Position numbers and translations under genes: made by a program. A stretch of 17,046 bases of DNA from a virus. Its lineage: Duplodnaviria; Heunggongvirae; Uroviricota; Caudoviricetes. Below the pieces are notes generated by a model, which made no database searches, was not told where the DNA came from, and saw only the letters and a program-made list of their open reading frames with translations. Positions within the stretch are counted from its first letter, which is position 1. Each line of letters opens with the position of its first letter. Of the stretch, positions 1 through 17,046 are shown one piece after another. The stretch spans positions 1 through 17,046 of the IMG/VR virus record IMGVR_UViG_2534682108_000005. One strand, written 5' to 3'.

Positions 1-70
1 TCCATTAAAAATGATGGACATTATTTTTGTAGAGCCAGAGGAAACAGACCAGACGGTTTAAATGAGCCGG

Positions 71-709
71 TTACAAGTGTTTTTCTGGCGTTGCATTATA
101 AATTTTTTGCCAGTCTTCCAGGGTGAGTCTGGATCTGGTCACTTTAGGGATCGGTTTACGGGTAGCCTCCGGAGGATTCCATCCAGGAGGAACTTCTCCC
201 GCATGCTGTGCTTCTTTATAAATATCAACCCATAATCCGCGATTTACTCTTGCTGTGCTGACCATGTCTTTATCCATCCACTCGTCCAGTATTAATGCAA
301 AGTCTCTTACCTCCAGTTCTTTCAATGGGTGGTTTCCCAGGCGGGAAACCAGGTATGCAGCCATTCGCACTTTTTCTTTGTGGGTTGTAGCTGCAATGTC
401 TCCATTTTTCAGTCGCGACTCCTGTATTTTCAGATATCGATCAACCCATGCCTTTAATCTGATACCCCGACGTTTTGTTGCTGATGGACTTTCATCAATT
501 TTGCGCATGAAATATTCTGCTTCTGCTGCAGCTATTCGCTGATTGGCTGTTGAAGCGATTTTTTCTGCCTTACCTTTGTCTGTTCCGAGTCCGTGAAATT
601 TTCCAGTCACAGGATTTTTATACTGGTAGTAAACTCTGCCAGTTCTGCGATCAAACTTTTCGTAAAGACCGGCTACGTCAGTGCTGTTTTTTCGTGGCCT
701 CGGTGACAT
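71..709 (-). pseudogene. Truncated lambdoid tyrosine integrase: only the N-terminal arm-binding/core-binding portion (212 aa) is present; the catalytic domain is missing
   Basis: The ORF ends ...TRSRLTLEDWQKIYNATPEKHL then TAA at 71-73. This aligns with the lambda Int region RRSRLTADEYLKIYQAA that precedes the catalytic domain. Full-length lambdoid integrases are about 350-410 aa. The 70 bp to the window edge does not continue the frame. Confidence 0.65.
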
Positions 710-956
710 GAGTTAAAATCTCCTTCAGTGCATCATCATCGCCAGTATGAATTTCCGGCGCAATTCCCGTTTCACCAGGCCCAACAAATACTGCTCGGCG
801 ATCTATCAGCCAACGCCCACGAATTTTTTGTGGTCTTGGAACGATGTATCCTAGTTTTCCGTATTTCACCAGGGTAGTGTTTGTTATTGGGAGACTGAAC
901 CGTTTTGGTTTCCACTCGTCGAGCGTTATCAGGTACTGTTCGCTCATGGCTATCAC
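678..956 (-). CDS. Excisionase (Xis-like), overlapping the integrase start
   Basis: The 92-aa ORF contains YLITLDEWKPKRF, resembling the lambda Xis N-terminus (YLTLQEW). It overlaps the int start by about 30 nt, as in xis-int operons. The start could be the internal Met at 947. Confidence 0.6.
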   Translation of the reverse strand: MIAMSEQYLITLDEWKPKRFSLPITNTTLVKYGKLGYIVPRPQKIRGRWLIDRRAVFVGPGETGIAPEIHTGDDDALKEILTHVTEATKKQH

Positions 957-1008
957 TCCGGAACGCGCCAGTTGCAGAATATCAACGACAACTGGCGACG
1001 GTTGAACA

Positions 1009-3480
1009 TTAAAAATCAGCCTGACTCGGGATCAGTTTTTGCCAGATAACTGAAACGTATTTTGCCTGGTAACGGGCGTCATCAAGTGCATTATGGCGCT
1101 CACCTTCGAATGGAATAGCCGTTCTGGCATCGAAGTCTATGGCTTTCCCCAGCTCAACGATTGTGCGTACATCGCGATCGTTGTAGTAACGCCACGGGCA
1201 GGGGATCCCCTGCCGTTCGTATGAACGGCGCAAAATCGTGTTGTCGAAGTTGGCTCCATTTCCCCAAACCTGAACAAAAAATTCACCGGAGTTTTCGTCG
1301 ATAAATTCCCGCAATTGTAACAGTGCATCATCTAACGGGATTTCATCGGTCATAATGGCAGATTGCGCTTCGCGTGATTGCTTAAGCCACCATTTAATGG
1401 TGTCCCGATCAATGACTCCGCCAGCAGTTTCCAGATTGATAGTCTTACTAAATTCCGGTCCCATATCTCCGGTTTGCGGATCGAAAAATATTGCACCTAT
1501 TGAGATGATCGGGGCATCAGGATTTTTTCCCATGGTTTCAAGGTCGATCATTAGATGGTCACACGTCCTGCTGGTGGATGTGATTTCGTGATGACCGTTC
1601 ATCTTAATTGGGTGATCTGCCGTCTCGCCAGTTTCATTATCGCTATTGTGATGCTGATTGCCGCCAGTGTTCTCCTTGTGTGGATGTTCAGTGCCTTCCA
1701 TTTCCTCCGGATCATCTTCCTGAACTTCAACCTGATACTCTTCATCGAATGTTTCCTGGTATGTTGCGTCGCCCATTACCGCGCCACAATCAGGGCAGTT
1801 ACCGCCGCCGGTCTGACCGCAGGCGGTGCAGACTTTTTCCACTTCCTGTTGCGCCACTGATTCAGGCTGTTTCGTTTCTGGCTCGTTTTGTAACGCATTT
1901 GGGCTGTTTTGTTCCGCTTTTTGGTAGTTCCGTTCCGATTCATGCTGGTTCTGGTTCACAGAATCGCGGGTCTGGATCCCCTTAACCCATTTCGGATCAT
2001 TCGGGTCACTAATCCCTTCAACAAATTCACCACGTGATGCAGCAAGCAACTTATCGGCGTCAGGCTGGATGATATTGGCTGCCTGCATAATTTTGTTTAC
2101 TTCGTCAGCGGTAACTTTTATCGGCTCTGGTTGTTCTGAATCTTCAGCGGTATCTACATTTTGCGGTAAGCCCGTGTATGTGCCATTTTTTCGGGCAAAA
2201 TATTCTTCTTTTGTGATTTCAGTGGCGCCAGCAGCCAGTGCCTTATCCAGACCAGAAAGTTTGTTTGCGCGACCGTATTTTTCTCCGTCCTTATCTGCGA
2301 AGAGGAAATAGAACGGCCCCTCACGCTCTACAGATGGTTCGACTTCCACTTTGCATTCGGTTTTTTCGTTGTCTGGAATTGCCGTTTCCACTGCATCAGT
2401 TTCTGGTACTGGCGACGAGAGAGTATCAGTTGCGCTCTGATTTGTTCCTTCATCTTCAAACACGCCCTTTGTAGTCAGGTATTCAGTAATGTATTTGTTC
2501 AGTGCCACAGGGTCTTTGTGAATGTCGATCGGACGTTCACGGACAAGGCCAAAAATAGTCTGGCGGTCGTAGCGAAGGGCATCAGGCTGTTTGCGCATTG
2601 ATGCCGAGATACGCTTCCAGTCTTCGCGGTCGTTGTCGATAACTTCATTTTTTGCCCAGCGATGGATGCTGCCGTCAATGTTTCCGGCATCCACATCACC
2701 AGGCCAGAGAGCGTAGGCCAGTTCGTCATCCAGTGTTTTCCATGTCTGCTTGTATTCGCGATGAATGGCAGCAATGACCGGGTTGATTTTTCCTGTTGAA
2801 TTTTCAGTGTGTTGTTGATTGGCTCTGGCGCGGGCGAGATCAACAACAGACGTGTATTTTCCGGCTTCCTTGCGTTCACCTTCGCGACGTTTTTTCCAGA
2901 TGCGCATCTCTGCCTGAATTTCGGGCCATTTGGCACCAGGCTTACATTTATGCTTAACCCACCCGATGGCATGCAGCTTAAGCTCCGGATACATAGCGTT
3001 AACTTCTGGCATTTTCATCAACGCTTCAACGATGTGGCCGTCGAATGTTGCCATGTCTTCCTGCAACAATTCCTGTGCGCTAATCACCATATCAACAGTG
3101 ATGTTTTCACATGTGTCGAACTTAACCATGACAGCGTTCTGTACTTCAGGGGCTAGGTTGTCAAAAGTGACGTTCATCGGATCGGATTCAGTCTCGACCG
3201 GGACAAAGGAAGCAGACGCCTCATCCCAGCGGTTTTCCTGCATATATTCAGCATCCCAGGAATCGAGGGCAGGGCGGGGTATACCGGGTTTATCCTCGCA
3301 AACAAGAAATTTATAAGCGCAGTCCTGAGCAGCCGGATAATGTTCCAGGAATTGCCAGTGAAATTTTGCGCGGGCGCGACGTTCATCACCGGCTTCAATG
3401 GCAGTGGCTACAGCGACGGCACCTTCTTCCTTTATTGCCTGTTCGTCCGGAATGGCGGCGCAAATAAAGACTTTACTCAT
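1009..3480 (-). CDS. Large phage exonuclease (823 aa) with a C-terminal DnaQ-like DEDDh 3'-5' exonuclease domain; the kind of protein usually annotated exodeoxyribonuclease VIII-like in lambdoid prophages
   Basis: Long uninterrupted ORF. The C-terminal ~180 aa carry exonuclease motifs (MIDLETMG, FDPQTGD, HNALDDARYQ). A CxxC...CxxC zinc-ribbon-like motif (CTACGQTGGGNCPDCG) sits in an acidic low-complexity middle region. Position between xis and the dicB-like operon fits a recombination module. Confidence 0.8.
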   Translation of the reverse strand: MSKVFICAAIPDEQAIKEEGAVAVATAIEAGDERRARAKFHWQFLEHYPAAQDCAYKFLVCEDKPGIPRPALDSWDAEYMQENRWDEASASFVPVETESDPMNVTFDNLAPEVQNAVMVKFDTCENITVDMVISAQELLQEDMATFDGHIVEALMKMPEVNAMYPELKLHAIGWVKHKCKPGAKWPEIQAEMRIWKKRREGERKEAGKYTSVVDLARARANQQHTENSTGKINPVIAAIHREYKQTWKTLDDELAYALWPGDVDAGNIDGSIHRWAKNEVIDNDREDWKRISASMRKQPDALRYDRQTIFGLVRERPIDIHKDPVALNKYITEYLTTKGVFEDEGTNQSATDTLSSPVPETDAVETAIPDNEKTECKVEVEPSVEREGPFYFLFADKDGEKYGRANKLSGLDKALAAGATEITKEEYFARKNGTYTGLPQNVDTAEDSEQPEPIKVTADEVNKIMQAANIIQPDADKLLAASRGEFVEGISDPNDPKWVKGIQTRDSVNQNQHESERNYQKAEQNSPNALQNEPETKQPESVAQQEVEKVCTACGQTGGGNCPDCGAVMGDATYQETFDEEYQVEVQEDDPEEMEGTEHPHKENTGGNQHHNSDNETGETADHPIKMNGHHEITSTSRTCDHLMIDLETMGKNPDAPIISIGAIFFDPQTGDMGPEFSKTINLETAGGVIDRDTIKWWLKQSREAQSAIMTDEIPLDDALLQLREFIDENSGEFFVQVWGNGANFDNTILRRSYERQGIPCPWRYYNDRDVRTIVELGKAIDFDARTAIPFEGERHNALDDARYQAKYVSVIWQKLIPSQADF

Positions 3481-3572
3481 TTTGTTTTACCTCATTACAG
3501 ATTTAAGGGTGAACAAATCCCTGCCATTGCTGGCATATAAGAATGAAATCGGATGTTTATTACGGAACTGTT

Positions 3573-3764
3573 TTAAAGACCTGCCGGGATTTCGTTATTA
3601 TCCTGGTGAATAACTTTATCGACCGGGTAACAGTTACCGGGAATTTTCTGTTCGGTTGCTGCAGTCACACACTCCTGCATTGTCCTGTGAACACTGACTG
3701 CAGTATCAACTGGCTCTCCGGAAACAAGAAAAACTGTCAGAACAAGTGCAAATGCTGTATTCAT
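3573..3764 (-). CDS. ydfD: Small hydrophobic N-terminus protein (63 aa), YdfD-like by size and synteny
   Basis: Start at MNTAFALVLTVFLVSG with an AAGGA Shine-Dalgarno 8 nt upstream. Its ATG overlaps the stop of the upstream gene (ATGA). Size and position after the dicB-like gene match Qin ydfD as I recall it; not verified by alignment. Confidence 0.5.
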   Translation of the reverse strand: MNTAFALVLTVFLVSGEPVDTAVSVHRTMQECVTAATEQKIPGNCYPVDKVIHQDNNEIPAGL

Positions 3765-3949
3765 TGCCAGCATCCTTTTTGTATCGGACGTAAACGGGCC
3801 AACATTGAAAGAATGCATATTTTATTTAATAGCTCCCGTTCGTGTTTTCTCTTGTTAATGGCATCTTCAGTAAATACAGGGTTACTGATAGTGACACCAA
3901 TTTCAAAACAACCTTCAGACGTATTAACGTTTGGTAATAACGTTTCCAT
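3761..3949 (-). CDS. dicB: DicB-like cell-division inhibitor (62 aa)
   Basis: 62-aa ORF (METLLPNVNTSEGCFEIG...) with a GAGGA SD 7 nt upstream, lying immediately downstream of the DicF sequence on the same strand and translationally coupled to the next gene. Size and synteny match Qin dicB. Confidence 0.55.
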   Translation of the reverse strand: METLLPNVNTSEGCFEIGVTISNPVFTEDAINKRKHERELLNKICILSMLARLRPIQKGCWQ

Positions 3950-4118
3950 TATCGCGTCCTCAACAATGAATTTTGTGATGCGGTGCCTGGTGCCTCCAGG
4001 TGACGTTAACCAGTTAACAATTAACGCCGGATACAGAGAATCCACCCATAACACTGTTTTTGGTTTTAACTGTTCCGCGTGCGCTTAGCCGCATTCACCG
4101 CATCACAAAATTCACTTT

Positions 4119-4176
4119 AAAAAGGGCGGCAGAGCAGTCACGGAGTAAAACTGATACCGCCAAACGTCACCAGAAA
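4119..4176 (-). ncRNA. dicF: DicF small RNA (ftsZ-targeting antisense sRNA of Qin-type prophages) with its intrinsic terminator
   Basis: Minus-strand sequence UUUCUGGUGACGUUUGGCGGUAUCAGUUUUACUCCGUGACUGCUCUGCCGCCCUUUUU matches the DicF sequence as I recall it, including the 3' GC-rich stem and U-run. It sits between the ydfC-like and dicB-like genes as in Qin. Confidence 0.8.
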
Positions 4177-4517
4177 ATTGATAACAGAGGGCGTTGCAGC
4201 GGGATTGTCACTTAAGCGTATGGTCAACCTGACAACCCGGTGTCCTCAACGGGGGAAGGAATAACCCCGCCATACTTACCGCCGCGCCATTTCGCGGATT
4301 GCCACAACCGGAAGCGCACGGTCGACGAAAATTTAACGACAGGCTATCTATGAACCAGCTACCTCGCCGTGCGCTTTCGCGTTATGGTCTGACTTTTCAG
4401 GGAAATATCCTTTCAGTAAACTGTCAGTGCCGGATGCTCACCCGTGTCCGGCGCACGCACTCCACCTCACCCGTGGAGAACTCCTTAATTACCAACCTTA
4501 GCTTCGTTGGTTAGCTA

Positions 4518-4736
4518 TTAACGCGGGTATGTAATCATTCTGGCAATGCTTAATGCCGCTGCTTTTTCCAGATTGGTGATATCCTGCTCCAGAGCGGACA
4601 GATTTTCAGCCTGCTTAGCCCTGGCTTCATTGGCCCATTTCAAATCCTGCGCTGCATTAATTTTCTGGCGCATCCACTCATAAAGTTCATCATTGGTATA
4701 GTCTGGCGCGATGATGACGGGTTCTCGTTTCTGCAT
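4518..4736 (-). CDS. ydfC: Small protein (72 aa), YdfC-like by size and synteny
   Basis: 72-aa ORF third in the leftward small-gene operon, upstream of dicF. Size matches Qin ydfC. No catalytic motif recognised. Confidence 0.5.
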   Translation of the reverse strand: MQKREPVIIAPDYTNDELYEWMRQKINAAQDLKWANEARAKQAENLSALEQDITNLEKAAALSIARMITYPR

Positions 4737-4765
4737 ACTGATTCCTCGCGGTGCTGTTTCGCTTA

Positions 4766-4894
4766 TCAGCCGTTAGATTTTGCCGAACTGGAAAGCGCCT
4801 GTTTAAATTCGTTGAAGCTGAGAGCTTCTTCGCCTTCGGCAAGACCTTCGAAGTATTCTTCGTAAGCCTTTTCCATGATAGTGTCGAAATCCAT
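4766..4894 (-). CDS. ydfB: Small acidic protein (42 aa), YdfB-like by size and synteny
   Basis: Not in the ORF track because it is under 60 aa. Manual translation gives MDFDTIMEKAYEEYFEGLAEGEEALSFNEFKQALSSSAKSNG. An AGGTGA SD lies 5 nt upstream of the ATG at 4894; stop TGA at 4766-4768. Size matches Qin ydfB. Confidence 0.45.
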   Translation of the reverse strand: MDFDTIMEKAYEEYFEGLAEGEEALSFNEFKQALSSSAKSNG

Positions 4895-4895
4895 A

Positions 4896-5132
4896 TCACT
4901 CACCTGAGTTTCTTTCCAGCCAGCGACGGGCACCATTTTCGGTTTTAAACGTTTTGCTTTTGGTATACGTCATCGCGGTGAACGTACCGTCCTGGTTGGG
5001 GAACACGCCACATACCAGAGATTCGCTGTTGCCAAGATCGATAGTATCCATGCTGACATCATTTCCCCTTAACGCCGGGGTAGCGGAACAAAAACCTGCT
5101 GCATAGTTATTAAAGTTGAACCCTGCCGTCAT
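4896..5132 (-). CDS. ydfA: Small protein, YdfA-like; 78 aa from the ATG at 5132, or 51 aa from the internal ATG at 5051
   Basis: First gene of the leftward operon downstream of the terminator and operator site. The longer form has a GAGG SD about 9 nt upstream; the internal start gives the 51 aa I recall for Qin ydfA. Start not resolved. Confidence 0.45.
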   Translation of the reverse strand: MTAGFNFNNYAAGFCSATPALRGNDVSMDTIDLGNSESLVCGVFPNQDGTFTAMTYTKSKTFKTENGARRWLERNSGE

Positions 5133-5258
5133 GTTCTTACGCCTCGGGCTGGCTACTTAACCCCTGACCACTGCCGGGTAACTCGAAGTATTGCCTGGCG
5201 TTCTGTGGGGCGGGGTGGGTTGATGAATGAACAATACCACTACTATTTAATTATGTAA

Positions 5259-5271
5259 ATAGCAATGCTAT
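5259..5271. promoter_or_regulatory. Operator-like palindrome ATAGCAaTGCTAT in the promoter region of the leftward ydfA-dicB-like operon
   Basis: Two 6-bp inverted arms (ATAGCA/TGCTAT) around a central A, inside an AT-rich putative promoter between the terminator and the first operon gene. Near-identical sites occur in the repressor/cro intergenic region. Confidence 0.5.
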
Positions 5272-5282
5272 TATCGTAGCAA

Positions 5283-5306
5283 GAAAAAAACCACCCGAAG
5301 GTGGTT
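5283..5306 (-). terminator. Rho-independent terminator ending the repressor/toxin-antitoxin transcript
   Basis: On the minus strand: stem ACCACC, loop of 4 nt, stem GGTGGT, followed by a run of 8 U, 15 bp downstream of the ParE-like stop. Confidence 0.65.
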
Positions 5307-5320
5307 GTTGACAGGAAGGA

Positions 5321-5611
5321 TTAACAGGTTTTGTTTGGATACTGTCTTCGTGAGTGAACTACATTTACGATCTCGATGTTAGATGCTGTTACTCGGTAAA
5401 GTATTATATAGTTAGGATGAGTCACTATCTCACGAAGACTTGGAACTCTTTCGCTCGGTGGGTACAGATAAGGGTGTTCAGTAAGTGACAAAACTGATGT
5501 TTCAATGCGTATTTTTAGTCTACGTGCAGCGGGAGGGTTTTCCTTAGCAATATAGGCTACGATCTGACGTAAATCATCACGTGCAGAAGGTAGCCATAAA
5601 ATGGGCAGCAT
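5321..5611 (-). CDS. parE: ParE/RelE-superfamily toxin (96 aa) of a type II toxin-antitoxin module
   Basis: Size, basic C-terminus and overall pattern (...HPNYIILYRVTASNIEIVNVVHSRRQYP) resemble ParE toxins. Its start overlaps the stop of the upstream small gene by 1 nt, the typical antitoxin-toxin arrangement. Confidence 0.7.
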   Translation of the reverse strand: MLPILWLPSARDDLRQIVAYIAKENPPAARRLKIRIETSVLSLTEHPYLYPPSERVPSLREIVTHPNYIILYRVTASNIEIVNVVHSRRQYPNKTC

Positions 5612-5802
5612 TACTCACTCCTGTTCGTTGCAGCTAATTGAGCAATAAGGTTTTCCATTTCAGCCATTACTTCGTCATGTGGAATTGCAGGACGGGGATC
5701 TGAGAGGCTTGCTGCCACTTTGGCTCGCAACCATTCGTTATAGCTGTTTTCTTGTTCGACTGTTTCAAATTCAGAAATTATCGGGGAAAGGGCTGTACTC
5801 AT
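5611..5802 (-). CDS. Antitoxin (63 aa) cognate to the ParE-like toxin; PaaA-like
   Basis: Small acidic protein (MSTALSPIISEFETVEQENSYNEWLRAKVAASLSDPRP...) directly upstream of and coupled to the toxin gene. It resembles, from memory, PaaA-type antitoxins of the three-component paaR-paaA-parE systems of E. coli O157 prophages. Confidence 0.6.
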   Translation of the reverse strand: MSTALSPIISEFETVEQENSYNEWLRAKVAASLSDPRPAIPHDEVMAEMENLIAQLAATNRSE

Positions 5803-5819
5803 GTTTTGACCTCCTCAGA

Positions 5820-6320
5820 TTAGGCGCGACGACCCTTTTGCGCAGCTAGCCATCGCGCAACGATTTCTTCAATTGATTCTTTTTTCTCCTTCATTTCCTT
5901 AAGCATTTTCTCTTTATCTTCTTTGGGGAAAGCCCTGAACGTCTGGAGCAAATCCCGCTCCATGGGGTCTATATTAAACGGAAGTTCGTTTTCCGATTGT
6001 TCCATATCTGCAGATATAGTGACAACATTGTCCTCCCCAGATTCTTGGGGATACATCCTTACAATTTGTAACAACTCGGCCATATCTGGTCTGATTGACT
6101 CGGGAGGAACTTGCAGCAACCCTGCGAACTTGATAACAGCCTCAAGATTTAAAGGTGTCTGACCATTTAGATAATGGCTTACAGCTCCCTGTGTCGAAAA
6201 TCCCAGAATTTCTGCCGCACGCTCTTGGGTTAATCCTAGTTGATTTTTTTTCGCCGTCCAGATTTCTTTCAGTCTCTGGGCGGCTTGCAGGTCGATCTCT
6301 GACAGGGATTTTCTTTTCAT
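5820..6320 (-). CDS. XRE-family HTH repressor (166 aa) at the immunity position; DicA/PaaR-like, lacking an S24 peptidase domain
   Basis: N-terminal HTH (LTQERAAEILGFSTQGAVSHYLNG) and a charged helical C-terminus (KEDKEKMLKEMKEKKESIEEIVARWL), architecture like DicA. Divergent from the Cro-like gene, and directly upstream (18 bp) of the antitoxin-toxin pair on the same strand. Confidence 0.75.
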   Translation of the reverse strand: MKRKSLSEIDLQAAQRLKEIWTAKKNQLGLTQERAAEILGFSTQGAVSHYLNGQTPLNLEAVIKFAGLLQVPPESIRPDMAELLQIVRMYPQESGEDNVVTISADMEQSENELPFNIDPMERDLLQTFRAFPKEDKEKMLKEMKEKKESIEEIVARWLAAQKGRRA

Positions 6321-6427
6321 ACCTTCAATTCTAATAAGATTATTAATCTCTTTGAAATAGTAATGCTATTTACTTTTAAAAATAACAATGATATTAATGA
6401 TCGTGATGACATCACATGAGGTGAACA
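6321..6427. promoter_or_regulatory. Divergent immunity promoter/operator region with several palindromes
   Basis: AT-rich 107-bp intergenic region containing TAATAAgaTTATTA (6333-6346), ATAGTAaTGCTAT (6357-6369), ATAACAaTGATAT (6382-6394) and GTGATGaCATCAC (6403-6415). The GAGGTGA SD for the Cro-like gene is at 6418-6424. Confidence 0.6.
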
Positions 6428-6703
6428 ATGAATCTTGGAGAATATTTGCATCATTCCGGTATAACTCAGAAGCATTTTGCTGAAATTGTTGGGGTAACCC
6501 AGGGGATGGTAAGCCATGTCATTACCGGACGGGCGAAACTTACGGGGGAAAAAATTTTACGTTGGTGCGAAGCAACAGGCTGGATAGTAACTCCGCACGA
6601 GATTGATAGCAGTACTTATCCCAACCCAACCGACGGCTTACCTGTCGAGTTTCAGGCTAACACACAACCAGAGGCGGGGGTGATTCATGAAAATCAAGCA
6701 TGA
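6428..6703 (+). CDS. Cro-like small HTH regulator (91 aa), YdaS/DicC-type
   Basis: Divergent from the repressor. HTH signature KHFAEIVGVTQGMVSHVITGRAKLT; strong SD; overlaps the start of the next gene. Confidence 0.65.
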   Translation: MNLGEYLHHSGITQKHFAEIVGVTQGMVSHVITGRAKLTGEKILRWCEATGWIVTPHEIDSSTYPNPTDGLPVEFQANTQPEAGVIHENQA

Positions 6704-7112
6704 ACACATCCGCATGGCGATGAATGCGTGGGCATATCCTGACGGTGAGAAGGTGCCAGCTGCTGCTATTGCCAGAGCGTATTTTGAACTGGGGATGACA
6801 TATCCCGAGTTGCACAACGACGACAGGCACAACGCGCTCTATCTCAACACCCAAAAGATTTTCCGTTGGCTGGATAAAGACACTCCTGATGCTGTTGAGA
6901 AAATTCAGGCATTGTTACCGGCGATCGAAAGGGCAATGCCACCTCCGCTGGTAGCCCGAATGCGCAGCCACAGTTCCGCTTATTTTCGGGAGCTGGTGGA
7001 GACGCAGGAACGGCTAGTGAAAGATATCGATGATTTCGTTGCATCAGCGATCGTTCTGTTCGACCAGATGAATCGTGGTGGTCCGGCGGGTAATTCCGTG
7101 GCTGTGCATTGA
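6687..7112 (+). CDS. YdaT-like protein (141 aa), in the CII-like position downstream of cro
   Basis: The N-terminus MKIKHEHI and the ~140 aa length match what I recall for Rac YdaT. Position immediately after the Cro-like gene. Function assigned by position only. Confidence 0.5.
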   Translation: MKIKHEHIRMAMNAWAYPDGEKVPAAAIARAYFELGMTYPELHNDDRHNALYLNTQKIFRWLDKDTPDAVEKIQALLPAIERAMPPPLVARMRSHSSAYFRELVETQERLVKDIDDFVASAIVLFDQMNRGGPAGNSVAVH

Positions 7113-7183
7113 CTGAAAATATTTATACCGGATCGCTTCCGGCAATTCGTGAGTAAAAAGATTCGGTCTCAGAAGAGGTGAGT

Positions 7184-8224
7184 ATGGCTAATGCCTGGCT
7201 CAGATTATGGCATGACATGCCAAATGACCCTAAGTGGCGAACAATTTCCAGGGTGTCAGGACAGCCAATCGCAACAGTGATGGCTGTGTATATCCACCTT
7301 CTGGTGAGCGCGTCACGAAATGTCACGACATGTCACGGCGTGTCACTACGTGGTCACATTGATGTCACAACGGAAGATTTAGCAAGTGCACTTGATGTGA
7401 CGGAAGAAGTAATTGATTCAATTTTGCAGGCGATGCAGGGGCGGGTGCTTGATGGAGATTTAATCACTGGATGGGAAAAACGCCAGGTAGCGAAAGAGGA
7501 TAACGGCAATGTTTCGCAAACCGCGAAATCCCCGGCAGAGCGTAAGAGAGCACAACGCGAGAGGGAAAAATTACGAAAACAGAATGAGGGGTGTCACGAT
7601 GAGTCACGCATATGTCACGACATGTCACTACGAGTCACGACAGATAAAGATACAGATAAAGAATTAAACCCCACACATAACGCGCGCGTGCGCGAGAGTG
7701 CTCCGACCAGTGAATTGAACGGTACGCCGTTGCAGGCAGCGGAACCTGATTACCAGGAAAGCCTGAGCGAACCCATCGGGAAGTTTCCGATGGCCGGTGG
7801 CTGGCATCCGTCGCCGGATTTTCGACGGCGGGCTGCACTGTGGGGAGTGGCTCTGCCGGAGCCTGAATTTACACCTGCTGAACTTGCCGCCTTCAGGGAC
7901 TACTGGGCAGCGGAGGGGAAAGTTTTTACGCAGGTTCAGTGGGAGCAGAAATTCGCCCGTCACGTAAATCACGTCAGGGCGCAGGTTAAACCAGTCAGCA
8001 AGGGGGGGCGTCATTCAGCAGCACCAGGTGGCACCGCATCACGGGCAGTTCGGGAAATTCGGGCAGCACGTGAGCAGTGGGAACGTGAAAACGGATTTGT
8101 CAGCGACGGAAACGGCGTGGAAGCTGTGGGAGCTCATGGGGGAGGTTTATTCAAACCGCTGGACTCAGAAGAACGGGGCCGCACCTTCGAAGCTCTGGAT
8201 TGCCCAGATTGGCGCGATGACTGA
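7184..8224 (+). CDS. Replication initiator (O-like) with a DnaT-like C-terminal region; contains the putative origin iterons
   Basis: N-terminus MANAWLRLWHDMPNDPKWRTI is typical of phage replisome-organiser N-domains. Two clusters of GTCAC repeats lie inside the gene and a P-like gene follows. Start ambiguous between GTG 7178 and ATG 7184. Confidence 0.6.
   Translation: MANAWLRLWHDMPNDPKWRTISRVSGQPIATVMAVYIHLLVSASRNVTTCHGVSLRGHIDVTTEDLASALDVTEEVIDSILQAMQGRVLDGDLITGWEKRQVAKEDNGNVSQTAKSPAERKRAQREREKLRKQNEGCHDESRICHDMSLRVTTDKDTDKELNPTHNARVRESAPTSELNGTPLQAAEPDYQESLSEPIGKFPMAGGWHPSPDFRRRAALWGVALPEPEFTPAELAAFRDYWAAEGKVFTQVQWEQKFARHVNHVRAQVKPVSKGGRHSAAPGGTASRAVREIRAAREQWERENGFVSDGNGVEAVGAHGGGLFKPLDSEERGRTFEALDCPDWRDD
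7312..7368. repeat. Iteron array 1: six GTCAC-core repeats at 10-11 bp spacing
   Basis: cgTCACgaaa tgTCACgaca tgTCACggcg tgTCACtacg tggTCACatt gatgTCAC; cores at 7312, 7322, 7332, 7342, 7353 and 7364. Confidence 0.7.
7593..7670. repeat. Iteron array 2 (five GTCAC-core repeats) followed by an AT-rich tract with a tandem CAGATAAAGA repeat; candidate replication origin
   Basis: GTCAC cores at 7593, 7603, 7614, 7624 and 7633, then cagataaagatacagataaagaattaaa. Direct repeats plus an adjacent AT-rich region inside the initiator gene mirror lambda ori architecture. Confidence 0.6.
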
Positions 8225-8678
8225 ACAGCAAATCCGGCTGGTCTGCCGTCAGTGCATGGACCGCTGCCGGGCGGGTGAAACGTGGCCCCCGGACCTGGCT
8301 GAGTTTGTTGCGCTGATTTCGGAGAGTGGGGCAAATCCATTTGGTCTTACGGTGGATGCCGTGATGGAAGAGTACCGGCGCTGGCGCAATGAATCCTGGC
8401 GGTACGACGGGAGTGATAAATACCCGTGGCCACAGCCTGTGCTGTACCACATTTGCCTCGAGATGCGCACCAGAGGGATTGAACGTCAGATGACTGAAAG
8501 TGAGCTGAAACGACTTGCAGAACGACTGTTGACCAAATGGGCAAAGAATGTTGGTAACGGCATGAGTGTTCCGCCAGTGCGACGACAACTGGAAGGGCCA
8601 AAACACCCGCCAGGGCCAACGCCAATTGAGTTACTGAAACAGGAATATGAGCGCCGGAAAGCGGCTGGTTTTGTCTGA
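8028..8678 (+). CDS. Replication protein P-like (lambda P family, helicase loader)
   Basis: C-terminal half aligns by eye to lambda P (YPWPQPVLYHICLEMRTRG...TESELKRLAERLL versus lambda YPWKSNAHYWLVTNLYQNMR...TDAELRRKAADELV). The ORF begins with GTG at 8028 and overlaps the O-like gene; alternative starts are ATG 8136 and ATG 8217, the latter overlapping the O stop. Confidence 0.6.
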   Translation: MAPHHGQFGKFGQHVSSGNVKTDLSATETAWKLWELMGEVYSNRWTQKNGAAPSKLWIAQIGAMTEQQIRLVCRQCMDRCRAGETWPPDLAEFVALISESGANPFGLTVDAVMEEYRRWRNESWRYDGSDKYPWPQPVLYHICLEMRTRGIERQMTESELKRLAERLLTKWAKNVGNGMSVPPVRRQLEGPKHPPGPTPIELLKQEYERRKAAGFV

Positions 8679-8711
8679 ATTTGAGAAATGATTTTGTCGG
8701 AGGAAATTTTA

Positions 8712-9425
8712 ATGGAAACCGTTTTTGACGCACTGAAAGCACTGAAAAGAGCCTCTTCACAGGAGGTGTCGGCCCGCCTTGGAATCAGCCGCGAAGATGC
8801 TGTCAACGAGCTGTGGAAGCTGAAACGCCGTGGTGAAGCAGATAACAAGGGGTCGATGTGGTGGCTGACGATTGAGGCAACTGAAATGGTCACAAAAACC
8901 ACTGCGGAGATGCTGATTAACGCAATTGAACAGCATGGTCCTCAGTCGGCTGACGAACTGGCGTTAATGTTCGGGATTACCTCCCGCCGGGCGAATTCAA
9001 CGCTGGCAATGGCAATAAGCAAAGGTCGTCTGATTCGAGTAAATCAGAACGGTAAATTTCGTTACTGCCTGCCGGGCGATAATTTACCAGCAGAGCCGAA
9101 AGCTGCATCGGTAACGGAAACTGCTGGTAAAGCCTTTCCTCAGACAGCAGGTGTTGCGTTACCAGTCCGGGAAGCGGAAACACAGGAAGAAATTAAAACT
9201 GAAAGTGTGGCGGTCACAGTGCAGTCACAGCCGTCGTTCACCAGAAAGCATCCGGATAGTCTGATTTTACCATCGCTGCATGTGGCTAACCGCGAACTGC
9301 GCCGGGCAAAAGGTCAGGTTCAGAAGTGGGAGCGAGTCTGTGCTGCGCTGCGTGAGCTGAACAAGCACCAGGATATTGTTCGACAGATTACTGATTCATC
9401 CTGTTGTGTTGCATCAGAAAAGTGA
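8712..9425 (+). CDS. Hypothetical phage protein (237 aa) with two tandem winged-helix-like repeats
   Basis: GGAGG SD 9 nt upstream of the ATG at 8712. Internal repeat pattern L..A......S..ELA..LGIS....A...L.KL...G at residues ~5-50 and ~70-115. No catalytic motif recognised. Confidence 0.5.
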
Positions 9426-9440
9426 TTGCAGGGGACGCTG

Positions 9441-9857
9441 ATGGCAAGAGTATTTACACCAGAAGAGCGGGAAAAAATTAAGGGGCAGGTTGTTGAACTC
9501 GTACGCCAGAGCGGTCGCGAGACGTTACGGCAACTGGAAGCTAAAACAGGTGCAACAAGATATCTGGTGAGCGTTCTCGCCAGAGAGCTGGTTGCCAGTG
9601 GTGATGTATACAACTCTGTCTACGGGTTATTTCCGTCTGAACAGGCTCGTAAGGACTGGCAAAATGCCCGAAAAAAACTCACTAGGGCAAGGGCGAAGAA
9701 ACCCGCTGTGGTTGATCCGGGCCTTATCTGGTCATTAGATGACGGAGAAATACGTCGCTACGACAGGCGTCATAATATAATTTGTAATGAGTGCCGTAAC
9801 AGTGAAGTGATGCAGAGAGTTTTGATATTTTACACAGGAGTAATGATGGAGCAGTGA
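9441..9857 (+). CDS. Hypothetical phage protein (138 aa) with one winged-helix-like segment and a C-terminal Cys-containing tail
   Basis: AGGGGA SD before the ATG at 9441. The segment VELVRQSGRETLRQLEAKTGATRYLVSVLARELVASGDV resembles the repeats of the preceding gene. The 3' end runs into the AT-rich island. Confidence 0.45.
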   Translation: MARVFTPEEREKIKGQVVELVRQSGRETLRQLEAKTGATRYLVSVLARELVASGDVYNSVYGLFPSEQARKDWQNARKKLTRARAKKPAVVDPGLIWSLDDGEIRRYDRRHNIICNECRNSEVMQRVLIFYTGVMMEQ

Positions 9858-10221
9858 AAACAATATGAAATCTTTAGCTTCTGGTATTGTAACAGATGGG
9901 AAAAGTGTAGATATATGGAAATTGCATAGCAATAATTCGCAGCATGGATGCTATTCGTATGTTGATAAAGTGGTCCCAGTATGCGAGTGTAAGAGTTGAA
10001 CCAGTTCCAACTAAGAAATTGGGGGGATAATATAGAAGGTGGCTAAGTGAATGTGCTTATGATTATCTGAAAAACAAATGGAATGTTTTAATGGGTCTAA
10101 GAACACAGCAATGCACAAATTAGGGGTTATCTTTTACTGTGCTTATTAATATGCTCAATGACCCATTAGGATTGGTGTCAGTTATGTTAGCCAGAGTGAT
10201 AAAGTGATTATATCTCTGCTG

Positions 10222-10995
10222 TTATATGCTGAAATGAGTAATACTATTCCAGAGTGCAGCAGCGAAAGTCTCCTGATGATTGAGTTCTGGAAATTGTACG
10301 ACAGAAAAATTACTATATTTTTCTGCTAAAATATTTTTCAAAACAGATTCTGCTTTAATGGCTTCAGGATATAAAGATGTGGAGTAATCAAGGCTAAGAT
10401 CTCCGCTAAGTAAGCATATACTTTTAGTATGCTTTGATTCTGGCATGTCATTTTTTATGATCTTGATGATTCTTTCATCCTGCCATAGAAGTGATGGTGC
10501 TGAGATATAATAATAGTTAAAACATGAATTATTTTTTAAACAATCAAGAACAAAAATAGCACCTAGTGAGTGTCCCCATATACCGAGTTTTGAGGATGTC
10601 GGAACAATGGTGCTGACCCAGGGCATGATCTGAGTTAGCAATAATTCTCGGAAACTCTGACTTCCTCCACCAGTGAAGTAGATCCATGCTGGTTTGGAGT
10701 TATCAATAATAGCATTTTCACCACCAGGAGTGTAATCGTAAGCACGGCGGTGAATATTAAGCTTATCCAAAGATTCGTAACTCAGTGTAACTAACACTGG
10801 TGGATTGGGTAGTGCATCAATAACAGGAAGAATATCAGAAATGTTATTGTTGGCGCTATTTCCATCAAGTATATAAAGAGTTGTATTATTTTTTTTAATG
10901 TTTTTTGGAGTAAAAACGCATATTTTATATTTTGTGTCATAGTTAATTGAGTTAAATATGCGTGTTTGACAATGAATGTCCATGTGTTTAGTCAT
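10222..10995 (-). CDS. Alpha/beta-hydrolase serine esterase (257 aa) in an AT-rich island; cargo gene on the opposite strand
   Basis: GHSLG nucleophile-elbow motif (G-x-S-x-G) in LGIWGHSLGAIFVLDCL, consistent with the esterase D/Fes-like fold. No signal peptide seen. GGGGAG SD upstream. Markedly lower GC than flanking phage genes. Confidence 0.7.
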   Translation of the reverse strand: MTKHMDIHCQTRIFNSINYDTKYKICVFTPKNIKKNNTTLYILDGNSANNNISDILPVIDALPNPPVLVTLSYESLDKLNIHRRAYDYTPGGENAIIDNSKPAWIYFTGGGSQSFRELLLTQIMPWVSTIVPTSSKLGIWGHSLGAIFVLDCLKNNSCFNYYYISAPSLLWQDERIIKIIKNDMPESKHTKSICLLSGDLSLDYSTSLYPEAIKAESVLKNILAEKYSNFSVVQFPELNHQETFAAALWNSITHFSI

Positions 10996-11102
10996 ACGTT
11001 CTCCCCATGAGCATTAAAGGATTATTAAGATATGCTATGTCACTGATGAACAATTTGTTGTATGAATCTAGGTTTTTTATCTACCTCCATTATGATTTAA
11101 TC

Positions 11103-11121
11103 GCTGATATATGTTATCAGC
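11103..11121. promoter_or_regulatory. Inverted repeat GCTGATA-n5-TATCAGC in the promoter region of the esterase gene
   Basis: 7-bp perfect inverted arms separated by 5 bp, about 110 bp upstream of the esterase start, next to a candidate -10 (CATAAT on the minus strand). Confidence 0.4.
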
Positions 11122-11699
11122 AAAGGTACATCGTTACTGTTTTACTTGTCAATACATTTGATATTGATTCTCGTTCGCATCGTTTGTTCAGGGATTTGAA
11201 GACAGATAACTGCTATGTCAATGAACCAACCCACAGTCCAACGTACTTCAGCAAAATATGGCGTCGGGATATAGCACCCTGATATTCACCACGGCAAACA
11301 CACGCCGAGAGTGTTTTTTTATCGTCGTATGTACGTGCACATCTGAATAATGGCAGGCGAATGTGATAGCCGAAAAGCTCACCGTGCGGTGATCCGGTAG
11401 TTTCACCCTGTACGTCTCATAACCCGATGATTGAGACCTTAAGCAAAACAATAACAAGGGAGCGTCATTATGACCACTCAAACTGATTTCATATTGGCGA
11501 TGTAATGGGAAGTTAAGTAGAATGGCAGCGGGTGCTTGAGGCTATCTGTCTCAGGCATGAACACCAAAAGGCAGATAGAGAAAAGCCCCAGTTAACATTG
11601 CGCGTCCGGCAAGACGCTTAACATTAATCTGAGGCCATATCTATGCTCTACACACGTAGGTTAGCCTCTTACGTGCCGAAAGGCAAGGAGAAGCAGGCT

Positions 11700-11855
11700 A
11701 TGAAGCAGCAAAAGGCGATGCTAATCGCCCTGATCGTCATCTGTTTAACCGTCATTGTGACGGCACTGGTAACGAGGAAAGACCTCTGCGAGGTATGAAT
11801 CCGAACCGGCCAGACGGAGGTCGCTGTCTTCACAGTCTACGAACCTGAGGAGTAA
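11700..11855 (+). pseudogene. hokD: hok/gef-family type I toxin gene (HokD/RelF-like) interrupted by an in-frame TGA at codon 33
   Basis: Translation MKQQKAMLIALIVICLTVIVTALVTRKDLCEV, then TGA at 11796-11798, then in frame IRTGQTEVAVFTVYEPEE and TAA at 11853-11855. This matches HokD as I recall it, with the stop where Arg is expected. AGGAG SD 9 nt upstream. Structured leader (CTATCTG...CAGATAG) upstream and a 3' stem-loop at 11862-11884. Confidence 0.7.
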
Positions 11856-11923
11856 GAGACCAGGCGGGGGAGAAATCTCCCGCCACCTCTGATGTGTCAG
11901 GCATCCTCAACGCACCCGCGCTT

Positions 11924-11950
11924 AACCCGCTTCGTCGGGTTTTGTTTTTT
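11924..11950 (+). terminator. Rho-independent terminator downstream of the hok locus
   Basis: Stem AACCCG, 6-nt loop, stem CGGGTT, followed by TTTTGTTTTTT. Confidence 0.6.
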
Positions 11951-12022
11951 CCTGGCATTCTGGTTTACAATTCGCACGTCAGCCTGAACAACTGGCACCT
12001 GCTGCGCCAGCAGAGACAACCG

Positions 12023-12301
12023 ATGGCGCACGATACCAAATCACACAATTCTGATAATTCAGCCGTCTTTGCCAGCAGGCACGGGCGGCGTTTGCACGCA
12101 TTTAAAACTCGCTGGTATCAGCACCCTCCATGCACTGAAGAACAGGCTGAATGGCTAATTCAGAGCTACCGCAGACGTGGCTATGAGGTTCAGAAAGATC
12201 TCAGCCTCGACCGACTGCACTGGATAATCTCTGTGAGGCTCCCTTACTCCGAGCGCCCACCGCGTCCATCCCGCACATTCCAGCAACGTATCTGGAGGTA
12301 A
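12023..12301 (+). CDS. Hypothetical protein (92 aa) in the position occupied by rem in Qin
   Basis: The ORF track extends it to a GTG at 11894, but that region contains the terminator; the first ATG is at 12023. Its stop is adjacent to the next gene's start. No motif recognised. Confidence 0.4.
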   Translation: MAHDTKSHNSDNSAVFASRHGRRLHAFKTRWYQHPPCTEEQAEWLIQSYRRRGYEVQKDLSLDRLHWIISVRLPYSERPPRPSRTFQQRIWR

Positions 12302-12302
12302 C

Positions 12303-13352
12303 GTGCGGGTATTACTTCGACCTGTTCTTGTGCCAGAACTCGGGCTGGTGATCGTTAAGCCGGGCCATGAATCCATGCCGGTATTCCAAAATACCCGGGT
12401 ACTGGTGGAGCCGGAACCGAAAAGCATGCGTAATCTGCCGTCCGGGGTCGTTCCTGCCGTTCGCCAGCCGCTGGCGGAGGATAAATCATTACTGCCATTT
12501 TTCAGCGACGAACGAGTGATTCGTGCTGCTGGTGGCGCTGGCGCATTGTCTGACTGGTTACTGCGCCATGTTAAATCCTGCCAGTGGCCACACGGCGATT
12601 ATCACCACAGTGAAACCGTCATTCACCGTTATGGCGCTGGCGCGATGGTGTTGTGCTGGCACTGTGACAACCAGCTGCGTGACCAGACATCCGAATCACT
12701 CGGGCAACTTGCTCATCAAAACCTGTCAGCATGGATGATTGACGTCATACGCCATGCAATGAATGGCACGCAGGAGCGGGAATTGTCGCTGGCTGAATTA
12801 TCCTGGTGGGCGGTCTGCAATCAGGTGGCGGACGCGCTTCCGGAGGCAGTATTACGTCGTTCTCTGGGGTTACGTGCGGAAAAAATCCGCTCGGTGTATC
12901 GCGAAAGCGACATCATACCGGGAGAGCAGACCGCCACCAGCATACTGAAGCAGCGCACAAAAAATATTGCGCCGCCGTCTCACGCCCGCCAGCAACAGAA
13001 CCCACCACAGGAAAAGACGGTGGTATGCATCACCGTTGATCCGGAGTCTCCGGAATCTTTCATGAGGCGACCTAAACGTCGCCGTTGGGTAAATGAGAAA
13101 TATACGCGCTGGGTGAAGACACAGCCGTGTGCGTGTTGTGGTCAGCCAGCCGACGATCCCCATCACCTGATTGGTCACGGTCAGGGAGGGATGGGAACAA
13201 AGGCCCACGATATTTTCACGCTACCGTTGTGCCGGGAACATCACAACGAACTTCATGCGGATCCGCTGGCGTTCGAAGAAAAGCATGGTTCTCAGATTGA
13301 TTTAATTTTTCGTTTTCTTGATCACGCCTTTGCAACTGGCGTGCTTGGGTAA
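12303..13352 (+). CDS. ydfU: DUF968-like protein (349 aa), YdfU-like, with a C-terminal Cys/His-rich putative nuclease or zinc-binding motif
   Basis: GTG start with a GGAGG SD 4 nt upstream. C-terminus PCACCGQPADDPHHLIGHGQGG...LCREHHNELH. Size and position before rusA and Q match Qin ydfU as I recall it. Confidence 0.6.
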   Translation: MRVLLRPVLVPELGLVIVKPGHESMPVFQNTRVLVEPEPKSMRNLPSGVVPAVRQPLAEDKSLLPFFSDERVIRAAGGAGALSDWLLRHVKSCQWPHGDYHHSETVIHRYGAGAMVLCWHCDNQLRDQTSESLGQLAHQNLSAWMIDVIRHAMNGTQERELSLAELSWWAVCNQVADALPEAVLRRSLGLRAEKIRSVYRESDIIPGEQTATSILKQRTKNIAPPSHARQQQNPPQEKTVVCITVDPESPESFMRRPKRRRWVNEKYTRWVKTQPCACCGQPADDPHHLIGHGQGGMGTKAHDIFTLPLCREHHNELHADPLAFEEKHGSQIDLIFRFLDHAFATGVLG

Positions 13353-13364
13353 AAGAGGTGACTG

Positions 13365-13724
13365 ATGCTCATAGATTTGGTTTTACCTTACCCGCCGACG
13401 GTGAACACTTACTGGCGACGCCGTGGCAGCACATATTTTATCTCGGAGGAGGGAAAGCGTTATCGCCGGGCTGTGGCGCTTATTGTTCGCCAGCAGCGGC
13501 TGAAATTAAGCCTGTCCGGAAGGCTGGTGATAAAGGTGATTGCAGAGCCACCGGATAAGCGTCGTCGCGACCTGGACAACATTCTGAAAGCACCGCTGGA
13601 TGCGCTGACGCATGCGGGAGTGCTCATTGATGACGAGCAGTTTGATGAAATCAATATTGTACGTGGTCAGCCAGTATCTGGTGGACGGCTGGGTGTGAAG
13701 ATTTACAAAATTGAGAGTGAGTGA
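13365..13724 (+). CDS. rusA: Holliday-junction resolvase RusA
   Basis: 119 aa with VIAEPPDKRRRDLDNILKAPLDALTHAGVLIDDEQ, matching the RusA catalytic region (DRRRRDLDN...DALT). Position before Q as in DLP12/82-type prophages. Confidence 0.85.
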   Translation: MLIDLVLPYPPTVNTYWRRRGSTYFISEEGKRYRRAVALIVRQQRLKLSLSGRLVIKVIAEPPDKRRRDLDNILKAPLDALTHAGVLIDDEQFDEINIVRGQPVSGGRLGVKIYKIESE

Positions 13725-13732
13725 GCGTAAAT

Positions 13733-14284
13733 ATGATATATCCGGAAATTACAGGCAAAAGCGGCGAACATTTACGCCTGAACACGCTGGAAGCAGTCTG
13801 GATCCAGGGGAAATTACGGATGTGGGGGCGGTGGTCGTATATCGGTGGGGGTAAATCCGGAAATATGTTTAACCGGTTACTGGTTTCGAAAAAGCTGACG
13901 AAAACAGCAGTTAATGAGGTTTTGCGCAGAATGAAGAAATCCGGGCTGGAAAAACCGGAACTTGAGGCATTTTTTCGGGATATGACAAGAGGAAAGCAGA
14001 AGAGCTGGTTGTCACATTGTACAGACACAGAGGCGTTGATTATTGATCGCGTTATCAGTAAGGTGCTTGGGGAATATCCTGGACTAATCAATGTTCTCCG
14101 GCAAAGGTACGAAGGACGGGGAATGAGCAAACTGAAAATGGCCGAAAGGTTAAATGCAGATCATCCTGATTGGTCGTTGGTTACGTGCAGACGCCGAATT
14201 GATCAATGGTTGGGGGTATCTGAATTTATGTTATATGCCCCCATGCGCATGGCTTTTGTTACAGAGAAAAATGTTGCAAACTGA
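13733..14284 (+). CDS. Late-gene antiterminator Q-like protein
   Basis: Position immediately after rusA and before a promoter-plus-terminator pair. A WGRWS motif loosely resembles Q-family proteins. Start may be GTG 13721, overlapping the rusA stop. Confidence 0.5.
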   Translation: MIYPEITGKSGEHLRLNTLEAVWIQGKLRMWGRWSYIGGGKSGNMFNRLLVSKKLTKTAVNEVLRRMKKSGLEKPELEAFFRDMTRGKQKSWLSHCTDTEALIIDRVISKVLGEYPGLINVLRQRYEGRGMSKLKMAERLNADHPDWSLVTCRRRIDQWLGVSEFMLYAPMRMAFVTEKNVAN

Positions 14285-14311
14285 TCAATAAACTGCTTCA
14301 ATCCGTATAAG
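14282..14311 (+). promoter_or_regulatory. Candidate late promoter (pR'-like): -35 TGATCA, 18-bp spacer, -10 TATAAG
   Basis: Sigma70-like hexamers directly after the Q-like stop, followed about 50-70 nt later by an intrinsic terminator; the lambdoid pR'/tR' arrangement. Confidence 0.4.
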
Positions 14312-14364
14312 CTTCGCAAAGCTGTATCGCGAGGCGAAACGCAAGTTTTTTTCGCAAAAGGAAG

Positions 14365-14385
14365 CCACCGGAAGGTGGTTTTTTT
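14365..14385 (+). terminator. Rho-independent terminator (tR'-like) downstream of the candidate late promoter
   Basis: Stem CCACC, loop GGAA, stem GGTGG, followed by TTTTTTT. Confidence 0.65.
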
Positions 14386-14508
14386 GTGTCCGCGATATAC
14401 AGTAGCGCAATAAATTCGCTGGTGGTTATTAATACCGTTCTTTCAGCTTGCTGGCTTTTTCGACAAGAGTTATTGGTGTGTCACGTTAACCGGAAAAGGG
14501 AAAAAGAC

Positions 14509-14706
14509 ATGCTAAAACAGCAGGATATGACAGAAACCGCCAGAGTGGTGTTTAATGAATTAAGCGTTACCGAACCGGCGACAGTCGGGGAGATAGCGCA
14601 GAATACTTACCTTTCACGCGAACGCTGCCAGTTAATACTGACCCAGCTTGTTATGGCGGGTCTGGCAGACTATCAGTTCGGTTGTTACAGACGCCTTCAG
14701 TCCTGA
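14509..14706 (+). CDS. Small putative winged-helix DNA-binding protein (65 aa)
   Basis: First ATG with a purine-rich SD (AAAGGGAAAAAG). The segment VVFNELSVTEPATVGEIAQNTYLSRERCQLILTQLVMAGLAD resembles the wH repeats in the post-P genes. Followed by a terminator. Confidence 0.4.
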   Translation: MLKQQDMTETARVVFNELSVTEPATVGEIAQNTYLSRERCQLILTQLVMAGLADYQFGCYRRLQS

Positions 14707-14715
14707 AGGCTTTTT
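14692..14715 (+). terminator. Rho-independent terminator
   Basis: Stem GCCTTCA, 4-nt loop, stem TGAAGGC, followed by TTTTTTATTT, overlapping the stop of the small gene. Confidence 0.6.
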
Positions 14716-14856
14716 TATTTGTGGTAAATGGGCGGCTGGTGGGTGTTAGGGGCACTCACCAGCCATCTGCTCATGCGTCTGGATCACAAGCAAACCTCAG
14801 GCCCATTGCTTTGCGCAAAAGCAGAATGAGCCTATCAGAGACAAGCTTAATGATCC

Positions 14857-17046: not shown

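Follow-up and report, generated by a model that had tools for sequence, protein, structure and literature searches.

RecE (exonuclease VIII) of the Rac prophage in E. coli K-12 is encoded in a lambdoid early-left operon and ends in a PD-(D/E)XK 5′–3′ double-stranded DNA exonuclease, with recT following. The role of its N-terminal region, about 600 residues long, is poorly understood; truncated RecE supports recombineering, yet linear-linear recombination works better with the full-length protein (PMC11611040). Among lambdoid phages, Tritos has been described as the prototype of a nuclease-only Rec module, a class without annealase, SSB or anti-RecBCD functions and with abundant Chi sites; the sections of that paper drawn on here leave the architecture of the protein, the swap point and the scaffold undissected (Zheng et al., Genome Res 2025, PMC12315714). 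A further set of relatives comprises standalone DEDDh exonucleases of 180–230 aa, namely epsilon34 gp34, PhiR40_1 (190 aa), T4 DexA, E. coli EcD and Rv2179c of M. tuberculosis. T4 DexA acts on DNA and has a part in intron homing; EcD is reported to break down 5hmC-DNA and to shield E. coli against T4, and among bacteria DexA homologues are found most often in Escherichia (PMC12153337). K-12 itself carries, in its Qin prophage, the pseudogene ydfE (b1577), which IS2E interrupts after codon 256, with loss of the remaining scaffold and the nuclease. A literature search pairing ydfE with exonuclease returned no papers.

The gene and its surroundings

The gene analysed here lies on the minus strand of a 17,046-nucleotide stretch of viral DNA (the window) at positions 1009..3480, and all features below are on that strand unless stated otherwise. 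Its frame is unbroken from the ATG at 3480 to the stop at 1011–1009, encodes 823 aa, and is 100% identical to the RefSeq CDS “exonuclease” WP_000048451.1 of E. coli O157:H16. Internal starts at M626 or M644, which would yield a free DEDDh domain, were considered and set aside; neither is preceded by a convincing Shine-Dalgarno sequence. Upstream in the same leftward operon are annotated the DicF sRNA (4124–4175, Rfam), dicB (3761–3949, Pfam) and ydfD (3573–3764, Pfam); the K-12 annotation calls YdfD a lysis protein. Downstream, immediately after the DEDDh tail, come an excisionase gene (678–947, a Pfam match to the Exc family) and an N-terminal integrase fragment cut by an IS66-family element (77–709). 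The minus strand of the interval that separates ydfD from the exonuclease gene contains no promoter-like site, and the gene is therefore probably co-transcribed with dicB–ydfD.

This arrangement is closely matched in the described systems. The order DicF–dicB–ydfD–exonuclease–xis–int is identical in Tritos, whose “exonuclease VIII” shares 95% identity over 822 aa with the protein studied here; there is essentially no difference between the two. K-12 ydfE has the same dicB–ydfD genes upstream, and over the first 256 aa it matches our protein at 96% identity. RecE occupies the same place in its early-left operon, and the two proteins have in common a conserved peptide, a CxxC-x7-CxxC knuckle and an acidic linker; the difference is in what comes after, since RecE has the PD-(D/E)XK tail and then recT, whereas the 823-aa protein has a DEDDh 3′–5′ tail and no recT. 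As judged from these homologies, the gene is the intact form of the Qin pseudogene ydfE and joins a RecE-family scaffold to a DEDDh exonuclease.

The sequence-only reading had noted that no RecT/Bet-like gene stands alongside the exonuclease gene, and this holds well beyond the window: RecT, Bet and Erf genes are absent from the window, from the rest of the prophage and from the related loci examined. A tblastn search with RecT, Erf, Bet, the Rad52-like tail described below, Exo, Gam, SSB and Abc2 gave no match in 988 kb from 80 loci (related viral contigs, searched to a distance of about 10 kb from the gene), in the prophage itself or in phage HannyBb, and the control, locus L004, was detected. 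Annotations of the prophage and of HannyBb agree in containing no annealase and no RecBCD inhibitor, a Pfam search gave no annealase family for six HannyBb ORFs, of which four lie in the early-left operon, and recT is also missing from the early-left region of Tritos. Chi sites in the prophage are rich and skewed (9 versus 2, in 35 kb).

The DEDDh domain and the RecE-type scaffold

Residues 641–823 (1012..1560) form a DEDDh 3′–5′ exonuclease domain of the DnaQ/T4 DexA/Rv2179c-like kind. Pfam family PF16473 (Rv2179c-like) matches aa 642–813 at E 3.8e-67, with 225.8 bits against a gathering score of 27, and covers profile positions 2–177 of 177. In the local copy of Pfam, the only other match in the protein is a weak one to PF00929 (RNase_T) over the same stretch. 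All five catalytic residues of motifs ExoI–III are present, as D646 and E648 (DLET), D746 (NFD), and H796 and D801 (HNALDD). The early claim that recognisable DEDDh motifs are limited to the last ~180 aa was accurate. The T4 DexA structure 8kel was matched at E 3e-6, and the standalone relatives named above have the same catalytic domain and motifs but no N-terminal scaffold. The two lambdoid examples, epsilon34 gp34 and PhiR40_1, are 56–59% identical to the domain and conserve all five residues. We infer 3′–5′ polarity and a preference for DNA from the family, which Pfam names after an exoribonuclease. The RecE PD-(D/E)XK nuclease (PF12684/DUF3799) has no Pfam match in the 823-aa protein, and a phmmer search with the RecE nuclease domain (RecE 589–866) matches the relative P0030 and not P0001, a cluster representative that is 95% identical to our protein.

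Upstream of this domain, aa 1–622 are by homology the N-terminal scaffold of the RecE family. A BLASTP comparison with K-12 RecE aligns aa 262–622 with RecE 278–588 at E 8e-60 and stops at RecE residue 588; near-identity extends over the last ~150 residues of the alignment, aa 474–622 against RecE 453–588. The NCBIfam equivalog for exoVIII (NF007259) scores 281 bits against a cut-off of 1269, with a good match over aa 453–623 only. Precomputed Pfam matches to YdfE_N (PF27430) and YdfE_C (PF27432) are recorded for P0001 and for relatives; the two family names come from K-12 YdfE. The head is also remotely homologous to the RecE head, PF06630, with an hhalign probability of 99.2%. The first ~640 residues had at the outset been taken as uncharacterised, which does not stand as regards family, and stands as regards function, which has not been assigned to this region even in RecE (PMC11611040).

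The scaffold is predicted to comprise three small folded units, together with a conserved peptide and a zinc knuckle set among disordered linkers that are Gln-rich or acidic. The head domain of YdfE_N type (aa 1–205, 2866..3480) is modelled by AF2 as an alpha/beta start followed by a helical bundle (pLDDT ~90; dN/dS 0.086), and fold searches with it gave no informative match. A helical domain common to RecE (aa 245–340, 2461..2748; RecE aa ~278–360) follows, with pLDDT ~88 and dN/dS 0.116; the BLASTP alignment with RecE starts within it, at aa 262. The third unit is a mini-domain of two beta-hairpins and helices (aa 386–432, 2185..2325; pLDDT ~85), which has the lowest dN/dS among the segments, 0.043, and in a 48-sequence alignment has invariant columns at R386, G388, P389, F390, Y391, G403, R404, N406 and K407.

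Beyond the mini-domain the chain is mostly predicted to be disordered. The near-identical match to RecE starts at the peptide LLAASRGEFVEGISDPNDPKWVKG (aa 474–501, 1978..2061; K-12 RecE aa 453–480), whose flanking stretch has low pLDDT, in part below 50, and variants of which recur among distant relatives. We regard this peptide as a candidate interaction motif in an otherwise disordered stretch. It is followed by a Gln/Asn/Glu-rich linker (aa 502–547, 1840..1977) with pLDDT below 50 over aa 497–547; the composition extends over aa 481–560, and dN/dS is 0.34 over aa 433–547. A putative zinc knuckle or ribbon comes next (aa 548–568, 1777..1839; dN/dS 0.108). Because the motif CTACGQTGGGNCPDCG spans aa 551–566, its cysteines are C551, C554, C562 and C565, spaced CxxC-x7-CxxC, and all four are kept in K-12 RecE. 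The AF2 model gives only short strands here, at pLDDT 50–55; the knuckle may bind metal. The last segment shared with RecE, up to RecE residue 588, is an acidic linker (aa 569–622, 1615..1776; pLDDT ~28), with 14 Asp/Glu and no Lys/Arg in aa 561–600. The zinc-ribbon and acidic tract that the sequence-only reading described in this protein are both borne out, the former as a zinc-ribbon-like motif at aa 551–565. It had also named the opposite case, a canonical RecE architecture with a known partner elsewhere in the prophage; what we find is an architecture of RecE type with a non-canonical nuclease, and no partner is encoded in the prophage.

Tail exchange and distribution

Homology at the DNA level, whether to locus L004 or to K-12 recE, breaks off at nt 1614, that is, at codon 622, the equivalent of RecE residue 588. 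Between the scaffold and the DEDDh domain lies a junction-specific linker, HPIKMNGHHEITSTSRTC (aa 623–640, 1561..1614), which has no counterpart in RecE-type genes, and the aligned standalone homologues epsilon34 gp34 and PhiR40_1 start at the position of aa 640. Reading of the linker and a pattern count revealed a Chi site, GCTGGTGG, on the plus strand at 1570..1577, 37 nt from the homology breakpoint, and HannyBb has a Chi site ~45 nt from the corresponding junction. Involvement of Chi in the domain swap is speculation on our part.

At the same breakpoint, sister prophages carry the RecE PD-(D/E)XK nuclease tail together with recT, ralR and rcbA. For example, P0030 and P0039 (900 aa) have scaffolds 91–93% identical to ours and a PF12684 tail; the P0039 locus has dicB–ydfD upstream as here, and RecT–Lar–DUF1187–xis–int downstream. 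Each type of head occurs with each type of nuclease, giving four combinations; P0130, for one, joins a RecE head to a DEDDh tail without recT. By these comparisons the gene is shown to be a domain-swapped paralogue of RecE, the swap being natural and prophage-borne.

More distant relatives extend this pattern. Proteins of ~780 aa, named “exodeoxyribonuclease VIII” in Enterobacter, Klebsiella and Citrobacter prophages, have the YdfE_N and YdfE_C scaffold (31–42% identical) and retain the invariant GPFY...GRANK mini-domain. They differ from our protein in having, by phmmer, no zinc knuckle, and in that their tail is a Rad52-fold domain with a long helical region and no nuclease. This fold was revealed by structure comparison alone, and a profile search of the tail against PDB sequences gave no match. 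In P0354, the sole member of this group whose context was looked up, a Sipho_Gp157 gene comes next downstream. These proteins probably correspond to the “RecE-2” proteins described in PMC12315714. The scaffold thus appears to accept different recombination enzymes, a Rad52-like annealase included.

The gene is very common in E. coli, where it had been catalogued before this analysis. Of 5426 complete E. coli genomes, 4069 (75%) contain the DEDDh DNA segment, with up to 7 copies per genome, and the recE-nuclease and recT cassette is found in 32% of complete genomes of the species; the DEDDh version is by far the commonest in the species. The ORF is intact in all 81 copies examined, and dN/dS indicates purifying selection on every folded unit: values are 0.04–0.12 across the predicted folded units, zinc knuckle included, 0.25 for the DEDDh domain, and 0.34–2.3 in the linkers. 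Because the copies are all intact and the folded units have low dN/dS, the feature is more than chance.

Possible roles of the protein

Our best explanation, whose chances we put at about even, is that a RecE-type scaffold delivers a DNA 3′-end exonuclease that works together with host recombination. The gene would probably be transcribed with dicB–ydfD from the early-left operon after derepression, and the C-terminal domain would remove nucleotides at DNA 3′ ends. The action of T4 DexA on DNA and the place of epsilon34 gp34 in a recombination module speak for such a role of the nuclease. The scaffold would position the enzyme where the RecE nuclease or the Rad52-like annealase goes, for example at DNA ends or with a host partner. 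Given that the phage has no annealase and no RecBCD inhibitor and is rich in Chi sites, the role is probably the trimming or blunting of 3′-tailed phage DNA ends for host RecBCD–Chi–RecA recombination and not service in a single-strand-annealing pathway of the phage. We infer the end-blunting step. Targeting by the scaffold is purely an argument from modularity, because the fold searches were null and the RecE region has no assigned function. The suggestion of the sequence-only reading that the protein may act with host factors is still the best one. A pro-recombination role is not obvious, however, as a passage in PMC12315714 states that 3′–5′ exonucleases usually inhibit homologous recombination, and the title of PMC13048471 reports improved RecET-mediated DNA assembly in the presence of an xonA (Exo I) mutation. 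The reported anti-phage defence by an E. coli DexA homologue also counts against a role in recombination.

That report raises the possibility of a superinfection exonuclease, in which the DEDDh domain destroys incoming phage DNA, such as that of cytosine-modified T-even phages, in the manner of EcD (“HREX”). The EcD precedent (PMC12153337) favours it, as do the DexA-family domain and the extreme frequency of the gene in prophages, with several copies in one genome. Of the two DexA residues reported to recognise 5hmC, W152 falls, by our reading of the alignment, opposite the aromatic Y766, where the standalone lambdoid homologues have Trp. For the other, D169, no exact equivalent could be placed; acidic residues occur close to where it is expected. 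EcD is nevertheless a different protein, since its primers encode MIDTET...TIPETY and the corresponding stretches here read LMIDLET...PSQADF. A scan of the viral and genome contigs with the 3′ primer of EcD (HAK9828821.1) gave one chance match each, without a DEDDh ORF. DexA D90, which is Ala in EcD, aligns with D718, hence the tetramer residue is kept. A repressed early-left operon and the lack of an own promoter-like site also make a poor arrangement for defence of a lysogen. PADLOC v2 gives no system-specific match, only a generic CRISPR-associated DEDDh model at E 8e-6, and defence leaves unexplained both the RecE scaffold and the exact swap with a recombination nuclease. We therefore consider this role unlikely.

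Scavenging of host DNA is one of the two roles reported for T4 DexA (PMC12153337). Degradation of nicked or broken DNA of the host or a competitor from its 3′ ends during lytic growth, as a nucleotide supply, would fit this kinship and the probable expression early after induction with YdfD and the division inhibitor DicB. It gives no reason for a conserved 622-aa scaffold common to RecE and an annealase, and the epsilon34 homologue sits in a recombination module: gp34 (56% identical) is encoded between the SSB and Abc2 genes and adjoins Erf. Lambdoid phages are not known to degrade the host chromosome, and we hold this explanation to be improbable. We give marginally less credence to a very improbable 3′ exoribonuclease like the founding member Rv2179c, with transcripts of the phage or the host as possible substrates, such as the DicF precursor of the same operon. 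The best Pfam family is named “3′-5′ exoribonuclease Rv2179c-like”, NCBI gives many copies the name “3′-5′ exoribonuclease”, and DicF is indeed encoded in the operon; but T4 DexA, the nearest characterised phage relative, is a DNase, the domain takes the place of a DNA exonuclease, the scaffold concerned is also found joined to an annealase, and the close standalone homologue lies among the Erf, SSB and Abc2 genes. Finally, the gene could be a functionless relic of illegitimate deletion or fusion, spread only by prophage hitch-hiking. Many host prophages are defective, the integrase gene here is cut by an IS, and the K-12 gene is cut by IS2. We reject this explanation, which is close to refuted, on account of the 81 intact copies and dN/dS of 0.04–0.25 in all folded units; the catalytic residues are also intact, and two sequenced phages, HannyBb and Tritos, carry the gene, as do 75% of E. 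coli genomes.

Even if the protein is an ordinary accessory nuclease, there is a gain for annotation, as the name “exonuclease VIII” is wrong for it and “exoribonuclease” is not demonstrably right. Returning to a scaffold that works with host recombination, we can offer, as a tentative and still doubtful extension, that the RecE/YdfE N-terminal region is an autonomous, enzyme-independent delivery module into which lambdoid prophages would plug a PD-(D/E)XK nuclease with RecT, a DEDDh nuclease or a Rad52-type annealase. The DEDDh version would be the phage’s end-blunting factor, feeding Chi-rich DNA to host RecBCD without competing with it.

For the family, the comparisons show that the RecE N-terminal region is used in nature as a portable scaffold: here it is joined, at the same linker, to a nuclease whose predicted polarity is the reverse of that of RecE, and elsewhere among the relatives to a Rad52-like annealase. 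The natural tail swap therefore offers a direct experimental handle on the RecE N-terminal region. For E. coli, about 75% of whose complete genomes carry the DEDDh segment, often in several copies, a DNA-end activity of this kind could have consequences for how prophages are induced and recombine with one another, and for recombineering in wild strains.

A RecE-type front part joined to a DEDDh domain

The exonuclease gene (1009–3480, minus strand) is an intact open reading frame (ORF) running from an ATG at 3480 to a stop at 1011–1009, and encodes 823 aa. A lambdoid prophage adjoining potC in E. coli O157:H16 strain Res13-Lact-PEA12-26 equals the window at 100% identity, and the ORF is annotated there as "exonuclease". 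The sequence-only reading had reported this ORF with a cysteine motif, an acidic tract, and DEDDh motifs in the C-terminal part, all of which were borne out. By sequence reading, a putative zinc-knuckle motif (C551-x2-C554-x7-C562-x2-C565) occupies aa 551–566, aa 561–600 contain 14 Asp/Glu and zero Lys/Arg, and aa 481–560 are Gln/Asn/Glu-rich. PF16473 (Rv2179c-like, DEDDh) was the sole strong match in a local Pfam copy (aa 642–813, E 3.8e-67), with RNase_T matching weakly over the same stretch, and all five catalytic residues (D646, E648, D746, H796, D801) are kept. T4 DexA (8kel, E 3e-6) is the only sequence-level relative with a solved structure.

The first ~640 residues had been called uncharacterised, a description that has to be replaced, as BLASTP, hhalign, and NCBIfam identify aa 1–622 (hereafter the scaffold) as a RecE N-terminal region. 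K-12 RecE 278–588 aligns with aa 262–622 (BLASTP, E 8e-60), the last ~150 aligned residues being nearly identical, and both proteins have the peptide LLAASRGEFV(E/D)GISDPNDPKWVKG, the four cysteines, and the acidic tract. The NCBIfam exonuclease VIII model matches aa 453–623, at a score far under the family cut-off. Over aa 1–256 the protein is 96% identical to ydfE, a pseudogene of K-12 Qin truncated by IS2E; the window gene thus represents YdfE in its intact form. YdfE_N (PF27430) and YdfE_C (PF27432), from a newer Pfam release, are precomputed matches on a 95%-identical cluster representative. Between the YdfE head and the RecE head (PF06630), profile-profile comparison detects remote homology (hhalign 99.2%, E 1e-19, 276 columns). 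According to a review of recombineering enzymes, the function of the RecE N-terminal domain is unknown; the nuclease domain alone is a genetic substitute, yet full-length RecE is superior in linear-linear recombination (PMC11611040).

Cassette exchange at RecE residue 588

Searches with aa 1–640 returned mostly 823–830-aa E. coli proteins with the window architecture (one such cluster has 23,183 members), and also 900-aa proteins whose scaffold is 91–93% identical and whose C-terminus is PF12684, the RecE PD-(D/E)XK nuclease. One of the latter, P0039, lies in a sister prophage (locus L004) with dicB-ydfD upstream, as in the window, and is followed by RecT, Lar/RalR, DUF1187, xis, and int; by annotation, xis and int are directly downstream of the window gene. 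The two prophages are 90.7% identical in DNA from nt 4200 to nt 1614 and unrelated past that point. Homology to K-12 recE DNA ends at nt 1614 too, which is codon 622 of the exonuclease and RecE residue 588. The standalone DEDDh homologues epsilon34 gp34 (182 aa) and PhiR40_1 (190 aa), 56–59% identical to the DEDDh domain, start at the position matching aa 640, and aa 623–640 therefore form a junction-specific linker. A Chi site lies at 1570–1577 (plus strand), within this 18-codon linker and 37 nt from the end of RecE-type homology, and phage HannyBb has a Chi site near the corresponding junction.

Only 252 scaffold relatives turned up when 1.84 billion representative proteins were searched exhaustively, and modules were placed on them by phmmer. 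The relatives have two head types (YdfE_N and RecE head), a common middle (helical domain, mini-domain, and conserved peptide), and three tail types; the zinc knuckle and acidic linker were both detected only in some nuclease-tailed relatives. All four head-by-nuclease combinations occur, including a RecE head with a DEDDh tail (P0130) at a locus ordered kilR-ydaE-gene-xis-int, which has no recT. The third tail is found in ~780-aa proteins of Enterobacter, Klebsiella, Citrobacter, and Kosakonia, annotated "exodeoxyribonuclease VIII" yet without a nuclease domain; it bears a KKSLTDAIKKALSLLGF motif, and Pfam Rad52_Rad22 matches it slightly under threshold (E 0.004). One scaffold type is thus found carrying a 5'-3' exonuclease, a predicted 3'-5' exonuclease, or a predicted annealase. 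An 810-aa E. coli entry (P0094) combines YdfE_N, YdfE_C, Rv2179c-like, and Phage_integrase matches, probably because the exonuclease and the integrase downstream were fused in assembly or annotation.

Folding, selection, and prevalence

AlphaFold2, fed a 48-sequence alignment, predicted three confident folded units in the scaffold with disordered linkers between them: aa 1–205 (alpha/beta start, then a helical bundle; pLDDT about 90), aa 245–340 (helical; about 88), and aa 386–432 (two hairpins plus helices, with an invariant RxGPFY...GRxNK signature; about 85). Model confidence was low for the zinc knuckle, and aa 569–640 were disordered. Fold searches found nothing informative for the scaffold. 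Over 70 distinct alleles, dN/dS was 0.086, 0.116, and 0.043 for the three units, respectively, 0.108 for the zinc knuckle, 0.25 for the little-diverged DEDDh domain, and 0.34–2.3 for the linkers, a pattern of purifying selection on the folded units that agrees with the predicted division into units and linkers. All 81 exonuclease ORFs were intact.

Of the complete E. coli genomes scanned (5426), 4069 contain the DEDDh segment (8098 places, at most 7 per genome) and 1750 a recE-nuclease plus recT segment. In these genomes the DEDDh segment (1009–1614) is far less diverged than the scaffold (1615–3480): at ≥99% identity, the former matched 2047 records and the latter 4. This suggests either a recent sweep or a tail cassette that prophages often exchange.

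Prophage context and proposed role

The earlier observation that no RecT/Bet-like gene accompanies the exonuclease held for the whole prophage, whose annotation contains no annealase. In addition, tblastn with RecT, Erf, lambda Bet, Exo, and Gam, the Rad52-like tail, SSB, Abc2, and Gp157 found none in 80 IMG/VR loci (988 kb, flanks up to 10 kb), this prophage, HannyBb, or locus L012, while the control locus L004 was picked up. HannyBb and Tritos, deposited as complete phage genomes, both have the order dicB-ydfD-exonuclease-xis-int, and the Tritos protein is 95% identical to the window exonuclease across 822 residues. Zheng et al. (PMC12315714) present Tritos as the prototype of a class with a nuclease, no annealase, SSB, or anti-RecBCD function, and abundant Chi; they also mention DnaQ-like nucleases in lambdoid Rec modules, as well as sporadic ones near int. 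Chi sites in the 35-kb prophage (11884–47046 of its locus L001, where the window is 15001–32046) are split 9 to 2 between the strands; their density exceeds the E. coli average quoted in that paper, and the strong skew resembles that of lambdoid phages without anti-RecBCD function. The protein family is already catalogued, through its RefSeq name, the newer Pfam families on the scaffold, and the Tritos class, and the window exonuclease is nothing categorically new. In the literature searched, we found no description of the exact swap at RecE-588, of heads and tails assorting freely, or of a Rad52-type third tail.

Within the leftward operon, DicF sRNA (4124–4175, minus strand; Rfam 76.7 bits) precedes dicB, ydfD, and the exonuclease gene; the RefSeq record used does not annotate it. 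A RelE/RelB toxin-antitoxin pair (5321–5802, minus strand) sits in the early-left region between a repressor-like gene and ydfA, unlike K-12 Qin, where relBE is elsewhere in the prophage. On the plus strand are a hok/sok-type locus (11530–11705, 11700–11798; sok RNA 116 bits, annotated Hok/Gef CDS) and, downstream of a DNA methyltransferase gene, three phage-borne tRNA genes (15956–16202; annotated Ile, Arg, Arg) followed by an STnc100 sRNA-family match (16315–16512; 134.6 bits). By annotation, ISCro1, an element of the IS66 family, interrupts the integrase (1–709; 11884–15709 of L001), which probably leaves this prophage copy unable to excise.

The exonuclease gene lacks its own promoter-like site and would therefore probably be transcribed together with dicB and ydfD upon derepression; its C-terminal domain would digest DNA from 3' ends. 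We favor a DNA substrate because DexA is a DNase, with a part in intron homing (PMC12153337), because the epsilon34 homologue gene is flanked by SSB and Abc2 genes and adjoins Erf, and because the DEDDh domain stands in for a DNA exonuclease on a scaffold that elsewhere bears a predicted annealase. An RNase, as the Pfam family name hints, has only a slight chance of being the right reading, and T4-like nucleotide scavenging one that is small but a little better. We consider an anti-phage enzyme of the EcD/HREX kind (an E. coli DexA homologue; PMC12153337) unlikely: EcD is a distinct protein, the operon context fits such a role poorly, and PADLOC gave the exonuclease a generic match only, and the residue pattern read from an alignment with T4 DexA is mixed. 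That the gene is a relic is highly improbable, being contradicted by the selection data.

For the preferred DNA 3'-exonuclease, a role in trimming 3' tails is in tension with the general rule, stated in PMC12315714, that 3' exonucleases inhibit homologous recombination. Speculatively, because the phage is Chi-rich and lacks an annealase and Gam, such trimming might ready phage DNA ends for recombination by the host RecBCD-RecA pathway.

Follow-up and report, generated by a model that had tools for sequence, protein, structure and literature searches.

Candidate OL and OR immunity operators in a defective Qin/CP-933P-type lambdoid prophage of Escherichia coli

We studied the repeated palindromes of the immunity region in a 17,046-nucleotide stretch of prophage DNA (hereafter, the window) and found two pairs of related sites, each lying on one outward promoter: PL (5231-5259, negative strand) and PR (6369-6397, positive strand). 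Judged from the sequence, these four sites, together with a probably weak fifth one, are very likely the OL and OR operators of the immunity switch in a defective lambdoid E. coli prophage of the Qin/CP-933P type. The organization is that of the lambdoid phages: a divergent cro-like gene, tandem palindromic operators overlapping the PR and PRM hexamers, and a second operator set on the leftward early promoter, past the end of the repressor transcript. The integrase gene is interrupted by IS66, i.e., the prophage is defective, and therefore the switch may be partly decayed.

The repressor gene (5820-6320, negative strand) encodes 166 aa, with a lambda/HK620 cI-type N-terminal helix-turn-helix (HTH) head and a PaaR/DicA-type C-terminal tail (see below). 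Directly downstream on the same strand are the genes of a PaaA2-family antitoxin (5611-5802; Pfam PF21217, E 1.1e-22) and a ParE-family toxin (5321-5611; Pfam PF05016, E 6.6e-18), in agreement with the RefSeq annotation. The positive strand carries a Cro-like (YdaS-like) HTH gene (6428-6703, 91 aa; Pfam HTH_3) and the gene of the CII analogue YdaT (6687-7112; Pfam PF06254, 85% identical to O157:H7 YdaT), with a YdaT-type inverted repeat at the ydaS/ydaT junction (6680-6697). The target operon of PL (3573-5051, negative strand) was delimited from the RefSeq annotation of an identical record, and from Rfam for DicF: ydfA (4896-5051), ydfB (4766-4894), ydfC (4518-4736), the DicF RNA (4124-4175; Rfam, 76.7 bits), dicB (3761-3949) and ydfD (3573-3764), all in the negative strand. 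The first-pass annotation had described this leftward operon as dicB-like, and it is indeed a true dicBF operon.

At the left promoter, the promoter-proximal operator OL1 is the 17-mer CAATACCACTACTATTT (5232-5248), whose core at 5234-5246 is ATACCACTACTAT (reverse complement, ATAGTAGTGGTAT), and OL2 is the 17-mer AAATAGCAATGCTATTA (5257-5273), whose core at 5259-5271 reads ATAGCAATGCTAT, a perfect palindrome of 6+1+6 symmetry. At the right promoter, OR2 is AAATAGTAATGCTATTT (6355-6371; core 6357-6369, ATAGTAATGCTAT) and OR1 is AAATAACAATGATATTA (6380-6396; core 6382-6394, ATAACAATGATAT), each core with one mismatch between its arms. All sites share the frame (A)AATA-N7-TATT(T), of 15-17 bp, and both pairs have the same 25 bp spacing (5234/5259 and 6357/6382); 5233-5273, read on the negative strand, matches 6356-6396, and both contain a pair of palindromes at this spacing, along with the same -35 and -10 elements. 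OL1 and OR1 of the window are imperfect, with 2 mismatches each; the relative L006 has a perfect palindrome, ATAGCACTGCTAT, at the OL1 position, and OR1 is weaker here than in four of five aligned relatives, where position 6391 is C. Three of these 13-bp sites (5259-5271, 6357-6369 and 6382-6394) had been placed exactly by the first-pass annotation, which also had two of them correctly between the repressor and cro; the 6-bp inverted arms that it gave them are perfect only at 5259, and the leftward promoter has a second site, at 5234-5246, that it missed. A literature search did not find the operator sequences.

Three candidate promoters surround these sites. PL, obtained with a promoter scan, consists of a -35 TTTACA (5259-5254), a 17-nt spacer and a TG-extended -10 TATTGT (5236-5231); the end of OL2 provides the first bases of its -35, and OL1 overlaps its spacer and -10. 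PR consists of a -35 TTTACT (6369-6374), a 17-nt spacer and a TG-extended -10 TATTAA (6392-6397); OR2 overlaps its -35 and OR1 its spacer and -10. PR was not listed by the consensus scan because its -10 lacks the final T, and it was read directly from the sequence. PL and the annotated pR of phage HK620 both align with it base for base, and the architecture of PL, whose start site is predicted, is the same as that of PR and of the annotated HK620 pL. PL would drive ydfA-ydfB-ydfC-dicF-dicB-ydfD-exonuclease, and PR the cro-like and ydaT genes. The third promoter, PRM (6328-6356, negative strand), has a -35 TTCAAA (6356-6351), which OR2 abuts, a 17-nt spacer and a -10 TAGAAT (6333-6328). The repressor ATG lies 7 nt past this -10, and therefore the repressor mRNA, from its predicted start, is probably leaderless, as are the paaR2 and lambda cI mRNAs (PMC8630535). 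Transcription is predicted to begin at about 5224 from PL, about 6404 from PR and about 6320-6321 from PRM. An intrinsic terminator (5289-5306, negative strand), in the position of the HK620 tIMM, ends the repressor-paaA-parE transcript and adjoins OL2.

Two further palindromes between the repressor and cro had been proposed as sites for Cro or for a second regulator. The first, TAATAAgaTTATTA (6332-6345), more likely belongs to the same family as its third, degenerate member, and it probably represents a weak OR3: it is contained in TAATAAGATTATTAATC (6332-6348), inside PRM, with its center 23 bp from that of OR2, and it is the positional homologue of the annotated OR3 of HK620, with which it shares AATTCTAATA. 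This candidate OR3 was unchanged across five variants, and its fit to the motif was weak (rank 19 of 17,030 positions, score 3.3, with the weight matrix from relatives' sites described below). The second palindrome, GTGATGaCATCAC (6403-6415), was rejected as a conserved site, because four of the five close variants (L004-L007, of which L007 stands for the commonest class, at 99.4%) carry changes in it and the more distant L008 lacks it; the role proposed for it is without support. At the left end nothing resembling the motif, i.e., no OL3, was detected 23-24 bp beyond OL2, a position occupied by the terminator.

The closest counterpart of these operators was found in HK620, whose GenBank record (AF335538) annotates OR1-3 and OL1-3. 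HK620 OR1-3 and OL1-2 are AAATACC-N4-GGTATTT or a close variant, and OL3 is degenerate; the former are 17-bp operators in the same AATA-N7-TATT frame as those of the window. They are spaced by 25 and 24 bp and overlap their promoters identically: at pR and pL alike, O2 contributes to the -35 and O1 spans the -10. The HK620 PRM also has a -10 TAGAAT with the ATG 7 nt beyond, and a terminator abuts OL in both. The N-terminal domain of HK620 cI is homologous to that of the window repressor (42-46% identity), and the recognition helices, TQGAVGHYLNG in HK620 cI and TQGAVSHYLNG in the repressor, differ in one residue. In contrast, the inner bases of the operators are not the same (ACC..GGT in HK620, AGCAnTGCT in the window), so a different immunity specificity would be expected. 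Other differences are the length of HK620 cI (238 aa against 166 aa), which a note in the record likens to 434 and L cI; its lambda-type Cro, where the window has a YdaS-like one; its pL, which drives N instead of a dicBF operon; and its annotated OL3.

Beyond HK620, the repressor head was 37-52% identical to the cI heads of lambda, HK620 and Stx phages, and residues 2-115 matched PDB 1lmb/7jvt with E values of about 1e-9. Pfam detected HTH_3 and HTH_31 only, and no S24/LexA-like autocleavage domain. The last 87 aa were 47% identical to a PaaR-type paralogue from O157:H7 (locus L002), which served for this comparison in place of PaaR2 itself and whose head is unrelated; the C-terminal 51 residues were weakly similar to DicA (27% identity, E 2e-5). 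We rejected the identification of L002 with the PaaR2 of CP-933P, since the cloning primers give PaaR2 the start MQKKEIRR and L002 starts with MMSALE. The repressor could be, as a tentative reading, a natural hybrid of an HK620/lambda-type DNA-reading head and a short PaaR/DicA-type tail without a RecA-cleavable domain. Relatives of 244-255 aa have two HTH in one chain, i.e., a cI-type head, a PaaR-type HTH and then the tail, and from its sequence the hybrid appears to derive from them.

A strict two-site pattern was searched for in 596 Gb of species-representative genomes, without any match, and in viral contigs, where all 28 matches lie beside this repressor gene; the N-terminal domain was 95-100% identical in 26 of them, and the two other loci were cut off. 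With a loose module pattern we obtained 235 loci, of which 57 encode a homologue of the repressor N-terminal domain; the 72 modules that these contain all occupied OR-type (21) or OL-type (51) positions, and all 15 loci with divergent module pairs encode a head homologue. The remaining 178 loci, mostly from unrelated taxa including many AT-rich lineages, lacked a repressor homologue and were treated as chance matches. Relatives with 60-75% head identity, other tails and other cargo presented the same motif pairs at OR and OL, e.g., L008/L009, with HipA_2 and DUF3037 genes, and L010/L011, in which toxin-antitoxin genes were absent. In the Salmonella loci L012/L013 (50% identity), no sequence came within 2 mismatches of the core, yet an AATA-N7-TATT pair with 25 bp spacing is present; core specificity therefore drifts at such a distance. 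The motif travels with the repressor N-terminal domain into unrelated prophage backgrounds. Close variants (92-99% identity) kept all four sites with invariant outer ATA/TAT, and several of their substitutions bring a site nearer to the consensus; their flanks are nearly as conserved as the sites, and therefore phylogenetic footprinting is weak within the 92-100% set. Two other immunity types occupy the same chromosomal locus in L002 and L281: their repressor heads and Cro proteins are unrelated, each has its own repeated operators at both promoters, and their homology to the window stops near 5222, the predicted PL start. A near-identity search of a phage collection matched only the conserved ydfA-side flank, the immunity region being absent from that collection; about 71-72 of 5,426 complete E. 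coli genomes carry this immunity type, O104:H4 and several STEC strains included.

Since the Cro-like protein travels with the motif as well, co-occurrence cannot separate its binding from that of the repressor, and the sites might be read mainly or only by the Cro-like protein, the 166-aa protein acting elsewhere. We consider this unlikely. The Cro-like recognition helix TQGMVSHVITG, which resembles that of the repressor, is kept in all the loci with the ATAGCAnTGCTAT-type motif (window, L008 and L010) and in L012, with its looser AATA-N7-TATT pair, and it is different in L002, which has other operators. However, HK620 has a lambda-type Cro and yet shares both the AATA-N7-TATT frame and a near-identical cI helix, and across 57 loci of the loose-pattern survey the motif follows the repressor head. 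To our knowledge, the repressor and Cro share operators in all lambdoid switches studied. Such sharing has been reported (PMC8630535) and argues against a Cro-only role.

The repeated palindromes are real and not due to chance. Exactly the four sites were found in the 17-kb window at up to 2 mismatches from ATAGCANTGCTAT, whereas the same host chromosome had one such site in 100 kb scanned, against four within 1.16 kb here. None of 300 Markov-simulated windows had even one pair spaced 24-26 bp, and none of 5000 simulations with the composition of both intergenic regions gave at least two sites. A weight matrix trained only on the sites of relatives, with those of the window left out, ranked the four sites 1-4 of 17,030 positions, with scores of 25.2 (OL2, the top), 24.9, 18.7 and 17.2, the next-best position scoring 11.7. 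It is very improbable, then, that the two regions resemble each other just through duplication of a promoter sequence, or through AT-rich palindromes arising by chance, with no dedicated protein site. Some of the similarity is promoter similarity, as the -35 and -10 are common to both 41-nt blocks; nevertheless, each site is internally symmetric, a property that promoters do not require; among relatives whose heads are 35-100% identical, the AATA/TATT arms are kept and the inner bases vary; and the module was without match in the 596 Gb of other genomes. Least probable of all is that the PaaA-ParE complex uses these sites for autoregulation, the way canonical type II systems do: although paaA and parE share a transcription unit located between OR and OL, these operator pairs are also present in L008, L010/L011 and HK620, which lack both genes, and the DNA-binding regulator of CP-933P is the third component, PaaR2, and not the antitoxin (PMC8630535).

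In gene content, the window resembles CP-933P, with the gene order PL, parE, paaA, regulator, PRM/PR, ydaS and ydaT (PMC8630535, PMC9986795). CP-933P shares with it a short, non-cleavable and probably leaderless regulator with a PaaR-type tail, PL and PR with near-identical elements and matching operators, and a YdaT-type inverted repeat at the ydaS/ydaT junction. PaaR2 and YdaS act as repressors of PR, PRM and a PL whose operators match; these are 18-bp palindromes with half-site GTTTAGTAA in sets of four or three (PMC8630535). The window sites differ in sequence, and the DNA-binding head of the CP-933P regulator, judged from the PaaR-type paralogue of L002, is probably unrelated to that of the window repressor. 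In DNA reading, the closest counterparts are HK620 cI and its operators, and in gene content, the PaaR2-YdaS-YdaT region of CP-933P. Qin has the same target operon, ydfABC-dicF-dicB-ydfD, and its DicA controls a divergent cro-like promoter and the PL-like dicBp in a similar layout; lambda-like operators lie between dicA and dicC and at dicBp, which DicA represses (PMC10448788). DicA is likewise short and not RecA-cleavable, with a weakly homologous tail; the DicA HTH head had no detectable similarity to the window repressor, nor did DicC align with the Cro-like protein. Operators in Qin belong to the TGTTAGnnAnnGCTAACA type, unlike those of the window, and no toxin-antitoxin genes lie between dicA and dicBp, where the window has paaA-parE. 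Layout, promoter overlap, statistics and these comparisons all fit the idea, already put forward in the first-pass annotation, that one repressor controls its own divergent region and the division-inhibitor operon; the parallel drawn there with DicA is fair, but the arrangement is the general lambdoid OL/OR design and not specific to DicA.

The predicted switch has parallels in lambda, whose operators are 17 bp long with a central base pair and a spacing of about 24 bp, whose OR2 lies near -42 of PRM, and whose repressor mRNA is leaderless. The lambda cI head domain is homologous to that of the window repressor (PDB 1lmb, E 1.5e-9), and the operator sequence differs. Lambda OL has three sites and that of the window two, and OL and OR are 1.1 kb apart in the window compared with about 2.4 kb in lambda. 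As the window repressor has no S24 domain, induction via RecA cleavage is not expected, unlike in lambda; DicA and PaaR2 also lack it, so the domain defines an SOS-inducible subclass and not the switch layout.

In the switch that we infer for the window, dimers of the 166-aa repressor would recognize the 17-bp sites (A)AATAGCAnTGCTATT(T) with the lambda/HK620 cI-type HTH head. At each outward promoter the distal O2 overlaps the -35 and the proximal O1 the spacer and -10, and therefore their occupancy would block RNA polymerase, silencing the ydfABC-dicF-dicB-ydfD operon at PL, and the cro-like gene, ydaT and the replication genes at PR. The 25-bp center-to-center spacing would permit cooperative binding of adjacent dimers, and OL-OR looping may also take place. 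OR2, whose center is about 42 bp upstream of the predicted PRM start, seems placed to stimulate the probably leaderless repressor transcript, which would also carry paaA-parE. The degenerate OR3 inside PRM might serve for negative autoregulation or as a preferred target of Cro, and the Cro-like protein, given its similar recognition helix, probably reads the same sites.

The lambdoid OL/OR logic is ordinary and has already been demonstrated experimentally for Qin and CP-933P; what is new is the sequence specificity, and no new regulatory principle is added. If the repressor is truly a hybrid, the locus would illustrate cleanly how lambdoid repressors swap head domains and would document the exchange of immunity specificity by head swaps on a common oligomerization tail; it would also represent an SOS-independent, toxin-antitoxin-stabilized switch gating DicB/DicF, and its two-HTH relatives might read two operator sets. 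The results provide a testable map of operators (OL1, OL2, OR1, OR2 and the candidate OR3) and promoters for an uncharacterized immunity type that would govern the cell-division inhibitors DicB/DicF and that carries a ParE toxin, a map that may be used for annotation and for predicting superinfection immunity groups among Qin/CP-933P-like prophages.

The window matched, at 100% identity, a prophage in E. coli O157:H16 strain Res13-Lact-PEA12-26. Its left end carries an integrase that IS66 truncates, then an excisionase and an exonuclease, followed by the leftward operon ydfD, dicB, DicF RNA (Rfam, 76.7 bits), ydfC, ydfB and ydfA; the left control region, then a terminator (5289-5306); parE, paaA and the gene of a 166-aa HTH repressor (5820-6320), all leftward (Pfam); the right control region; and, transcribed rightward, a 91-aa HTH cro-like gene, ydaT and replication genes. 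This layout is that of lambda (PL/OL, cargo, cI, PRM/OR/PR, cro and cII), with the dicBF operon in place of N and the toxin-antitoxin pair in place of rexAB. The truncated integrase, next to IS66 accessory genes (window 77-947 and upstream, positions 1-1848 of locus L001), indicates that the element is defective. A hok/sok antisense locus, three tRNA genes and the sRNA STnc100 were found on the late-region side (Rfam; 11530-11705, 15956-16202 and 16315-16512). Among 5,426 complete E. coli genomes, about 71-72 carried this immunity type.

Direct reading of the sequence located the three 13-bp palindromic sites proposed in the first-pass annotation, here named OL2 (ATAGCAATGCTAT, 5259-5271), OR2 (ATAGTAATGCTAT, 6357-6369) and OR1 (ATAACAATGATAT, 6382-6394), and mismatch and repeat searches revealed a fourth that it had missed, OL1 (ATACCACTACTAT, 5234-5246). 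Both the left pair (5234/5259) and the right pair (6357/6382) are spaced by 25 bp. The 41-nt blocks that contain them, 5233-5273 and 6356-6396, are copies of each other (repeat finder) and, read along the outward promoters, align base for base (left, AATAGCATTGCTATTTACATAATTAAATAGTAGTGGTATTGT; right, AATAGTAATGCTATTTACTTTTAAAAATAACAATGATATTAA). In both blocks the -35 begins with the final TT of the distal site (TTTACA left, TTTACT right), and 17 nt beyond, the last bases of the proximal site form a TG-extended -10 (TATTGT left, TATTAA right). A consensus scan of the window recovered the candidate promoters PL (5231-5259, negative strand) and PRM, the leftward repressor promoter (TTCAAA 6356-6351, TAGAAT 6333-6328); PR (6369-6397, positive strand) was not listed because its -10 lacks the final T. 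Position 6391 is A in this strain and C in four of five relatives, which gives OR1 a weaker right arm (TGATAT, not TGCTAT); OL1 is also weaker than that of the close variant L006.

In the 17-kb window only the four sites matched ATAGCANTGCTAT with up to two mismatches; a 100-kb stretch of this host's chromosome presented one such site. A weight matrix built from the relatives' sites only placed the four sites at ranks 1-4 of the window, well clear of the fifth. Not one site pair spaced 24-26 bp appeared in 300 simulated windows, nor did two sites in any of 5000 simulations of intergenic composition.

Four independent lines of sequence comparison (motif to protein, protein to motif, module swaps and close variants) argue that the motif does belong to this repressor. 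A strict two-site pattern had 28 matches in IMG/VR, 28/28 beside this repressor, and no match among 596 Gb of species-representative genomes. A loose pattern (AATA-N7-TATTKAC-N7-10-AATA-N7-TATT) matched 235 loci, 57 of which encode a homologue (33-100% identity) of the head, i.e., the N-terminal HTH domain of the repressor; the 72 modules of those 57 loci all fall into two classes: 21 immediately precede the repressor start and diverge from it, and 51 lie past the 3' end of the repressor gene and face away from it. The head homologue was absent from the other 178 loci, mostly of unrelated taxa with many AT-rich lineages, and present in 15/15 loose-pattern loci with a divergent module pair. Contigs with 60-75% identical heads and other tails and cargo carried these motif pairs both at OR and at OL, among them L008/L009 (HipA_2, DUF3037) and L010/L011 (no toxin-antitoxin genes). 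L002 and L281, two loci of other immunity types, share the ydfA-side and ydaT-side flanks with the window, encode unrelated repressor heads and Cro proteins, and each repeats palindromes of its own at the two promoters. Their similarity to the window ends at GGGGTGGGT(T/G)G (about 5222-5225), approximately the predicted PL start; the operator-promoter block thus moves with the immunity module. Variants at 92-99% identity keep the four sites with invariant outer ATA/TAT, and some of their changes give perfect palindromes (e.g., OL1 and OR2 in L006); taken alone this line is weak, given that conservation of the flanks is high too. The original observation is confirmed and extended; its interpretation, that one repressor controls its own region and the division-inhibitor operon, is supported by the two-site blocks on both outward promoters and a motif that tracks the repressor.

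Repressor residues 2-90 matched the lambda cI N-terminal domain (PDB 1lmb, E 1.5e-9), and identities to named phage cI relatives were 52% (Stx2 phages), 46-48% (mEpX2 and HK620) and 37% (lambda). Over its last 87 residues the repressor shared 47% identity with a 133-aa PaaR-type regulator preceding paaA-parE in an O157:H7 prophage, and over its last 51 it was weakly similar to DicA (E 2e-5). Relatives of 244-255 aa (P0014, P0018-P0021; loci L008-L011) have two HTH in one chain, ordered as a cI-type head, a complete PaaR-type HTH and the common tail; the 166-aa repressor looks like that chain minus the second HTH. HipA_2 and DUF3037 genes follow the repressor in L008/L009 in place of paaA-parE. 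In the close variant L004 (NZ_CP148435) the annotation shows a broken repressor gene (1081-1467; a 264-nt 'regulator' CDS and a partial HTH pseudogene), and the operators and adjacent ydfA and ydfB remain in the stretch covered.

The GenBank annotation of HK620 gives OR1 (GAATACCTGTAGTATTC), OR2 (AAATACCCTGAGTATTG), OR3 (TAATAGCTAAGGTACTT), OL1 (AAATACCTACAGTATTC) and OL2 (AAATACCTTGGGTATTT), spaced by 25 and 24 bp, with pR and pL overlapping the sites in the same register as in the window. The recognition helices are nearly identical (TQGAVGHYLNG in HK620 cI, TQGAVSHYLNG in the window), whereas the operator core is ACC..GGT in HK620 and AGCAnTGCT in the window. The matching frame, spacing, register and helix therefore indicate that the window operators are a sister specificity within the AATA-N7-TATT family of HK620.

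Two further palindromes of the right control region had been suggested as sites for Cro or a second regulator. TAATAAgaTTATTA (6332-6345) lies within the PRM spacer, its 17-mer (6332-6348) centred 23 bp from OR2, and aligns with the annotated OR3 of HK620; the flanking AATTCTAATA and the PRM -10 TAGAAT, with the repressor ATG 7 nt on, are identical in both. It matches the motif weakly (rank 19 of 17,030, weight matrix) and is probably a degenerate OR3 rather than another regulator's site. GTGATGaCATCAC (6403-6415), where the PR transcript begins, was changed in four of five close variants (the commonest class among them) and missing from L008; it found no support as a site.

The helix TQGMVSHVITG of the cro-like protein is similar to that of the repressor and conserved in L008, L010 and L012 (relatives), not in L002, consistent with a shared set of operators for the two proteins, the arrangement of other lambdoid switches. 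At the end of ydaS/start of ydaT, GTGATTCATGAAAATCAA (6680-6697) is one base off TTGATT-N6-AATCAA, an inverted repeat at the same place in CP-933P for which a YdaT footprint was reported (PMC9986795), so PRE-like control is probably kept.

Repressor dimers on O1 and O2 would occlude PL and PR, with cooperative binding permitted by the 25-bp spacing. The OR2 centre would be at about -42 of the PRM start, from where lambda cI activates PRM. The repressor mRNA probably lacks a leader, a property that PMC8630535 reports for lambda cI and paaR2. OL and OR are 1.1 kb apart, and looping between them is conceivable because PaaR2 octamers are reported in earlier work cited in PMC8630535. No S24 domain was found in the repressor (Pfam), so induction would not proceed via RecA cleavage, a point also noted for DicA (PMC10448788).

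Regulation of PR, PRM and the matching PL by PaaR2 and YdaS in CP-933P (PMC8630535) and repression of dicBp by DicA (PMC10448788) have been shown experimentally. In K-12 Qin (L283, 1845-2515) TGTTAGnnAnnGCTAACA-type palindromes are repeated at both promoters (dicC-dicA and dicA-ydfA intergenic regions), and Qin shares with the window a conserved 5' leader ahead of ydfA. The window operator sequences had no match in the searchable literature. The window is a heteroimmune member of the CP-933P/DicA class that combines an HK620-type head with an operator core not described before.

What the first reader, a model, noticed from the sequence alone, without database searches (positions are those of the whole stretch)
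5321..6320. ParE-type toxin-antitoxin pair placed directly downstream of the prophage immunity repressor
The DicA-like HTH repressor sits divergent from cro in the immunity position. It is followed 18 bp later, on the same strand, by a 63-aa antitoxin and an overlapping 96-aa ParE-like toxin, then a strong terminator. Only then comes the dicB-like operon with its own operator. The arrangement resembles the three-component paaR-paaA-parE systems, and suggests that the repressor both maintains lysogeny and regulates the toxin-antitoxin pair. That would couple prophage retention or abortive infection to repressor levels.
Basis: partly seen in the sequence, partly recalled or inferred. Interest (0 to 1): 0.55.

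Follow-up and report, generated by a model that had tools for sequence, protein, structure and literature searches.

The report
Prophage repressor–PaaA–ParE toxin-antitoxin operon

Summary
On the minus strand lie a 166-aa HTH repressor (5820-6320), a 63-aa PaaA-family antitoxin (5611-5802) after a 17-nt gap with a Shine-Dalgarno sequence, and a 96-aa ParE toxin (5321-5611) overlapping it by one base. An intrinsic terminator follows (5289-5306), then a PL-like promoter with two operator copies in front of ydfA-ydfB-ydfC-DicF-dicB.

There PaaR2 is the CI analogue, YdaS is Cro, YdaT is CII, and the TA pair sits in the rexAB slot.

The window's TA pair is 83% and 88% identical to the second O157:H7 locus, presumably PaaA1/ParE1, and about 65-71% identical to PaaA2/ParE2.

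What differs is the repressor. It shares only its last ~45-50 residues with PaaR1/PaaR2. Its DNA-binding domain is a lambda-CI-type N-terminal domain, with its own operators (AATAG-N5-CTATT) and its own Cro. So it is a third immunity type.

This type occurs in 72 of 5426 complete E. coli genomes. All three genes are under purifying selection. Verdict: a new member of a known kind, of low to moderate interest.

The parts
5321..5611 (-). ParE-family toxin, 96 aa (ParE1-like)
   Evidence: Pfam PF05016 E 6.6e-18. PDB ParE2 5cw7_B E 5e-36 over residues 1-92. 81/92 identical to the toxin of the second O157:H7 locus and 60/92 to ParE2. dN/dS 0.04-0.05.
5611..5802 (-). PaaA-family antitoxin, 63 aa, with no DNA-binding domain
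   Evidence: Pfam PF21217 PaaA2 E 1.1e-22. PDB 3zbe PaaA2 E 5e-23. 52/63 identical to the O157:H7 L010 antitoxin and 40/56 to PaaA2. One-base overlap with the toxin start, TAATG. dN/dS 0.07-0.12 against relatives with the same or the PaaR1-like repressor type, 0.23 against PaaA2.
5803..5819 (-). 17-nt spacer between the repressor stop and the antitoxin start; holds the Shine-Dalgarno sequence GAGGAGG
   Evidence: Sequence read. No promoter-like or terminator-like site was called in it.
5820..5984 (-). Repressor C-terminal domain (residues ~113-166) plus stop codon: PaaR/DicA-type helical module
   Evidence: 24/44 identical to PaaR2, E 3e-16. 41/87 identical to the PaaR1-like protein, E 8e-23. 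27% identical to the DicA C-terminus, E 2e-5. The AF2 model gives helices 119-130 and 133-165. DNA homology to the PaaR1-type locus runs up to 5950.
5985..6050 (-). Repressor inter-domain linker (residues ~91-112)
   Evidence: pLDDT below 50 for residues 91-112. In 244-255-aa relatives a whole second HTH domain is inserted here.
6051..6320 (-). Repressor N-terminal DNA-binding domain (residues 1-90): lambda-CI-type five-helix HTH with N-terminal arm
   Evidence: phmmer hits lambda CI N-terminal domains at E ~1e-9. Foldseek best match is lambda cI NTD 3kz3_A, TM 0.93, rmsd 1.1 A, 39% identity. No similarity to PaaR1 or PaaR2 in this part.
6328..6356 (-). PRM-like promoter: -35 TTCAAA, 17-nt spacer, -10 TAGAAT. 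The -10 ends 7 nt before the A of the repressor ATG, which is leaderless geometry.
   Evidence: Promoter scan. PaaR2, shown experimentally to be leaderless (PMC8630535), and the PaaR1-like locus both have a -10 hexamer 6 nt before the ATG, against 7 nt in the window and the S. sonnei relative.
6337..6349 (.). Extra palindrome AGATTATTAATCT between the -35 and -10 of the PRM-like promoter; role unknown, a possible third operator or Cro site
   Evidence: Read from the sequence. The relatives have GATTGCTAATC at the same place.
6356..6395 (.). OR-like operator pair: AATAGTAATGCTATT (6356-6370) and AATAACAATGATATT (6381-6395)
   Evidence: Motif search. The half-sites AATAG/CTATT are conserved in relatives whose repressor is 77% identical.
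6369..6397 (+). PR-like promoter: TTTACT, 17-nt spacer, TATTAA, for ydaS-ydaT. Inferred.
   Evidence: Below the scan's threshold. Inferred because it aligns base for base with the PL-side promoter.
6428..6703 (+). YdaS-type Cro analogue, 91 aa
   Evidence: HTH_3 E 3.7e-6. The N-terminal HTH is unrelated at DNA level to the PaaR1- and PaaR2-type loci; the C-terminal third is shared with the PaaR1-type YdaS.
6680..6697 (+). YdaT (CII-analogue) box GTGATTcatgaaAATCAA, straddling the ydaT start codon
   Evidence: One mismatch to the published TTGATT-N6-AATCAA (PMC9986795). The same box sits at the same place in all six related loci compared.
6687..7112 (+). YdaT, CII analogue, 141 aa
   Evidence: Pfam YdaT_toxin E 3.8e-9. 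115/141 identical to the YdaT encoded next to PaaR2 in phage Evi.
5279..5306 (-). Intrinsic terminator ending the repressor-paaA-parE transcript
   Evidence: conserved in relatives.
5231..5272 (-). PL-like promoter (TTTACA, 17-nt spacer, TG-TATTGT) overlapped by the OL-like operator pair (5258-5272 exact match; 5233-5247 with 3 mismatches)
3573..5051 (-). Leftward early operon ydfA-ydfB-ydfC-DicF-dicB-ydfD, downstream of the PL-like promoter
   Evidence: Annotation of the 99.97%-identical genome region. DicF found by Rfam at 4124-4175. 95.9% identical to K-12 Qin over 3302-5089.

Best explanation
The region is the immunity region of an E. coli lambdoid (Qin/CP-933-type) prophage. It carries a member of the paaR-paaA-parE three-gene toxin-antitoxin family.

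The 166-aa repressor is the CI analogue. It has a lambda-CI-type N-terminal DNA-binding domain, a disordered linker and a PaaR/DicA-type C-terminal helical domain, presumably for oligomerisation. It has no S24 self-cleavage domain.

I infer the following mechanism.
- The repressor is transcribed, probably without a leader, from a PRM-like promoter.
- It is co-transcribed with paaA and parE up to the terminator at 5289-5306.
- It binds the AATAG-N5-CTATT palindromes at OR (6356-6395) and OL (5233-5272).
- That binding shuts off PR (ydaS/cro, ydaT/cII, replication genes) and PL (ydfABC-DicF-dicB).
- YdaS competes for the OR sites, and YdaT acts at its box at 6680-6697.

By homology, PaaA neutralises ParE by direct binding and is the labile partner. 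Cells that lose this part of the prophage are then poisoned, which makes the pair an addiction module.

Shown here: the homologies, the architecture, the operator repeats, the terminator, and purifying selection. Inferred from the O157:H7 homologues: co-transcription, leaderless start, repressor-operator binding, toxicity and addiction.
For: Family hits.

Same gene order and flanks as both O157:H7-type loci. Toxin 81/92 and antitoxin 52/63 identical to the L010 locus.

Repressor: C-terminal domain homologous to PaaR2 (E 3e-16) and to the PaaR1-like protein (E 8e-23). N-terminal domain matches lambda cI NTD by sequence and by model.

Operator motif: four sites in two equally spaced pairs, reached by 0 of 200 shuffles. 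The PL and PR sides are superimposable. Half-sites are conserved in relatives.

The -10 TAGAAT lies 7 nt from the ATG; PaaR2, which is experimentally leaderless, has its -10 6 nt from the ATG (PMC8630535).

The gap is 17 nt with only a Shine-Dalgarno sequence, and the toxin start overlaps the antitoxin stop as TAATG. Terminator. YdaT box at the homologous position; PMC9986795.

dN/dS is 0.04-0.12 for the three genes against relatives with the same or the PaaR1-like repressor type (0.23 for the antitoxin against PaaA2).

The TA pair follows this repressor type in at least 70 of the 72 E. coli genomes that carry it, and in its 77%-identical relatives.

Published experiments on the homologue show an operon, PaaR2 repression, bistability and plasmid stabilisation (PMC8630535; PMC4803016 citing Hallez 2010).
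Against: Nothing here is experimental for this allele.

The promoter-like calls are no more numerous than in shuffled sequence: 4 found, 3.9 expected. Promoter assignments therefore rest on position and on analogy.

The PR-like promoter is below the scan threshold.

The second OL site has 3 mismatches in the window.

PaaA-ParE pairs elsewhere in Proteobacteria work without any PaaR-like gene, so dependence of the TA pair on the repressor is not a given.

In the homologue, the TA operon was transcribed in both switch states, and the PaaA-ParE complex itself repressed partially (PMC8630535; PMC4803016).
Confidence: 0.85

Rival explanations
1. The TA pair is an autonomous two-gene module that merely landed next to the repressor. 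It has its own promoter inside the repressor gene and regulates itself through the PaaA-ParE complex. The repressor is not its regulator in any meaningful sense.
For: 69 of 80 PaaA-ParE loci from other bacteria have the PaaA-like antitoxin, and 0 of 80 have a PaaR-like gene upstream. There is a weak promoter-like site at 6025-5996 inside the repressor gene. In the homologue the PaaA-ParE complex partly represses and the TA is transcribed in both switch states (PMC4803016; PMC8630535).
Against: The gap is 17 nt with only a Shine-Dalgarno sequence and no terminator. The internal promoter-like hit is at chance level. Co-transcription from the paaR promoter, and the need for PaaR for full repression, are reported for the homologues (PMC4803016 citing Hallez 2010). 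The TA pair follows this repressor type in at least 70 of the 72 E. coli genomes that carry it.
Confidence: 0.15
2. The pair's main role is phage exclusion or abortive infection, like rexAB in the same slot of lambda, rather than prophage addiction. ParE would be released when an infecting phage disturbs PaaA synthesis or stability.
For: It occupies the rexAB position (PMC9986795). A Salmonella relative of the repressor carries HigB-HigA in the same slot, so the slot collects TA cargo. TA systems are known defence elements (general knowledge).
Against: None of the three proteins hits PADLOC. No phage-defence phenotype is reported for PaaA-ParE in the papers read. The demonstrated phenotype of the homologue is post-segregational killing (PMC8630535).
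Confidence: 0.2
3. The repressor is simply a DicA orthologue controlling the dicB division-inhibitor operon of a Qin-like remnant, with no lysogeny-switch role.
For: The ydfA-dicB block is 95.9% identical to Qin. The repressor's C-terminus resembles that of DicA.
Against: The NCBIfam DicA model scores 31 bits against a cutoff of 101, on residues 107-162 only. The DNA-binding domain is lambda-CI-like. Complete cro/cII-analogue and replication genes lie to the right, with matching operators on both sides.
Confidence: 0.05
4. The three genes are decaying remnants of a dead prophage and have no function.
For: In the closest genome the prophage integrase is interrupted by an IS66 element.
Against: All the ORFs are intact. 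dN/dS is 0.04-0.12 with near-saturated synonymous divergence. Operators and terminator are conserved.
Confidence: 0.03

Closest known systems
paaR1-paaA1-parE1 of E. coli O157:H7 cryptic prophage CP-933M (Hallez et al. 2010, as cited in PMC8630535 and PMC4803016). Taken here to be locus L010, the O157:H7 locus that is not PaaR2-type.
   Same: Gene order and flanks are identical: ydaT-ydaS divergent from R-A-E, then ydfA..dicB. Toxin 81/92, antitoxin 52/63 and YdaT 120/141 identical. Repressor C-terminal ~45 residues, the -10-to-ATG leaderless geometry and the YdaT box are shared. DNA homology runs up to repressor codon ~124 and resumes in the last third of ydaS.
   Different: Repressor residues 1-~120 are unrelated: a lambda-CI-type domain here against a different HTH in the 133-aa protein. 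The operators differ (AATAG-N5-CTATT here; ACAGTTTTTTATTGT-type repeats there). The HTH part of YdaS differs. That L010 equals CP-933M is my inference, by elimination and from the neighbouring 'ECs1072 family' gene.
paaR2-paaA2-parE2 of CP-933P / Sp12 (Jurenas et al. 2021, PMC8630535; structures 5cw7, 3zbe); also present in phage Evi (LR597642)
   Same: Same architecture and the same regulatory logic. It is the experimentally characterised reference. Repressor C-terminal domain 24/44 identical. YdaT 115/141 identical.
   Different: Toxin only 60/92 and antitoxin 40/56 identical, and the antitoxin C-terminal tail differs. PaaA1 and PaaA2 are reported not to cross-neutralise (PMC4803016), so this pair probably is not interchangeable with PaaA2-ParE2. 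The DNA-binding domain, operators (GTTTAGTG-type) and YdaS are unrelated; there is no DNA similarity over 5892-6680.
Bacteriophage lambda cI-rexA-rexB with OR/OL
   Same: The repressor N-terminal domain is a true homologue (35-39% identity, rmsd 1.1-1.5 A), including the basic N-terminal arm. The leaderless geometry, paired operators at both early promoters and accessory genes co-transcribed downstream of the repressor are also shared.
   Different: There is no S24 peptidase or dimerisation domain, so no RecA-stimulated self-cleavage is expected. The C-terminus is the PaaR/DicA helical module. The cargo is a type II TA pair instead of rexAB. The Cro and CII analogues are YdaS and YdaT.
DicA-DicC-dicB region of K-12 cryptic prophage Qin
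   Same: The ydfABC-DicF-dicB-ydfD operon is 95.9% identical. The repressor sits in the same position and has a distantly related C-terminal module.
   Different: Qin has no TA pair between dicA and ydfA. The DNA-binding domains show no detectable similarity.
Canonical parDE (RK2, Vibrio cholerae ParD2-ParE2)
   Same: The toxin has the ParE fold.
   Different: The antitoxin is PaaA, which has no RHH DNA-binding domain. Regulation is handed to a separate repressor. The target of the PaaA-associated ParE toxins is reported as still unresolved (PMC8630535).

Membership tests
paaR-paaA-parE three-component TA | ParE-family toxin homologous to ParE1/ParE2 | tested here: met
   PF05016 E 6.6e-18; 5cw7_B E 5e-36; 88% and 65% identity.
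paaR-paaA-parE three-component TA | PaaA-family antitoxin without a DNA-binding domain, immediately upstream of the toxin | tested here: met
   PF21217 E 1.1e-22; 3zbe E 5e-23; one-base overlap with the toxin.
paaR-paaA-parE three-component TA | HTH regulator gene directly upstream on the same strand, with no intervening terminator | tested here: met
   17-nt gap holding only a Shine-Dalgarno sequence.
paaR-paaA-parE three-component TA | Regulator homologous to PaaR1/PaaR2 in its C-terminal domain | tested here: met
   E 3e-16 to PaaR2 and E 8e-23 to the PaaR1-like protein, over the last 44-87 residues.
paaR-paaA-parE three-component TA | Regulator homologous to PaaR1/PaaR2 in its DNA-binding domain | tested here: not met
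   No alignment for residues 1-~90. PaaR1-like and PaaR2 do align with each other over residues 37-133 and 28-123. This is an immunity-specificity difference, and I do not treat it as excluding membership.
paaR-paaA-parE three-component TA | Located in a lambdoid immunity region, divergent from ydaS-ydaT | tested here: met
paaR-paaA-parE three-component TA | All three genes transcribed as one operon and repressed by the regulator | not testable with these tools
   Needs RNA end mapping and reporter assays. The geometry is consistent.
paaR-paaA-parE three-component TA | Toxin is toxic, the antitoxin neutralises it, and the locus is addictive | not testable with these tools
   Only indirect support: intact ORFs and dN/dS 0.04-0.12.
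Lambda CI-type repressor | Five-helix HTH N-terminal domain with N-terminal arm | tested here: met
   phmmer E ~1e-9; AF2 model with pLDDT ~90 over residues ~11-80; Foldseek TM 0.93, rmsd 1.1 A to 3kz3_A.
Lambda CI-type repressor | C-terminal S24 (LexA-like) self-cleaving domain | tested here: not met
   No Peptidase_S24 hit. The C-terminus consists of two helices. A distant relative, P0031, does combine this N-terminal domain with S24.
Lambda CI-type repressor | Leaderless mRNA from PRM | tested here: inconclusive
   The -10 TAGAAT ends 7 nt before the ATG. The spacing is conserved in the S. sonnei relative, while the would-be Shine-Dalgarno bases are not. The transcription start site is not mapped.
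DicA | Full-length match to the DicA family model | tested here: not met
   NCBIfam NF007257 scores 31.2 bits against a cutoff of 101, on residues 107-162 only. BLASTP gives 27% identity over 51 residues.
Canonical ParD-ParE | ParD (RHH) antitoxin that binds the operator | tested here: not met
   The antitoxin is PaaA-family and has no DNA-binding domain hit.
Known anti-phage defence systems (PADLOC) | Any component matching a defence-system model | tested here: not met
   No hits for any of the three proteins.

The most novel reading that the evidence does not exclude
The unit [PaaR-type C-terminal domain + paaA + parE] may be kept intact while the DNA-binding domain, the operators and cro are exchanged. 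There are three immunity types, and the junctions fall in the repressor linker (~5950 against the PaaR1 type, ~5891 against the PaaR2 type) and at ydaS/ydaT. Under this reading the TA pair polices recombination inside the immunity region: it allows only swaps that retain it, as Jurenas et al. speculated. Alternatively it acts as a rex-like exclusion system. Either way the 'third component' would not be part of the TA system at all. It would be a phage repressor that the TA pair has parasitised. This fits the finding that 0 of 80 PaaA-ParE loci outside enterobacterial prophages have such a gene.
Probability: 0.2. Interest if true: 0.5.

Novelty: new member of a known kind. Interest (0 to 1): 0.25.

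Why it matters
It gives a third, naturally heteroimmune version of the paaR-paaA-parE module, and its repressor DNA-binding domain is a recognisable lambda-CI homologue.

With PaaR1 and PaaR2 that makes a natural trio for three tests:
- whether the repressor's only link to the TA pair is transcriptional;
- whether the shared C-terminal domain is just the oligomerisation module;
- whether the TA pair constrains immunity-region recombination.

It also shows that PaaA-ParE is otherwise a widespread two-gene module, so 'three-component TA' describes a genomic context rather than an obligatory architecture.

None of this overturns current understanding.

Tried and rejected
- PADLOC scan of the three proteins gave no hits.
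- The phage collection holds only one relative, phage Evi, by DNA or by tblastn. It is PaaR2-type.
- The PDB sequence search found no PaaR or DicA chain, so the C-terminal domain could not be matched to a solved structure.
- I looked for a PaaR-like regulator upstream of 80 PaaA-ParE loci from other species and found none. Ten candidate upstream ORFs, inspected by eye, are not HTH regulators. I did not run Pfam on them.
- Literature search by RefSeq protein accession found nothing.
I reran it without them.
- Two internal consensus hits inside the repressor gene, a promoter-like site at 6025-5996 and a terminator-like site at 5995-5979, were considered as a separating promoter and terminator. 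I set them aside: the promoter count equals the shuffle expectation, and the hairpin has a 5-bp stem without a T-run.
- I rejected the 78-aa ORF 4896-5132 as the ydfA product, in favour of the annotated 51-aa YdfA at 4896-5051.
Full report
OBSERVATION.

Read on the minus strand, the repressor stop is followed by TCTGAGGAGGTCAAAAC and then the antitoxin ATG. The antitoxin stop and toxin start overlap as TAATG.

Fourteen nucleotides after the toxin stop lies a hairpin, AACCACC-TTCG-GGTGGTT, followed by a T-run. It folds at -10.4 kcal/mol, z = -2.75.

Pfam assigns ParE_toxin (E 6.6e-18), PaaA2 (E 1.1e-22) and HTH_3 (E 9.9e-10). The divergent genes are an HTH_3 protein (6428-6703) and a YdaT-family protein (6687-7112).

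WHERE IT COMES FROM.

The window is 99.97% identical over 15.4 kb to a lambdoid prophage next to potC in E. coli O157:H16.

The annotated order there is: exonuclease, ydfD, dicB, ydfC, ydfB, ydfA, toxin, antitoxin, HTH protein, then divergently HTH protein, YdaT, DnaT-like/O, P.

Window 3302-5089 is 95.9% identical to the ydfA-ydfE block of K-12 Qin. Rfam finds DicF at 4124-4175.

WHAT THE PROTEINS ARE.

The toxin matches the solved ParE2 of E. coli O157 (5cw7_B, E 5e-36, residues 1-92). The antitoxin matches PaaA2 (3zbe, E 5e-23).

E. coli O157:H7 genomes carry two such loci. One is the PaaR2 type, with a 123-aa regulator starting MQKKE as published; it is also present in phage Evi and in ATCC 25922. 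The other has a 133-aa regulator (L010).

The window's pair is much closer to that second locus: toxin 81/92 and antitoxin 52/63, against 60/92 and 40/56 for ParE2/PaaA2.

PMC8630535 says the homologue of paaR2-paaA2-parE2 in the same strain lies on CP-933M. I therefore take L010 to be paaR1-paaA1-parE1. This is an inference by elimination, supported by the adjacent 'ECs1072 family' gene.

THE REPRESSOR IS A DOMAIN CHIMERA RELATIVE TO PaaR.

It aligns with PaaR2 only over its last 44 residues (55% identity, E 3e-16). It aligns with the PaaR1-like protein over its last ~87 residues (E 8e-23). By contrast, PaaR1-like and PaaR2 align with each other over most of their length.

The N-terminal 90 residues match lambda CI N-terminal domains (E ~1e-9).

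An AlphaFold model built on 20 homologues gives five confident helices for residues 8-89. The linker 91-112 is disordered. Two C-terminal helices follow, at 119-130 and 133-165. The best structural matches are lambda cI NTD structures (TM 0.93, rmsd 1.1 A, 35-39% identity).

There is no S24 peptidase domain.

The NCBIfam DicA model scores 31 bits against a cutoff of 101.

Database relatives show that this N-terminal domain is combined with different partners:
- the PaaR-type C-terminus, in the 166-aa proteins of E. coli, Shigella and E. albertii;
- a whole PaaR1-like protein, in 244-255-aa double-HTH proteins;
- a DicA-like C-terminus, in 147-154-aa proteins;
- an S24 peptidase, in P0031.

REGULATORY DNA.

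The 15-bp palindrome AATAGCAWTGCTATT occurs four times within 3 mismatches. Two sites lie between the repressor and ydaS (6356, 6381). Two lie just beyond the terminator (5233, 5258). Each pair is spaced 25 bp. None of 200 shuffles reached four sites.

The two regions superimpose when one is reverse-complemented. Each has a promoter-like element across the operator pair: TTTACA-17-TATTGT leftward at 5259-5231, and TTTACT-17-TATTAA rightward at 6369-6397. The rightward one is my reading and falls below the scan threshold.

The half-sites AATAG/CTATT are conserved in loci whose repressor is only 77% identical, while the central bases vary.

A leftward TTCAAA-17-TAGAAT ends 7 nt before the repressor ATG. 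PaaR2, whose transcript was shown by 5' RACE to start at the ATG, has GATAAT 6 nt before its ATG. The PaaR1-like locus has TAAAAT 6 nt before its ATG. The S. sonnei relative keeps TAGAAT and the 7-nt spacing but changes the GAAGG bases. This favours a leaderless mRNA, as for lambda cI, but it is not proof.

The published YdaT operator TTGATT-N6-AATCAA (PMC9986795) is present with one mismatch at 6680-6697, straddling the ydaT start. It sits at the identical place in all six related loci.

MOSAIC STRUCTURE.

Against the PaaR2-type locus, DNA similarity holds over 5062-5891 (71%) and from 6681 onward (83%). There is none in between.

Against the PaaR1-type locus, similarity runs to 5950 (repressor codon ~124) and resumes at 6613, in the last third of ydaS.

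The unique segment is therefore a classical immunity cassette: the repressor DNA-binding domain, the operators and the Cro HTH. The repressor C-terminal domain, paaA and parE belong to the conserved left arm. That left arm is itself diverged (71-80% DNA identity), so this is an old lineage and not a recent swap.

DISTRIBUTION AND SELECTION.

- The repressor gene is in 72 of 5426 complete E. coli genomes.
- In at least 70 of them the full repressor-TA segment is covered. The most divergent members also carry the pair.
- The PaaR2-type locus is in 633 genomes.
- Some PaaA-ParE DNA homologue is in 842 genomes, with up to three per genome.
- dN/dS is 0.04-0.12 for repressor, antitoxin and toxin against relatives with the same or the PaaR1-like repressor type, with near-saturated dS; the antitoxin against PaaA2 gives 0.23.

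Outside this group, 80 ParE relatives from other Proteobacteria were fetched. Sixty-nine have a PaaA-like antitoxin directly upstream. None has a PaaR-like gene before it.

A Salmonella relative of the repressor carries HigB-HigA in the same downstream slot. The double-HTH relatives carry no TA pair there.

COMPARISON WITH WHAT IS KNOWN.

The tripartite paaR-paaA-parE system was described by Hallez et al. 2010, summarised in PMC4803016:
- the three genes are co-transcribed from a sigma-70 promoter upstream of paaR;
- full repression needs PaaR;
- the PaaA-ParE complex represses partially;
- PaaA1 and PaaA2 do not cross-neutralise.

Jurenas et al. 2021 (PMC8630535) added the following:
- the locus lies in the immunity region of CP-933P;
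- PaaR2 is a leaderless CI analogue that binds OR-like and OL-like operators;
- YdaS and YdaT are Cro and CII analogues;
- the switch is bistable;
- the locus stabilises a mini-F plasmid;
- ParE2 is not activated by either transcriptional state.

PMC9986795 states that paaA2-parE2 replaces rexAB and PaaR2 replaces CI.

VERDICT.

This is a genuine and apparently functional member of a known family. Its one feature of note is the lambda-CI-type DNA-binding domain with its own operators and Cro. That makes it a third immunity type, which I could not find described.

Novelty: new member of a known kind. Interest: 0.25.

Noticed in passing
L007 and L008, 3001-4339 (Salmonella enterica subsp. diarizonae and a related assembly): A 154-aa relative of the window's repressor (50% identity, same N-terminal domain, DicA-like C-terminus) is followed 147 bp downstream by HigB-HigA instead of PaaA-ParE. 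The slot downstream of this repressor family takes different TA cargo.
   Followed up: partly
L004-L006, 3001-3768 (Logan assemblies): These loci encode 244-255-aa repressors made of the window-type lambda-CI-like domain fused to an entire PaaR1-like protein, giving two HTH domains plus the shared C-terminus. No TA pair lies downstream; a Rha/ASH antirepressor and KilR lie there instead.
   Followed up: partly
L013-L092 (80 loci from GTDB species genomes): PaaA-ParE is a widespread two-gene module in Alpha-, Beta- and Gammaproteobacteria (54-72% toxin identity), with no PaaR-like gene upstream in any locus. How these antitoxins, which lack a DNA-binding domain, are regulated there is unclear.
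   Followed up: partly
window 6337-6349: A 13-bp palindrome, AGATTATTAATCT, lies between the -35 and -10 of the PRM-like promoter. It is unlike the main operator motif. Relatives have GATTGCTAATC at the same place. It may be a third operator or a YdaS site.
   Followed up: no
window 4124-4175 (-): A DicF sRNA gene (Rfam 76.7 bits) lies between ydfC and dicB, as in Qin.
   Followed up: no
window 11530-11798 (+): A hok/sok type I toxin-antitoxin locus: sok RNA at 116 bits and a Hok/Gef CDS in the matching genome annotation. It is a second addiction-type module in the same prophage.
   Followed up: no
window 15956-16205 (+) and 16315-16512 (+): A prophage-borne tRNA cluster (Met-CAT, Arg-TCG, Arg-TCT) is followed by an STnc100 sRNA match.
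   Followed up: no
window 71-709 (-); L001 635-4460: The prophage integrase is only an N-terminal fragment at the window's left end. In the closest genome it is split by an IS66-family element (ISCro1), so the prophage is probably excision-defective.
   Followed up: no
window 10222-10995 (-): An alpha/beta hydrolase gene lies on the opposite strand amid the rightward early and replication genes. It looks like a moron (annotation of the matching genome).
   Followed up: no
window 6025-5979 (-): A weak promoter-like site (TTGTCA-18-AACAAT) and a weak hairpin lie inside the repressor linker codons. Both are at chance level, but the site could provide repressor-independent TA transcription, which would fit the constitutive TA expression seen for the homologue (PMC8630535).
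   Followed up: no

Follow-up and report, generated by a model that had tools for sequence, protein, structure and literature searches.

Two arrays of GTCACG repeats inside the initiator gene of a Rac/Qin-like prophage form a candidate replication origin

Results

The prophage locus and its initiator gene

The window, i.e., the whole stretch of 17,046 nucleotides that was analyzed, belongs to an E. coli Rac/Qin-like lambdoid prophage and is 100% identical to NZ_CP062876. A CI-like repressor gene on the minus strand is followed by genes for a Cro-like HTH protein, a YdaT-like protein, the initiator, a lambda-P-like protein, and DUF1627 and DUF977 proteins. The features that concern us here lie in and just behind the initiator gene and are collected in Table 1.

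Table 1. Features of the initiator region, with positions in the window.
Feature	Positions	Strand	Description
Initiator gene	7184..8224	+	346 aa, replisome-organiser type; N-terminal winged-helix domain, basic helix, disordered linker, DnaT-like domain
N-terminal DNA-binding module (predicted)	7184..7591	+	aa 1-136; from structure model
Array A	7312..7369	+	six direct GTCAC(G) repeats, candidate iterons; starts 7312, 7322, 7332, 7342, 7353, 7364
21-nt in-frame insertion	7328..7348	+	aa 49-55, TCHGVSL; equals two extra repeat units; from alignments including phage Evi
Inverted core (GTGAC on + strand)	7397..7401	-	single copy, 33 nt past array A
Array B	7593..7639	+	five direct GTCAC(G) repeats, candidate iterons; starts 7593, 7603, 7614, 7624, 7634
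A-rich, purine-strand-biased tract	7640..7668	+	ACAGATAAAGA twice, then ATTAAA; candidate DNA-unwinding element
GC-rich dyad	7681..7694	.	CGCGCGCGTGCGCG; just 3' of the A-rich tract; shared with Rac-SA53 ydaU
DnaT DNA-binding domain	7784..7984	+	aa 201-267; Pfam PF17948, 63.4 bits (cut-off 25)
Lambda-P-like helicase-loader gene	8217..8678	+	Pfam PF06992, 57.8 bits; start overlaps end of initiator gene; RefSeq 'replication protein P'

The initiator is listed in RefSeq as WP_001262421.1, 'DnaT-like ssDNA-binding domain-containing protein', and members of its cluster are named 'phage replisome organizer' by NCBI. The only database labels found for the gene are 'DnaT-like', 'hypothetical' or 'replisome organizer'. 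Its N-terminal 139 amino acids strongly match PHROG 'replication initiation protein' families (3e-81 to 6e-112), and the PHROG families 'replisome organizer' and 'DnaD-like helicase loader' give weak matches (E 3e-5 to 4e-7). No Pfam model matched the N-terminal domain at E values up to 10. The similarity to DnaT is confined to a domain: the full-length model NCBIfam NF002770 scored 96.7 bits against a cut-off of 201 and covered aa 186-269 only.

An AlphaFold model of aa 1-172 had a mean pLDDT of 70.5, with core blocks at 91-97. It has helices over residues 4-11, 16-25, 29-48, 63-70 and 74-84, then a beta hairpin (residues 85-96) followed by a basic helix (117-135), and ends in a disordered tail. 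The helices at 63-70 and 74-84 and the hairpin make up a predicted winged helix-turn-helix, which is preceded by three helices and a low-confidence loop. The modelled fold is similar to that of DnaD-NTD and of the staphylococcal plasmid protein RepA (PDB 4pta), and according to the model the N-terminal domain is a candidate DnaD-NTD-like winged helix.

Two arrays of GTCAC repeats at helical spacing

The sequence-only reading had reported eleven GTCAC cores in two clusters of six and five, spaced by 10-11 bp and lying on one face of the helix, and the positions confirm this. The start-to-start spacings are 10, 10, 10, 11 and 11 nt in array A and 10, 11, 10 and 10 nt in array B. With one core per 10.25-10.4 nt, all cores lie approximately on one helical face. 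The coordinates given earlier were right within one base (the last core of array B ends at 7638, not at 7637), and the inverted core had not been listed. The gap between the arrays is about 224-229 nt. The core is followed by G, giving GTCACG, in 7 of the 11 direct copies.

Both arrays were also recovered by repeat finders, and GTCAC is the most clustered 5-mer of the whole window. The highest number of GTCAC words per 60 nt was 6; when the window was simulated 2000 times with a first-order Markov model, this number never exceeded 4, and 4 was reached in a single run. Chance clustering is ruled out by this simulation. Further GTCAC words at 4137, 4166 and 4207 and at 9213 and 9224 are isolated or paired and were taken as incidental. 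A DnaA-box-like sequence, TATATCCACC, at 7291-7300 was rejected as a candidate element, the same codons being spelled differently in relatives from other genera (e.g., loci L022 and L025).

Over the arrays the gene encodes the peptides NVTTCHGVSLRGHIDVTT and GCHDESRICHDMSLRVTT, in which the CH and VTT motifs that the repeats were said to impose on the protein are indeed seen. The pentamer is translated in all three frames, as V-T, as x-H (G/C-H) and as x-S-R. Array A encodes aa 43-62, at the end of helix 3 and in the low-confidence loop, and array B encodes aa 137-152 in the predicted disordered linker; together with the tract that follows, array B corresponds to the disordered tail, aa 137-160. 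Because both arrays fall on loop or disordered segments, the DNA signals would occupy the stretches in which the protein best tolerates change, as they do in lambda O.

The number of copies varies among relatives. In 78 close IMG/VR relatives, array A has six copies in 72, four copies in 4 and five copies in 2. For arrays A and B combined, the layouts are 6+5 (48 of 78), 6+4 (24 of 78), 4+5 (4 of 78) and 5+3 (2 of 78). The IMG/VR scan gave close relatives only (89-99% identical), and it yielded copy-number variants but no new specificity classes. Sequence alignment indicates that the 21-nt insertion in array A is particular to the lineage of the window, most relatives having the four-copy form.

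Selection on the DNA of the repeats

Homologous DNA was compared at 38 loci from a collection that holds one genome per species. At 23 of them, GTCAC occurs at the matching gene offsets +128, +138, +148 and +159, the inverted core at +192, and 3-5 further copies at about +386 to +417. These 23 loci include Escherichia, Shigella, Entomomonas, Aquitalea, Serratia, Rahnella, Gilvimarinus, Pseudomonas, Bordetella, Chromobacterium, Acidovorax, Pseudothauera, Castellaniella and others. Across loci, consecutive copies are 10 nt apart in 100 cases and 11 nt apart in 33, and 84-86% of the copies have G as their sixth base. The array gap is mostly 227 or 229 nt, or about 21.8 turns, a constancy that may only mean that the domain encoded there has a fixed length. 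The division into two arrays, which had been considered unusual, is real and unlike lambda, but it is not peculiar to this prophage: the 23 loci share the same two-array layout, with an A-rich tract after the last repeat nearly everywhere, and it is a conserved layout of the family.

At the protein level, homologues from Klebsiella, Enterobacter, Pseudomonas, Chromobacterium, Achromobacter and others share 58-67% identity in the N-terminal domain, and the alignment shows no variation at the core-encoded residues. Codon usage at these residues was analyzed in a non-redundant set of 19 gamma- and beta-proteobacterial homologues. In array A, the codons of V47 (GTC), T48 (ACG), G57 (GGT), H58 (CAC) and V61 (GTC) are each the same in 19/19 homologues, and S44 is TCA in 18/19. 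V72, in the inverted core, is GTG in 17/17. In array B, H138 is CAC in 18/18, and S141 (TCA) and V151 (GTC) each have a single codon in 19/19. The background use of the core codons in the same genes is 15-54% (GTC 22%, GGT 24%, TCA 15%). Likewise, the core codons have an entropy of 0-0.3 bit, whereas R, L, P, V and G residues that are just as conserved in other parts of the domain have 1.5-2.4 bits. The codon data thus indicate that the GTCAC cores are under purifying selection at the level of DNA, and the use of one pentamer in three reading frames excludes a protein-level cause.

Repeat classes with a different core

In more distant homologues the two-array arrangement is kept, but the repeated word itself can be different. 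The loci from Pantoea (L022), Enterobacter (L025), Marinobacter (L034) and Sphingomonas (L035) have GTAACG at both arrays. A third class, with CGAACGC, consists of L029, L031, L033 and L038; in L029 and L031 this word stands at +131, +141 and +151 and again at +362 and +372. In Erwinia (L024), GTCACG occurs at 5-nt spacing. The inverted copy has also switched in the Enterobacter locus, where D-V-T is retained, GTG is replaced by the synonymous GTT, and the core becomes GTTAC. Both arrays change together between diverged subfamilies.

In an unsupervised 5-mer count, the two regions had their most frequent word in common in 21 of 35 genes, and in most of the remaining genes the most frequent word of the second region was the GATAA of the tract. 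L030, L032 and L036 have no obvious repeats, which means that the two-array layout is not universal in the family. Between repeat classes, protein differences are seen in the basic helix and in the segments encoded by the repeats. Across loci, the arrays are accompanied only by the N-terminal domain, while the C-terminal domain and all neighboring genes differ. Since the arrays are inside the domain's own coding sequence, this co-inheritance is unavoidable and is by itself no proof that the domain binds them. The next gene downstream across loci encodes a lambda-P-like or a DnaC/IstB-like loader.

The A-rich tract and the dyad

The AT-rich tract with a tandem repeat that had been noticed behind the second cluster consists of two copies of ACAGATAAAGA, at 7640-7650 and 7652-7662, in a segment (7639-7668) with 23% GC and 77% purine. 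This segment is the least stable 30-mer within 7100-7800 and belongs to the top 0.8% of the whole window, although its instability is only moderate next to the intergenic AT-rich DNA of the same window.

Similar tracts are found in the homologues. A AGATAAAGATAAAGA-like sequence occurs within a few bases of the last repeat at nearly all loci and in every repeat class, and the first codons of the tract are frozen (D154 is GAT in 18/18 homologues, and the AAA of K155 is frozen as well). The 40 nt past the last repeat are 65-82% AT and 65-85% purine at most loci. The weakest tracts are those of L038 (42% AT), L026 (50%) and L029 (57%, measured past a stray downstream core). A GC-rich dyad after the tract is present in many homologues.

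The gene is a mosaic around this tract. Phages Evi, Tritos and 640R1 match positions 7100-7662 at about 86% identity, and ydaU-ydaV of Rac-SA53 matches positions 7645-8300 at about 92%. The crossover between the Evi-like and Rac-like parts falls within the A-rich tract, outside the arrays, and the tract serves as a recombination joint between modules. Rac-type YdaU, which has an unrelated N-terminal domain and lacks GTCAC, keeps a like tract and the same dyad; the tract is therefore a generic element across initiator types.

Discussion

Comparison with known origins

The gene had been called O-like. That description fits its role and position, but not its sequence: hhalign of the family profile against lambda O gave a probability of 0.1, there was no Pfam Phage_rep_O match, and homology to lambda O is not detectable. 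Iterons of the lambda type are about 18-19 bp long, have an internal dyad symmetry and are bound by O dimers. The annotated lambda record has four 18-bp iterons, at offsets +348 to +432 of the O gene and with start-to-start distances of 20-24 bp. The units in the window are different, with a length of 10-11 bp and an asymmetric 6-bp core, GTCACG. Also unlike lambda, the window has a second array about 229 bp upstream, in the region encoding the DNA-binding domain, with one inverted copy, and the C-terminal part of its initiator is a DnaT-like domain.

The overall arrangement, on the other hand, is close to that of lambda and the Stx phages. In lambda, iterons, an A-rich, purine-biased tract and a palindrome follow each other inside the O gene (PMC7466680). 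Likewise, the candidate origin of the window is inside the initiator gene, in the part coding for the last segment of the DNA-binding domain and for the linker; direct repeats are followed by an A-rich, purine-biased tract and a dyad, and the gene for a P-type loader is next. The dyad occupies the position of the palindrome to the right of lambda ori. As in lambda, the N-terminal half with the iterons and the C-terminal half with P are exchangeable modules with crossovers in the A-rich tract, and the lambda record also marks recombination points in this region. In Stx phages, extra iterons add 13 aa to the initiator (PMC7466680); the extra repeats of the window add 7 aa.

A second system with binding sites inside the initiator gene is that of SPP1: oriL lies in gene 38, its direct repeats adjoin an AT-rich unwinding element and are bound by gp38, and genes for a loader and a helicase come next (PMC6316719). 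At the sequence level the window is similar, with candidate binding repeats of its own protein and an AT-rich element inside the gene and loader gene(s) next; the initiator is also of the replisome-organiser type, with a modelled fold that may be DnaD-NTD-like. Homology to gp38 was not found (hhalign probability 0.1, no Pfam Phage_rep_org_N match). The second binding region of SPP1 is oriR, about 13 kbp from oriL (PMC6316719), whereas the second array of the window is about 230 bp away in the same gene, and the hosts are Proteobacteria, not Firmicutes.

For the RepA_N initiators of staphylococcal multiresistance plasmids (pSK41 type; PDB 4pta), no sequence similarity to the window initiator was detected, and these systems belong to plasmids rather than phages, have one central repeat set, and have neither a DnaT-like domain nor a P-like partner. 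The iteron plasmids of the RepA, pi and TrfA type have iterons of 17-22 bp outside the rep gene and a Rep protein with tandem winged helices, whereas the window has a 10-11 bp period inside the gene. No Rep_3-type Pfam match was found in the window initiator.

In the C-terminal half, the gene resembles that of Rac YdaU with oriJ. From about position 7645 onward, the window is about 90% identical to ydaU-ydaV of Rac-SA53; this covers the C-terminal half of the initiator as well as the P-like gene, and includes a tract of the GATACAGAT type and the dyad CGCGCGCGTGCGCG. The N-terminal domain of Rac YdaU is DUF1376 and is not accompanied by GTCAC arrays; any sites equivalent to iterons differ.

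A candidate origin and its possible mechanism

From these sequence comparisons we consider it likely that the GTCACG arrays are iterons for the N-terminal module of the protein encoded by the same gene, and that together with the tract and the dyad they form the origin of this Rac/Qin-like prophage. The conclusion draws on the clustering of the repeats, the DNA-level selection, the concerted change of the two arrays, the order of iterons, tract and dyad, the modelled winged-helix fold, and the loader gene context. The candidate origin with iterons and an AT-rich element inside the initiator gene, which had been proposed from the window sequence, is thereby favored by comparative evidence.

Binding by the initiator, association of the arrays, melting of the tract, loading of the helicase and origin activity are steps that we infer. 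The initiator would be produced from the early rightward operon upon derepression, and its N-terminal module would occupy the sites of both arrays, which at 10-11-nt spacing are on one helix face, as well as the single inverted site. The protein-covered arrays, about 22 helical turns apart, could then associate and constrain or bend the DNA between them. The resulting stress would melt the adjoining A-rich tract, the single strand might be held by the DnaT-like domain and the linker, and host DnaB would be delivered by the P-like protein.

The two arrays may also have separate functions, array B with the tract and dyad being the origin proper, and array A with the inverted copy a control element recognized by the same protein. 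For array A, suggested control roles are autoregulation by a transcription block, titration or handcuffing, or an enhancer function like that of the P4 crr or P1 incA arrays. Array B by itself is indeed followed by tract and dyad in the order known from lambda, and its offset within the gene is close to that of the lambda iterons; two lambda iterons adjoining the AT-rich tract are enough in vitro (PMC7466680). Furthermore, the copy number of array A is 4, 5 or 6 among close relatives that have kept the gene. However, the synonymous sites of array A are as strictly conserved as those of array B, and array A switches sequence class along with B. The iterons distal to the AT tract are required for in vivo replication of Stx phages (PMC7466680), and control and origin roles are not mutually exclusive. 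We regard such a division of labor as unlikely.

Considerably less probable is that the arrays bind some other host or phage factor and have a role apart from initiation, in transcription control, packaging or recombination. A role in recombination could be suspected from the A-rich tract, which is demonstrably a recombination junction, but the crossover sits in the tract and not in the arrays. Within about 3 kb, only the N-terminal domain is conserved alongside the arrays across genera. The difference between GTCAC in Erwinia and GTAAC in Pantoea and Enterobacter, despite similar hosts, argues against a conserved host factor, and the order of iterons, tract and dyad with loader genes downstream fits an origin.

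The idea that the repeats serve the protein, their C-H and V-T-T motifs binding metal or supporting the structure while the periodicity of the DNA is a by-product, agrees with the invariance of the core-encoded residues but has a negligible probability and is ruled out by the codon analysis: the same pentamer is read in three frames, synonymous positions are frozen while neighboring conserved residues use all codons, the peptides at these positions are quite unlike in subfamilies that use another DNA core, and the segments encoded by the arrays are predicted to be loop or disordered.

Novelty, implications and distribution

As far as we have found, the proposed origin is of a known kind, with iterons inside the initiator gene, but its layout is distinct, very common and undescribed. 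In the literature on Rac oriJ and ydaU, GTCAC iterons, replisome-organiser origins and the Eru regions of Stx phages, no description of an origin with GTCACG arrays was found; in the paper on the Eru replication regions of Stx phages, the terms iteron, origin and DnaT are all absent.

A more far-reaching proposal, which we put forward tentatively and consider possible but doubtful, is that this layout represents a distinct and widespread architecture. Two co-evolving arrays of 6-bp iterons, one iteron per helical turn, would overwrite the coding sequence of the initiator's DNA-binding domain and linker, and would loop or wrap about 230 bp to melt a GATAAA-type tract. One induced prophage could then fire the origins of co-resident prophages, even cryptic ones, and specificity would switch by a single-base change. 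If so, as many as five prophages residing together in one E. coli genome would share iteron specificity, and the change from GTCAC to GTAAC would alter the sites as well as the amino acids encoded there.

Knowledge of the cis elements would allow annotation of origins in a large share of enterobacterial prophages, prediction of which co-resident prophages share initiator specificity, with cross-activation or interference as a result, and the design of minimal replicons. The repeats also provide an unusually clean example of a DNA signal written over coding sequence: a word of 5-6 nt, read in three frames, determines synonymous codons as well as amino acids, and its copies are all exchanged together when the specificity changes.

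Prophages of many gamma- and beta-proteobacteria carry the module consisting of the N-terminal domain and the repeats, and the protein family numbers roughly 700 or more members. Among deposited phage records the module was found in only 24, none of which is a classic model phage. Of 5426 complete E. coli genomes, 2186 (about 40%) have the module, with up to five copies each, and the carriers include O157:H7 strains and CFT073.

Repeat cores among initiator homologues

The initiator homologues of Erwinia (L024), Pantoea (L022) and Enterobacter (L025) belong to one protein subfamily and have an identical repeat layout (gene offsets +141 to +450), whereas their repeat core differs by a single base, being GTCAC in Erwinia and GTAAC in Pantoea and Enterobacter. 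All three genes carry an additional core copy at gene offset +223. It falls in the predicted recognition helix, where it specifies His (CAC) in L024 versus Asn (AAC) in L022 and L025. A single mutation therefore alters both the binding site and an amino acid of the putative reading head.

A Serratia and a Pantoea homologue (L037 and L039, respectively; gene offsets +300 to +380) combine the family N-terminal domain with another C-terminus, in which a GIY-YIG-like motif (YVYYV...GIS.NPW.R) is present, and TACGTA-containing repeats take the place of both arrays. Recognisable iteron arrays are absent from the homologues L030, L032 and L036, found in Entomomonas and Ventosimonas MAGs; all three retain the GATAAA-type tract, which in L036 reaches (GATAAA)x8 and encodes a DKDKDK peptide.

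The A-rich tract as a module junction

Within the initiator gene, the Evi-like half meets the Rac-like half in the A-rich tract (window 7640-7665). Similarly, the GenBank record of lambda marks recombination points within that phage's own A-rich ori tract (lambda 39157/39165; positions 658-667 of our lambda locus, L044). The A-rich tract appears to be a common linker for module exchange among unrelated initiator types, including the DUF1376-type YdaU.

Candidate sites near and outside the arrays

Shortly upstream of array A, the sequence TATATCCACC (window 7291-7300) is similar to a DnaA box (TTATCCACA). It is conserved in phage Evi; in other genera its nucleotides differ. In the DUF1627 gene, the GTCAC core occurs twice at a spacing of 11 nt (GCGGTCACAGTGCAGTCACAGCC; window 9213-9228), a pair that may be due to chance or may represent a stray initiator site.

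Other features of the prophage

In the source genome, the left-hand flank of the window (L041, 1-2610) shows the integrase gene of the prophage cut short by an IS66-family element, so the prophage is probably incapable of excising by itself. Further features of the window are listed in the table. The tRNA(CAT) carries the RefSeq annotation Ile and is therefore probably of the lysidine-modified Ile2 type.

Additional features of the window
Feature	Position	Strand	Remark
Tandem repeat, 13-nt unit GTAATAACGTTTG x1.9	3921-3945		early-left region
RelE/RelB toxin-antitoxin pair	5321-5802	-	adjoins CI-like repressor gene
CI-like repressor gene	5820-6320	-	neighbour of RelE/RelB pair
Three tRNA genes, in order Met(CAT), Arg(TCG), Arg(TCT)	15956-16205		late region

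Follow-up and report, generated by a model that had tools for sequence, protein, structure and literature searches.

As Toothman and Herskowitz reportedly found in 1980, the ren gene of bacteriophage lambda confers resistance to Rex exclusion. It is transcribed from pR together with O and P, and in a two-hybrid assay the Rex proteins interact with O and with Ren (Thomason et al., bioRxiv 10.1101/2021.04.19.439022). The gene is non-essential (PMC10695390) and overlaps the end of P. A second system is ydaW (b1361) of the Rac prophage in Escherichia coli K-12, which lies directly after a helicase-loader gene and was picked up by overexpression as a candidate blocker of the retron-Sen2 toxin RcaT (bioRxiv 10.1101/2020.06.22.160242). 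YdaW also appears in the literature among predicted MarR-type transcription factors (PMC9308461), and DUF977, the Pfam family to which gene 2 of the present locus belongs, has been assigned to the winged helix (WH) by COMPASS/HHpred (Kinch et al. 2009, PMC2686095). At the level of architecture, two consecutive WH domains are known from ScpB, the SelB C-terminal domains, ESCRT-II EAP30 and UFL1/DDRGK1, and WH domains of the MarR, TrmB and IclR type are found in DNA-binding regulators. Here we compare with these systems two adjacent genes of a lambdoid prophage, together with a third, smaller gene further downstream.

Gene order and coding status of the locus

The window, by which we mean the whole stretch of 17,046 nt that was analysed, is 100% identical over its 17 kb to a prophage in E. 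coli O157:H16 strain Res13-Lact-PEA12-26 (NZ_CP062876.1), and its genes are arranged as in a Rac/Qin/Stx-like lambdoid prophage. The left part carries an integrase pseudogene, xis, a RecE-like exonuclease gene, dicB and ydfABC, relBE, cI-like and cro-like genes and YdaT, and genes follow for a DnaT-like O protein (7184-8224) and a lambda-P-like helicase loader (8217-8678). Next come gene 1 (8712-9425, 237 aa) and gene 2 (9441-9857, 138 aa, the DUF977 gene). To their right lie a minus-strand, low-GC alpha/beta-hydrolase island, hok/sok, DUF968, RusA and a DUF1133 Q-like gene, and the right end of the window holds a 65-aa gene (14509-14706), a DNA methyltransferase gene and tRNA genes (Ile/Arg/Arg).

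RefSeq CDSs agree with the coordinates of all three genes, and each has a Shine-Dalgarno sequence, which for gene 1 is a GGAGGA located 8 nt upstream of the start. Variable sites at codon positions 1/2/3 number 69/47/128 in gene 1, 10/17/45 in gene 2 and 5/3/16 in the 65-aa gene; since the variation among relatives falls mostly at third codon positions, we regard the three CDSs as real plus-strand genes. The same pattern gave no support to the antisense ORFs of the region, and an Rfam scan of 8712-9857 found no RNA family. The locus consists of two adjacent, conserved early-operon accessory genes in a Rac/Stx-like lambdoid prophage, an ordinary accessory module. Its genes belong to established DUF and PHROG families, RefSeq-identical proteins occur on many contigs, and the WH character of the families has already been published.

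In order to describe the neighbourhood of gene 1, loci were counted over 80 viral contigs carrying the 237-aa gene. Gene 1 starts less than 150 nt downstream of a helicase-loader gene in 69 of the 71 evaluable loci, and the loaders are of two unrelated types, lambda-P-like in 47 loci and DnaC-like (YdaV) in 22. Of the 80 loci, 38 have gene 2 after gene 1, and 41 have other small ORFs in its place. In the window, P and gene 1 are separated by 33 nt and genes 1 and 2 by 15 nt. We found no convincing promoter, terminator or operator-like repeat around P, gene 1 and gene 2, the counts of such signals lying within shuffle expectation; near gene 1 or gene 2 there were no operator-like inverted or direct repeats. 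Because the gaps are short and no signal intervenes, we infer that pR drives both genes in one transcript with O and P, the replication genes.

Gene 1 as an intact YdaW protein with two predicted winged-helix domains

The product of gene 1 (8712-9425, plus strand) is identical to RefSeq WP_000450632.1. It belongs to Pfam DUF1627 (PF07789), which it matches at 2.9e-83 and 277.7 bits (gathering threshold 28.1) over aa 72-226, and it matches PHROG 630 at 1.4e-113. K-12 YdaW is 58% identical to it over aa 1-135, a span which includes both WH domains, and like gene 1 it is encoded directly after a helicase-loader gene; the K-12 protein differs in being truncated (186 aa) and without the conserved C-terminal helix. 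On sequence grounds, gene 1 encodes an intact version of the YdaW protein of the Rac prophage. We note that the ydaW allele recovered as a retron blocker is the truncated one, with both WH domains and without the C-terminal helix, and that it is only 58% identical to the gene 1 product.

An AlphaFold2 (AF2) model divides the protein into four parts, all encoded on the plus strand. The first WH domain, WH-A (aa 1-53, 8712-8870), is predicted by AF2 and hhalign and has helices at H4-11/H16-23/H27-39 (pLDDT 72-81); the three helices are of the right length, but the wing (aa 44-61) has a pLDDT below 50. Across the family WH-A is acidic, with a median net charge of -2 and a pI of 5.0, and its helix 3 is variable. 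The second domain, WH-B (aa 62-120, 8895-9071), was recognised by AF2 and Foldseek and shows a complete WH topology, with H65-75/H80-87/H91-103 and a hairpin E108-112/E115-119 at a pLDDT of about 85. WH-B is basic (family median net charge +4, pI 9.9), and its conserved basic residues R92, R93, K104, R106, R109 and K115 lie where helix 3 begins and in the wing. Both modules display an 8-residue helix 2, a 3-residue turn and a 13-residue helix 3, with equal spacing in the AF2 model. A linker of about 58 residues (aa 127-184, 9090-9263) is predicted to be disordered, with a pLDDT of 33-38 and no secondary structure, and it leads into a conserved long C-terminal helix (aa 185-235, 9264-9416) modelled as a single helix at pLDDT 74-82. 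This helix, which is matched by PHROG 29124 and PHROG 1888, likely acts as an oligomerisation or partner-binding module, as we infer from the model. That full-length YdaW-family proteins have two WH domains in tandem is an addition of the present analysis and is missed by the Pfam DUF1627 model, which begins at residue 72, misses WH-A and cuts into WH-B.

A profile search for the 237-aa family over 1.84 billion representative proteins returned 174 clusters. Both WH domains together with the C-terminal helix occur in 38 of them and both WH domains without the helix in 16; the helix is found with one WH and WH-B missing in 20 clusters and by itself in 21, and other isolated pieces were recovered too. 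In a Foldseek search with the model of the whole protein, the best solved matches were tandem-WH proteins (ScpB, SelB, DIP2311, UFL1/DDRGK1), and many single WH domains were also retrieved, MarR/ArsR-type domains being among the matches to WH-B. The likeness to tandem-WH proteins extends to an alignment over both gene 1 domains (2z99, 152 columns, E 6.5e-4) and to weak matches with Pfam EAP30 and the NCBIfam PheRS-alpha N-terminal model, each covering both domains. However, there is no membership at the sequence level, the rmsd of 10-18 A indicates that the relative orientation of the domains is either not common to the proteins or not predicted, and the known proteins are without the linker and C-terminal helix of gene 1. 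Against Pfam MarR_2 the protein reaches 15.3 bits, under the cutoff of 27, so it is not a MarR family member by this model. A fold search of BFVD returned generic phage WH proteins only, and sequence searches of the PDB, with single proteins as well as family profiles, gave nothing below E 0.2. Zalpha (Z-DNA-binding) domains also appeared among the fold matches; they are minimal 60-aa WH domains and were set aside as offering no functional lead.

Gene 2 as a member of the lambda Ren family

Gene 2 (9441-9857, plus strand) encodes a 138-aa protein, named LygF in phage records, which is a member of Pfam DUF977 (PF06163; 5.7e-25, 88.4 bits against a threshold of 22.1, aa 1-133). It has a full-length match to PHROG 142 at 7.9e-44 (profile positions 1-113 of 116), and the lambda Ren sequence of J02459 falls into the same family at 1.6e-41 (positions 11-110 of 116). 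The two proteins therefore share a full-length profile match to a family which PHROG names "Ren-like exclusion protein", and related-phage annotations for gene 2 read either LygF or Ren-like exclusion protein. The N-terminal part carries a WH-like segment (aa ~12-64, 9474-9632, plus strand), recognised by profile links and by the published assignment of DUF977; aa 1-62 match PHROG 142 at 1.1e-20 and PHROG 2391, a "DNA binding protein" family, at 5.4e-5. The C terminus displays a Ren motif (aa 110-132, 9768-9836, plus strand), CxECRxSxxMxRVLxxY, which reads NIICNECRNSEVMQRVLIFY in gene 2 and NLVFKECRQSAAMKRVLAVY in lambda Ren. BLASTP aligns it to lambda Ren aa 73-92 with 50% identity (E 2e-5), and hhalign recovers the same match with a probability of 81% (E 1.2e-5). 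The gene 2 product is basic, and its linker very basic.

In common with lambda Ren, gene 2 has the full-length PHROG 142 match, a predicted N-terminal WH-like segment and the C-terminal motif, and as expected of the Ren family its place in the early rightward operon is likewise shortly after the replication genes. The differences are that Ren has 96 aa and the gene 2 product 138 aa, with an extra basic linker; that pairwise identity between the two is detectable in the C-terminal 20 residues only; that Ren, unlike gene 2, falls below every Pfam cutoff; and that in this locus the loader gene and the Ren-like gene are separated by a YdaW-family gene. By its profile and motif matches, gene 2 is homologous to lambda Ren and is recognised as the ren equivalent of this locus.

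Relationship of the four winged-helix segments

The first-pass annotation had proposed that four copies of one WH-like module are spread over the three genes, namely two in gene 1 (here P1a and P1b, corresponding to WH-A and WH-B), one at the N terminus of the DUF977 protein (P2n) and one in the 65-aa protein (P3). The WH-like character was borne out for all of them, by AF2 for WH-B and the 65-aa protein, by AF2 with a low-confidence wing for WH-A, and by profiles and the published assignment (PMC2686095) for the DUF977 N-terminus; for the gene 1 modules and the 65-aa protein, structure prediction did not yield unrelated folds but one layout of helices, completed by a clear wing in WH-B and the 65-aa protein. 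Shuffled controls, which had been suggested as the check on the repeat, gave a mixed answer. At the level of raw sequence, Smith-Waterman scores exceeded 1000 shuffles in 2/6 pairs (P1a-P3, z=5.2; P1b-P3, z=3.2), the P1a-P1b score was inside the shuffled range (z=1.65), and every pair with the DUF977 N-terminus gave a z of ~1 or less. All of the raw-sequence alignments lie in one helix-turn-helix register.

Homologue searches returned, among the matches listed, only proteins of at least 77% identity (99-100% for lambda Ren), and shallow profiles built from such close relatives gave weak hhalign signals. A search of representatives supplied diverse homologues for the gene 1 family only, and the WH-A and WH-B profiles were built from 36 diverse proteins carrying both domains, which avoids cross-contamination. 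Compared with 40 column shuffles, these family profiles beat every shuffle in 5/6 pairs. The strongest link is between WH-A and WH-B (probability 93.5-94.5%, E 8e-8 to 2e-7, 46-49 columns, z=11.7), and the two segments of the 237-aa protein are indeed related, as had been suggested. WH-B and WH-A are both linked to the DUF977 N-terminus (E 4e-4 to 8e-4 and z=8.0 for the former, z=6.3 for the latter), the profile links to the gene 2 WH being modest in probability (23-34%). The 65-aa family gives z=9.4 with WH-A, at an ambiguous probability of 43-50%, z=3.3 with WH-B and no signal with the DUF977 N-terminus (z=-0.6, E 0.48); non-WH control segments remained at background (E 0.01 or worse). Since column shuffling destroys helical periodicity, these z-scores place the resemblance beyond chance but not beyond a common fold.

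The PHROG library of 38,880 phage families was used as an outgroup test, in which the diverse WH-A and WH-B sequences were scanned singly. Ren PHROG 142 was matched by 19/30 WH-B sequences (best E 5.3e-6), with 4 more matching a second Ren-like PHROG, and by 9/31 WH-A sequences; a MarR-type PHROG was matched by only 6 WH-B and 6 WH-A sequences. Likewise, the WH-B HMM gave 13.3 bits to the gene 2 N-terminus and 5.5 bits to Ren, and 0/300 shuffles exceeded either score. None of 55 members of the 65-aa family matches the Ren or YdaW PHROGs or the MarR-type PHROG. Profile comparisons place WH-A, WH-B and the Ren-type WH (P1a, P1b, P2n) in a specific related group; the link of both YdaW domains to the Ren WH, and the exclusion of the 65-aa protein from the group, are modest additions of this analysis. 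The proposed four-copy family held for those three segments; a single family over all four was not recovered, the 65-aa protein standing outside it with a common fold only. WH-A and WH-B no longer show a repeat at the DNA level, and some relatives have a single WH together with the C-terminal helix; the two domains probably arose by an ancient internal duplication, and evidence for this event is likewise added here.

That the repeats reflect a chance resemblance of helical segments is very improbable, and this reading is largely refuted. It draws on the raw Smith-Waterman scores (z <=1.65 for P1a-P1b and whenever the DUF977 N-terminus is one of the pair) and on the P2n-P3 pair, which is without signal even by profiles. 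Against it stand the single WH topology which AF2 gives for three segments, with a low-confidence wing in WH-A, the profile scores above all column shuffles in five of the six pairs, the non-WH controls at background and the independent cross-matches to PHROG 142.

The 65-aa protein belongs to a separate family

The 65-aa gene (14509-14706, plus strand) encodes a stand-alone WH protein, which in size is a bare WH domain, recognised by AF2, Foldseek and PHROG. AF2 predicts a WH topology, H5-16/H26-33/H37-49 followed by E53-56/E59-62, at a pLDDT of 90. All Foldseek matches are WH domains (probability 1.0, TMq 0.7-0.8), and the solved structures among them are OhrR/MarR, IclR and the N-terminal WH domains of methyltransferases. 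The protein matches PHROG 331 at 1e-37, is acidic to neutral, and constitutes a separate family that shares with the YdaW and Ren WH domains a common fold only. NCBI labels its relatives "TrmB family transcriptional regulator"; it scores 18.1 bits against Pfam TrmB (PF01978), under the cutoff of 25.6, and 14.7 bits against Pfam MarR_2, under the cutoff of 27, so it is a member of neither family, and an NCBIfam scan gave no model above cutoff. The three genes, otherwise "hypothetical", are hereby placed in known families, and the TrmB label on the 65-aa protein is unsupported at the Pfam threshold.

The gene is located at a fixed distance, 212-227 nt (~220), downstream of at least four unrelated Q-type genes, and it adjoins the late promoter. 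A methyltransferase gene follows it in 63 of the 76 evaluable loci and is absent in the other 13. A scan found a terminator-like hairpin and T-run at 14693-14720 on the plus strand, GCCTTCAGTCCTGAAGGC then TTTTTTATTT, which overlaps the stop codon of the 65-aa gene; the hairpin motif after the gene is kept in 63/80 related loci.

Proposed function and alternative readings

Taken as a whole, the explanation which combines the identity of the two genes, their architecture and a Ren-like role is the one we consider probable, with some reserve. Its functional part is more tentative: the proteins encoded in the ren slot may serve early in infection as accessory factors that counter exclusion in the manner of Ren, in place of regulating the transcription of particular operons, a reading we prefer to the others discussed below but hold with clear doubt. 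In such a mechanism, the basic WH-B and the basic Ren-type WH with its linker would bind nucleic acid, and the acidic WH-A together with the C-terminal helix would contact protein partners or mediate oligomerisation. Both proteins together would then neutralise or evade abortive-infection systems of the host or of a prophage; alternatively, both could modulate the O/P replication complex, on which abortive-infection systems act. Two observations speak against parts of this mechanism. WH-B has a conserved basic helix 3 and wing, as expected of a sequence-specific DNA binder, which leaves a regulator role some probability, and genes 1 and 2 are separable, 41/80 loci being without gene 2, so that joint action is not required.

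The first-pass annotation had held that the standard lambdoid gene set does not account for the modules, and had offered them as possible regulators of the esterase island, of replication or of the methyltransferase. The former statement turned out to be wrong, gene 2 being of the Ren family and lambda carrying ren at that position. As for the latter, it is unlikely that the WH modules are small sequence-specific transcription regulators of the esterase/hydrolase island, the methyltransferase or phage genes. In prokaryotes no DNA-binding fold is more common than the WH, helix 3 and the wing of WH-B carry conserved basic residues, and the NCBI TrmB name on the 65-aa relatives, the methyltransferase after the 65-aa gene in 63/76 loci and the listing of YdaW among predicted MarR-type factors (PMC9308461) all point in that direction. 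The resemblance to MarR/TrmB/IclR-type wHTH regulators, however, lies in the WH fold of WH-B and the 65-aa protein (TMq 0.7-0.8, probability 1.0); the TrmB and MarR Pfam scores are all under their gathering thresholds, the proteins have no MarR dimerisation helices and no TrmB or IclR effector domains, and an acidic character, as in WH-A and the 65-aa protein, is unusual in a DNA-binding regulator. Moreover, there are no operator-like repeats near genes 1 and 2 and no promoter of its own between P and gene 1, and in 13/76 loci no methyltransferase accompanies the 65-aa gene. A regulatory role towards the esterase island in particular found no support, the island being a separate low-GC insertion which accompanies gene 1 in 1/80 loci. 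The most defensible remnant of a regulatory role is a possible link between the 65-aa protein and the methyltransferase.

A role as replication accessory, in which gene 1 and the Ren-like protein would act on O, the loader, DnaB or origin DNA and tune initiation or the switch of replication mode, appears rather unlikely to us from the analysis. It would agree with the position of gene 1 directly after the loader gene, of either type, in 69/71 loci; with best structural matches that include the tandem-WH protein ScpB, tandem WH domains being found in other DNA-handling complexes; and with the description of ren as "likely involved in DNA replication" and the Rex-O and Rex-Ren two-hybrid interactions (bioRxiv 10.1101/2021.04.19.439022). 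Yet the two unrelated loader types argue against a specific loader partner, the structural matches, at an rmsd of 10-18 A, reflect the domain type only, ren is non-essential for lambda (PMC10695390), and Ren is dispensable for P-lethality and replicative killing (PMC3640518). A replication-accessory role overlaps with counter-exclusion, and the two are not fully exclusive.

Returning to the counter-exclusion role of the ren-slot proteins, the YdaW-Ren WH link, the Ren-Rex interaction and the recovery of ydaW as a candidate retron-toxin blocker together raise the testable idea that this slot encodes anti-abortive-infection factors. A broader form of it, which we regard as a speculative and rather improbable extension, is that the post-loader slot of lambdoid phages holds a diversifying clade of Ren-type WH proteins devoted to counter-defence against abortive infection. 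YdaW/DUF1627 would in that case be a tandem-duplicated Ren-like WH with an added oligomerisation helix, and the anti-Rex activity of lambda Ren and the retron-Sen2 block by K-12 YdaW would be expressions of one mechanism. The gene families concerned are common in prophages of E. coli, Shigella and Salmonella, Stx-type phages included.

The 65-aa winged-helix gene and the late-promoter leader

Across the related loci (80 viral contigs carrying the YdaW-family gene), the gene for the stand-alone 65-aa winged-helix protein (14509-14706) lies at a fixed spacing of 212-227 nt downstream of a Q-type antiterminator gene, and the same spacing is kept behind antiterminator genes of at least four unrelated kinds. 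A terminator-like hairpin 3' of the winged-helix gene (14693-14720) is conserved in 63 of the 80 loci. Between Q and the winged-helix gene lies another hairpin, accompanied by a T7 run (14366-14386, CCACCGGAAGGTGG), which is a candidate for tR'. The winged-helix gene appears to be the first ORF in the late-promoter leader.

Downstream lies a DNA methyltransferase gene (14857-15906), found after the winged-helix gene at 63 of the 76 related loci that could be evaluated and missing from the other 13. The pairing is frequent but separable; a functional link could lie behind it. RNA genes were called from Rfam matches above the gathering score, and on the plus strand 3' of the methyltransferase these comprise three tRNAs (Ile, Arg, Arg; 15956-16202) and the STnc100 sRNA (16315-16512), a layout typical of Stx-type phages, despite which no stx genes are present in the window. 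The remaining Rfam calls are the DicF sRNA (4124-4175, minus strand) and the sok antitoxin RNA (11530-11705, plus strand), which adjoins a hok gene at 11700-11798.

The YdaW-family gene and its downstream slot

The Pfam DUF1627 model (PF07789) spans only aa 72-226 of the YdaW-family protein (gene 8712-9425); since it starts within the second winged-helix domain and leaves out the first, the Pfam boundaries do not show the tandem winged-helix architecture. The slot just 3' of this gene is mosaic: at 41 of the 80 loci (L003-L082) other ORFs replace the Ren-like gene (9441-9857), most commonly a 105-aa ORF, which begins MSGWKTWCRAEIMILRQCAGT and has two stretches resembling an HTH, or a 74-aa ORF. 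In the window, a low-GC insertion (9860-11350, GC 31-39%) immediately follows the Ren-like gene and carries an alpha/beta hydrolase gene on the minus strand (10222-10995); because only 1 of the 80 related loci has this insertion, it looks like a moron.

Elsewhere in the window, a RelE/RelB toxin-antitoxin pair (5321-5802, minus strand) adjoins the cI-like repressor within the immunity region. At the left end (1-709) lies the edge of an IS66 tnpA gene, and the integrase gene there is a truncated pseudogene. Excision is probably defective in this prophage.

Follow-up and report, generated by a model that had tools for sequence, protein, structure and literature searches.

What does a solitary gene in an AT-rich island, transcribed against the operons around it, do in a lambdoid prophage? 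We addressed this question in a 17,046-nt stretch of DNA (hereafter the window) from a Caudoviricetes record of IMG/VR. The original prediction for this window had proposed a lone 257-aa alpha/beta-hydrolase with a GHSLG motif, antisense to the phage operons and foreign in composition, and all of these features were borne out. The coding sequence, which we annotate as a leaderless serine esterase of the IroE family, occupies 10222..10995 on the minus strand (WP_000160657). Its 257 aa include GHSLG at residues 141–145, and the gene, the sole conserved one within the island, is transcribed against the early-right operon. The GC content of the gene is 0.348, and its GC3 of 0.283 is the lowest among the 23 annotated genes. 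In EHEC the allele is WP_000160654, which is ECs_1077. Existing labels of the gene read 'hypothetical protein' or 'alpha/beta hydrolase', and neither ECs1077 nor the WP accessions were mentioned in the literature that we searched by locus tag and accession.

We examined the composition and the borders of the island. In 400-nt windows, GC fell from about 0.50 to 0.31–0.42 between roughly 9600 and 11400. The AT-rich cargo module, which consists of the esterase gene and its 3' and 5' flanks (9833..11249), has a GC of 0.354 compared with 0.494 in the rest of the window; the composition is therefore not uniform, and the sharp drop that had been foreseen is real. This module is common to all three alleles of the gene, with the homology of the EHEC allele unbroken to 11249. 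It is followed by an unannotated, allele-specific spacer that leads to hok/sok (11250..11483, GC 0.466) and is present in just 13 of the 5,426 genomes. The slot is bordered on the left by a DUF977 (YdaW-like) gene (9441..9857, plus strand, from the PGAP annotation of an identical record) and on the right by the hok/sok locus (11530..11798, plus strand, Rfam sok match of 116 bits), both of which lie outside the cargo. The predicted limits of 9770–11300 were roughly right, albeit with a misplaced right edge: the cargo borders lie at about 9815–9832, which is the left homology limit of prophages with different cargo, and at 11484–11510, so that the cargo is wider on the right. The hok coding sequence is truncated at codon 33. 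Two small plus-strand ORFs, 9865–9999 and 11007–11282, were dismissed as genes because a stop codon or a frameshift interrupts each of them in the EHEC allele, which is 91% identical; PGAP annotates neither of them.

The gene is variable prophage cargo, as had been suggested. In Qin of K-12, the equivalent position beside hokD holds relE, relB, ydfV, flxA and ydfW, in agreement with the comparison drawn originally, and in related prophages the same slot holds QueH, a 2.4-kb AAA ATPase, DUF7167/Ea22-like genes or relBE/flxA. Of 5,426 complete E. coli genomes, 471 carried the esterase gene, EDL933 and Sakai (prophage Sp4) among them. Collinear prophages differ in whether they have the gene at this fixed site, and it has atypical GC and predicted transcription signals. 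Known lambdoid prophage morons share the atypical GC, the orientation opposite to the flanking operon, the promoter-like region with a predicted 3' hairpin and the variable presence among otherwise collinear prophages; the cargo here differs from theirs in being a siderophore-esterase homologue. Sp4 additionally carries pchA. The prophages that host the esterase gene are defective, with an integrase interrupted by IS66.

A slot that elsewhere holds defence-like cargo (the large AAA ATPase, relBE) and adjoins exclusion and maintenance genes could point to a role that serves the phage, namely anti-defence or superinfection exclusion; the enzyme might, for instance, break down a small-molecule signal or alter how the FepA receptor is used. 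We consider such a role improbable. A PADLOC search returned 0 families at E ≤ 0.01, and nothing supported the anti-defence function that had been raised as a possibility. No known defence signal belongs to the class of esters that IroE-type enzymes cleave. Moreover, the gene runs against the lytic operon, so that antisense transcription would silence it during lytic growth.

To which esterases does the protein belong? The data from the phmmer search showed that residues 8–250 match IroE (2gzr) with E=2e-25 and 27–28% identity across the whole domain, followed by BES (E=5e-11), PfeE (E=6e-11) and fungal siderophore esterases; the bit scores were 93 for IroE and 46 for BES. The protein passed Pfam PF00756 marginally (22.6 bits against a cut-off of 22), had no match in the NCBIfam profile search and falls in PHROG 8493, an entry of 'unknown function'. 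An AlphaFold2 model built from an alignment of 63 sequences reached a pLDDT of 89.3 and a pTM of 0.91, and a single-sequence model (pLDDT 47) was set aside as unusable. In the Foldseek search of this model against the PDB, the best match was IroE (2gzs/2gzr, TM 0.78–0.82) and the top 30 matches were all siderophore esterases. The link to siderophore esterases that had been mentioned among several possibilities was therefore upheld and narrowed, with IroE ranking best by both sequence and fold.

The catalytic residues were then compared with those of IroE. Residues S143 (of GHSLG), H240, D44 and R84 occupy columns that are invariant across the 63 sequences, and they align to IroE S189, H287, D90 and R130 with a constant offset of 40. 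D44 lies in an LDGN motif and R84 in an RxYDYTP motif, and the esterase retains 20 of the 20 family-invariant columns. S143 and H240 are kept in all intact alleles. In the EHEC allele, Asn replaces D199, the residue where the acid is usually found. Larsen is said to have described, in 2006, a catalytic role for Asp90 and Arg130 of IroE. Catalysis by IroE relies on a Ser189/His287 dyad, as stated in a passage of PMC10515146 that cites Larsen 2006. The Ser-Asp-His triad proposed for checking was the wrong test for an IroE-type enzyme because IroE uses a Ser-His dyad, although the Ser and the His that it called for are both present. The profile search and structure prediction that had been recommended thus assign the protein to the IroE family with intact catalytic residues. 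By sequence comparison and structural model, the protein belongs, as a divergent member, to the IroE/PfeE/BesA family of siderophore esterases and is not a generic esterase.

Family membership leaves room for a change of substrate. The best identity to any characterised esterase is merely 27–28%; this, together with the marginal PF00756 score, means that the substrate specificity may have drifted. An active IroE-fold esterase could have been retargeted after leader loss to a non-siderophore substrate, namely another ester, lactone or depsipeptide (metabolites of the host or microbiota, acylated sugars and toxins are examples). We regard this reading as possible, albeit not probable. It would fit the identity to characterised members of just 27–35%, the marginal Pfam score, the uninformative PHROG entry and the absence of siderophore genes nearby, both here and beside the closest homologues. 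On the other side stand the retention of all 20 family-invariant columns, the equivalents of IroE Asp90 and Arg130 among them, the top 30 structural neighbours, all of them siderophore esterases, and the Fur-like boxes upstream of both this gene and its nearest homologue (see below). No linkage to iroBCDN or other siderophore uptake or modification genes was found, the neighbours of the esterase being phage replication genes, DUF977 and hok. The closest Pantoea homologues also had no siderophore transport or synthesis genes beside them, so context gives no support to the substrate assignment.

We next compared the N-terminus with those of 60 homologues. Within the first 45 aa of the esterase, the maximum 12-residue hydropathy is 0.03, compared with at least 2.0 in 53 of the 60 homologues, which confirms the predicted lack of a signal peptide. 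The first strand begins after only 7 residues, whereas the homologue median is 46. Three-frame translation and tblastn of homologue N-termini returned just noise and no leader remnant upstream of the gene, where the reading frames are dense with stop codons. A strong Shine-Dalgarno sequence, GGGGAG (11001..11006, minus strand), lies 5 nt before the ATG and is invariant in all alleles. The esterase therefore has neither the N-terminal signal nor the anchor that marks the periplasmic IroE/PfeE subgroup, and for this reason the predicted protein is probably cytoplasmic. It also has neither the N-terminal lid nor the Ser-His-Glu triad that characterise Fes and IroD. Short inverted repeats within the coding sequence were judged to be chance occurrences.

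A protein that bears no Sec signal might still leave the cytoplasm by another route, for instance through the type III secretion system of LEE-positive E. coli. The low GC and prophage location resemble those of non-LEE effector genes, the major allele occurs in O157:H7, O26, O145 and O103 strains, and pchA is carried on Sp4. However, a typical disordered secretion signal would not fit into the roughly 7 residues before the first beta-strand. The gene is also located in the early-right region, away from the tail-fibre-proximal effector loci, and no effector homology was seen. We therefore hold non-Sec export to be very improbable.

The missing leader, which sets the gene apart from nearly all homologues, could alternatively mean that it is the functionless remainder of a periplasmic iroE-like gene that lost its 5' end and is decaying as a passive passenger of defective prophages. 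The IS66-cut integrase of the host prophages, as well as the copies of the gene that are IS-interrupted or frameshifted, would be in line with such decay. Selection analysis argued against it. The 257-aa frame is intact, at a coverage of at least 80%, in 467 of the 471 genomes, and of the 18 copies in IMG/VR, 17 are intact and retain every motif. Comparison of the three alleles gave dN/dS values of 0.16–0.25 over a dS of up to 0.32; the gene is under purifying selection and selectively maintained. The Shine-Dalgarno sequence and the upstream block are invariant, all catalytic residues are retained, and the protein covers essentially the whole crystallised catalytic domain of IroE. Decay thus appears highly unlikely. 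Recent acquisition, which had been proposed together with foreign composition, found no support: the composition is indeed foreign, as the GC3 value shows, but three alleles in the same slot with a dS of up to 0.3 indicate, as far as sequence divergence can tell, that the gene is a long-term resident of this prophage pool.

The distribution of the clade was surveyed beyond E. coli. There were no relatives above about 35% identity outside E. coli among 1.84 billion representatives, and a scan of one genome per species likewise found no close relatives there. The clade is absent from 50,697 deposited phage records, in which just four matches were detected, all below 30% identity; among these are iroE-type genes from a pair of large records (Acinetobacter phage MD-2021a and a Salmonella contig). 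IMG/VR scans with generic IroE motifs found no other phage-borne members of the IroE family.

We further explored how the gene may be expressed. Both a promoter-like region and an inverted repeat had been predicted upstream of the esterase, and both were found. The promoter-like site (11089..11117, minus strand) comprises a –35 element ATAACA (11117–11112), a 17-nt spacer and a –10 element CATAAT (11094–11089), scored 9 of 12 consensus matches in our scan and lies in a block that is invariant in the three alleles. A perfect palindrome, CTGATAtatgtTATCAG (CTGATA-N5-TATCAG, 11104..11120), overlaps the –35 element and the spacer, and it contains the first of two Fur-like 7-1-7 boxes (11105–11119, 11/14 matches). 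The second box (11159..11173) has 11/14 matches here and 12/14 in the EHEC allele, and it adjoins a perfect TTGACA at 11152–11147 on the minus strand. Neither promoter candidate is strong. The two Fur-like boxes sit in the upstream block that is invariant across alleles, and at least two such sites, with 2–3 mismatches each, occurred in 0.4–0.6% of dinucleotide shuffles of the 255-nt upstream region. A scan with the 19-mer Fur consensus gave just 13–14/19 matches and was non-discriminating, less informative than the 7-1-7 motif assessed with shuffles of the region itself. The closest homologue, from Pantoea deserta, has a 15/19 Fur box about 60 nt upstream. The predicted fold of the 5'UTR of the esterase mRNA was no better than those of shuffles.

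On the 3' side of the stop codon lies a long stable hairpin followed by a U-rich stretch (10090..10168, minus strand). The 186-nt stretch that contains it (10040–10225) has an MFE of –39.5 kcal/mol (z = –3.7), with 0 of 200 shuffles as stable, and the base of the stem is retained in the EHEC allele. A strict scan found no canonical intrinsic terminator at the hairpin, which is a possible mRNA 3' end or terminator.

Assignment to the family by sequence and fold, the catalytic residues, the absence of a leader, purifying selection, cargo status and composition are directly supported by these data. We propose that a single-gene moron makes up the island: a piece of prophage cargo that would be expressed independently in the lysogen, placed between the DUF977 (ydaW-like) gene and hok/sok in a variable slot of lambdoid prophages of the Qin/Rac/Sp4 type. 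Its product keeps the catalytic set of the IroE family minus the N-terminal signal or anchor that directs IroE and PfeE to the periplasm. Transcription would start from the gene's own putative promoter, convergent to the phage early-right operon, and would probably be repressed by Fur when iron is abundant. The enzyme would remain in the cytoplasm and hydrolyse ester bonds in catecholate-serine trilactones such as enterobactin. From the evidence above we infer the substrate, the compartment, the Fur control and the benefit to the host. On balance, we lean towards this account as a whole, a lysogen-expressed moron that encodes a cytoplasmic, Fur-repressed catecholate-trilactone esterase.

Such an enzyme would combine the chemistry of IroE with the cellular location of Fes or BesA. 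IroE itself (iroA locus; PDB 2GZR/2GZS), a salmochelin/enterobactin trilactone hydrolase, is likewise a single lidless alpha/beta-hydrolase domain, but the prophage esterase has no membrane anchor or signal, has a GC of 0.35 and stands alone in a prophage outside any iroBCDEN cluster. PfeE, the ferric-enterobactin esterase of P. aeruginosa (PDB 6GI0), has the same fold (TM 0.74–0.80) and the same nucleophile elbow, but is periplasmic and more distant in sequence than IroE (E=6e-11). BesA (BES), the ferri-bacillibactin esterase of Bacillus (PDB 2QM0), shares the family and the fold (TM 0.76) and is a leaderless cytoplasmic member, the location proposed here, whereas it is encoded by a Firmicute chromosomal gene in the bacillibactin regulon and is far more remote in sequence than IroE. 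Fes and IroD would share the compartment and the substrate class, and a distant relationship links their catalytic domain to the esterase (Foldseek E about 1e-9); the single-domain prophage esterase, however, aligns only to the C-terminal domain of Fes (target-normalised TM 0.46). In Fes, a lid domain is added at the N-terminus, and the triad is Ser-His-Glu (PMC10515146).

The outcome in E. coli lineages such as O157:H7 would be altered iron release or an altered mix of cyclic and linear catecholates. Two modes can be envisaged: apo-enterobactin might be linearised before export, or iron might be freed from foreign trilactones. E. coli already has a cytoplasmic esterase, Fes, which counts against a clear benefit from a second one. 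IroE hydrolyses enterobactin and salmochelin, and in Salmonella its linear enterobactin products protect against peroxide (PMC7403778). We suggest, tentatively, that an iron-regulated cytoplasmic IroE-type prophage enzyme of enterohaemorrhagic E. coli alters the catecholate siderophore output of the lysogen.

What is new here is the placement of ECs_1077 of Sp4, found in O157:H7 Sakai and in EDL933, O26, O145 and O103 strains, in the IroE family, with its catalytic residues complete and its export signal absent. This assignment yields a specific and cheaply testable hypothesis, that of a phage-borne cytoplasmic catecholate-siderophore esterase. If it is true, prophage cargo would be tied to the way in which a major pathogen acquires iron or protects itself from oxidative stress, and O157:H7-type strains would gain part of the benefit that IroE brings to Salmonella. 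The esterase would then also be an example of an enzyme that switched compartment by mere leader loss, as well as the first demonstrated case of a phage moron with an effect on siderophore metabolism.

The 257-aa product of the esterase gene at 10222–10995 (− strand; WP_000160657) matched the Pfam family PF00756 'Putative esterase' marginally (22.6 bits, cut-off 22) and gave no match in an NCBIfam profile search. A phmmer search against all PDB sequences ranked IroE of uropathogenic E. coli best (E=2e-25, residues 8–250), followed by BES, PfeE, a Shewanella 'IroE-like serine hydrolase' and the fungal siderophore esterases EstA and EstB. A single-sequence AlphaFold model was unusable, and a 63-sequence alignment was used instead (pLDDT 89.3, pTM 0.91). 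Foldseek comparison of this model with the PDB returned siderophore esterases as all of its top 30 matches, with IroE in the lead (TM 0.78–0.82). Sequence and structure searches thus supplied the subfamily within the broad fold named in the original prediction, and the esterase very probably belongs to the IroE family.

IroE uses a Ser189–His287 dyad, not a triad, according to a passage in PMC10515146 citing Larsen et al. 2006. In the phmmer alignment, at a constant offset of 40, S143, H240, D44 and R84 of the query correspond to IroE S189, H287, D90 and R130, and all four residues are invariant across the 63 homologues. Larsen's 2006 work is said to have found that D90 and R130 matter for IroE catalysis. 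A Ser-Asp-His triad is thus the wrong criterion for this family. Serine and histidine are both in place, and in the other allele of the gene Asn replaces D199, the residue at the usual acid position, consistent with a dyad.

The gene was present in 471 of 5,426 complete E. coli genomes. The window's allele accounted for 13 of these, and an allele of about 91% identity for the other 458, from O157:H7 (including EDL933 and Sakai), O26, O145 and O103; a third allele (93% identity) came from IMG/VR. Among the alleles, pairwise dN/dS was 0.16–0.25 with dS up to 0.32, and these values contradict a decaying remnant, a reading we consider highly improbable. Seventeen of 18 IMG/VR copies were intact with every motif and one was frameshifted; a few O26 strains carry the gene split by an IS element. 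The Sakai copy is ECs_1077, a 'hypothetical protein' of prophage Sp4 (8312–9085 of comparison locus L030), and the family's PHROGs entry, phrog_8493, reads 'unknown function'. Sp4 also has pchA (L030 18366–18680), annotated 'transcriptional regulator PchA'; PchA positively regulates the LEE island. No carrier was found among deposited phage genomes, and the literature searched held no mention of ECs1077 or the esterase WP accessions.

Among 1.84 billion cluster representatives, searched exhaustively, no relative outside E. coli exceeded about 35% identity; the nearest were proteins of about 300 aa from Pantoea and Mixta (Erwiniaceae). A hydrophobic leader was present in 53 of 60 homologues, and the median number of residues ahead of the alignment column containing query His8 was 46, against 7 in the query. 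The query reaches a maximum hydropathy of 0.03 and spans essentially the whole crystallised IroE catalytic domain. Since the frames upstream of the ATG are full of stops with no detectable leader remnant, and a strong Shine-Dalgarno sequence (GGGGAG) lies 5 nt 5' of the ATG, the esterase is, judged from its sequence, a proper leaderless protein. A type III secretion substrate is most improbable, with only 7 residues ahead of the fold. BesA is a leaderless cytoplasmic member of the family; because the query scored far higher against IroE (93 bits) than against BES (46 bits), the comparison implies secondary loss of the leader within the enterobacterial IroE-like branch.

The predicted AT-rich island was borne out: GC falls from about 0.50 to 0.31–0.42 across about 9600–11400, and 9833–11249 has a GC of 0.354 against 0.494 in the rest of the window. 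The esterase CDS (774 nt, GC 0.348; GHSLG at residues 141–145) has the lowest GC3 (0.283) of the 23 annotated genes. Two other ORFs, at 9865–9999 (+) and 11007–11282 (+), were rejected as genes; they are unannotated and interrupted in the 91%-identical allele, so the island carries one gene, the lone opposite-strand serine esterase first proposed. The 9833–11249 module is common to all alleles. Between it and hok/sok lies an unannotated segment at 11250–11483 (234 bp; 241 bp with the wider limits 11245–11485; GC 0.47), found in only 13 of the 5,426 genomes and always with the window's allele.

Collinearity between the window and prophages with other cargo extends to 9815–9832, at the 3' end of the DUF977 gene, and resumes at 11484–11510, where hok/sok starts. 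As anticipated for variable cargo, the same slot elsewhere holds QueH, an epoxyqueuosine reductase (L005 4500–5165), a 2.4-kb AAA-family ATPase gene (L006 4033–6429), DUF7167 and Ea22-like genes (L004 4873–6032) or, in K-12 Qin, relBE/ydfV/flxA. The comparison with Qin was also correct, the K-12 position adjoining hokD being occupied by relE, relB, ydfV, flxA and ydfW. Given these varied contents, the DUF977–hok slot is a cargo hotspot in E. coli prophages and may hold defence genes. For the esterase itself, a phage-serving role in defence or exclusion is very unlikely, as PADLOC gave no match.

A defective lambdoid prophage in E. coli O157:H16 strain Res13-Lact-PEA12-26 matches the window at 100% identity. 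The window's genes run from an IS66-truncated integrase, xis and exo through ydfD, dicB, DicF and ydfCBA to a relBE pair, cI-like and cro-like genes and ydaT; then come DnaT-like and P-like replication genes, DUF1627 and DUF977, followed by the oppositely oriented esterase gene and by hok/sok, DUF968, rusA, DUF1133, a methyltransferase and tRNAs. The integrase is truncated by the IS66-family element ISCro1 (1–709; L001 1–2210), so the prophage is probably fixed in place. The RelE/RelB toxin-antitoxin pair (5321–5802, −) is flanked by ydfA and the cI-like repressor gene; relBE adjoins hokD in Qin, so related prophages have this cassette in different slots. The hok toxin gene (11700–11855, +) is cut short by a stop at codon 33 (CGA to TGA), beyond which the frame is still readable; the O26 copy is an intact 51-aa HokD, and the window's sok RNA match is intact (116 bits). 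Rfam confirmed DicF, sok, STnc100 and three tRNAs, the last in the order Ile, Arg, Arg before STnc100 (134.6 bits) downstream of the DNA methyltransferase gene (15956–16512, +).

Conservation is higher in the 250 nt 5' of the esterase ATG than in the 3' flank, and these 250 nt include a block invariant across three alleles. This block contains a perfect TTGACA (11152–11147), a perfect palindrome, CTGATAtatgtTATCAG (11104–11120), and a predicted promoter-like site (11117–11089, −; −35 ATAACA, 17-nt spacer, −10 CATAAT). The homology with siderophore esterases prompted a test for Fur boxes with the 7-1-7 motif TGATAATnATTATCA. Candidate boxes were found at 11105–11119 (11/14 matches, overlapping the −35 and spacer) and 11159–11173 (11/14 in the window, 12/14 in the EHEC allele); at least two such sites arose in only 0.4–0.6% of dinucleotide-shuffled versions of the AT-rich 255 nt concerned. 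In Candidatus Pantoea deserta, the source of the nearest homologue outside E. coli, a 15/19 Fur box lies about 60 nt upstream of that gene (L008/L009 7925–7945). The Pantoea gene stands alone, and none for siderophore transport lies within 8 kb of it. Together these motif matches are suggestive of Fur control, not proof. On the 3' side of the stop codon no canonical terminator was found; a long hairpin followed by a U-rich stretch is predicted at 10090–10168 (−), within a 186-nt stretch of folding z = −3.7. The gene is convergent with the early-right operon. Transcripts of the lytic phase would be antisense to it, in keeping with a gene expressed in the lysogen.

On balance, we lean towards a model in which the esterase would be repressed by iron, expressed in the lysogen and retained in the cytoplasm, where it would cleave ester bonds of catecholate-serine trilactones; its substrate, compartment, regulation and benefit are all inferred. 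Such an enzyme would combine the chemistry of IroE with the compartment of Fes and BesA. A non-siderophore substrate is possible, if somewhat unlikely. The fold and chemistry are already known, and the gene has a generic annotation. The new points are the placement in the IroE family of an EHEC prophage gene not characterised before, its leader loss, and its standing as the one clade of that family found on phages; a pattern-based scan of 2.9 million viral contigs for generic IroE motifs gave no matches. E. coli has been stated to encode no IroE homologue, and linear enterobactin products made by IroE and Fes protect Salmonella from peroxide (PMC7403778). Benefits to the lysogen are plausible from this known biology of IroE and Fes.

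Follow-up and report, generated by a model that had tools for sequence, protein, structure and literature searches.

A Premature Stop Codon in a Prophage hokD-Type hok/Sok Locus of Escherichia coli: a Probable Recent Loss of Toxin Function

Overview of the locus

The window, by which we mean the whole 17,046-nt stretch of viral DNA analyzed here, contains a prophage hok/Sok locus whose toxin reading frame is closed early by one base change. This locus is very probably a recent loss-of-function allele in which the RNA elements have not had time to decay. In such an allele, a single C-to-T transition at codon 33, turning CGA into TGA, would knock out the toxin, and the hok mRNA would probably still be transcribed from its own promoter, locked by the tac/fbi pairing of its 5' and 3' ends, and targeted by a Sok-like antisense RNA. 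Whether begun at the hok ATG or at an in-frame mok-like ATG upstream of it, translation would now stop after '...DLCEV'. The intact look of the regulatory RNA elements would be explained by a mutation that is young compared with the divergence of the loci, and not by their preservation for a new purpose.

Truncated hok gene and its stop codon

The coding part of the locus consists of the following features:

11700-11798, + strand: truncated hok ORF, 32 codons and TGA; read as an ORF, matched by Pfam HOK_GEF at 44 bits, and annotated as WP_000813248.1 in NZ_CP062876.1
11796-11798, + strand: premature stop TGA replacing CGA (Arg33), with the mutated base at 11796; identified by comparison with related loci
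11799-11855, + strand: untranslated remnant of the Hok C-terminus, IRTGQTEVAVFTVYEPEE and TAA; from in-frame translation; includes TACG at 11838-11841

The product of the truncated ORF is MKQQKAMLIALIVICLTVIVTALVTRKDLCEV, a peptide of 32 aa closed by the TGA, and the hok frame continues past this codon for 18 C-terminal codons up to the TAA at 11853-11855. The Pfam family HOK_GEF (PF01848) matched the 32-aa peptide over profile positions 1-27 of 42 (44 bits, cutoff 22) and the Arg-repaired product of 51 aa over positions 1-42 of 42 (78.6 bits), the post-stop remnant contributing 34.6 bits. These results bear out the original prediction, made from the sequence alone, that the conserved C-terminus continues in frame after the stop; a downstream sequence that fails to align with Hok C-termini, which would have spoken against it, was not seen. 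A complete peptide of the Hok/Gef family has ~50 aa, with an N-terminal transmembrane helix and a periplasmic C-terminal domain, and the window ORF has 32 residues. As it stands, it is a truncated allele or pseudogene of the Hok/Gef family, with the C-terminal domain encoded beyond the TGA.

The ORF had also been described as encoding a HokD/RelF-like peptide, and the comparison with K-12 HokD agrees: the two proteins match at each of the 32 translated residues and at 17 of 18 post-stop residues, the stop and A46V being the only differences. This near-identity places the gene in the hokD subtype. RefSeq gives the name hokD to near-identical intact loci, and the NCBIfam Hok subfamily and HokA models matched both the truncated and the repaired forms only below their cutoffs.

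To place the stop among related genes, codon 33 was surveyed in 127 hokD-type loci, comprising 116 loci from IMG/VR, 10 loci from E. coli genomes, and the window. CGA occurred in 116 of the 127 loci, CGC in two, and CGG in one, and TGA was present only in the window and in seven genome loci that had been chosen for carrying the allele; none of the 116 IMG/VR loci had TGA. The closest intact relatives of the window, L002 and L003, both have CGA. The proposal that TGA stands where Arg is expected and derives from CGA is therefore well founded.

In the predicted fold of the mRNA, the C-to-T change at 11796 converts a C11796-G11803 pair to U-G and leaves the minimum free energy (MFE) structure identical (ddG +1.7 kcal/mol); an effect of the mutation through disruption of the mRNA structure was thereby ruled out. 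The Tyr-to-Cys editing of hokD by TadA (PMC5630033) takes place at codon 47 (TACG, 11838-11841), which in the window lies beyond the stop and outside the translated part. Codons 46-48 of the window and its closest carriers (GTC TAC GAA, 11835-11843; haplotype A below) give CUACGAA, and the K-12 hokD sequence is UUACGAA. CUACGAA is also the sequence of the anticodon loop (7 nt) in tRNA-Arg(ACG), on which TadA naturally acts.

RNA architecture of the locus

The whole hok/Sok RNA apparatus spans 11494-11951, from the start of the promoter to the end of the terminator:

11494-11523, + strand: putative hok mRNA promoter, -35 TTGGCG (11494-11499), 18-nt spacer, -10 TAGAAT (11518-11523); from a consensus scan
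11530-11951, + strand: predicted full-length hok (mok-hok) mRNA, ~422 nt; 5' end from the start of the RF01794 match and 3' end from the terminator
11530-11541, + strand: tac-like 5' element, GGGUGCUUGAGG; MFE pairing with the fbi-like element, inverted repeats I1 and I3
11578-11651, - strand: Sok-like antisense RNA, ~70 nt, antisense to the mok Shine-Dalgarno (SD)/start region and inside the RF01794 match; ends placed after R1 Sok
11586-11589, + strand: ucb-like anti-SD, CCCC; in the predicted fold C11586, C11587, and C11589 pair with G11634, G11633, and G11631
11631-11645, + strand: mok-like translation start, SD GAGG (11631-11634) and ATG (11643-11645), 57 nt 5' of the hok ATG
11658-11686, - strand: putative Sok promoter, -35 TTGCCT (11686-11681), 17-nt spacer, -10 TAACCT (11663-11658); read by eye
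11687-11690, + strand: hok SD, GGAG; read from the sequence
11863-11884, + strand: 3' stem-loop, the would-be protective end of the processed mRNA; inverted repeat I4, present in the MFE structure
11905-11917, + strand: fbi-like 3' element, CCUCAACGCACCC; MFE pairing with the tac-like element, inverted repeats, and comparison with relatives
11924-11951, + strand: intrinsic terminator, a stem-loop (11924-11941) followed by a T-run

The leader was matched by the Rfam model RF01794 ('sok', a covariance model in the hok-leader sense) at 11530-11705 on the + strand, with 116.4 bits (gathering score 59) over model positions 1-157 of 157, and the promoter-like site ends 6 nt 5' of the start of this match. 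The transcript 11530-11951 has an MFE of -165 kcal/mol (z = -5.2 against shuffles), and in the full-length fold the CCCC at 11586-11589 is predicted to sequester the mok SD. The pairing of the tac-like and fbi-like elements is preserved in 89-94 of 94 distinct related sequences; it draws no covariation support from these 94 relatives because the pairs hardly vary and offer no compensatory changes. Compensatory changes were found among relatives in the 5' hairpin and in the 3' stem-loop (alignment columns 344-348 with 360-364). The Sok-like RNA folds at -28.6 kcal/mol into one long hairpin with an unpaired 5' tail and a U-rich 3' end. Its putative promoter scored under the threshold of the consensus scan and is a block conserved across 94 related loci, reading TTGACC / TAATCT in haplotype B.

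Taken together, the RF01794 match, the tac/fbi pairing, the I4 stem-loop, and the terminator uphold the earlier view that the leader inverted repeats and the 3' stem-loop are intact. The locus had been delimited as 11520-11890; it is real, and this interval is too short, as the promoter begins at 11494 and the fbi-like element and terminator extend to 11951.

The ORF from the mok-like ATG (11643-11798) shares the frame of hok. Among the 127 hokD-type loci, 101 have the mok-like start (GAGG-N8-ATG) 57 nt before the hok ATG, a spacing that puts the upstream ORF in frame with hok as an N-terminal extension of 19 aa (70 aa in total when intact); this in-frame mok-hok arrangement is typical of the hokD-type subfamily. 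The spacing is 56 nt in 17 loci (haplotype B), where a 19-codon upstream ORF ends in a TGA overlapping the hok ATG (ATGA), and 58 nt in three of the 127.

Distribution of the stop allele

The earlier analysis had advised looking for the TGA in other isolates. The exact 61-nt context of the stop was found in seven of 5,426 complete E. coli genomes (seven of the 4,688 complete genomes with matching hok loci) and in draft genomes, on two haplotypes. The hok loci per matching E. coli genome had a median of two and numbered up to 10. All seven complete-genome carriers, which came from pigs and humans in Canada, China, Japan, Sweden, and Malaysia, are annotated with WP_000813248.1, a 'Hok/Gef family protein' of 32 aa. 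The R33* allele is thus already catalogued in RefSeq under this accession; we found no paper discussing it, nor any other catalogue entry.

A large protein collection lists the 32-aa product for 582 contigs, at least one of which (L140) is a contig-end fragment. A genuine TGA was present in nine of 10 inspected contig occurrences, the remaining one being the contig-end fragment, and many short 'partial' members of the cluster are probably fragments of the same kind. Another hokD nonsense allele, Q38* (CAG to TAG), is carried by the IMG/VR locus L039, a single viral contig. A 37-aa cluster member (P0003) had suggested Q38* as a second common nonsense allele; this was ruled out, as a 70-nt query with the CAG-to-TAG change had no exact match in the 5,426 complete E. 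coli genomes.

Two haplotypes and the age of the mutation

Two haplotypes, with 24 differences over ~430 positions, account for the carriers of the stop. Haplotype A includes the window, NZ_CP062876, CP180600, CP101800, and the draft GCA_052948375.1, and has an esterase island upstream, Val at residue 46, and the 57-nt spacing between the upstream ATG and that of hok. Haplotype B includes TUM9803, TUM10008, EC24, CH4796, ESBLEC_HM24, and others, and has DUF7167 upstream, Ala at residue 46, and the 56-nt spacing; it often lies in deleted Rac-site remnants beside trkG.

Each carrier haplotype has a nearly identical CGA sibling. The window differs from its closest intact locus, L002 (NZ_AP027829), at 3 of 430 nt, the stop included, and its leader is identical to the leader of that locus; against the intact NZ_CM139231 there are four differences in 430 nt, again including the stop. 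Haplotype B (L005-L009) differs from the intact IMG/VR loci L012, L079, and L080 at 1 of 430 nt, which is the stop itself.

Around the stop, an invariant tract of ~79 nt (11757-11835) is common to both haplotypes. The presence of the allele on two backgrounds reflects either the same C-to-T transition occurring twice or a converted tract of at most ~79 nt; hok loci are visibly mosaic (e.g., L047 and L014). The loci of TUM10008 (L006) and EC24 (L007) lie in Rac-site prophage remnants beside trkG that have differing internal deletions and an IS1 insertion, indicating that the stop allele predates further decay of these prophages.

Functional interpretation

The loss of function is suggested by experiments on related toxins. 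In a FASTBAC-Seq analysis of R1 hok, 18 of 20 possible one-step stop codons were recovered as suppressors of toxicity, and C-terminal extensions also abolished toxicity (PMC9841398). Toxicity was likewise absent from a truncated Hok R1 control (bioRxiv 10.1101/2025.08.07.668861) and, as cited in PMC8509063, from HokC with PhoA in place of its C-terminus. As the stop in the window removes the whole periplasmic C-terminal domain, the 32-aa product is most likely non-toxic, judging from these experiments on R1 Hok and HokC. Because stops in R1 hok were recovered as loss-of-toxicity mutations, a recent loss-of-function allele is the most likely reading of the locus. The original prediction had left two alternatives, a recently inactivated toxin or a truncated 32-aa membrane peptide; the former is the better supported, given the few differences from intact siblings (3/430 and 1/430 nt) and the effect of stops in R1 hok (PMC9841398).

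Some observations run against a complete loss. Mutagenesis of HokC assigned part of the toxicity to the transmembrane region as well (PMC8509063), so that a peptide consisting of this region could keep some membrane activity. That the same stop recurs on two haplotypes differing at 24 of ~430 positions might point to selection and not to neutral decay. Of the stop codons in E. coli, UGA leaks the most, which makes a trace of full-length product possible.

If the 32-aa peptide (transmembrane helix and TRKDLCEV) were made and had a function of its own, with the same stop selected twice, it might act as a mild membrane-active peptide or as a dominant-negative partner tempering other Hok copies. 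The peptide is translatable, since no damage is seen in the putative promoter, the mok-like start, the hok SD, or the predicted mRNA fold; the allele persists on two haplotypes in isolates of several countries, E. coli genomes have a median of two and up to 10 matching hok loci, and the contribution of the transmembrane region to HokC toxicity (PMC8509063) is in keeping with membrane activity. We nevertheless consider this unlikely, as the allele is rare (seven of 4,688 matching complete genomes and none of 116 IMG/VR loci), stops across R1 hok cause loss of function (PMC9841398), and the mosaic structure of the loci allows recombination or recurrent C-to-T transition to explain the two backgrounds without selection. 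Moreover, the carrier prophages are decaying: in NZ_CP062876.1 the integrase is truncated beside IS66, and the carriers of haplotype B lie in variously deleted Rac-site remnants. More specifically, it is very doubtful that Arg33-to-stop arose independently on the two haplotypes because a transmembrane-only fragment is advantageous, for example as a dominant-negative modulator, under Sok control, of intact Hok copies from other prophages in the same cell.

It is also quite improbable that the locus encodes an attenuated toxin, in which occasional read-through of the UGA, e.g., by tRNA-Trp, would give a little full-length Hok(R33W). Read-through of UGA is known in E. coli, and the downstream frame is fully intact to its normal TAA, as would be expected anyway after a recent mutation. 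No recoding signal was seen at the UGA of the window, and a prophage-encoded opal suppressor was ruled out, because the three prophage tRNAs have the anticodons CAT, TCG, and TCT. That the stop is a sequencing or assembly error in a truly intact gene is barely conceivable: only one base separates it from the codon of the nearest relatives, but the identical allele occurs in at least 12 independent assemblies, including seven complete RefSeq genomes, and on two haplotypes, a recurrence that effectively rules out a read or assembly artefact.

Comparison with known hok systems

The K-12 hokD gene (relF) of the cryptic prophage Qin is the closest named counterpart: the repaired product of the window differs from it only by A46V, and that of haplotype B is identical. 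The two loci share the hok SD, the 3' stem-loop, an fbi-like element, and the terminator, as well as the downstream neighbourhood, in which a rem-like ORF is followed by ydfU/DUF968. Their homology runs only from the hok SD through the terminator, with relE lying upstream in K-12. In K-12 the coding sequence is intact and the whole leader (promoter, tac, mok start, and Sok) was lost to the relBE junction, whereas the window shows the reverse, with the leader complete, a Sok-like RNA encoded, and the coding sequence broken. As noted in the original prediction, K-12-type relBE is not adjacent to hok in the window, and the K-12 homology begins only at the hok SD.

The architecture resembles that of R1 hok/Sok (parB), the reference type I toxin-antitoxin system, in the predicted tac/fbi lock, the anti-SD on the mok SD, a mok-like upstream leader ORF, a putative antisense RNA over the mok start, and the 3' stem-loop (PMC9841398), in agreement with the full-length RF01794 match. 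In R1, the mok AUG (nt 116-118) and the hok AUG (nt 174-176) are 58 nt apart (PMC9841398), so that mok is out of frame with hok. In the window, in contrast, the 57-nt spacing makes the upstream ORF an in-frame N-terminal extension of Hok rather than an out-of-frame overlap; the locus also differs from R1 in lying on a prophage, not a plasmid, and in its truncated toxin.

Chromosomal hok loci of K-12 have been reported to be inactive (PMC5630033). As in the inactivated chromosomal loci hokA, hokC, hokE, and similar ones, and in 'degenerated' hok coding sequences, the toxin of the window is apparently disabled and parts of the locus survive; what sets it apart is the cause, one nonsense transition in place of an IS insertion or rearrangement. 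A 2026 survey of Hok found hok to be enriched in prophages and filtered out degenerate hok coding sequences, those with internal stops amounting to 2.6% of unique coding sequences. The locus is thus an ordinary case of a known kind, the decay of prophage or chromosomal hok toxins, and in itself matters little. The stop allele could be used as a natural loss-of-function control in studies of HokD toxicity, and the window provides a clean example of a hokD locus in which the leader and a Sok-like RNA, lost from K-12, are retained. Two small points may interest hok specialists: the same stop on two backgrounds, and a mok-like start in frame with hok.

Prophage context

Over its 17,046 nt, the window has 4 mismatches (99.98% identity) to a section of a lambdoid prophage in E. 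coli O157:H16 Res13-Lact-PEA12-26 (NZ_CP062876.1). According to the annotation of that genome, the genes are, in window order:

start of the prophage: truncated integrase beside an IS66 element, then excisionase and exonuclease
next: ydfD, dicB, DicF, ydfCBA
next: ParE/PaaA2 toxin-antitoxin pair, two HTH regulators, ydaT, replication genes, DUF1627, DUF977
next: AT-rich island with a minus-strand esterase-like ORF, then the hok locus
3' of the hok locus: 92-aa ORF, DUF968 (ydfU-like), RusA, DUF1133, methyltransferase, three tRNAs, STnc100

The type II pair at 5321-5802 (- strand), 6 kb upstream of hok and on the opposite strand, adjoins the prophage HTH regulators and is labelled relB / RelE-ParE family in RefSeq. 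A displaced K-12 relBE was considered for this pair and ruled out, as Pfam identified ParE_toxin and PaaA2 and BLASTP gave no alignment with K-12 RelE.

Three small RNA features were also located. The DicF sRNA lies at 4124-4175 on the - strand (76.7 bits), the tRNA cluster (anticodons CAT, TCG, and TCT, the first called Ile in RefSeq) at 15956-16205 on the + strand, and the STnc100 sRNA downstream of the tRNAs at 16315-16512 on the + strand (134.6 bits). The AT-rich island (9800-11200) has 31-38% GC, compared with ~50-57% in its flanks, and harbors an esterase-like ORF of 257 aa (10222-10995, - strand) directly upstream of hok. The island resembles a moron insertion, and prophages of haplotype B have DUF7167 genes in its place.
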